Shown one piece after another: positions 1 to 30,520 of a stretch of 30,520 nt of DNA. Source of the DNA: a virus. Position 1 is the stretch's first letter. Each line of letters starts with the position of its first letter. The position numbers and the translations under genes were made by a program. The stretch is taken from positions 1 to 30,520 of IMG/VR virus record IMGVR_UViG_3300014208_000021, one strand, 5' to 3'. The notes under the pieces were generated by a model. That model searched no databases and was not told where the DNA came from. It was given only the letters and a program-made list of their open reading frames with translations.

Positions 1-123
1 ATTTAAGGGAAAACAGATGACTACAACCACGGCGACATCATCCTACGTCGCGGCGAACGCATTTTTAGCAAAATATGCAAAACTTTATTTTGCAGATACG
101 GTTGCACTACTTAGCGCCGCTTC
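1..123. repeat. Terminal direct repeat, copy 1 (identical to 30398-30520)
   Basis: Compared base by base. 1-123 equals 30398-30520 with no mismatch, so the unique length is 30,397 bp. Confidence 0.97.
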
Positions 124-523
124 CGAGACTCCTATTTCTAGGGCAAAAGTTTCCATCGCAAAGAATCTCACAGACTATCAAGCTTGGGGGGATGATGACA
201 TCGCTTCAATCCATAATCAACAGTTTGGAGTTAGTGGAGATCTTGATGCCCTTTTCTCTGATGTTACATTGAGGGATTACATGGTCAATAGCACGAAAAA
301 AGCGATGCGAATTAAAATGGTCAACACGGACATAACGATCGGGGCCGCAACTCATCCGACTTTAATTATCGAACTCTCTCGGGTTAGTTTTGAGTCATGG
401 GACGATTCCGCCGAAAATAATGCTCTCGTAAAACAGACCATCGGGTTTGTGGGAGAATTTTCTACAACGGACTCAAATACAATATTGGCAATTTTAATCA
501 ATAATAGAGTAACCGCTTACTAA
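2..523 (+). CDS. Major tail (tube) protein, 3' part (continuation of 29757..30397)
   Basis: The frame is open from base 2 (FKGKQMTTT...), matching the end of the window. The ATG at 17 is an internal Met. The position immediately upstream of the chaperone and tape-measure genes is canonical. Confidence 0.8.
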   Translation, partial: FKGKQMTTTTATSSYVAANAFLAKYAKLYFADTVALLSAASETPISRAKVSIAKNLTDYQAWGDDDIASIHNQQFGVSGDLDALFSDVTLRDYMVNSTKKAMRIKMVNTDITIGAATHPTLIIELSRVSFESWDDSAENNALVKQTIGFVGEFSTTDSNTILAILINNRVTAY

Positions 524-541
524 CCTTTAAAAAATATTCTA

Positions 542-901
542 ATGAAGCTAGAACTCTCAAAGGGTTACGCGGAAATCCGCGATTTTTGCCCGGTTGGACC
601 ATATAGAAAATATCAAAGGACGCTCTTAGATGGCGTGGGCTTTGATAATGACGATGACAATAAGAAAAAGCGCCCATCACTAGGCGTGTCAATCGATGCT
701 CAAATGGTACTTGTAGTCGAAATGACTTTAAAAATCGTTTTAAATGAAAAAGAAACAGTTTTCGACGGGAAAAGTTTTGAGGAAAATCGAAAATTCATTG
801 ATGATAACTTGAGTGTAAAAGACTACATCATAATCAGAGAAAAATGCACTGAATTAAAAGATGCGGCCTACCTAGAGGCTGAACCTAAAAAAAAATCTTA
901 G
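542..901 (+). CDS. Tail assembly chaperone (gpG-like)
   Basis: 119-aa acidic protein between the major tail and tape measure genes. It ends in an A9 run followed by a -1 frame that is open up to the tape measure start. Confidence 0.75.
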   Translation: MKLELSKGYAEIRDFCPVGPYRKYQRTLLDGVGFDNDDDNKKKRPSLGVSIDAQMVLVVEMTLKIVLNEKETVFDGKSFEENRKFIDDNLSVKDYIIIREKCTELKDAAYLEAEPKKKS

Positions 902-1119
902 AGAAGATTGAGTCTGAGCTTTTATCTGTTTGCACTCAAAAACACTTCCCTATTGAGTACAATGACTTTATAATGATGTCGGAGATTTATCATTGCACGC
1001 CATTGGAATTTTATGCACAGCCGATCGAGATCATTGAGTTACATAGGGCGTTCAGAAATATTGAAAACAAGACGGCAAGAATCAATCAATATCGTTTAAA
1101 ACAAGGGAAAAATGCCTGA
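542..1119 (+). CDS. Tail assembly chaperone frameshift product (gpGT-like), formed by -1 slippage within 887-895
   Basis: The -1 frame opens at 883, just after TGA at 880-882. It stays open to TGA at 1117-1119, about 75 codons, all hand-translated. This region otherwise has no ORF. The G/GT architecture is conserved in long-tailed phages. Confidence 0.7.
887..895 (+). promoter_or_regulatory. Slippery A9 run (AAA AAA AAA in the zero frame) for a programmed -1 frameshift
   Basis: It lies inside the only 16-nt window (883-898) where both frames are open. Confidence 0.65.
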
Positions 1120-3445
1120 GAGTAGAGAATTAAAAATTTTATTATCGGCAAGGGATGAGCTTTCAAAGGCTCTTTTTACGATTGACAAAGAGATGAAAGA
1201 AATCGAGAAGGCTACGAAGTCGGCAGGCGGAGCCGCTGGGGATGCCGGGTCTTCTTTTGGTGATATGTTCAAGGGGATGCTTACCGCCTCAATGGTAAAA
1301 GATGCAATTTATGCAGTAAGAGATGCGGTAAAAGCTTTTATTTCGGAATCAATCGCGGCGGCGGCGGCAAACGAAAGAATGGATACGACTTTTGGAATTT
1401 TAATAGGAGACGGAGAGAAAACAAAGGAATTGCTTATGGAGCTTGATTCATTAAAGATGACGGCTCCTTTCCCCTCGGATAGCATCGAAAACTCTGCTAA
1501 TGCACTTCTAGCCATGGGCGTGGCTTCCGATGAAGTTGCTTCTACGATCTCAATGCTTGGAGATGTTGCCGCAGGAACAAACGCCGAGCTTGATTCTGTC
1601 ACTTCTGCTTTTGCGCGCATATCTGAGGCCGGTGAATTAACCGGAGCCGCATTAAAAACTTTGACATTAAATAATATCCCACTTCTCTCTTTATTGGCCG
1701 ATTATTTTGGGACTACGAGGGAGGCAGTTGAAAAGATGGCCGATTCCGGGAAAATCACATCGGATGTTGTAACTCAAGCTTTTAGGGCGATGACGAGCGA
1801 GGGAGGAAAATTCGAGGGTGCAATGGAAAAACAAGCCGCTAATCTCGACGGCTCTTTCATCACTTTTCATAATACTGTCGAACTTTTATCCGAAAAAGTA
1901 GGCGGTACTTTATCACCAGCAATGAAGGTTTTGTCAGAAGAATTTTCGACCACTGCGAGTAAGGTTAGTGATCTTCTTGTCACAACCGACGGAGAAATGA
2001 CACCGGCGGCGAAAGAACTTGCTGATGCCTTTACAAATGTCGCATCGATTTTTGGTTCACTTGCTACTCCTGCAATCATGTTTATGGCGAGTAAATTTTT
2101 AATTTTAGCATCGGCAATAAATGATGTAGTGGGTGCGGCAAAAAGTGCGGAGTATTGGATTGGAAGACTTAGCGGGATTAGTCAACTCAAGGATGCACTC
2201 TCTGGCCCGAATCAGTTGCGAGGGAGTTTCTCTGATCTTGGAGACACTATTCACGAAACATTTTCTACACTTAATGGCTCGACGACTGACGGGAAAACTG
2301 GAATGGATGGGCTTAGTGCTTCGACTGAAAACTGGGGAGGGTCAATGAGCAGTGCCTCATCTTCCGCGAGTGATGCCTCGAAAGAGATTGAAAAGATAAA
2401 AAAAGCAGTCGAAAACTTAACAGGAGCCTATGAAAGTTTCCAAAGTGATGCGACCGATGCAATCGAAAACGTAGCGGATAAAACTCGTGATGCAGTAAAG
2501 GAACTCGATGACGCAATAACCGGTATTTATACGAGCATGGAAGAAGCAACCCGAGATTATTTGACTTCTCAATCGGAAGGGAACGCAGATATTGCGACAT
2601 CCTACGTTGACCAAGAAGAAAAAGTAAAAGACTTACAAAATACACTTGGAGATTTAAGGACTGAATATAAAAAATTACTCGATGAGGCTCAAAAGCAACT
2701 TTTCTCGGAGGGAATCACAAACATAAGCCTTAGAACGGTGAATGTTGGAGAAGGAGAAACTGTAAGCGATTCCAAAATTCAAGAATTACAACAATGGGCA
2801 ACCATGACCGGCTCTTCCGAACTTCAAAATTATATCGATAAAATTAAAGACCTAAATGAGACAATAAGCGAGACTCAGCTCGACCTTACACCAGAGCAGG
2901 CCGCGCTTGAGGATTTTGCGATTCGAGCCATGGAATTAGACCAAGAAATTGCGGACGCGCGCGACTTCAATAACATGACTGATTTTGAACAATCGGTCTC
3001 CTTAATCGATGATAAAATGTCCGATGAGGAAATAGCGTATCAAGAAAAGATGACAATGTTGGCCGATGAACTTTTAGCAACAGAAACTCAGAAAGCTCAA
3101 ATGATATCTCTTGAGACAAACACTTATGCGGCGATTTTAGCTTTAAGAAATCAAGCGGCCATAATTTATCAAGGAATTATGAATAATATGGCAAACACAA
3201 CAGAGATAGAAGTCAATAGAATGATCGAATCATTAAAAAAACTTCAAGAGGCCGCAGGAATGACCGGAGGTGAAACATACACGGAGGCGGCAAGCGCAAT
3301 CACAGGCTCATCAACTACTACCTCAAATAATGTAACAATCAATGTTTCTGATCTCCCAGCAGGAGCAAGCGCCTCTGAGATCGCAGAGATTTTACAGGAA
3401 AAACTTTTACGTTCAGTTCAACTCGAAACTTTATCCTCACAATAA
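1112..3445 (+). CDS. Tail tape measure protein
   Basis: 777 aa, Ala/Gly/Ser-rich N-terminal half and coiled-coil C-terminal half. It contains a TP901-type core-like segment (MTAPFPSDSIENSANALLAMGV...GDVAAGT). It is positioned after G/GT. Confidence 0.88.
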   Translation: MPESRELKILLSARDELSKALFTIDKEMKEIEKATKSAGGAAGDAGSSFGDMFKGMLTASMVKDAIYAVRDAVKAFISESIAAAAANERMDTTFGILIGDGEKTKELLMELDSLKMTAPFPSDSIENSANALLAMGVASDEVASTISMLGDVAAGTNAELDSVTSAFARISEAGELTGAALKTLTLNNIPLLSLLADYFGTTREAVEKMADSGKITSDVVTQAFRAMTSEGGKFEGAMEKQAANLDGSFITFHNTVELLSEKVGGTLSPAMKVLSEEFSTTASKVSDLLVTTDGEMTPAAKELADAFTNVASIFGSLATPAIMFMASKFLILASAINDVVGAAKSAEYWIGRLSGISQLKDALSGPNQLRGSFSDLGDTIHETFSTLNGSTTDGKTGMDGLSASTENWGGSMSSASSSASDASKEIEKIKKAVENLTGAYESFQSDATDAIENVADKTRDAVKELDDAITGIYTSMEEATRDYLTSQSEGNADIATSYVDQEEKVKDLQNTLGDLRTEYKKLLDEAQKQLFSEGITNISLRTVNVGEGETVSDSKIQELQQWATMTGSSELQNYIDKIKDLNETISETQLDLTPEQAALEDFAIRAMELDQEIADARDFNNMTDFEQSVSLIDDKMSDEEIAYQEKMTMLADELLATETQKAQMISLETNTYAAILALRNQAAIIYQGIMNNMANTTEIEVNRMIESLKKLQEAAGMTGGETYTEAASAITGSSTTTSNNVTINVSDLPAGASASEIAEILQEKLLRSVQLETLSSQ

Positions 3446-4285
3446 ATGTACAACGAAATCCAATTTAATGAAGGTGTTTACAATGGAGGTGCTCCGATAA
3501 CGGAGTCGAGCAGTAGCGATGTTTTTCAATTTAATGGGTATGGACTCCAAAACTTAAACATAATCGTTTCCGACAGCGATCATTCAACGTCCCCAAAGCG
3601 ATCAGTTGATACGGGAGAGCTCCCGCGTAGGCATGGTGTTGTCATTTATGATGCACAATATAGGGAAAAAATTGTAACCCTTGAAGGTCACATCAAAGCA
3701 AACAGCTCAAGCGAACTTGAGGACTTAATAAAAGAAATAAAAAAGGAACTTTCAGAAATTGATGGGAATCTTGATATAACCATCGGAGGAGAAACCCAGC
3801 GCTACATCGCTACCCTTATAAATTCAGATGATCTTTTCTCTGAAAGGAAAGGATACCATATAACATTTTGCCCTTTTAAAGCGACTTTTTTATGTTCTGA
3901 ACCATACGGGCATGACGTTGATTACACAATTTATGCACTTTCCGGCCAAACTTCGACTTCTGTTTCTCAGACCATGACTAATGATGGGAGCGCAGACGCA
4001 GACCCGGTTTTTATTATCACAATCGTTAATATGAGCGGATTTTCTTCTTTGACCGTCTCAAATAATACGACGATTCAATCATTAACAATTTCGGAGCCAA
4101 TAACGGCCGGGGATATTATCACCATCGATGCCGAAAATCAGATCGTTACTTTGAATAGTGTTGAAATAGATTTCGACGGGTCAATCCCTTATATTGAGCC
4201 GGGGGACAGTCAAATTGTGATCGAAGTGGATAGCACTTCTCACTCGTATGATGTAACATATAAGCATAAAAACGCATACTTATAA
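3446..4285 (+). CDS. Distal tail protein (Dit-like)
   Basis: 279 aa. It starts on the base after the tape measure stop. The call rests on position and size only. Confidence 0.55.
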   Translation: MYNEIQFNEGVYNGGAPITESSSSDVFQFNGYGLQNLNIIVSDSDHSTSPKRSVDTGELPRRHGVVIYDAQYREKIVTLEGHIKANSSSELEDLIKEIKKELSEIDGNLDITIGGETQRYIATLINSDDLFSERKGYHITFCPFKATFLCSEPYGHDVDYTIYALSGQTSTSVSQTMTNDGSADADPVFIITIVNMSGFSSLTVSNNTTIQSLTISEPITAGDIITIDAENQIVTLNSVEIDFDGSIPYIEPGDSQIVIEVDSTSHSYDVTYKHKNAYL

Positions 4286-4296
4286 CCCTCTGAAAA

Positions 4297-6036
4297 ATGG
4301 TCAACCTAAAATGCTTTGCGGTAAAAGACAATGCCAGCGCTCAACTTGGAGCCTCATTAAGCTCCTCGGCTCTTTCACTTTCCTTGCAAAGTGGTGATGG
4401 GTCAAAATTCCCGACTACAATTTCGGGAAGTGCTACATCATCTGGGACATCGAGCATCTTAAATTCAACAGGAATAGGTGCGAGCGGTGTTGTGGCCGGT
4501 GATGCAATTCATAACATAACCGATAATTCTTGGGCTGTAATTAAAACCGTATCAACCGATAGCATTATAACTACGCCTCTTCAGGGTGGAACTGGGAATA
4601 CTTGGGACAGCGCGGACACTTGGGCCATAAATTCTTTTGTGATAACTATGGTCCAATATAATACCGTAAATAGTCCTTCAACCGGGGTAAATAAAAGAGA
4701 GAAAATTTTAATCGACACGCGTTCTGGTGATACTTTAACCGTAAACTCAAATGGGAGAGGATACGATGGAGATACAGCGCAATCATTCAATGCACAGGAC
4801 AACTGTTATCTTTTTGTAAAACAAGTTGATTTTAATGGCCTAGTGGAAGGAATCAAGGACCTCCTAGACAGAACAGATGACCTTGAAACGGAAGTGTTGC
4901 GGAAAGACGGGAGCACTCCACTCGAAAACAACACTAATTTTACGGCACGAAATAATGCTGACTCTGCGAATGTAGATCTTTTCAAATTGACGACAGGGGA
5001 CATCGCTGAGTTTCAGACGTTGTTTAGAAATATCGCATCGCGCGTGATCGCAAATGATTACGATATTATCGACAAAAAATACTTTGATGACCATCTTCAA
5101 GAAGAGGCTCAGACAAGTTTTATTACATACACTCTTGGTGAAAATATTACGATCACAAGTGTTCCTGTTGCCATGCAGATTTCGGATGGTAGATATGGAA
5201 CAGCGGGACGCGTTTATTACTCTGACCCATCTAATTTTCAAAATGATCGAGCGAAATTCGATGGGTTTTTAAAAGCGTCAGGAACCGCGGGCAACCCTGT
5301 TGATATTTATAATGGTGTTGTTGATGGGTTTACTGGATTAAGTCAGGGAAAATATTATTGGCAACAGGATTCTTCTATTGGTGGGATTGCTTTAACACCG
5401 GGGAGAATACCTATTTGTGTTGGAAAGGCTATTTCTACAACGGAAATTGATACTAGGCTCCAACCGAACAAAGATTATTTTGATAATCTTTTACCGTATG
5501 CAACGTATTGTCAGGTAGACCTTGATGTCGAAAACTTTGATGTTTCTCGTGGTGGCACATTCACTTCAATCCGTGCATTCTGTAGTGCAGGAGATAGTTT
5601 CCTCCATCATATTGGAGCGGCTGGATTTATTGATATGTCTTATAGATTTAAAGTTTCCACGGTAGCGGCGGATTCTGATTGTTATTTCGGGACAGTAGAA
5701 AGTGGAACACCCGCCGAACCTAGCGGGCACACATACACGGAACCGCATTGCATGTTTTTGATTGATGGTGGAGTCTTGTACGCCTCTCAAGCTAATGGGA
5801 CGACACAGACGTGCTCTGCGGCTATTACTGGTATCACTTTAACGAACTTCAATAAATATCGGATTTATTCTGACCCAGTAAACGCGGTGAGTTTCTTTTT
5901 TGTAAATGATAATTTGGTGGCTACGTTAACAACGAATTGGGCATCGAATGGATTCGTCTATTTTTACATGGGGTCCCACTCCAATACCACATTATATGTT
6001 CATAACGACATCAAATTTTATGGGCCTTCTTTATAA
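4297..6036 (+). CDS. Tail fibre / receptor-binding protein
   Basis: The N-terminal pattern (...LSLQSGDGSKFP...REKILIDTRSGDTLTV..NGRGYDGDTAQSF) resembles the conserved fibre N-terminus '..FP....EI..v....gdt.tv.RG..GT.A'. The C-terminus is beta-rich and jelly-roll-like. Confidence 0.5.
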   Translation: MVNLKCFAVKDNASAQLGASLSSSALSLSLQSGDGSKFPTTISGSATSSGTSSILNSTGIGASGVVAGDAIHNITDNSWAVIKTVSTDSIITTPLQGGTGNTWDSADTWAINSFVITMVQYNTVNSPSTGVNKREKILIDTRSGDTLTVNSNGRGYDGDTAQSFNAQDNCYLFVKQVDFNGLVEGIKDLLDRTDDLETEVLRKDGSTPLENNTNFTARNNADSANVDLFKLTTGDIAEFQTLFRNIASRVIANDYDIIDKKYFDDHLQEEAQTSFITYTLGENITITSVPVAMQISDGRYGTAGRVYYSDPSNFQNDRAKFDGFLKASGTAGNPVDIYNGVVDGFTGLSQGKYYWQQDSSIGGIALTPGRIPICVGKAISTTEIDTRLQPNKDYFDNLLPYATYCQVDLDVENFDVSRGGTFTSIRAFCSAGDSFLHHIGAAGFIDMSYRFKVSTVAADSDCYFGTVESGTPAEPSGHTYTEPHCMFLIDGGVLYASQANGTTQTCSAAITGITLTNFNKYRIYSDPVNAVSFFFVNDNLVATLTTNWASNGFVYFYMGSHSNTTLYVHNDIKFYGPSL

Positions 6037-6057
6037 TAATTTTTTAACTTTTCAACG

Positions 6058-6315
6058 ATGTACATTGCTACAAATCTTACCGGCCAGCAGATATGTTTAA
6101 GGGATGAAGTTGTGAACGCGTGCGGAGAAAAGAAAAAAGCAGTCATCTTACCGGCGCACGGGGGCATGAATATTCCGGATATTTTTATCGTGGAGGTAAA
6201 AGGTATTCCTAACGTATCTTTCGTTGAAGGAGAAGATGAAACTCTCGAAACAATGGAAGAAATCTCGGAAGAATTTTTAAATGCTCAACCAGTTGATACC
6301 ACTATCGACTCTTAA
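6058..6315 (+). CDS. Hypothetical protein with an acidic C-terminus
   Basis: 85-aa ORF filling the gap between two tail genes. Confidence 0.5.
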   Translation: MYIATNLTGQQICLRDEVVNACGEKKKAVILPAHGGMNIPDIFIVEVKGIPNVSFVEGEDETLETMEEISEEFLNAQPVDTTIDS

Positions 6316-6317
6316 CA

Positions 6318-8447
6318 ATGCGAAAAAAACGCTACCAGTATAAAGTCTATAATTTTGAGGGTGACTTTTTAGGGCACCTTAATCCATTAAAAGTCGTAAG
6401 TGAGCCTAGTTTTACATCGTCCATGAATGGTGGCTTTGGCTCGATGACGGTTGAGTACGTTGTGGACCCTAATTCCTTTGATGAAGGGAACCTTATCAAT
6501 GACATGAATGTCGTTATGATTTACGCGATAGACGAAACCTACCCTCTCGGGCGCTTAATTTACGGGGGATTTATTTCGAGTTATTCACCTTATGTTCAGA
6601 AAACACAGATGGGGGTATCAATCAACCTTCTCGGGATGGTGTCCCTTTTGGGGTTTGAATACTACAAAGACAATTCTTTATTGATCCATCCGTGCACGCG
6701 ATACGATGACCCGACCTATGGGACGTGGACTGGTGTGACATGGGATGAAACAAACGTAAGGACGGATACGACAGATTATAAGCGGGGTGGAGGGTCTGTT
6801 GCTTTTGATGTCGACGTGGATGCTGACGTAGTAAATTCCGCAGGGATTGCAATCAATATTTCCGCAATGGATATTTCGGCCTATTCAGACGGAAGTTTTA
6901 TTTTTCCTGTTTCAATTCCTTCCGTAACAAATTTTTCTAGTTTGAATGTTAGTGTATCGAGCGGTGGTCCAGGAAACTATATTACGATTCCTGCGACATC
7001 AGATATAAGTGGAAACCCTTTTGTGAATGGCTGTAATTTAACAAGGTTTAATATCGCCGATGGGGTGAGTGGTGGAGGGTCTCTTGATCTTGCTAATGTG
7101 ATTTATTTTTCGTATGTAGTGAATTACACGGCGGCCTATTTAGATCAAACGGGTTTTAAAATAAACGATTTCCGGCTTTACAAAACAGTAGCAAAGGACG
7201 ACCCAAAAACAGTCTCTTGGAGCGACGCTGAACCGTCGTACATCTTCAAATCGATCTTAGATGTGGCAAATGCAACCTTCCCGGGCGAATGGTTCAAATA
7301 TAACGAGGGGCTTATTGAGGATGTAGGAGAAAAGATGACATATACATTCGAGGACAAAAAGTTTATTGATGCGTTAAAAGCGGTCTACGATTACACGAAG
7401 CGTTTTTGGTGGTGGCATGTAGGCGCGGACGGACAGGCGAGCTTGCGCGCGCGCCCTCAGGTGGTGACGCATAGGTTTGTGATTGGAAGAGATATTGAAA
7501 AATTTGAGGTTAATAAAACAAACGAACAGGTGATAAATCGCCTTGAATATCGTTATGCGTCTCCGGGCTCTGCTTATTATGATGATGCGACATCACAAGA
7601 AAAATATGGGGTACGCGCGGAGGTTTACAATAACACCGCAACAACTGACTCGGACACGATCGATCAGTATGGAGAAAAAAGGATGCACGACAATAAAGAA
7701 AAAACGATCAACGGGAAACTGGTAATCAACTCAAACTATGACCTTGAAAGCATAAAGGTCGGTGATCTTTGTAAAATCATAGGACTACCGAAGACGGCAA
7801 ACCTTTTCAAAGATCAAGGGCTCATGGTCCATGACTGCGATGCGTATGATTCTAGTCTCTATGGCCAGTGGACGGCCGGAGGTGATACTACCGCGGTGCG
7901 CACAAACACGACGAATTTTACCGAAGGGAACGGGAGTGTTGAATTTGACATCGTGAAATCGGGCTCAAGCGCCGGGCTAGATGTTAATTCATTAACACCG
8001 CTCGATCTTTCATCTTACATCTCAAGCGGAGTTTTTAAATTTGACCTTCTTATTCCGAATATAACAGGAGTAACGAGTATCCTTGTTTATATCGGAAGTG
8101 GTGGCGGAAACTATTGGTATTGGTATGCAACAACAGACGAAGATGGGGCCGCTTTTGTCTCAAATGATTTCTTTACATTGGCACTTCCGGTCACGACAAA
8201 TCCACCGGTCGGGACAGTTGATGCCACTAATATCTGTTATCTTGGATTCCGATTACAATATGGTGCAGGTTTTGTTTCTCAGAATGGGTGTATTATTGAT
8301 AATTTTAGAATTGTCGCAGACGATATTTCTCAGATCGCGAAATTGCAGTATAAACCAAATCAATGTACAATATACCTCGAGCGGGATATCTCGCTCGGGC
8401 TCGAATTAGCGAAGCTCGTCAATAAAATAAACGAGTCAAATGCGTGA
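6318..8447 (+). CDS. Tal-like tail tip / baseplate protein carrying two CBM-like insert domains
   Basis: The N-terminus (YKVYNFEGDFLGHL...MNGGFGSMTVEY) resembles the prophage-tail N-terminal region. There are two paralogous modules of about 170 aa, at roughly aa 125-290 and 505-665. Confidence 0.55.
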   Translation: MRKKRYQYKVYNFEGDFLGHLNPLKVVSEPSFTSSMNGGFGSMTVEYVVDPNSFDEGNLINDMNVVMIYAIDETYPLGRLIYGGFISSYSPYVQKTQMGVSINLLGMVSLLGFEYYKDNSLLIHPCTRYDDPTYGTWTGVTWDETNVRTDTTDYKRGGGSVAFDVDVDADVVNSAGIAINISAMDISAYSDGSFIFPVSIPSVTNFSSLNVSVSSGGPGNYITIPATSDISGNPFVNGCNLTRFNIADGVSGGGSLDLANVIYFSYVVNYTAAYLDQTGFKINDFRLYKTVAKDDPKTVSWSDAEPSYIFKSILDVANATFPGEWFKYNEGLIEDVGEKMTYTFEDKKFIDALKAVYDYTKRFWWWHVGADGQASLRARPQVVTHRFVIGRDIEKFEVNKTNEQVINRLEYRYASPGSAYYDDATSQEKYGVRAEVYNNTATTDSDTIDQYGEKRMHDNKEKTINGKLVINSNYDLESIKVGDLCKIIGLPKTANLFKDQGLMVHDCDAYDSSLYGQWTAGGDTTAVRTNTTNFTEGNGSVEFDIVKSGSSAGLDVNSLTPLDLSSYISSGVFKFDLLIPNITGVTSILVYIGSGGGNYWYWYATTDEDGAAFVSNDFFTLALPVTTNPPVGTVDATNICYLGFRLQYGAGFVSQNGCIIDNFRIVADDISQIAKLQYKPNQCTIYLERDISLGLELAKLVNKINESNA

Positions 8448-8652
8448 TAATAAAGACGAAATCGCCGCAATTAAAAGAAGATTATCACGCGCCGAGAAAA
8501 TACTTACTCAATTCACAAAATTTAATGAAAATATGGCTGAAATTGCAAAAGACATAAAGGAACTAAGAAAATCAAAATATATCTCGTCAATGATTACGGG
8601 AGCTTTTATTGTTTTAGTTTTAATCCTTATTTATGGTCTAACTCTCCATTAA
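8440..8652 (+). CDS. Small membrane protein: coiled-coil N-terminus, C-terminal TM (XhlA-like topology)
   Basis: 70 aa. The C-terminal stretch ITGAFIVLVLILIYGLTL is hydrophobic. It is located at the start of the lysis cassette. Confidence 0.4.
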   Translation: MRDNKDEIAAIKRRLSRAEKILTQFTKFNENMAEIAKDIKELRKSKYISSMITGAFIVLVLILIYGLTLH

Positions 8653-8653
8653 A

Positions 8654-8896
8654 ATGGATTTCATTGAATTTTTAGAACAACACTGGGCTCTTATTGTGGC
8701 GATTGCCAGTGCAATAGCTCTTTTCGTTAGGATTGAATATAAGCAAGTGATATTTGACAAAAATATTTGTGAGATTGAAAATAAATTGGGAGAAGAAATA
8801 AATCAAAGAATTGTTATAATGAATTTAGTTACAGGTTTACAAAGAGACATGGAGTGGGTAAAACAAACATTAGAAAGAATTGAAAGAAAAATATAA
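8654..8896 (+). CDS. Small membrane protein: N-terminal TM, coiled-coil C-terminus
   Basis: 80 aa. WALIVAIASAIALFV is a TM segment. Confidence 0.45.
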   Translation: MDFIEFLEQHWALIVAIASAIALFVRIEYKQVIFDKNICEIENKLGEEINQRIVIMNLVTGLQRDMEWVKQTLERIERKI

Positions 8897-8926
8897 ACTT
8901 GACTTTTTTATTTACTTAACCATAAT
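8894..8926 (+). promoter_or_regulatory. Promoter candidate: TAAACTTGACT motif, 16-nt spacer, CATAAT
   Basis: TTGACT at 8899-8904 and CATAAT at 8921-8926. The ATG of the next gene is at 8933, about 7 nt after the -10. Confidence 0.5.
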
Positions 8927-8932
8927 AAAATC

Positions 8933-9841
8933 ATGGATTCAAATTATTGGGGTGTTATTAGTGTCGATAGCATCGAAACAGATTACCAACTCTCTTGCGG
9001 AGGAGATGGCTCACAACTTTTGCCAGTACCACGGCATACTTTCGACCAACTCAAAATACAATATAATCAACCAGATATTGCTCCAATGTCTTGCACTCTT
9101 CACGGTGCGCTTGGTTGCTTATCCGACCTTTCAGGATTTACTTTTACCCAAGACCAACGTAAGGGATTATGGTCAGAAGCTTTAAAACTTGGTGCTAGCG
9201 ATTCAAAAGGGTGGTATATACGAAAAGCAGTAGATCTTGTGCGTCAGGAGGGGGCAAAAATTTTAGGAGAGGGATTAAAGACGTTCCTCGTTTCCTTTGG
9301 GAGTGAAAGCTTTTACCATGCTCTCGACATGGGTTACAGTGTAAATTGTGGATTTAGGGGAAATAAGAGTTATAATTCAGATCGGATTGATGGGATTTTA
9401 GACGGAATATATTTTGGAGATACAACTTATGGACATGCGGTCCGTTGTGTTCGCGATGTTGAGGATGGCGTTTATAATTTGATAGTCGATAATTATTCAA
9501 AATCCACAAATAAACCCAATATTTACAAGATAAAAAAAGAGAATATTGATAATTTATTAAAAAATAAAGTCTTCTTTAGTGAAGGTTATATTTTTGTTTT
9601 TTCATCAGACTGGGATGAGATGTTAAATATTTCAAAAATACCTGTATGGGCCGCCGCCGCCGCCGATGCCGCGAAAAAGAAGGGAATTAAAATTGAATGG
9701 TCAAATCCTGAGGAAATAGTCGGAGATTCAAAAATGGAAGAATGGTTTATTAGTCTCGGAGCTCTTACTCAAAAACTTGGTAATATTTCTCTTGCTAGAT
9801 TCATGGTTGCGCTTTATCGTTTAGGGATTTTTAATCTTTAA
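8933..9841 (+). CDS. Putative endolysin, cysteine-peptidase type (Cys...His), with a C-terminal wall-binding-like tail
   Basis: Q-x7-SCTLHGALG and TTYGHAVRC suggest a papain-like Cys/His pair. The poly-Ala linker is followed by a W..A...A...GI....P.E...... segment that is SLH-like. It is adjacent to the holin. The assignment is weak. Confidence 0.45.
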   Translation: MDSNYWGVISVDSIETDYQLSCGGDGSQLLPVPRHTFDQLKIQYNQPDIAPMSCTLHGALGCLSDLSGFTFTQDQRKGLWSEALKLGASDSKGWYIRKAVDLVRQEGAKILGEGLKTFLVSFGSESFYHALDMGYSVNCGFRGNKSYNSDRIDGILDGIYFGDTTYGHAVRCVRDVEDGVYNLIVDNYSKSTNKPNIYKIKKENIDNLLKNKVFFSEGYIFVFSSDWDEMLNISKIPVWAAAAADAAKKKGIKIEWSNPEEIVGDSKMEEWFISLGALTQKLGNISLARFMVALYRLGIFNL

Positions 9842-9852
9842 CAATTCTACTT

Positions 9853-10080
9853 ATGGATATTGTAGAAGTTGGGGCCTTAGTTTTAGGCCTGACGCAAGTT
9901 TTAAAGGGGTTTATTCCAGAAAACCTACGCAATACGCTCACGCCGGTAGTTGCGGTCCTATTAGGGGCCTTTGCGAATTGCTACGTCGTAGGAAATTACG
10001 AACCCGCAACAGTCACAACTGGATTGATGTATGGTCTCACGGTTGCCGGTCTTTATAAAGTTCCAAATAAAACAATTTAA
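9853..10080 (+). CDS. Holin candidate
   Basis: 75 aa with 2-3 hydrophobic segments (VGALVLGLTQVL, PVVAVLLGAFANCYVV, GLMYGLTVAGLY) and a basic C-terminus. It is immediately downstream of the lysin. Confidence 0.6.
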   Translation: MDIVEVGALVLGLTQVLKGFIPENLRNTLTPVVAVLLGAFANCYVVGNYEPATVTTGLMYGLTVAGLYKVPNKTI

Positions 10081-10082
10081 AA

Positions 10083-10235
10083 ATGAATTTTAAAACTTTG
10101 ATTTTTTGGTTTTTAACTATTATCGAGGTTGCGCTTGGTGCATTATTTTTCATTGTTGCCACAACAGATTTTCATATTGGTTTAGGGCTTCTACTTTTAT
10201 GTGATGGCATAAAGCCAGTTTTGAAGCTAAAATAA
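10083..10235 (+). CDS. Small membrane protein (50 aa), below the ORF-track cutoff
   Basis: Hand-translated as MNFKTLIFWFLTIIEVALGALFFIVATTDFHIGLGLLLLCDGIKPVLKLK, stop TAA at 10233-10235. It has two hydrophobic segments. Confidence 0.45.
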   Translation: MNFKTLIFWFLTIIEVALGALFFIVATTDFHIGLGLLLLCDGIKPVLKLK

Positions 10236-10257
10236 TAGGGTTCGTAGAAAGGAGAGG

Positions 10258-10332
10258 CTCAAAAAGGAGATTAAGGATGTGAAGACCGCGGGAGGCGGGA
10301 GAAACGTTCACATCTTTAGCCTCCTTTTTGAG
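10258..10332 (+). terminator. Long hairpin at the end of the late operon (26-nt arms, 23-nt GC-rich loop). A probable terminator; other roles are possible.
   Basis: Left arm CTCAAAAAGGAGATTAAGGATGTGAA pairs with right arm TTCACATCTTTAGCCTCCTTTTTGAG. That gives 23 Watson-Crick pairs, 2 G-U pairs and 1 mismatch. It is followed by TTTTC. Confidence 0.5.
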
Positions 10333-10346
10333 TTTTCATCTAAAAA

Positions 10347-10518
10347 AGTTTTGCACAATTTATAAAATCTTTGTGCAAAAGTCGAAGGAAAGTTTTGCAC
10401 ATAGTCGTTTTAATCTCTCCATAAGGAATAAAAGATTTACACAAGTTTTGCACAAACAAAATCATATTTTATGTTATTCTATTTCTTAAAAGTGTTAAGT
10501 TGTGCACAAATGCACACC
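10347..10518. repeat. Cluster of TTTTGCACAA-type sites (operators or iterons)
   Basis: AGTTTTGCACAA at 10347-10358 and 10444-10455. AGTTTTGCACAT at 10391-10402. Inverted TTGTGCAAAA at 10371-10380. Degenerate TTTACACAA at 10435-10443. GTTGTGCACAAATGCACAC at 10499-10517. Confidence 0.6.
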
Positions 10519-10649
10519 CTCTACTACTACTAAATTTAATATAATTAAATAAATAAAATACTAGTAAATAACTAAAGAGATAATATTAACGTAAGAAATT
10601 TTTTTTTGTGTTGGTAGGCCAACCGGACATACTTAGAACTTAAAATAAC

Positions 10650-10677
10650 TTGACAATCATATTTATCTCGCTATAAT
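10650..10677 (+). promoter_or_regulatory. Near-consensus sigma70-type promoter (TTGACA, 16-nt spacer, TATAAT) for the early operon
   Basis: TTGACA at 10650-10655 and TATAAT at 10672-10677. It is preceded by ATAAC, as in the repeated motif. The ATG is at 10702. Confidence 0.65.
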
Positions 10678-10701
10678 TTCCTCACTTTTAAAAAATCTAT
10701 T

Positions 10702-10944
10702 ATGCCAAAAATTAAAGAAGGTTATGAGGTTTATGGGAGATTTTTGCCTGAGCGTATTCGCCAAGCCCGCAAGGAAGCAATGAAATCTCAAATACAAGTT
10801 GCCAAGTTTTGTGGGGTTTCAAGTAAGCAGGCTGTTTCTTTTTGGGAAAATGGTTTCTACCAACCAAGAGAAAGTAAAAAAATAAAACTTTGTAAACTTT
10901 TTAAGAAAAGCCCTGCGTATTTTTTTGGTACAAGTCAAGGTTAA
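10702..10944 (+). CDS. XRE/Cro-family helix-turn-helix regulator
   Basis: IRQARKEAMKSQIQVAKFCGVSSKQAVSFWENGFYQP fits the HTH_3 pattern (L..lR...g.sq..lA...gvs...vs.wE.G...P). It is the first gene after the operator-like cluster. Confidence 0.75.
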   Translation: MPKIKEGYEVYGRFLPERIRQARKEAMKSQIQVAKFCGVSSKQAVSFWENGFYQPRESKKIKLCKLFKKSPAYFFGTSQG

Positions 10945-10953
10945 ATCAAGGAT

Positions 10954-10988
10954 TAAACTTGACTATTTAGGTTGTGTTGATTTATACT
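10954..10988 (+). promoter_or_regulatory. Promoter candidate: TAAACTTGACT motif, 18-nt spacer, TATACT
   Basis: TTGACT at 10959-10964 and TATACT at 10983-10988. Confidence 0.5.
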
Positions 10989-11018
10989 TAGGCCATATTA
11001 TATTTTAATCTTATATTT

Positions 11019-11774
11019 ATGAATAAAGCAGTTGAGATTCATCCGGAGCCGATCTCCGCGGTGCAGGCCCCTGTTTCTTTCGCTTCGATTGTGACCGACC
11101 CGGCAAGACTTATGCAAAACGCGAAGTCTTTGGCTGATCAATTCACTAAAATTGTGGATACACAAAAAATGTACACGGCAATTTCGGGGAAAAAACATGT
11201 GCATGTTGATGGGTGGTCGATGATGGGTGTCCTTTTGGGTGTGTTCCCACATGTTGTTTCTACGGAGCGCGTCAATTCCGATGTCAATTTAACGAACGGA
11301 AAAAGAGAGGTTGCCTATAAGTCAACTGTTGCCATCCGGACGCTTGGCGGGCAAGAAATCACTCGCGTTGAATCGATATGTTCAAATGCGGAATTAAAAC
11401 GATCATCCAATGACGAATATTCTATTTTTTCAATGTCTCAAACAAGGGCCACAGGTAAAGCCTTCCGGATTGCTTTCGGTTGGATTGCACGCATGGCAGG
11501 ATACGATTCTACCCCATACGAAGAGGTTACAAAAGAAATGTACAAAGAAGAACCATCCCCGGCCCCAATTCATGTTATGGATGATTTAAAGGGAGAGATC
11601 GAGAAGTGTAAAACTATCGAAGAATACCGAAAGGCATGTGAGCGCGTAAGCAAATATGGAGCACAACTTAACGCAGACGACATTAAGGAAATACGCTCTG
11701 TTGCCACTAAAAAGAAAATAGAACTTGATAAAATTAAAGTTGACACTAAACCAGTAGAAGAAAAAAAATCATAA
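11019..11774 (+). CDS. Possible single-strand annealing / recombination protein (function uncertain)
   Basis: 251 aa, directly upstream of a PD-(D/E)xK nuclease, the usual exo/annealase pairing. The segment SMSQTRATGKAFRIAFGWIARMAGY is conserved-looking. I cannot place the family. Confidence 0.3.
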   Translation: MNKAVEIHPEPISAVQAPVSFASIVTDPARLMQNAKSLADQFTKIVDTQKMYTAISGKKHVHVDGWSMMGVLLGVFPHVVSTERVNSDVNLTNGKREVAYKSTVAIRTLGGQEITRVESICSNAELKRSSNDEYSIFSMSQTRATGKAFRIAFGWIARMAGYDSTPYEEVTKEMYKEEPSPAPIHVMDDLKGEIEKCKTIEEYRKACERVSKYGAQLNADDIKEIRSVATKKKIELDKIKVDTKPVEEKKS

Positions 11775-11776
11775 AT

Positions 11777-11813
11777 TAAACTTGACTATAATTATTCTTT
11801 CAAATTAGAATAA
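11777..11813 (+). promoter_or_regulatory. Promoter candidate: TAAACTTGACT motif, 18-nt spacer, TAGAAT, with an inverted repeat TTATTCT/AGAATAA
   Basis: TTGACT at 11782-11787 and TAGAAT at 11806-11811. The inverted-repeat arms are 11792-11798 and 11807-11813. Confidence 0.5.
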
Positions 11814-11839
11814 AATCATATTATTTAAAACCTCCTAAA

Positions 11840-12652
11840 ATGACTGAAATTGAGAATTTAATTAAAGAAAAAAAATACGTCGAGCTCGAGAAGGTACTTG
11901 AAAAATGTCGTTTTCAACCATACGCAGAGCGTAACTTTCATTTTATTACGTCCTCAAAACTTAAAGCCTTTGACCGTTGCCAGCTTTCTTATAAATACAA
12001 GTACATTGATCTTTTACCGGATAACACAGAGGAGCCGGATTATTTTATTGTTGGGACTGCGTTTGATGATCTGGTAACGTATGGGGTAGATGAGTGGAAA
12101 AATAAATACGAAACAGTTTCGCGCCGAAAAGATGATGCTACAAAAATACAACTCACGAATACTATGGCTCGTGAAATTTTACAGATGTTTGATGAGTACA
12201 AAGAGAATAAACTTTTCCATCATAACCCACAAAAAAAGGTTATGTTTTATGAGTTTGCCGGGTTCTGTTTAAAAATAGAAATGGATAGTTTTGACGGGAA
12301 AACAATCGTGGATTATAAAAGCACGGCGAATCTTTTAACCTTTAATCCTTCCGATTATGTTTTACAGGCCGCGTTTTATCAATGGATTGTGGAAGAGGTA
12401 ACAGGGGATAAACTCCCGGTGCGTTTAAATGTCCTAGACAAGTACAAAGATTTTTCACGATCTGAGGTGTGGGAATACCGAGGTGACACATTAAGTGAAG
12501 GGCGGGGCCGCATCCTTGGATTACTTGAGGAGATGAGGTCCGCGCATGACACTGGGATTTTTAAGGCTTCAAGCGACAAGAAAGTTCTTTATTCTTCTCC
12601 TTACTATGGATTTGAAGGATATGGAAGACAGGATGATATAAATTTTTATTAA
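11840..12652 (+). CDS. PD-(D/E)xK (RecB/Cas4-like) nuclease
   Basis: IEMDSFDGKTIVDYKS gives the D...D-Y-K motif. It is followed by QAAFYQW, the QxxxY motif typical of RecB-family nucleases. Confidence 0.65.
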   Translation: MTEIENLIKEKKYVELEKVLEKCRFQPYAERNFHFITSSKLKAFDRCQLSYKYKYIDLLPDNTEEPDYFIVGTAFDDLVTYGVDEWKNKYETVSRRKDDATKIQLTNTMAREILQMFDEYKENKLFHHNPQKKVMFYEFAGFCLKIEMDSFDGKTIVDYKSTANLLTFNPSDYVLQAAFYQWIVEEVTGDKLPVRLNVLDKYKDFSRSEVWEYRGDTLSEGRGRILGLLEEMRSAHDTGIFKASSDKKVLYSSPYYGFEGYGRQDDINFY

Positions 12653-12670
12653 ATTTTAAATAATTAAAAT

Positions 12671-13192
12671 ATGCAAAATTTACAACCGAGATTTATTTCA
12701 TTAGTCGAGATCGTAAAACAAAGCGGACTCGAACAAACAAAAGCTCAATACATTTTAGACAATTTTCAGGGGTATTTTGCACTCGCTTCTGAATGGGAAA
12801 AGAAAGCAAAGACAATCGTCGTCAAAGACGAGAGTCAAATTGTCGAGATGAAAATGGCTCGTGAAGCACGTTTATTTTTAAGAGAAAAAAGAATTGCTGT
12901 TGAAAACGAAAGAAAGAAACTCGAAGAAAAAGCAAGAAAGGAGGCCGAGGCACGGAAAGAAGCCGAAGCGGAAACAAACCGTTTGATTGAAGCACAAAAA
13001 GAGAAAGACCGCACGGAAAAAGAGGCCGCAAAACTTCTCGCAGACGAACAAAAGAAGATTGAAAAGATGAAAAAATATAAAGAGTTTCTAAACAAAAATG
13101 GATACTCGGAAGAGAATAAAAATGATTTTCAAATCATAAATACTGGCGATAAAATTATGCTTTTTAAAAAGGTTGATGAGCTTTTATTTTAA
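12671..13192 (+). CDS. Lys/Glu-rich coiled-coil protein, function unknown
   Basis: 173-aa ORF containing KKLEEKARKEAEARKEAEAETNRLIEAQKEKDRTEKEAAK. The nested minus-strand ORFs are mirror images of this low-complexity stretch. Confidence 0.7.
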   Translation: MQNLQPRFISLVEIVKQSGLEQTKAQYILDNFQGYFALASEWEKKAKTIVVKDESQIVEMKMAREARLFLREKRIAVENERKKLEEKARKEAEARKEAEAETNRLIEAQKEKDRTEKEAAKLLADEQKKIEKMKKYKEFLNKNGYSEENKNDFQIINTGDKIMLFKKVDELLF

Positions 13193-13209
13193 ATCTTTAA
13201 AATTTAATT

Positions 13210-13446
13210 ATGCCCTCCGAAAGAAACTCGTCCGCATTTAGTTTCAGACAAGGAAAGGTTTATAAATTCGGTACTCTTGAATTTGAAATTGTAGCATGTA
13301 CGCCATTTTTAATTTCTGGTTTAGCAAAGTTCGATTATGAAGAAAAGTGGGAAAAGTTTGAAGTGTGTTGCATGAAAGATCTTGATAGAGGAACCTTCAA
13401 GAAAAGAATTTTAAAAGGTTATCTTAATTTTAAAAAAGTTCTTTGA
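13210..13446 (+). CDS. Hypothetical protein
   Basis: 78-aa ORF, tightly packed after the preceding gene. Confidence 0.55.
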   Translation: MPSERNSSAFSFRQGKVYKFGTLEFEIVACTPFLISGLAKFDYEEKWEKFEVCCMKDLDRGTFKKRILKGYLNFKKVL

Positions 13447-13560
13447 AACAACGGTGGTGCGCGGACGTGTTGGAAAGGCTTTTTTTGTGCCTAACTTAGC
13501 CATCCCGCGTTAAATGACTTGAAGCCAACAATAGACGAGTCAGCCACCCAATTTTATTAT

Positions 13561-13678
13561 GCCACGGATGGCGGAATGCAAAGACGCTCAGCTCCTCGGA
13601 TTTATAGCCCGTATACCGCAAGTGCAAGGAGTGAAAAATATAATACATGCAGGTTCAAATCCTGCTCCGTGGCACCCA
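13561..13678 (+). ncRNA. tRNA-like structured RNA with a non-canonical core (not a standard tRNA)
   Basis: GCCACGGA (13561-13568) pairs perfectly with TCCGTGGC (13666-13673). The T-arm GCAGG-TTCAAAT-CCTGC (13649-13665) abuts the 3' strand. The 3' tail is A-CCCA. It lies in a 257-nt gap whose only ORF (13519-13761) looks spurious. Confidence 0.55.
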
Positions 13679-13703
13679 GTTTAAATCTTTTTAACCTAAT
13701 CTT

Positions 13704-13943
13704 ATGGATGAATTTTTTTCAACACAAGATATTTGTATGGCATCGACTCTCGTTTGTTTAGGCCATAAAATCGAGACGATTGATAAATCTAGACCAAAAT
13801 CAATTCATTTTCTCTTTTTGAATACAGGGAACGTGAGATCTGATGTGGTGAGATTTTGGGATGGTTTAGTACGAATTGAGCCAAAAGAATTTTGGAGTAC
13901 ATTTAGAAATATCAAAGGTCGTATAATGTCAAACTATGAATAA
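13704..13943 (+). CDS. Small protein resembling the DUF5659 family
   Basis: FSTQDICMASTLVCLGHKIETID...IHFLF......VVRFWDG...IEPKEFWSTFRNIKGRI matches my recollection of that family's pattern. The match is weak. Confidence 0.4.
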   Translation: MDEFFSTQDICMASTLVCLGHKIETIDKSRPKSIHFLFLNTGNVRSDVVRFWDGLVRIEPKEFWSTFRNIKGRIMSNYE

Positions 13944-14160
13944 AGATCAAGCTTTAAATATTATCCGAGAACTTATAAAAGATCGGAACATTGAGGCCTT
14001 ATCTGAGTTTGGCCGTAGGAATCCTTTTTTTATGTCTGCTTATGCCGATGTTTTAGGTGCTGAAATTAAAGCGCTCACGGCTCGTATGGAGTTGATCGCT
14101 CATGTTTTGACTTTTGCTTTGTCTACAAATGGACAGAAATCAAAAGAAAAAGAGGATTAA
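13936..14160 (+). CDS. Hypothetical protein
   Basis: 74-aa ORF overlapping the previous stop by 8 nt, which suggests operon coupling. Confidence 0.55.
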   Translation: MNKDQALNIIRELIKDRNIEALSEFGRRNPFFMSAYADVLGAEIKALTARMELIAHVLTFALSTNGQKSKEKED

Positions 14161-14176
14161 ATTTTAAAAATATTTT

Positions 14177-14386
14177 ATGAAAACCACTCGGGAAGTTTTT
14201 GAAAAGTACATAAGAGAGCAATGCGTCAATGGTCCGTGGGTAAAATATGGGCCACATGTTATTCGGTCGGCCCTTAAAAATACCGCGTGTACGAGTTACG
14301 AGAAATTCATCCAATGTTGTGAATATCACCAGAGGGCTAAAACTAAACTTGACTATAATTATAGAAAGGATATATCCTTGCCATAG
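14177..14386 (+). CDS. Hypothetical Cys-rich protein
   Basis: 69-aa ORF. Confidence 0.5.
   Translation: MKTTREVFEKYIREQCVNGPWVKYGPHVIRSALKNTACTSYEKFIQCCEYHQRAKTKLDYNYRKDISLP
14344..14379 (+). promoter_or_regulatory. TAAACTTGACT motif followed by the perfect 14-bp palindrome AAGGATATATCCTT
   Basis: TTGACT at 14349-14354. The palindrome at 14366-14379 covers the expected -10 region (TATATC at 14371-14376). Confidence 0.4.
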
Positions 14387-14407
14387 ATACTTTTTAATTT
14401 TTACGAA

Positions 14408-14584
14408 ATGCTTACATTAGACTTAGAAAAATGTCCCGCATGTGGTCATGACTGCGAGATCGTGGATTGCGATATTGATGTTTACCATCCTGACGGTTCA
14501 TTTTCTCCAACCGTAATTCATGAAATAGTTTGTAAAAACTGTAACCACGAGCAACCATGGGAACACACACCAGAGGAGGATTAA
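14408..14584 (+). CDS. Zinc-ribbon mini-protein (58 aa), below the ORF-track cutoff
   Basis: Hand-translated as MLTLDLEKCPACGHDCEIVDCDIDVYHPDGSFSPTVIHEIVCKNCNHEQPWEHTPEED. It has CxxC...CxxC and stops at TAA 14582-14584. Confidence 0.5.
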   Translation: MLTLDLEKCPACGHDCEIVDCDIDVYHPDGSFSPTVIHEIVCKNCNHEQPWEHTPEED

Positions 14585-14961
14585 ATTACTCCGAAGCTTT
14601 AAAATTCGCCGACACTTGGTTTTCTCGTTTTATTCGTATGCGAGACATACTAATCAGAGGAACTTGCATAACGTGTGATAAACCGATCGAATTTGAGACA
14701 TGCGATGCCGGGCATTGGATTGACCGGGGACGTATGTCAACACGTTTTCATCCATTAAATGTAAATGCACAATGTCGATATTGCAACAGGGCATGCGATG
14801 GTTTAGAAAAGCGCCATGGAAATAGGATAAAATTACTTTATGGAAAAAAGGCTTACGATGACTTGAAGGCGCTTAGGAACTCTGTTGCCCTTTATAAGTC
14901 AAAAGACCTTGAGCGGATTGGGGTTGAATTTAAGTCCCGTTATTTAGCAATGAAAAAGTAA
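14557..14961 (+). CDS. ninG: Lambda NinG/Rap-like recombination endonuclease
   Basis: ADTWFSRFIRMRD..CITC....CDAGHWIDRG....RFHPLNVNAQCRYCN parallels lambda NinG AVNAFIRERDRDLPCISCG...WDAGHY......RFNERNIHKQCVVCN. Confidence 0.75.
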   Translation: MGTHTRGGLNYSEALKFADTWFSRFIRMRDILIRGTCITCDKPIEFETCDAGHWIDRGRMSTRFHPLNVNAQCRYCNRACDGLEKRHGNRIKLLYGKKAYDDLKALRNSVALYKSKDLERIGVEFKSRYLAMKK

Positions 14962-14962
14962 T

Positions 14963-15190
14963 ATGAAAATACCAAGGCCAAAATTTAAACTCGGAGAACA
15001 GATTATTTTTAGAGATGTAGGCCGTAATGTTAGTGATTTTTTTAGGCAAGGTATTATTTTAAATGCTTCTTGCTATCCAAATGAGGAAGGAGTTTTGTGT
15101 TGGATTTATGGGGTGAGACATTCCGAGAGCGAGCAGTCTGTAAAATATATTTTGGAAAAACTTTTGATTAAAATTATTGATAAATTATGA
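14963..15190 (+). CDS. Hypothetical protein
   Basis: 75-aa ORF starting 2 nt after the ninG-like stop. Confidence 0.55.
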   Translation: MKIPRPKFKLGEQIIFRDVGRNVSDFFRQGIILNASCYPNEEGVLCWIYGVRHSESEQSVKYILEKLLIKIIDKL

Positions 15191-15576
15191 TATTTTACGG
15201 AGAAGTTATTAACGGAGTCGTAAAACTTTTTCATACTGATATTTGGAAAGAGTTTTTGAAATCAGTAGAAGGGAAAAAAATACAACTCGACGCATCTACG
15301 CGTAAGGAGACGCGCACGTCGCGCCAGCATCGTTATTTATTCGTTTATTATACAGAGATTTCCGAGGTAAGTGGATACTCAAAAGCAGAACTCCATGCCT
15401 TTTTTAAGAGAAAGTTTTTAGTCCCTGAGTATGTTCAGGTCTACGGAGAGATGATTGCAGTTGAGCCCAGCACAAAGAAGCTTTCAAAGGCTGAATTTTC
15501 CGAATATATTATAAGAATCCATGATTTTACTGGTATAACGCCACCTGAACCAGAGCATTTTTCATTAAAAATGTAA
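15187..15576 (+). CDS. ninB: Lambda NinB/Orf-like recombination mediator
   Basis: TRTSRQHRYLFVYYTEIS...G.S.AELH.FFK and STKKLSKAEFSEYIIRIHDF parallel lambda NinB RSLDQNRKLWACLGDVS and STSRMRVGEFAELLELIQAF. Confidence 0.55.
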   Translation: MIFYGEVINGVVKLFHTDIWKEFLKSVEGKKIQLDASTRKETRTSRQHRYLFVYYTEISEVSGYSKAELHAFFKRKFLVPEYVQVYGEMIAVEPSTKKLSKAEFSEYIIRIHDFTGITPPEPEHFSLKM

Positions 15577-15591
15577 TCATTAAACAAAAAT

Positions 15592-15625
15592 TAAACTTGA
15601 CTTAGTATCTATGTTCCTGTATTCT
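15592..15625 (+). promoter_or_regulatory. Promoter candidate: TAAACTTGACT motif, 17-nt spacer, TATTCT
   Basis: TTGACT at 15597-15602 and TATTCT at 15620-15625. Confidence 0.45.
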
Positions 15626-15660
15626 TTCCTTGTAACAATATTATTTTAAATGAAAACTTC

Positions 15661-15813
15661 ATGGGGGTCGATTATAGACAATATGTGAATAAAATAGCTA
15701 TCCGGGTTATGACACCAGAGCATATTGATGCGCGATTCAACGCCATCCGGAAGCACCGCAAGATTCCTTTCAACCTACAAAGCAAATGGCATTCACCTTT
15801 TAATAACCTTTAA
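15661..15813 (+). CDS. Hypothetical basic mini-protein (50 aa), below the ORF-track cutoff
   Basis: Hand-translated as MGVDYRQYVNKIAIRVMTPEHIDARFNAIRKHRKIPFNLQSKWHSPFNNL. It fills an otherwise empty 240-nt gap downstream of a promoter motif. Confidence 0.4.
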   Translation: MGVDYRQYVNKIAIRVMTPEHIDARFNAIRKHRKIPFNLQSKWHSPFNNL

Positions 15814-15815
15814 AA

Positions 15816-16256
15816 ATGAAACAACAAATTGAGAGTTTGATTGATCGTCTTGCAGATAAGAGTTTGACGTTTGGATGTCTTTGCTTTGATACTCTTAACC
15901 AAAAAGTAGGACGTTATCATGGAGGAGAAACAGAAAAAGAAGGAATTGCAAATTGTATAATCCTCGGTCATCCTATTCATCTACACGATGTACTGGAGAA
16001 AATCGAAAATCAATTTAATGAAAATCCAACTACTTTCAAAGGATGTCCTGGACATAAAGCAGTATCTCTTTTATGGGTTTGGCAACCTCTAGGCTTCACC
16101 AAGTCAGTACAGGAAATTTACAATGAGTGTCAGTGGGAACAGATACATAGAGATTTTCCGTGTGATGGCATTTGTCATCCGAGTCATCAAATACAAGTTC
16201 CCCTTCAACAAACCCACAGAGACTTTTTCCAATTCCTTTTAGATTTAAAACTTTAA
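15816..16256 (+). CDS. Hypothetical protein
   Basis: 146-aa ORF. LTFGC...ILGHPIHLHDVL resembles a recurrent phage protein of unknown function. Confidence 0.65.
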   Translation: MKQQIESLIDRLADKSLTFGCLCFDTLNQKVGRYHGGETEKEGIANCIILGHPIHLHDVLEKIENQFNENPTTFKGCPGHKAVSLLWVWQPLGFTKSVQEIYNECQWEQIHRDFPCDGICHPSHQIQVPLQQTHRDFFQFLLDLKL

Positions 16257-16258
16257 AC

Positions 16259-16417
16259 ATGACAATTTTTAAACAAATTCAAGAATTAGCAAATAATATA
16301 AGAATAAAAGCATATCTGGCAAACTTAAATAAAGGGAATAAATCACCCGATGAATACATGAATGAAATAATTGATCTCAATGAACAAATTGAAGAAATCT
16401 ATTCCACAAAATGGTAA
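16259..16417 (+). CDS. Hypothetical mini-protein (52 aa)
   Basis: This is an internal ATG of track ORF 16172-16417, lying just after the stop of the preceding gene. The upstream part of the track ORF overlaps 15816-16256. Confidence 0.45.
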   Translation: MTIFKQIQELANNIRIKAYLANLNKGNKSPDEYMNEIIDLNEQIEEIYSTKW

Positions 16418-16521
16418 AAAAATAAAGTTTGATGAATGGATTAAAATTGTTTCAGAAGGAAAACAATACAAAATATATAAAACAAAAAATTATAAAAAAT
16501 TATACCCTAATCTATAAAAAT

Positions 16522-16692
16522 ATGACCGCACAAGAACTCTTCGATTCCTTTAATCTCAAAGGAAAGATTACAGAACAGCATGCTAAAGAGATTATTATGA
16601 GCCTTGAGTTAGAATTACTCAAAGCCAATAGGAATGGATTCGCAGAAGCAAGAGAAGTTATGCTGGGCTCTTTATCCTCTAACCAAAAGTAA
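16522..16692 (+). CDS. Hypothetical mini-protein (56 aa). The start is ambiguous: 16429 or 16522.
   Basis: The 5' third of track ORF 16429-16692 is an A-rich, low-complexity tract containing tandem AAAAAATTATA (16484-16504). That tract looks non-coding. Confidence 0.4.
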   Translation: MTAQELFDSFNLKGKITEQHAKEIIMSLELELLKANRNGFAEAREVMLGSLSSNQK

Positions 16693-16694
16693 GC

Positions 16695-16868
16695 ATGGAA
16701 AAGAAACGGAAAGTAAATAGATTTATTGGCCTATTTAACTACGATGAATGTCCTAAATGTGGATATGCACTTATTGTTAACACTCAATTAAGAAGCATTG
16801 GGATTAGGGAATGTGCGAGATGTGATTTTGTTGGTAGACTTCAAAAAAAGAACTTCACAAATAAATAA
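16695..16868 (+). CDS. Zinc-ribbon mini-protein (57 aa), below the ORF-track cutoff
   Basis: Hand-translated as MEKKRKVNRFIGLFNYDECPKCGYALIVNTQLRSIGIRECARCDFVGRLQKKNFTNK. It has CPKC...CARC. Confidence 0.5.
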   Translation: MEKKRKVNRFIGLFNYDECPKCGYALIVNTQLRSIGIRECARCDFVGRLQKKNFTNK

Positions 16869-16894
16869 CTTTTTATTCTTTACCCTCCCTCTCT

Positions 16895-17314
16895 ATGGAA
16901 CCACAAGTTCAGCCAGAAAAGGCTCAAAAATCACTCTCGGACAGGTTTACTATTTCTCCGACAACAGCAGTCGGGATTATAGGGGCAATCCTTTTGGGAT
17001 GCCTTGCAATCAACGGACTCATGAGGCCCTTGTCCGCCAATGCAATCATGACGGCCCAAAATGACCCCGTATTAGCCCAAATGGAAGACGTAAGGGCTAC
17101 TCTTGTGAATAATCTTTCAGATGCACAAGAATTACACCAAAAGGCCGAAGAATTAGAAATGAAAACACGAGAAAATGAATCTGAATCAGAACTTGTATTG
17201 TGTGAAAATGATCGAATGATGGCTCAATACAAACTTTCGATGGGATATGACCATGAAAGAACACAAGAGCTTCAAGACAAAGTGAACACGATGTGCATCG
17301 TTCTGGGTTTTTAG
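16895..17314 (+). CDS. Membrane-anchored coiled-coil protein
   Basis: 139 aa. The TM segment is AVGIIGAILLGCLAINGL, followed by a helical acidic region. I prefer it to the overlapping ORF 16798-17064. Confidence 0.6.
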   Translation: MEPQVQPEKAQKSLSDRFTISPTTAVGIIGAILLGCLAINGLMRPLSANAIMTAQNDPVLAQMEDVRATLVNNLSDAQELHQKAEELEMKTRENESESELVLCENDRMMAQYKLSMGYDHERTQELQDKVNTMCIVLGF

Positions 17315-17712
17315 ATCGGGGGGCGGTATCCGAAGACTTGCCGGCGCCTGTAATTCCAGAGCCTACAAGTCAACCAACCGCAAGCTCGGAGGTGGAAAAG
17401 GAAGTGGCATCTCCGAGCCTATCGATTGAAATTCTATCCCTAGCAATCGCCTATCATGAAACAAACAATGGGACCAACCCAAAGAGCGTCGGATATCCTC
17501 CCCAAAATGATGTGTGTGGATTATACGATAGCAGGGCCGGCCGTTTCATGTCATTCCCAACCTACGAAGATGGTCTCAATAAATGTAGAGAAGTACTCTC
17601 GGACCACTATGCTGGATTATCAATTTATCAAATTGCTCAAAGCTGGACGGGTACCCAAAAGGAAGAATGGATAAATAATGTTACCTTTTTCTATAATAAA
17701 TTCTCACAATGA
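17293..17712 (+). CDS. Possible lysozyme-like / lytic-transglycosylase-like protein (weak)
   Basis: GTG start. LAIAYHETNNGTNPKS...CGLYDS...IYQIAQSWTG loosely fits the SLT pattern (catalytic Glu, then GL, then an aromatic motif). Confidence 0.3.
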   Translation: MHRSGFLDRGAVSEDLPAPVIPEPTSQPTASSEVEKEVASPSLSIEILSLAIAYHETNNGTNPKSVGYPPQNDVCGLYDSRAGRFMSFPTYEDGLNKCREVLSDHYAGLSIYQIAQSWTGTQKEEWINNVTFFYNKFSQ

Positions 17713-18035
17713 AAACACAACACGACAAAATCATAGATATTCTTTCAGACGGAAGGTGGCATGATGGGCACGAGTTTCTTTTTGCCGGTATAACACAACA
17801 CAATACGCGAATGGATGAACTTAGGAAGATTGGGTTTATCCTTGAAAACAGGAGTCCTAAAAAATCGGAAGTTAAGCATCCAATGTACGAATGGCGTTGT
17901 CTTGGAAGGACAGACCACATACCTAGTAATATGAGGTCGTTTCGCGCACCTGATATGTCAATAAAAAAGAAAGAAATTAAGAAATCAAATAAACTTAAAA
18001 AAGCCTTACAGAGAAGACTTTTTCCCCTTCCGTGA
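17709..18035 (+). CDS. Winged-helix DNA-binding protein (BirA-N / HTH_11-like)
   Basis: IIDILSDGRWHDGHEFLFAGITQHNTRMDELRKIGFILE resembles the pattern iL..L..g.w.sG.eLa...gisr.av.k.I..Lr..G..Ie. Confidence 0.45.
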   Translation: MKTQHDKIIDILSDGRWHDGHEFLFAGITQHNTRMDELRKIGFILENRSPKKSEVKHPMYEWRCLGRTDHIPSNMRSFRAPDMSIKKKEIKKSNKLKKALQRRLFPLP

Positions 18036-18047
18036 AGTTGATTTTAC

Positions 18048-18075
18048 TTGCATTTTTTATTATTTTTGTTACAAT
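18048..18075 (+). promoter_or_regulatory. Promoter candidate: TTGCAT, 16-nt spacer, TGtTACAAT (extended -10)
   Basis: TTGCAT at 18048-18053, TG at 18067-18068, TACAAT at 18070-18075. The next ATG is at 18082, 7 nt after the -10. Confidence 0.5.
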
Positions 18076-18081
18076 AAAACC

Positions 18082-18357
18082 ATGAAAACACTCGGAGAAA
18101 AAATATATGTAAATTGTAATGGGAATATTGGAGAGTACACCATCGCTGGTGTGCGCTATATTCCTATTCAGATCAATGCCGACGATCAAGACGGAACTGG
18201 TGTTGCAATAGCCGAGGAAATGGGGGTAACTCTTGGTGTACCAGATTATGATTCTTCAAAGGTTCAATACTTACTAAAGGAGGCTCAACGCCATGATTAT
18301 TGGGTTGATGAGTCTTGTGTTTTTGACTCCAAAGATGAAATGCTAGCCTCAATTTAA
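18082..18357 (+). CDS. Hypothetical protein
   Basis: 91-aa ORF. Confidence 0.6.
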   Translation: MKTLGEKIYVNCNGNIGEYTIAGVRYIPIQINADDQDGTGVAIAEEMGVTLGVPDYDSSKVQYLLKEAQRHDYWVDESCVFDSKDEMLASI

Positions 18358-18364
18358 TTTCTTT

Positions 18365-18820
18365 ATGGAAAAACTAAAGAAGAAAATCGAAGAAGCTCGA
18401 GTTAATTTTATGTCTATGCTTTTCCGAAGAAATCCAAACTATCGCAACTTTGTTTTAGCGATTGGGTTCAATGATGAAGTCAAAGACTCCGGGGAAATCA
18501 GGACCATAATATCATTAAAACTCAATGATGGAATTAAGGAGTTTCAAGTTATAGCAAAAGGGGTCGAATCGTTTGGGGACGCTCTGATCGGTATTGTCGA
18601 AATCATAGAGGGAAAGATTAGTTTTGTTAGTGATCTGATTTTGTCAGATGTTTTTTGTGAAGAAGGAAGAGAAACAAAACTACACCGTGCGCAGTGTAGC
18701 CATTGCCTTTCTCTTTCAACGGCAAAGTTATCGCGCGTGGAAGCAATGGCCGAAGTCGGCGAATTTATTGGGACAATTCTTTTTTGTAAATCATGCCATT
18801 ATAAGTTATTGATAAAATAA
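18365..18820 (+). CDS. Hypothetical protein with a C-terminal CxxC...CxxC
   Basis: 151-aa ORF with CSHC...CKSC. Confidence 0.6.
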   Translation: MEKLKKKIEEARVNFMSMLFRRNPNYRNFVLAIGFNDEVKDSGEIRTIISLKLNDGIKEFQVIAKGVESFGDALIGIVEIIEGKISFVSDLILSDVFCEEGRETKLHRAQCSHCLSLSTAKLSRVEAMAEVGEFIGTILFCKSCHYKLLIK

Positions 18821-18831
18821 TAAAATGTTTT

Positions 18832-19242
18832 ATGACAAAGCCGTTAAAAATCGGAGGAAAACGAAATAGGGGTGTTGATGAGCATGGACGTTTCACGGTT
18901 GGAAACCCCGGTGGTCCCGGTAGGCCAAAGGGTAGCCTTTCGGTTGTGGATGCAATACGCAGGGAACTTGAAAAAGTTATACCTGGACAAAAAAAAACAT
19001 ACCTTGAAAAATTAGTCACGAAAGTTTTATTCACAGCTTGCACAGTAGGAGACGTAGCGATGATTAAGGATATTATTGATCGTGTTGATGGTAAGCCAGC
19101 TCAAACGATTATGATGAAGGACGACAGAATGACTGAGGAAGAGGCATTAGATCAACTTAAAAAAGAACTTTTAAATGATAATTCTTCCAAAAAAACAAGC
19201 CCTCGAAATATACGAAGACCAAAAAAAGGTCGAAAGGCTTAG
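18832..19242 (+). CDS. terS: Terminase small subunit
   Basis: GRFTVGNPGGPGRPKGS is the common small-terminase N-terminal motif (F.kGqSGNPgGRPKG). It is immediately upstream of TerL. Confidence 0.7.
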   Translation: MTKPLKIGGKRNRGVDEHGRFTVGNPGGPGRPKGSLSVVDAIRRELEKVIPGQKKTYLEKLVTKVLFTACTVGDVAMIKDIIDRVDGKPAQTIMMKDDRMTEEEALDQLKKELLNDNSSKKTSPRNIRRPKKGRKA

Positions 19243-20749
19243 TCCTGAACCATTACGTTTTTTATTACGGTCCGTATACTTTTACCGGACAGATCTTTTG
19301 GCTCGGGATATTTTTCAAAGGTGGACCTCTGACAAAATAACCGGACAACGCTTCGCGTCTCCTCCATTTCATCATGAATTGTGGGGCCACATGGATTCTA
19401 GGCAAGACTTTTTAGGGATTGTGCATAGAGATTCCGCGAAGACTACTGCGGTCTCAAAAATTTATTGTACAAAATCATTGCTCTACGGGTTAGATCAATC
19501 AATCCTTTTAATTATGTCAAAGGGTTTAGGTGAAGAAGTGATCGGAGATATTCAAAGGGAGCTCATGGAAAATAAGAGATTAAGATTTATTTTTGGAGAT
19601 CTTATACCATCCGATAGTCAAACTGAGCGATCAAAGAAGTGGCGCGCGCGCGAGTTACAGCTTAGAAATGATACTGAGATAAAAAGTGCCACAAAAGGTG
19701 AAACGATACGCGGGCGTAGGCCAACTCGTATACTGATCGATGACCCTCAGGAAGAAAAGGACGTTAAAAACCCACGAATTGCAAAGGCTTTTTATTCATG
19801 GGTTTGGACAACAGTGTACCCGGCTCTTGCGTTAGGAGGTTCGATGGCAGTCCTTGGGACAGTTATAAGCGAAAATTGTTTTGTAAACATACTCTCACAA
19901 GAGGCAAAGGCTAAAAAATTTAAGGTAATAAAATATCCTATTTTGAGAGATTTTGACCCAACAAAAGACATTGATATGATAAACGGGGACATTCATTTTA
20001 AAAAAGGCGTTTCTTTATGGCCGGAGAGGTGGCCGATTAAAGTGATTGAACAAAGATGTCAAAAGATTGGACTCGACGCGTTTATGCAAGAGATGTTGAA
20101 TATTCCTATTATTCTTAACGGTTCTCCTGTATTTTCAAAGCGATATTCTTATAAAAAGGTCAATGTCGTGGACGTTTTGGATGAGGTTTCTTTTTATGTT
20201 AAAGAATTTCCAGATGATGGTTTTATTGGAATTGATACGGCCTCCGGGAGAGTCGGTGGAGATTTCTCGACGGTCGTTTGTCGTGACATAGGTGGAAAAC
20301 TTTTAGCACAATATAAAGGATATATCGCGCAAGATTTATTGTGCAAAAAGGTTGATGTCATGGCTACTAAATTCAAGAATTTAAAAATAGTGCCTGAAAA
20401 TAATAACGCATTGGCTTTTCTACAGGAAGCTCGAAATCATGCGTGGTATGGTTCAATTTATAGAGAAAAGGTTATGGATAAAATTACCATGAAAGAAAGC
20501 GAAAGACTCGGGTGGAGTACGAACGGAAAAACAAAACCATTACTTATAAATGGCCTTGATATGCGTTATCGGTCTGGAGATTGGGAAGTGAGCCCAGAAC
20601 TTTATGAAGAAATAACTCACTACTACTACAATGAAAATGGAGAGGCCGGTGGAATTTCTCCCTACCATGATGACCTTGTAATTGCTGATGGTTTATCGGT
20701 CCAAGCAATAAAGTCCGGGATTGCGGCTCCGTTCCTTGCGTTTATTTGA
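19175..20749 (+). CDS. terL: Terminase large subunit
   Basis: Walker A-like GIVHRDSAKTT, Walker B-like TRILIDDPQEE and a C-terminal nuclease-like region. The start is uncertain: the 19175 ATG overlaps terS by 68 nt and there is no in-frame ATG soon after 19242. Confidence 0.85.
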   Translation: MIILPKKQALEIYEDQKKVERLSPEPLRFLLRSVYFYRTDLLARDIFQRWTSDKITGQRFASPPFHHELWGHMDSRQDFLGIVHRDSAKTTAVSKIYCTKSLLYGLDQSILLIMSKGLGEEVIGDIQRELMENKRLRFIFGDLIPSDSQTERSKKWRARELQLRNDTEIKSATKGETIRGRRPTRILIDDPQEEKDVKNPRIAKAFYSWVWTTVYPALALGGSMAVLGTVISENCFVNILSQEAKAKKFKVIKYPILRDFDPTKDIDMINGDIHFKKGVSLWPERWPIKVIEQRCQKIGLDAFMQEMLNIPIILNGSPVFSKRYSYKKVNVVDVLDEVSFYVKEFPDDGFIGIDTASGRVGGDFSTVVCRDIGGKLLAQYKGYIAQDLLCKKVDVMATKFKNLKIVPENNNALAFLQEARNHAWYGSIYREKVMDKITMKESERLGWSTNGKTKPLLINGLDMRYRSGDWEVSPELYEEITHYYYNENGEAGGISPYHDDLVIADGLSVQAIKSGIAAPFLAFI

Positions 20750-20789
20750 CATCTCTTTTAAAATGTAAGCAGTCTTTAAAAATCAAATC

Positions 20790-22913
20790 ATGGGTCTTTT
20801 TTCTTGGATTAGTACGAAAGCAAAAGAGGCAACAGCAAAACTTCCACCGATCATCTCTGTTATCCGGTCGGGTTTTTCTTTTACAAGTAGTCTTAAAAAT
20901 GAGGCTGATTACTATACCGGATGGGTAAGCTCTTGTATTCAAGTCATCGCAAACGAAGTTGCAAACGTCGATTTAATCCTTTTGGAAAAAAGTGCGAATG
21001 GAGAAAAAAAGATGATTTCAACTCATCCAGCCCTTGATTTATTGGATGACATGAATGGATATTTGACGAGATATTTTACGTTTCTTCGGTTACAAAGCAA
21101 TATGGAGCTCTACGGAAATGAATATTGGTTTATTGATTTTAATGGGAATACACCGGTTGGAATTTATCCATTAAATCCGAGGTCTGTTACTCCGAACTTA
21201 GATCAATTTGAGTATGTCGCAAGCTATACATATGTTTTGAACTCCGAAAAAATAATCATACCAAGGAAAAATATTATCCATTTTAGAAACTACTCTCCAA
21301 CAAGCGACGTGATTGGGATGTCTACAATAACCCAGGCTAAACATGCTGTAGAAACAGACGAATACGCTAGGAATTTTAACAAGGCATTTTTTGAGAATAA
21401 CGCACAGCCCGCCGGTACATTAAATACGACACAATCACTTACGGAAGATCAAATTAAATCAATCAAAAAGCAATGGGACGAGGAATTTAAAGGAGCTAAA
21501 AAGAGTCACAAAATGGCAGTTCTCCACAGTGGGGCAACCTTCAATAAAGTTGATGTTACTCATGAGGATATGGAGTTTATAGAGCAACGACGATTTTCCC
21601 GTGATGAGATTTTATCAATTTTCCGTGTCCCAAAAACAATTCTTGGAATTTTAGAGGACACTAACTTTGCCAGTGCTAAAACTGCAAACTATGTTTTCGC
21701 GCTTCGCACCATTGCGCCAAAAGTAAAAATGATTCTCGATACATTGAACACATTTTTCCTACCATTATTTGGTCAAAAAAATCTTATTTTTGATTCCAGA
21801 AATTTAATCCCGGAAGACCGCGCCGAATTGATTTCTTATTATACGGCGGGAATAAATGGTGGATGGCTTACACAAAACGAGGTACGTCGAAAGGAAGGTT
21901 TAAGCGAGGTTGAAAATGGGAACGCTTTATTTTTACCATTTAATCTTTCTCAGGTTGGACAAGTCACAAAATCTGTTCAGGTTTCAAGCCCTATTCAAAA
22001 GATTGCTATGGAATTGGCCGAGGTTGTATTGAAGTCAATTGAAGAACCAAAAAAAGAAGAAATAAAAATGGATGTACGACTCGAGAAAATTGGGAAAGCA
22101 AAAAATGAACGTCAAATCTTGAGGGCTGAAAAATGGGAATTGAAACTTAAAAATATCATAAATGATTTTTTTAAAGGTCAACGCGAAAGGGCGCTTGAAG
22201 GAGTAAAGAGAGACTTATCAAAAAAATCCTATAAATCCTCTAAGCATAATGTCCTTGATTACGATCGAGAAATAAAAGCCACTATTGATCTTTTCACGCC
22301 AATCATGACCGAGTTGATTAAAAGTGAAGGTCAGGCCGCTTATGATTATTTAGATATGTCCGAGGATTTTGATGTCGAGGAGCCTTCGATAATTAAATTC
22401 ATAAATAAAAGCATTAAAAAACTGTCCGGAGAAATAACCGAGACAACCATTTCAGAGATTGGCTTGATCATCTCGCGCGGAGTTGATAGTGGTCTCTCAT
22501 TCGATGAAATAGCGAGCGAGGTGTCAAATTACACCGGATTTTCAGAGTCACGGTCTTTGAATATCGCACGCACGGAAGTGACACGCGCGCAGGTTGAGAC
22601 AGAGTTGCAAGTATGGGAAGATCTAGGAGTTGTTAAAGCAATGCAGTGGTATACCGCGGAGGATGAAAGGGTTTGTGAGCTTTGTAGCCCAATGCACGGA
22701 AAGGAAATATCGATCGGGGATGAATTTTTAACGCTTGAAGAAATGGAGAAAGTCGGGGTTTCAAATTATAATGGCGCGATAAGCGGCCCGCCCCTTCACC
22801 CGTCTTGCCGATGTACATTGATACCACTTGTAGAAAAGTCAAAAGGATTAAAACCAAAAGAGAAAACAAGTGGTCAACTTTTATCTGATTATTTGTCATT
22901 AAAAAATGGATAA
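20790..22913 (+). CDS. Portal protein (HK97-family-like) fused to a C-terminal MuF / SPP1 gp7-like minor head domain
   Basis: The N-terminal 400 aa or so is portal-like (IYPLNPRSVTP..., FRVPKTILG). The C-terminus NIARTEVTRAQ....WYTAEDERVCELCSPMHGK matches the Phage_Mu_F signature. Confidence 0.8.
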   Translation: MGLFSWISTKAKEATAKLPPIISVIRSGFSFTSSLKNEADYYTGWVSSCIQVIANEVANVDLILLEKSANGEKKMISTHPALDLLDDMNGYLTRYFTFLRLQSNMELYGNEYWFIDFNGNTPVGIYPLNPRSVTPNLDQFEYVASYTYVLNSEKIIIPRKNIIHFRNYSPTSDVIGMSTITQAKHAVETDEYARNFNKAFFENNAQPAGTLNTTQSLTEDQIKSIKKQWDEEFKGAKKSHKMAVLHSGATFNKVDVTHEDMEFIEQRRFSRDEILSIFRVPKTILGILEDTNFASAKTANYVFALRTIAPKVKMILDTLNTFFLPLFGQKNLIFDSRNLIPEDRAELISYYTAGINGGWLTQNEVRRKEGLSEVENGNALFLPFNLSQVGQVTKSVQVSSPIQKIAMELAEVVLKSIEEPKKEEIKMDVRLEKIGKAKNERQILRAEKWELKLKNIINDFFKGQRERALEGVKRDLSKKSYKSSKHNVLDYDREIKATIDLFTPIMTELIKSEGQAAYDYLDMSEDFDVEEPSIIKFINKSIKKLSGEITETTISEIGLIISRGVDSGLSFDEIASEVSNYTGFSESRSLNIARTEVTRAQVETELQVWEDLGVVKAMQWYTAEDERVCELCSPMHGKEISIGDEFLTLEEMEKVGVSNYNGAISGPPLHPSCRCTLIPLVEKSKGLKPKEKTSGQLLSDYLSLKNG

Positions 22914-24510
22914 CAAACAACTTGAAAAACTAGAAAAAAAGATGCTTGAACATCCAGAACTTAGGGATTTTGTTTTGAGGGAGCAAGAGATTCGGAAAGC
23001 AACCATTGAAAAAAAAGCAGACCGTGAATATTACGAGAGTATTTTTGGTATCATGCGCGATAGTTTGGAAAAGATTTCGGGTGTCGCGGATTCTGCTGAA
23101 TTTATGCTTAAAAATGTTGGAGTCATTGCCAGTATAGCGGATACATTGCAAAGTGTTATAAAAGAGGTGAGCCACGAAAATGAAAAGGAAATGATTGATA
23201 CATTAAAAGGAGTACAGACAACACTTTTAGAGATTGAAAAGAAGGTCGCCACTCCTCCCGTCGTGAATATCGCACCGGCGAAAGCTCCTATTATTGAAGT
23301 TAAGGCTCCGGAGGTCCCGGCCCCTGTTGTGATTGATAAAACAACTGTAATACAAGAGACAAAACATATTGAGAAGGCCGTTGAAACATTAAAAGATATT
23401 GCCAAAAAACTTTCTTCCGATAGGGTATACATTAAAAATGCTGAACCGAATGACGCAATATCTGTTCGTTTTGTAGATAAAAACGGAAAAACTTTTACTG
23501 ATTTCGCAGAAGCAATTTCTCGGATTCAAATTCCTGTTGGTGGTGGAGGTTCAAAAATTGCACATACCGCAAGCCAAGATGACCCGCTTCATGTTTCGAT
23601 TTCTTCCGCATTGATTATTGACGATAGCACTCCTATTGAAGTGAATATATCATCGCCAATATATGTTGATTCTACTATACCAGTTTCGGTTACGGTTAGT
23701 TCACCCATTGAAATAAATGATAGCACTCCAATCCAAGTAGCAGAGACAGGAACACCAACCGTGAACCAAGGTACACCAGCGGCCGTTTCTAATTCATGGC
23801 CAGTTTATGGAGGGGTAAAATCTGAAGTTACTGGGTCAGGAAGTGGAGTTGGCCAGTTCCCGGTTACTGCAATCGACGTATCAGATTATCAAGAAATCGA
23901 GCTTCAATTTTATGGAACATTTAGTGCTACAACTGCACTTGAGGGGTCAAATGACGGTATTGGATGGGTTCAAGTGGTTGGGCTTGATGTTGCTTCAAAT
24001 ACTGGTGGCCTTGCTCGTCTTACTACGGCTCCGACAATTTATATAATTCCTGTTCATTTCAAATATTTTAGAGCGCGAATTTCAGCATATACGTCTGGTA
24101 CAGTAAGTGCTATTGCTGAGCTAAAAAACTTTTCATCACACTCGTTATCTGGAGCAGTCAGTATTTCTGGTGGCCCTATTTCTCTTTCAAATAGCAATCA
24201 AAAAACGTCATTTTCTGGAACAGGAGTTGGTACGGCCTTACAGTTTTCACAAAATCCATTATCAAAATTTGGTCTTTCTGTTGCTCGAAAAGGTGGTACT
24301 GCTACCTCTTGGACAGTAAATCTTCAAATAAGTTTGGACAATACGATATGGACGACTATTTTGACTCATACTCTTGCGACAACAGGTGATGGTCAAATCA
24401 TAACGACTTTAAATAATTTTTATCCAGCCCAATATGCTCGGGCACAATGTACCGCAGTTGTTCTTGGCACTGCAACTTCCATAGAAGCATCTATTGTAGG
24501 TATGTTATAA
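22906..24510 (+). CDS. Unknown 534-aa head-module protein: coiled coil, Pro-rich linker, short repeats, then two beta-sandwich-like modules
   Basis: Long ORF between the portal and protease genes. See the finding at 22906-24510. Confidence 0.7.
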   Translation: MDNKQLEKLEKKMLEHPELRDFVLREQEIRKATIEKKADREYYESIFGIMRDSLEKISGVADSAEFMLKNVGVIASIADTLQSVIKEVSHENEKEMIDTLKGVQTTLLEIEKKVATPPVVNIAPAKAPIIEVKAPEVPAPVVIDKTTVIQETKHIEKAVETLKDIAKKLSSDRVYIKNAEPNDAISVRFVDKNGKTFTDFAEAISRIQIPVGGGGSKIAHTASQDDPLHVSISSALIIDDSTPIEVNISSPIYVDSTIPVSVTVSSPIEINDSTPIQVAETGTPTVNQGTPAAVSNSWPVYGGVKSEVTGSGSGVGQFPVTAIDVSDYQEIELQFYGTFSATTALEGSNDGIGWVQVVGLDVASNTGGLARLTTAPTIYIIPVHFKYFRARISAYTSGTVSAIAELKNFSSHSLSGAVSISGGPISLSNSNQKTSFSGTGVGTALQFSQNPLSKFGLSVARKGGTATSWTVNLQISLDNTIWTTILTHTLATTGDGQIITTLNNFYPAQYARAQCTAVVLGTATSIEASIVGML

Positions 24511-24534
24511 TAAAATCAATCTAACCACCCGCCC

Positions 24535-25812
24535 ATGCTTATCAATTTCAAAGAATATACGAAGGAGATGGCAAAACAGTTCGCCGATGCCATCCAAAAG
24601 AACTTTTCATTAAAGGCCGAAAAACAGCCAAAAGGTAATGGAGAATTTGAGGTTATTGCGACAACTTCTTCTGTTGATCGTGATGGGGAGACGATTAGTG
24701 CTGATGGTTGGGTATTAGAAAATTACATGAAAAATCCTGTTATTCTTTGGGCTCATGAATATTTTTCTTTACCGATTGGGGTAGCTACCGAGGTGCGGAA
24801 AGAAGACGGAAAAATTATTGTTAAGGGAGTTTTTGCAAGTCATGAATTTGCGCAGGAGGTGAGGAAACTATATGATGATGGATTTTTAAAGGCGGTTTCA
24901 GTTGGATTTATTCCAATCGAGAGAAATGGCCCTGCGATTGCAAAAGCCGAACTTTTAGAGCTTTCTTTTGTCCCTGTTCCATCTAATGCCGATGCTTTAT
25001 CTTTGACGAAAATGAAAGAAATTCAAACTATTTATAAAACAGTGGTTGCGGAGCATGAGACTCCTATGGCCGATGAAGGGATGGAATGGGATGCGTCCGG
25101 AGCGGAAAAAAGAATGATGGATTCGTGCATGTCTAAAAATGATGCAGGGGAAGACGTTGTGGATTGGGAAAAATATTCAAAATGTTTTGCATGGTACGAT
25201 GAAGCGAACAAGGAAACTGTAGGCGCTTATAAATTGCCACATCATGACATTGTTGACGGTGAAATGAAGGTCTTATGGAAGGGTGTATATTCCGCCATGG
25301 CCGCTCTCTTGGGCGCGCGTGGTGGCGTTGAAATTCAAGAAGAAGATAAACAAGGGGTATACGATCACATTAAAAAACATTACGAACAGTTTGGGAAGGA
25401 TGTTCCAGAGTTAAAAGAATACACACAAATTGATCTCGACAAACTCTTTCCTGAGTTTGCGGAAAATGTTGATGATGATAGCCAAAAAGATATTTATTTT
25501 TCCTTAATCTCTCTTAAACATAGCGTTTTAAAACAGATTGATGGCGCACTATCGCGCTTCAATGTTCCAAGCGCACAAGTTAAAGAGGGACGCGTTATCT
25601 CGACAAAGAATAGGGGCCTAATCGAGACAACGGTGAAATCTTTGGGAGATGCACAGTCTCTACTTACTGAGCTACTCGAAGCGTCCGAGCCAAAGGATAG
25701 CGACCTACAAAAGGCCGCTGACCAAAACCTCAAGGCGTTACAGAGTTGTGATAAGGTGATTGAAGCGGCAATTCTCCAAGCAAAACAGGCCTCAAAACTT
25801 TTTAGAAAATAA
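24535..25812 (+). CDS. Prohead serine protease (HK97/S78-like) with a C-terminal extension of about 250 aa, possibly a scaffold
   Basis: FEVIATTSSVDRDGETISADGW...PVILWAHEY..LPIGV...AVSVGF fits the caudoviral prohead protease. The extension carries AYKLPHHD...GARGGV and ends in a helical tail. Confidence 0.85.
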   Translation: MLINFKEYTKEMAKQFADAIQKNFSLKAEKQPKGNGEFEVIATTSSVDRDGETISADGWVLENYMKNPVILWAHEYFSLPIGVATEVRKEDGKIIVKGVFASHEFAQEVRKLYDDGFLKAVSVGFIPIERNGPAIAKAELLELSFVPVPSNADALSLTKMKEIQTIYKTVVAEHETPMADEGMEWDASGAEKRMMDSCMSKNDAGEDVVDWEKYSKCFAWYDEANKETVGAYKLPHHDIVDGEMKVLWKGVYSAMAALLGARGGVEIQEEDKQGVYDHIKKHYEQFGKDVPELKEYTQIDLDKLFPEFAENVDDDSQKDIYFSLISLKHSVLKQIDGALSRFNVPSAQVKEGRVISTKNRGLIETTVKSLGDAQSLLTELLEASEPKDSDLQKAADQNLKALQSCDKVIEAAILQAKQASKLFRK

Positions 25813-25824
25813 CAAAACCTTACA

Positions 25825-27012
25825 ATGGACGAAAAAGCTTTACAGGAGACGCTTGCAAAGTTGTTCTCCGAAGGGTTCGAGACGAAACTCGGGCCAGTTG
25901 TTTCTCAGCTCTTAGACGCTAAAGTCAAAGAACTTGGATTGGATAAAATCGATCGAAAATATGGAGCCTTTCCGGGTATGGATGAAAAAGCGATCAATCT
26001 TGTTAATAAAAAGCAAAGAATCGCAAAATTTATTAAGTCCGTATTTTTGAAGGATGCGAAGGCTTTGGCCGAGTTGCAAGTCAAAGGAATGACGGAAGGC
26101 ACCGGCTCCGCCGGAGGATTCCTTGTCCCTGAAGAATTTAACGCAGAAGTTTGCCGAATCGCAAACGATTATGGACTTGTCCGTAAGTTTGCGCGACGCT
26201 TACCTATGGGAACAGACACATTAAATGTTCCTACAGAAGCCACTTCGGTTTCTACCTATTGGAAAACTGAGGCATCCGCCGGGACAGAAAGCAACCCAGT
26301 TTTAGCAAAACCTGTTCTTCTCGCCAACACTTTGACTGGTATTTCTACGATGTCAAATGAGCTTTTAGGGGATGCTAATGTCGATATTGTCGATTACCTC
26401 ATGACCATTTTCGCGGAAGCCATGGCCGGAGAAGAAGATAAACAGGGATTTATGGGGACTGGTTCTCCTTTTACTGGTATTTTAAAAGATACCACCGTAA
26501 ATATTTTGAATATGGGTTCCGGTGATGTGAATTTTGACGATTTTGTTTTGGGAGACTTGATTAGTCTTCGAGCTCAAGTTAAGTCCTCAGTCCTGAAAAC
26601 CTCCGCATATTTCATGCACAGAGAAATTTGGGATTTAGTACAAAATCTTACTGAAAATTCACAGCACATCATGAGTTTCCAAACTCCTATGGTGACTGGG
26701 AACGGTCCAGATCAAGCGAACTCACTCACTCCGGTGGGTGCTTTGCAGGGTTGGCCGGTGTATTGTAACGATAATTTACCTGACGCAGGTGACACGGCGG
26801 TTTCAACCCCGTACATCGTTTTCGGGTCTTTGCCACTTGGTTTATTCCTCGGAGATCGATCACAGATGTCTATGATGATTTCCCAAGAGGGAACCGTCAA
26901 CTCTGTTTCGATGTTTGAGACAAATCAAAGCGCTGTTCGCCTCACTCAACGTGAAGCGATCGTGGTCGGTTTGCCGAAAGCCTTCGCAGTTTTGAAGACA
27001 GCCGCAAGCTGA
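25825..27012 (+). CDS. Major capsid protein, HK97 fold family
   Basis: 395 aa. TGSAGGFLVPEEF is the hallmark motif. It follows the protease and is itself followed by a strong terminator. Confidence 0.9.
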   Translation: MDEKALQETLAKLFSEGFETKLGPVVSQLLDAKVKELGLDKIDRKYGAFPGMDEKAINLVNKKQRIAKFIKSVFLKDAKALAELQVKGMTEGTGSAGGFLVPEEFNAEVCRIANDYGLVRKFARRLPMGTDTLNVPTEATSVSTYWKTEASAGTESNPVLAKPVLLANTLTGISTMSNELLGDANVDIVDYLMTIFAEAMAGEEDKQGFMGTGSPFTGILKDTTVNILNMGSGDVNFDDFVLGDLISLRAQVKSSVLKTSAYFMHREIWDLVQNLTENSQHIMSFQTPMVTGNGPDQANSLTPVGALQGWPVYCNDNLPDAGDTAVSTPYIVFGSLPLGLFLGDRSQMSMMISQEGTVNSVSMFETNQSAVRLTQREAIVVGLPKAFAVLKTAAS

Positions 27013-27019
27013 TAAAAAT

Positions 27020-27046
27020 GGGGGAGGCTAAACCCCTCCCCCTTTT
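27020..27046 (+). terminator. Rho-independent terminator after the capsid gene
   Basis: GGGGGAGG (27020-27027) pairs with CCTCCCCC (27035-27042). The loop is 7 nt and is followed by TTTT. Confidence 0.8.
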
Positions 27047-27066
27047 ACTCCTAATTTTTCAACCAA

Positions 27067-27285
27067 ATGGAAAAATTTTATCAAGTAAAAAGTCTCAGGA
27101 ACTTTTCGTGCATGGGTAAACGCATGGAAAAAGACGAGGTAGGAACATTGTCTGAGTCCGTCGTAAAGGCGGTTGGAAGCGATGTTCAAATCCTTGGTTC
27201 AGTTGGAGACGAAAAAAAGGAAAGTGAACCTATGGAGGAACCTTTCGTCGCTAAACAGTCAAAAAAGGCCCATAAAAAGGGTTAA
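27067..27285 (+). CDS. Hypothetical protein with a basic C-terminus
   Basis: 72-aa ORF. Confidence 0.45.
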   Translation: MEKFYQVKSLRNFSCMGKRMEKDEVGTLSESVVKAVGSDVQILGSVGDEKKESEPMEEPFVAKQSKKAHKKG

Positions 27286-27309
27286 TTTTATTCAATAATC
27301 AATTTCCTC

Positions 27310-27726
27310 ATGTTTAATATAAACGAAGAATATAAGGTGCTTTCCCTGCTCCATGCAGAGGATAAAACAGCGTCCGGAAATTCGACCGGAGTTGCAGTTG
27401 AAGGATATGAAGAAGACATGATCGTCATTTTGGATGTTGGAACCGTATCCGGTACCTTGCCAACCCTAGACGTTGTTGTGAAAACCTCCGATGCTTCCGG
27501 TGGTACATATACGACAGTTGCCACCTTTGGACAGGTTACGGCGGCGAGTAAAGTTGGGGCCGTCTCCCTTTCCGTCGAAGGATTAAATAGTGCATCCGAT
27601 GAGCAAAAGTATGTCCGTGTAGACTATACGATTGGAGGGACAACTCCACATTTTAACATGTCCGTTGTCGCACTAGCAAAAGTTAAAATCGCTCAAGCTT
27701 CTTTAAACGCTTCGACTCCCGCATAA
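27310..27726 (+). CDS. Possible capsid decoration or other abundant head protein
   Basis: 138 aa, Thr/Val/Gly-rich beta-type composition. It sits close to the capsid gene, downstream of that gene's terminator, and has a terminator of its own. The call is by position only. Confidence 0.3.
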   Translation: MFNINEEYKVLSLLHAEDKTASGNSTGVAVEGYEEDMIVILDVGTVSGTLPTLDVVVKTSDASGGTYTTVATFGQVTAASKVGAVSLSVEGLNSASDEQKYVRVDYTIGGTTPHFNMSVVALAKVKIAQASLNASTPA

Positions 27727-27731
27727 TTTTC

Positions 27732-27768
27732 GGGGGCGAACGGCGCTTCATGCCTTATTTTCGCCCCC
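27732..27768 (+). terminator. Hairpin terminator candidate
   Basis: GGGGGCGAA (27732-27740) pairs with TTCGCCCCC (27760-27768), 9 bp. The loop is 19 nt. The hairpin is followed by the T-rich TTAATTTTTCTTTTTT. Confidence 0.55.
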
Positions 27769-27784
27769 TTAATTTTTCTTTTTT

Positions 27785-28369
27785 ATGACAGCTCTTGCTT
27801 ACGCACTCACATCCGTCGCTAATGTAAAAACTTATCTCGGTATAAGTGTTTCAACCTACGACGCATTGCTTGAGGATATGGTTGACGCTTGCACTGAATG
27901 GATTGAAAAATATATTGGTGGTCGGCGCATTTTTGACGATGCGGCGACAACTGAATATCACGACGGAGCGGAGCTAGGGCTCACAAAGTGTTCAATTTTC
28001 CTTAAACGCTGGCCGATAAACTCGGTTACAGGGATTTACTATAGAACGGGAGACTACGATTCACCAACATGGAACGTATACGATGCAGGGAATGATTATA
28101 TTTTAAATAGCACGACAAGAGAAATTTATTTTCCAGGTGGTCTCCCCGTTGGTGTCCAAAATATAAAGGTTGTTTACCGTGGAGGATTTACGGTGGTCCC
28201 GGACGACATTTCTTTTGCGTGCAAAAAACTTGTGGCAAAAGAGTTTGAACGTCGAAAAGCTCAAGGGATAACAACTGAAAGCGTCGGTGGTATGTCAATT
28301 TCGTGGTACGATGGGCTTGATACCAGTACAAAAGAAATTTTAAACGGTTATAAAAACTTTTCTTTTTAA
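27785..28369 (+). CDS. Head-tail connector (gp6-like adaptor)
   Basis: SVANVKTYLGISVSTYDALLEDMVDACTEWIEKYIGGR matches the gp6-like pattern (l..vK.hLri....D.li..li.aA...ie.y.gr). It is longer than usual at 194 aa. Confidence 0.55.
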   Translation: MTALAYALTSVANVKTYLGISVSTYDALLEDMVDACTEWIEKYIGGRRIFDDAATTEYHDGAELGLTKCSIFLKRWPINSVTGIYYRTGDYDSPTWNVYDAGNDYILNSTTREIYFPGGLPVGVQNIKVVYRGGFTVVPDDISFACKKLVAKEFERRKAQGITTESVGGMSISWYDGLDTSTKEILNGYKNFSF

Positions 28370-28370
28370 A

Positions 28371-28685
28371 ATGTTCTCACAATTCAAAACTCCGGCTACA
28401 ATAAAAAAGCTTTCTACTTATACTCTCGATAAGTCTTCTTATGCTACCGTTTCTGGCGTAACGATTTATGGGTGGTTCAATGTCGTATCTCCCTCAATGC
28501 AGATGATCTCTCAAGGGGTTTTCTCCCAATCGTATGAGTATTATTGCGATGGGTCCGAAGATGTAGACGATGGCGATATTCTAACGATTGATGGTGTTAC
28601 TTATGGAGTAAGAGGAACTTCTTTACATACCCTTGCTAGTATTTCTGTTTTAAAATGTCTTTTGGAAAAGAAGCAAAATGAGTAA
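28371..28685 (+). CDS. Head closure / head-tail joining protein (by position)
   Basis: 104 aa, between the adaptor-like and gp10-like genes. Confidence 0.35.
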   Translation: MFSQFKTPATIKKLSTYTLDKSSYATVSGVTIYGWFNVVSPSMQMISQGVFSQSYEYYCDGSEDVDDGDILTIDGVTYGVRGTSLHTLASISVLKCLLEKKQNE

Positions 28686-29142
28686 AGATTTTTCGATTTC
28701 GATTGGCGGCATAAAAGAAATTTCGGCGGCTTTTAAGTCGTCACCTGTTTTAGTTTCAAAAAGGATAAACGAAGCCATTAAAAAATCAATAATAACTCTG
28801 TTAGGAGAGGCAAGAAAAGCAGAGACCGCGGTCGATACTGGATACCTACGGAGCCCCAGCATGAAAACTGAGTTTGGAAACATGACTGGAAGCTTAAAAA
28901 ATACGTCGAAATATTCCATTTTTGTGCACGAAGGGACGCGCCCGCATTGGCCCCCAATTCAAGCGATTACTCCGTGGGCTAAACGCCATGGAATACCACC
29001 ATTTTTAGTGGCTCGATCTATCGCGAGGAAAGGGACAAAAGCAGTTCCATTTTTTGACATTGCAGTACAAAAGAGTCAAAATAGAATTGATCAATATTTT
29101 AGTTTGGCAACGGAAAATATCACTAAAGACCTCGCAGTATGA
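28678..29142 (+). CDS. HK97 gp10-like tail/neck component
   Basis: KYSIFVHEGTRPHWPP resembles the yA..vE.GT motif of the gp10 family. The position fits. Confidence 0.5.
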   Translation: MSKDFSISIGGIKEISAAFKSSPVLVSKRINEAIKKSIITLLGEARKAETAVDTGYLRSPSMKTEFGNMTGSLKNTSKYSIFVHEGTRPHWPPIQAITPWAKRHGIPPFLVARSIARKGTKAVPFFDIAVQKSQNRIDQYFSLATENITKDLAV

Positions 29143-29549
29143 GTTATGAAGCTTTAATCACTACAATCAATACGAAACTTTCAACCGTAACTGAGCTTGC
29201 GGTTGTTAAAAAATATCACACGACCGAGTTTACCGGATACCCGGCCGCCACAGTCGAAATGTCTTCTAATGAAAATATAGAAATGACCACGACGGAAAAC
29301 CTTATAGACTACAATTTTGACATAATCGTACACCAAGAAATAACAAAAGCCGGGCGTTCGGAAGCTCATCGAATTTTAGCTCAAGCGGTTGATGCAATTA
29401 TAGCGGCTTTTAATAATGATTATACTCTAGGTGGAGCCATAAATTTCGCACATGCTATTATGGGTACAAAAGGAGAATATCAGGCAAGCAATTCAATCGT
29501 ACTTTATTATGTTTTTACATTAAAATGCGTTAAGTTGGTTGCGATTTAA
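29139..29549 (+). CDS. Tail terminator / tail completion protein (by position)
   Basis: 136 aa, the last gene before the major tail gene. Confidence 0.35.
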   Translation: MSYEALITTINTKLSTVTELAVVKKYHTTEFTGYPAATVEMSSNENIEMTTTENLIDYNFDIIVHQEITKAGRSEAHRILAQAVDAIIAAFNNDYTLGGAINFAHAIMGTKGEYQASNSIVLYYVFTLKCVKLVAI

Positions 29550-29567
29550 AAGTCTTTTTAGTATAAT
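29539..29567 (+). promoter_or_regulatory. Promoter candidate: TTGCGA, 17-nt spacer, TATAAT
   Basis: TTGCGA at 29539-29544 and TATAAT at 29562-29567, upstream of the small ORF and the major tail gene. Confidence 0.4.
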
Positions 29568-29591
29568 AAAATCATCACTAAACTTTCTCTT

Positions 29592-29738
29592 ATGGCTTCA
29601 CAAAAAAAACAATCAACAAAGCAAGTAGAATCTGAACCTCTACAACCTTTTTATTTTCCGGACGTTGTGAATGGCACGACGATCATGGCTAAAAACCAAG
29701 AGGAAGCTATGGAAATTATCAAAAATTTAAAAGTTTAA
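29592..29738 (+). CDS. Hypothetical mini-protein (48 aa), below the ORF-track cutoff
   Basis: Hand-translated as MASQKKQSTKQVESEPLQPFYFPDVVNGTTIMAKNQEEAMEIIKNLKV. It fills the gap before the major tail gene. Confidence 0.4.
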   Translation: MASQKKQSTKQVESEPLQPFYFPDVVNGTTIMAKNQEEAMEIIKNLKV

Positions 29739-29756
29739 TTTTTAAATAAAAACCCC

Positions 29757-30520
29757 ATGCCCAACTTTATTGGAAGAAAACGCAAAATCGGTATTGGAAA
29801 AGAGACAACCGCAGGTACAGCGGTTGCCGCAACAGACTGGATGCCTTTAACAAAGCCGGGTTTCAAGCCCGTCTCTGAAAAAGCCGTTGATTCTAGCGCG
29901 TATGGAAACATTGATGAAATTTACTCGAAAGAAACTACAAAAAATATGACCGAGGTTTCAGTCGAAGGAATTGTTAGGGATGGTTGGTCTGGGCTTTTGC
30001 TCCTCGCTTCACTAGGTAGTGAATCGCTTTGTGTTTATGGGATACTTTCAACCGTGACTGGGACGTTTGTGGTAGGGGAAACCGTTACCGGCGGAACCTC
30101 AGGCGCAACGGGGACAGTAAAGAGGCTTGAAGGAACAACCATTATGTATATTACGGTTTTGACTAGTACATTTACGAGTGGAGAGACGATCACTGGTGGC
30201 ACATCATCGGCGACTGCTACTTTAACCTATGACACAACGGCGCGCGCACATATCTTTGAGAGGTTAAATACGAACGCACATCCAACTTTCACCTTAGTGA
30301 AATCTGATGACGTTGACACTCAAAATTCTTCTTATTGTATGCTCGATAAAATTGATCTTGAAACTGCTGTCGGAGACTTTTCTAAATTCGTCGCAGTATT
30401 TAAGGGAAAACAGATGACTACAACCACGGCGACATCATCCTACGTCGCGGCGAACGCATTTTTAGCAAAATATGCAAAACTTTATTTTGCAGATACGGTT
30501 GCACTACTTAGCGCCGCTTC
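29757..30520 (+). CDS. Major tail (tube) protein, 5' part. The full gene is join(29757..30397,1..523), 387 aa.
   Basis: ATG at 29757 is the first start after an in-frame TAA. I translated it by hand and found no stop up to the window end. It is in the same frame as track ORF 17-523 once the repeat is collapsed. It sits between the tail-terminator-like gene and the G/GT chaperones. It is absent from the ORF track because it is open-ended. Confidence 0.8.
   Translation, partial: MPNFIGRKRKIGIGKETTAGTAVAATDWMPLTKPGFKPVSEKAVDSSAYGNIDEIYSKETTKNMTEVSVEGIVRDGWSGLLLLASLGSESLCVYGILSTVTGTFVVGETVTGGTSGATGTVKRLEGTTIMYITVLTSTFTSGETITGGTSSATATLTYDTTARAHIFERLNTNAHPTFTLVKSDDVDTQNSSYCMLDKIDLETAVGDFSKFVAVFKGKQMTTTTATSSYVAANAFLAKYAKLYFADTVALLSAA
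30398..30520. repeat. Terminal direct repeat, copy 2 (identical to 1-123)
   Basis: Same comparison. This is either the overlap of a circular assembly or genuine terminal redundancy. Confidence 0.97.

Follow-up and report, generated by a model that had tools for sequence, protein, structure and literature searches.

A candidate phage tRNA-like RNA gene with an almost invariant tRNA-type frame around a hypervariable insert

Among phage-encoded RNAs, species 1 and species 2 of T4 (rnaC and rnaD) are non-decoding, stable small RNAs of 119–139 nt, and we know of no function for them. In rnaC, a canonical T arm (CCGGGTTCGAATCCCGG) stands beside a 3′ strand complementary to the 5′ end, with long hairpins in between. 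tmRNA has a large, pseudoknot-containing non-tRNA domain set within its acceptor and T arm, and the molecule works without an anticodon and with a D-loop analogue that lacks the G18G19 interaction. A tRNA body whose anticodon arm is swapped for a structured RNA is also found in mascRNA, in the tRNA-miRNA units of MHV68 and in the tRNA scaffold that Ponchon and Dardel reportedly engineered for recombinant RNA; all of these are processed, and so stabilised, by host tRNA enzymes. YrlA RNAs, present in some phages, are non-coding RNAs of ~100–120 nt with tRNA-like D and T arms.

Here we describe an element of this general kind, located on the plus strand at 13561–13676 of a 30,520-nt stretch of viral DNA (IMG/VR record IMGVR_UViG_3300014208_000021, positions 1 to 30,520; the window). 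The T4 RNAs differ from it in lying inside a tRNA gene cluster, in the imperfect acceptor of rnaC and in not being known as a family with swappable inserts; reading of their sequences, rather than alignment, revealed no tRNA-Leu D arm and no evident sequence relation. Compared with tmRNA, the element is much smaller and has a true D stem, and neither ARAGORN nor Rfam returned a tmRNA match to it. The engineered scaffold is artificial and mascRNA and the MHV68 units are eukaryotic, whereas the phage element additionally has a remodelled D loop and a lost variable arm, and its processing is a prediction. YrlA has the opposite topology, its ends forming the Ro-binding stem and its tRNA-like part being internal, whereas the ends of the phage element form an acceptor helix; no YrlA or Y RNA match was found in Rfam even at E up to 10. 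The family to which the element belongs is absent from Rfam 15 and has no description in the literature searched.

The acceptor helix comprises GCCACGGA (13561–13568) and its exact complement TCCGTGGC (13666–13673), giving 8 bp. Directly 5′ of the latter strand lies the T arm (13649–13665; stem GCAGG/CCTGC, loop TTCAAAT), and the helix is followed by A13674 and CCCA, so that in the 8-bp reading A13674 is a discriminator-like base preceding C13675–C13676. The initial annotation had described exactly this combination of a perfect 8-bp helix and a canonical T arm without an anticodon arm, and our reading of 13561–13673 confirmed it: no 5-bp stem with a 7-nt loop occurs between the D and T arms, and a YU-NNN-R loop is absent on either side of the arm that occupies their place. 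We estimated the chance expectation from 2000 first-order Markov simulations of the window, counting TTCRANY T arms followed immediately by a perfect Watson-Crick acceptor strand with its partner 35–140 nt upstream. Over both strands, ~0.002 such arrangements with 8 bp are expected per window (0.0165 with 7 bp), and the window contains exactly one, at 13561–13673. The whole-element fold (MFE −36.8 kcal/mol, z = −2.0) is mildly better than shuffles.

The length of the acceptor permits two interpretations, as G13561 may be position 1 of an 8-bp stem or the −1 base of a precursor pairing with C13673. Complementarity of −1 and 73 is also present in 64% of the canonical tRNAs of related viral loci, and we rejected the 8-bp acceptor as a special family trait because this pairing is equally common in the ordinary tRNAs of these loci. 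The possible 8-bp acceptor and 5-bp T stem, 13 bp in total, recall tRNA-Sec, the comparison made in the initial annotation, and allo-tRNAs (8/5, 8/4, 9/3). The tRNA-Sec comparison fails, however: the element lacks the 6-bp D stem with its 4-nt loop, the UCA anticodon and the variable-arm hairpin of tRNA-Sec, and its D arm is of the tRNA-Leu type; the GG-containing version of this D arm is annotated as tRNA-Leu in many GenBank phages.

The U8-G9 linker and class-II tRNA-Leu-type D arm span 13569–13587. The D stem, previously read as 4 bp, is a 3-bp class-II stem (GCG, 13571–13573, with CGC, 13585–13587), G13570·U13588 being optional; the accompanying observation that the conserved GG is missing holds, and does so family-wide. 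The 11-nt D loop (GAATGCAAAGA) carries GCAA in place of the usual UGGU and therefore has no G18G19. Besides the acceptor helix, the element keeps U8, A14, A15 with U48, the 3-bp D stem, the 5-bp T stem and a canonical T loop, which are also parts that tRNA-processing enzymes recognise. It shares with class-II tRNA-Leu the U8-G9, the 3-bp D stem, an 11-nt D loop with GAAU...AGA flanks, the 5-bp T stem, TTCRANY and, in the 8-bp reading, the A after the stem, and differs in lacking the anticodon arm and variable-arm hairpin, in GCAA for G18G19 and in one extra acceptor C:G pair. By these sequence features, its 5′ part is a bacterial class-II tRNA-Leu frame.

Between the two arms, a 61-nt insert (13588–13648) replaces the anticodon and variable arms; its last base, U13648, corresponds to tRNA position 48. 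The long arm noted in the initial annotation as closed by CTCCT/AGGAG is present, with a closure of 6 bp (GCTCCT, 13591–13596, with AGGAGT, 13627–13632) or, alternatively, 8 bp with a bulge. The inner CGG..CCG hairpin assigned to it is not individually significant: the insert alone folds with z = −0.78, its apical region is uncertain, and an A/U-rich single strand follows the arm at ~13633–13648. The insert has no homologue in IMG/VR, where an 18-mer from it is also absent, and its fold consequently has no covariation support; the three contigs that carry the window element (ENA, JGI, Logan) contribute none because they are 100% identical over it. A pseudoknot between the arm and the A/U tail was rejected (duplex −2.5 kcal/mol, matched by 15% of shuffles), as was antisense targeting of the phage's own sequence, for which the longest match in the window, 11 nt, is what chance predicts.

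To place the element among viral genomes, we searched IMG/VR with the pattern GGCGGAATGNAAAGACGC, the GG-less D-arm motif, which matched 49 loci, most of them carrying the full frame; in all, the full frame is present in >40 IMG/VR viral loci. The GG-less family was delimited by the D arm TGGCGGAATGNAAAGACGC, by the T arm GCAGGTTCAAATCCTGC followed directly by the complement of the 7 nt preceding the D arm, and by a non-tRNA insert between the two that ends in U. The D arm of the window element is identical at 19/19 bases to those of loci L133, L137, L138 and L155, its T arm matches 17/17 bases of GCAGGTTCAAATCCTGC, its acceptor is fully paired, and its insert, with the terminal U13648, falls within the family range of 23–223 nt.

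Comparison of the GG-less members revealed an almost invariant frame. Over 26 GG-less frames, the D arm is the same at 18/19 bases, the remaining base being the one left free in the search pattern; the T arm is nearly invariant, with the identical 17-mer in most members and an unvarying AGG/CCU in its stem; and the last insert base is U in 38/38 members, as expected for tRNA position 48. G18G19 is replaced by GNAA, and the missing GG is a family trait, not decay. The covariation check on relatives proposed in the initial annotation returned compensatory changes on both sides in 7/7 acceptor pairs. Acceptor cells are paired in ~98–99.5% of cases against 29–53% with partners slid, a contrast that is partly circular because loci were admitted by acceptor and T-stem complementarity.

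A covariance model built from other members with the window left out (R1) recovered the element in two parts separated by the insert, 13561–13600 (24.4 bits, E = 3.4e-6) and 13624–13672 (19.8 bits, E = 1.4e-4). These halves were the sole significant matches, the next having E = 0.23. Furthermore, the 26 nt of T arm and acceptor at 13648–13673 are 100% identical (26/26) in L044, whose insert is different (88 nt) and whose genome has no protein-level similarity to the window detectable by tblastx; L300, L304 and L305 carry an element identical to that of L044. Among the 120 matches listed for the D-arm pattern in cellular genomes, only 3 carried the frame, and the matches were mostly chance or coding.

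The inserts, by contrast with the frame, are unrelated and not alignable with one another, and some phages carry two elements with different inserts. They are nevertheless structured: over 122 inserts, fold-energy z scores against mononucleotide shuffles average about −1.1 to −1.2, with 86–89% below 0. In the IMG/VR scan, >120 loci of the wider tRNA-Leu-like frame family were found among the matches listed, and the family is widespread in uncultivated phages. What defines it is the coupling of an almost invariant frame to a hypervariable insert.

In a sister group the D loop retains the GG. One of its members is a 108-nt copy, missing from the annotation, at PQ571275 19550–19657 in the cultured Bacteroides phage BS-TP2, a temperate phage reported from 33.5% of the gut viromes in a Chinese set (PMC12694917). 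In the lineage related to BS-TP2, the insert folds into a pseudoknot with double-sided changes in all three helices. Only some of the GG-type relatives score as partial Rfam tRNA matches. Metagenomic tRNA-Leu(UAA) genes combine the acceptor GCACGGA/TCCGTGT with the same D arm as the window element, whose acceptor has one extra C:G pair in comparison.

Standard searches, which the initial annotation had proposed as a check, gave no call for the element. ARAGORN in its default tRNA and tmRNA modes found no gene in the window, and Rfam at gathering thresholds yielded no match in the window or in the loci of ten GG-less relatives, the tRNA-Sec and tmRNA families included for the element itself. 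At permissive thresholds, the Rfam tRNA model (RF00005) aligned to the T arm and acceptor only, scoring 14.9 bits where the gathering threshold is 29, and the tRNA-Sec family again gave no match. A BLAST search of GenBank phages with the region returned nothing, or chance and T-arm matches only; the GG-less 5′ frame had no match in GenBank phages, and BLAST of the spliced frame gave only chance protein-coding matches. The exact 25–26-mer of T arm and acceptor was absent from the viral and genome collections searched with it, and the 25-nt 3′ part was absent from 185,579 species genomes.

All genes of the window lie on one strand, and the element is accompanied by exonuclease/RecT-like and Nin genes; the BS-TP2 element precedes NinG, and that of L020 lies near an exonuclease and a ligase. 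Across the family, elements are co-oriented with their neighbours and tightly placed between ORFs (quartile distances of 18 nt upstream and 25 nt downstream). Searches for relatives through neighbouring proteins gave nothing usable. Four proteins had no match in IMG/VR, the 79-aa downstream protein has identical copies only, and the exonuclease has only ~40%-identical matches, on unrelated short contigs without the tRNA-like element. No neighbouring gene is conserved across the family, which fits a reliance on host tRNA enzymes. A candidate promoter (TAGACG-17-TATTAT) ending at 13560 was rejected as weak (9/12) and as placing the start inside the acceptor strand, and a terminator scan did not flag the GC-rich tract at 13451–13475.

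Collectively, dozens of otherwise unrelated viral contigs share the frame and show compensatory changes in it, which bears out the core reading of the initial annotation, a tRNA-like RNA gene rather than a decoding tRNA. We regard it as very probable that the element is genuine, is under selection and belongs to a family of phage tRNA-like RNAs. With a probability of roughly 0.5, it is a non-decoding tRNA-like RNA gene of ~113–116 nt, derived from a class-II tRNA-Leu, whose product would be processed like a tRNA and whose insert, a lineage-specific structured replacement of the anticodon and variable arms, would serve as effector. Under this reading, the element would be transcribed along with the co-oriented early and recombination genes, RNase P would free its 5′ side, and the 3′ end would be trimmed and its encoded A-CC repaired by the CCA enzyme, yielding a stable RNA that acts in trans. 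The tRNA body would then act as a handle through which the RNA is processed, is kept stable and possibly recruits proteins, and the insert, as a variable arm, would bind a factor, of the host or of the phage, whose identity varies from one phage lineage to the next. The frame itself spreads across unrelated phages. Loss of G18G19 should weaken the D-loop/T-loop elbow contacted by RNase P and other enzymes, and for this reason efficient tRNA-type processing is not assured; the hypervariable inserts could also be merely tolerated. The scaffold-plus-effector mechanism specifically is accordingly advanced with some reserve, at a little under even odds.

An unlikely alternative places the activity in the body itself. 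As a tRNA decoy, the RNA would soak up or misdirect host factors whose targets are the acceptor, T or D regions of tRNAs, for example nucleases with a role in defence, 3′-end-modifying toxins, LeuRS or proteins that sense uncharged tRNA. The missing anticodon would merely keep the RNA out of translation. The far greater conservation of the frame than of the insert is consistent with this explanation, as are the viral distribution of the family in early or accessory regions and the lack of a conserved phage partner gene. However, it does not account for large structured inserts, which in one lineage show compensatory changes including those of a pseudoknot, or for two copies with different inserts in one phage. 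A stoichiometric decoy of abundant tRNAs would also need very high expression, and a D loop without the GG of real tRNA-Leu is a strange feature for a mimic.

Position relative to the downstream gene suggests a role in cis, to which we assign a small chance. Here the tRNA-like fold would be an RNase P and 3′-processing site that cuts a polycistronic early transcript, uncoupling the stability or translation of the downstream gene (13704–13943) from the upstream genes, with the excised RNA as a by-product. The gap between the element and the following start codon measures 30 nt in the window, 12 nt in BS-TP2 and 15 nt in L020, and one-quarter of family members lie ≤25 nt from the next ORF. Leaders in the host seem to lack a Shine-Dalgarno motif, so that the 5′ end would presumably matter. 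Against such punctuation, members lie a median of ~100 nt from the next ORF, many of them distant from every ORF, canonical phage tRNA genes are equally tightly packed, and a cleavage site needs no structured, covarying inserts.

Decoding by an unusual tRNA is very improbable, whether through an insertion in the anticodon loop that is removed or tolerated or through a Leu-charged RNA that enters the ribosome codon-free, like tmRNA. ARAGORN in intron mode does report a 96-nt tRNA with a 20-nt intron in the window, and several GG-type relatives resemble tRNA-Leu with an insertion beside the Leu anticodon: L036 reads CUUAG[21 nt]AA, and L038, L043 and L070 carry CUUAGAU just 5′ of the stem 3′ strand. 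On that acceptor frame, L046 has a tRNA-Leu(CAA) of normal appearance, and LeuRS does not read the anticodon. However, the anticodon stem of the intron-mode call has 4 bp with a U·U mismatch and competes with a perfect 6-bp helix, and over 124 family elements the anticodons and their positions are scattered and inconsistent. We therefore rejected the intron reading, since the program reports some anticodon in almost any member. No Rfam intron family, group I introns included, matched, and we know of no bacterial enzyme that removes short tRNA introns, which further disfavours the intron-containing tRNA raised in the initial annotation. Codon-free entry is countered by the 3:70 pair, which is C:G rather than the G:U of tmRNA, and by the lack of a tag reading frame; E. 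coli LeuRS also needs G18G19, which the element lacks. Several phages with a family element carry a separate bona fide tmRNA.

Least credible is a dead sequence, whether a tRNA-Leu pseudogene, an attachment-site remnant or part of a small ORF (13519–13761 or 13559–13684): the silence of every detector at default settings and the orphan insert of the window would suit it, but all helices are perfect in the window and, as described above, compensatory changes preserve the frame elsewhere. The attachment-site remnant suggested by the initial annotation is disfavoured by the lack of an integrase domain in the ORFs scanned and of the 3′ part in any reference genome, in contrast to Rhizobium phage RHEph01, which has a tRNA-Leu fragment beside its integrase. 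Insert lengths differ by non-multiples of three around the invariant frame, which excludes a conserved reading frame; the 80-aa ORF matches no PHROG, and gene calling on the full contig put no gene at this place.

Returning to the processed tRNA-type scaffold with an effector arm, its fullest form is tentative and rather doubtful. In this form, phages would have made a tRNA-Leu body, in which a GNAA mini-hairpin stands where the G18G19 elbow contact would be, into an almost invariant chassis that moves from phage to unrelated phage. Its interchangeable structured cargo of 23–223 nt, often pseudoknotted, would target host factors in trans. Such cargo could include anti-defence RNAs, for instance mimics of RNA antitoxins or inhibitors of nucleases, and codon-independent ribosome ligands.

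Phage non-coding RNAs are barely charted, and a family missed by both ARAGORN defaults and Rfam 15 is invisible in standard annotation. Such genes need masking or annotation, lest they be mis-called as intron-containing tRNAs or small ORFs. A decoy role of the frame would point to host defences that target tRNAs, in Bacteroidota and beyond. Effector activity in the cargo arms would add a new layer to phage–host conflict and give tRNA-scaffolded RNA expression a precedent in nature. Should the chassis reading prove true, these elements would form a new non-coding RNA class in phages, naturally built on a plug-in architecture.

The tRNA-like element at 13561-13673 (+ strand) opens with the acceptor 5′ strand GCCACGGA (13561-13568), which pairs perfectly with the 3′ strand TCCGTGGC (13666-13673). 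The latter is followed by A-CCCA and directly preceded by the T arm GCAGG-TTCAAAT-CCTGC (13649-13665), all on the + strand; on rereading, the 8-bp acceptor helix, the adjacent canonical T arm and the A-CCCA end are exactly as the initial annotation described them. Directly after the acceptor 5′ strand, the + strand reads TG-GCG-GAATGCAAAGA-CGC. To quantify chance, we searched simulated windows for a TTCRANY T arm running directly into a perfect 8-bp acceptor strand with its partner 35-140 nt upstream. The expected rate was 0.002 per window and the real window holds exactly one, so the arrangement is not due to chance; globally, the fold energy of the element departs only modestly from that of shuffles (z = -2.0). 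Nothing was called in the 30.5-kb window by ARAGORN in its default tRNA and tmRNA modes, and Rfam 15 returned no match there at gathering thresholds. With E up to 10, the Rfam tRNA model scored the element at 14.9 bits against a threshold of 29, aligning the T arm and acceptor only and skipping the middle.

Protein-based searches for relatives of the window phage gave no usable result. A structural DNA pattern run on IMG/VR (GGAAT-N4-AGACRC, then 50-80 nt, then GGTTCRANYCC) matched at least 120 loci, and nearly all matches listed share one layout: a 7-bp acceptor strand and a tRNA-Leu D arm, separated by 45-80 nt of unrelated sequence from a T arm that is followed by the complementary acceptor strand. 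ARAGORN in default mode recognises 3 of 123 loci. The window's own D arm, GGCGGAATGNAAAGACGC, which lacks G18G19 (GG-less), matched 49 IMG/VR loci, most with the full frame, typically GAGCGCG-TGGCGGAATGTAAAGACGC-[insert]-GCAGGTTCAAATCCTGC-CGCGCTC-A, around inserts of 23 to 223 nt. Across 185,579 reference genomes, the same D-arm pattern hit mostly chance or coding sequence, with the frame present in 3 of 120 among the matches listed; the GG-less 5′ part was absent from the GenBank phages searched, and Rfam gave no match of any kind on ten GG-less loci. The GG-less branch is therefore viral, known from metagenomes only and without an Rfam family.

We aligned 28 distinct frames with inserts removed and counted base pairs. 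The initial annotation had staked its proposal on conservation and covariation of the helices in relatives, and each of the seven acceptor pairs has changed on both sides, while two T-stem pairs covary. Acceptor cells are paired in 99.5% of cases, a figure that is partly built in, as pairing in acceptor and T stem was a condition for admitting a locus. When the partners are slid by 1-3 columns, pairing falls to 29-53%. Independently of this admission rule, almost every viral D-arm match has an acceptor partner and almost no cellular match does. No variation occurs in the AGG/CCT core of the T stem, nor in the D arm outside the single base that the search pattern left free. The last insert base is U in 38 of 38, which fits an A15-U48 tertiary pair; U8 and A14 are retained as well. 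A covariance model made without the window gave as its only significant matches the two window halves (E = 3.4e-6 and 1.4e-4). The top pair G13561:C13673 may correspond to -1:73 complementarity, found in 84% of GG-less elements and 65% of those retaining the GG (GG-type); we rejected it as a special family trait, since such complementarity is also present in 64% of the ordinary tRNAs at these loci.

After its acceptor strand, the element continues with U8 and G9, then a D stem of 3 bp with a loop of 11 nt. This is the class-II layout of a tRNA-Leu frame, not the tRNA-Sec frame with which the initial annotation compared it. A GG-containing version of the D-arm sequence, GGTGGCGGAATTGGTAGACGC, is annotated as tRNA-Leu in many GenBank phages, and JGI metagenomes contain ordinary tRNA-Leu(UAA) genes reading GCACGGA-TGGCGGAATTGGTAGACGC-...-TCCGTGT-A. 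In contrast to these genes, the window element has one extra C:G acceptor pair, a D loop with GCAA instead of TGGT, whereby G18G19 is lost, and an entirely different region between the D and T arms. In L302, another locus, a degenerate tRNA-Leu-like gene (~1855-1940) has a 5′ strand identical to the window's, a shortened anticodon region and an imperfect acceptor, followed by an intrinsic-terminator-like hairpin.

Four loci (L044, L300, L304, L305) have the same acceptor as the window, G-1:C73 included, and the same T arm, the 26 nt at 13648-13673 being identical. L044 combines these with a GG D loop and an 88-nt insert unrelated to the window's, and no protein-level similarity links the L044 genome to the window. 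Inside that insert (element at L044 5439-5585; also L300, L304 and L305) lies a second T-arm-like hairpin (TGGGGTTCGACTCCCCG); the L300 element is flanked on either side by HNH endonuclease genes.

Single phages can carry two elements with different inserts (L046, L033, L115, L149). A tandem pair in L021 (2654-2881, minus strand) places a GG-type copy (54-nt insert) ~20 nt after a GG-less copy (77-nt insert), and L152 and L165 also hold tandem pairs. L046 additionally encodes a tRNA-Leu(CAA) of normal appearance that uses the same acceptor frame, which points to an origin of the elements in phage tRNA-Leu genes.

No neighbouring gene is conserved across the family; recombination/replication genes and HNH endonucleases recur. 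In L020, a phage-encoded AAA+ protein of sigma-54 activator type (GETGTGKE...; 4401-5279, minus strand), recognised only by eye, lies ~0.7 kb upstream of the element. Some element-bearing contigs also encode DUF2693-FD RNA (76 bits) or bona fide tmRNAs (L024 2697-2745, L036 8577-8929, L018 5468-5866, L051 5431-5795), a permuted alpha-type tmRNA among the latter. Eight loci (L030, L051, L067, L069, L093, L102, L105, L108) contain class-II-shaped tRNAs (TCTGGGG...CCCCAGA-G-CCA), located 5-9 nt after a ~290-aa ORF and missed by ARAGORN default, with a proper anticodon arm, a CUGUUUA or CUGUUAA loop (anticodon GUU) and 28-40 nt in the variable region, which is unusually long.

The window represents an entire siphovirus genome (~30.4 kb) and is a circular assembly, since its ends share a 123-bp direct repeat (1-123 and 30398-30520). 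A rotated version of this genome is present as ENA contig k141_1252086, whose ends fall a short way upstream of the element, at ~13436 and 13484. Every gene lies on one strand, and tape measure, Dit, portal, capsid and terminase genes were identified. The element sits in the early/recombination block, in the order HTH regulator, 251-aa protein, PD-(D/E)XK exonuclease, two small ORFs, element, DUF5659 protein and, last, homologues of NinG and NinB; none of the scanned ORFs was recognised as an RNA-metabolism protein. Shine-Dalgarno-like motifs precede only 3 of 40 gene starts, and leaders are A/T-rich (~5% G), many with TTTAAA ~10-15 nt before ATG, a combination that suggests a Bacteroidota-type host. 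A weak sigma-70-like match, TAGACG-17-TATTAT (9/12; 13532-13560), ends at the base immediately preceding the element and is probably not its promoter, because the start would fall inside the acceptor strand.

Taken together, inserts show more structure than their shuffled counterparts (mean z ~-1.1 to -1.2; 86-89% below zero). In one lineage of the GG-keeping sister group (L024, L035, L038, L043 and L070), double-sided changes in all three helices support a hairpin-type pseudoknot in the insert, the sample being only five sequences and the structure having been derived from these same five. The window insert (13588-13648) is predicted to form a long arm, with GCTCCT/AGGAGT as its closing helix, and an A/U-rich strand downstream of it. 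Its fold energy alone is not significant, and we found no homologue, no convincing tail pseudoknot and no antisense target within the phage genome.

The cultured temperate Bacteroides phage BS-TP2 carries a 108-nt unannotated tRNA-Leu-like element (L294 1495-1602; PQ571275 19550-19657) identical to that of the L019 locus, a type belonging to the sister group. Its neighbours are a DUF2303/YfdQ gene and NinG, whose start codon follows 12 nt later. The Rfam tRNA model scores this type at 40 bits while skipping 43 nt at the expected anticodon arm. The paper describing BS-TP2 makes no mention of tRNAs (PMC12694917).

Members of the family share a tRNA-like frame that is conserved, have no decoding arm and carry structured inserts that vary, and they occur almost exclusively in viral sequences. 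We favour a mechanism in which the tRNA body serves as scaffold and the insert as effector, because this would explain the invariant frame, the inserts with compensatory changes and the several cargo variants per phage; its main rivals are a role purely as decoy and one purely in transcript punctuation. Under the scaffold-plus-effector reading, the element would be co-transcribed with early genes and excised by RNase P with 3′ trimming, its encoded A-CC end would undergo CCA repair, and the processed RNA would act in trans. The D-loop substitution is always GNAA (GUAA, GCAA, GAAA or GGAA), flanked by U and A, although the search pattern fixed the AA and only N is free evidence. Given the GNRA-receptor preferences reportedly described by Costa and Michel, GNAA could form a GNRA mini-hairpin docking on the invariant GG:CC T-stem pairs, replacing the G18G19 elbow contact. 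Among characterised RNAs, the T4 stable RNAs are the closest analogues, with rnaC placing a canonical T arm beside an acceptor-like stem; the architecture also resembles the tRNA-like domain of tmRNA and, by design principle, engineered tRNA scaffolds.

Other identities fare less well. A few GG-type relatives may be tRNA-Leu genes with anticodon-loop insertions. For the window element, ARAGORN in intron mode proposes tRNA-Ala(cgc) with a 20-nt intron and a weak stem, and across the family it calls scattered anticodons and positions, which speaks against the intron-containing tRNA initially considered; Rfam detected no self-splicing intron in the window or in ten GG-less loci. An attachment-site remnant, also raised initially, is disfavoured by the lack of an integrase domain among scanned window ORFs and of any host-tRNA match to the 3′ part in 185,579 genomes. 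A coding ORF was rejected on insert lengths that are not multiples of three apart around an invariant frame, with no PHROG hit and no gene call. The defining features of tmRNA and YrlA are absent (ARAGORN, Rfam).

The element shows every feature by which we define the family and lacks defining features of tRNA, tRNA-Sec, tmRNA, YrlA, intron-containing tRNA and attP; neither Rfam 15 nor the literature searched holds a description of such a family. We regard it as a tRNA-like non-coding RNA, and its family as of substantial interest in being common, overlooked by standard annotation and experimentally testable in a cultured Bacteroides phage.
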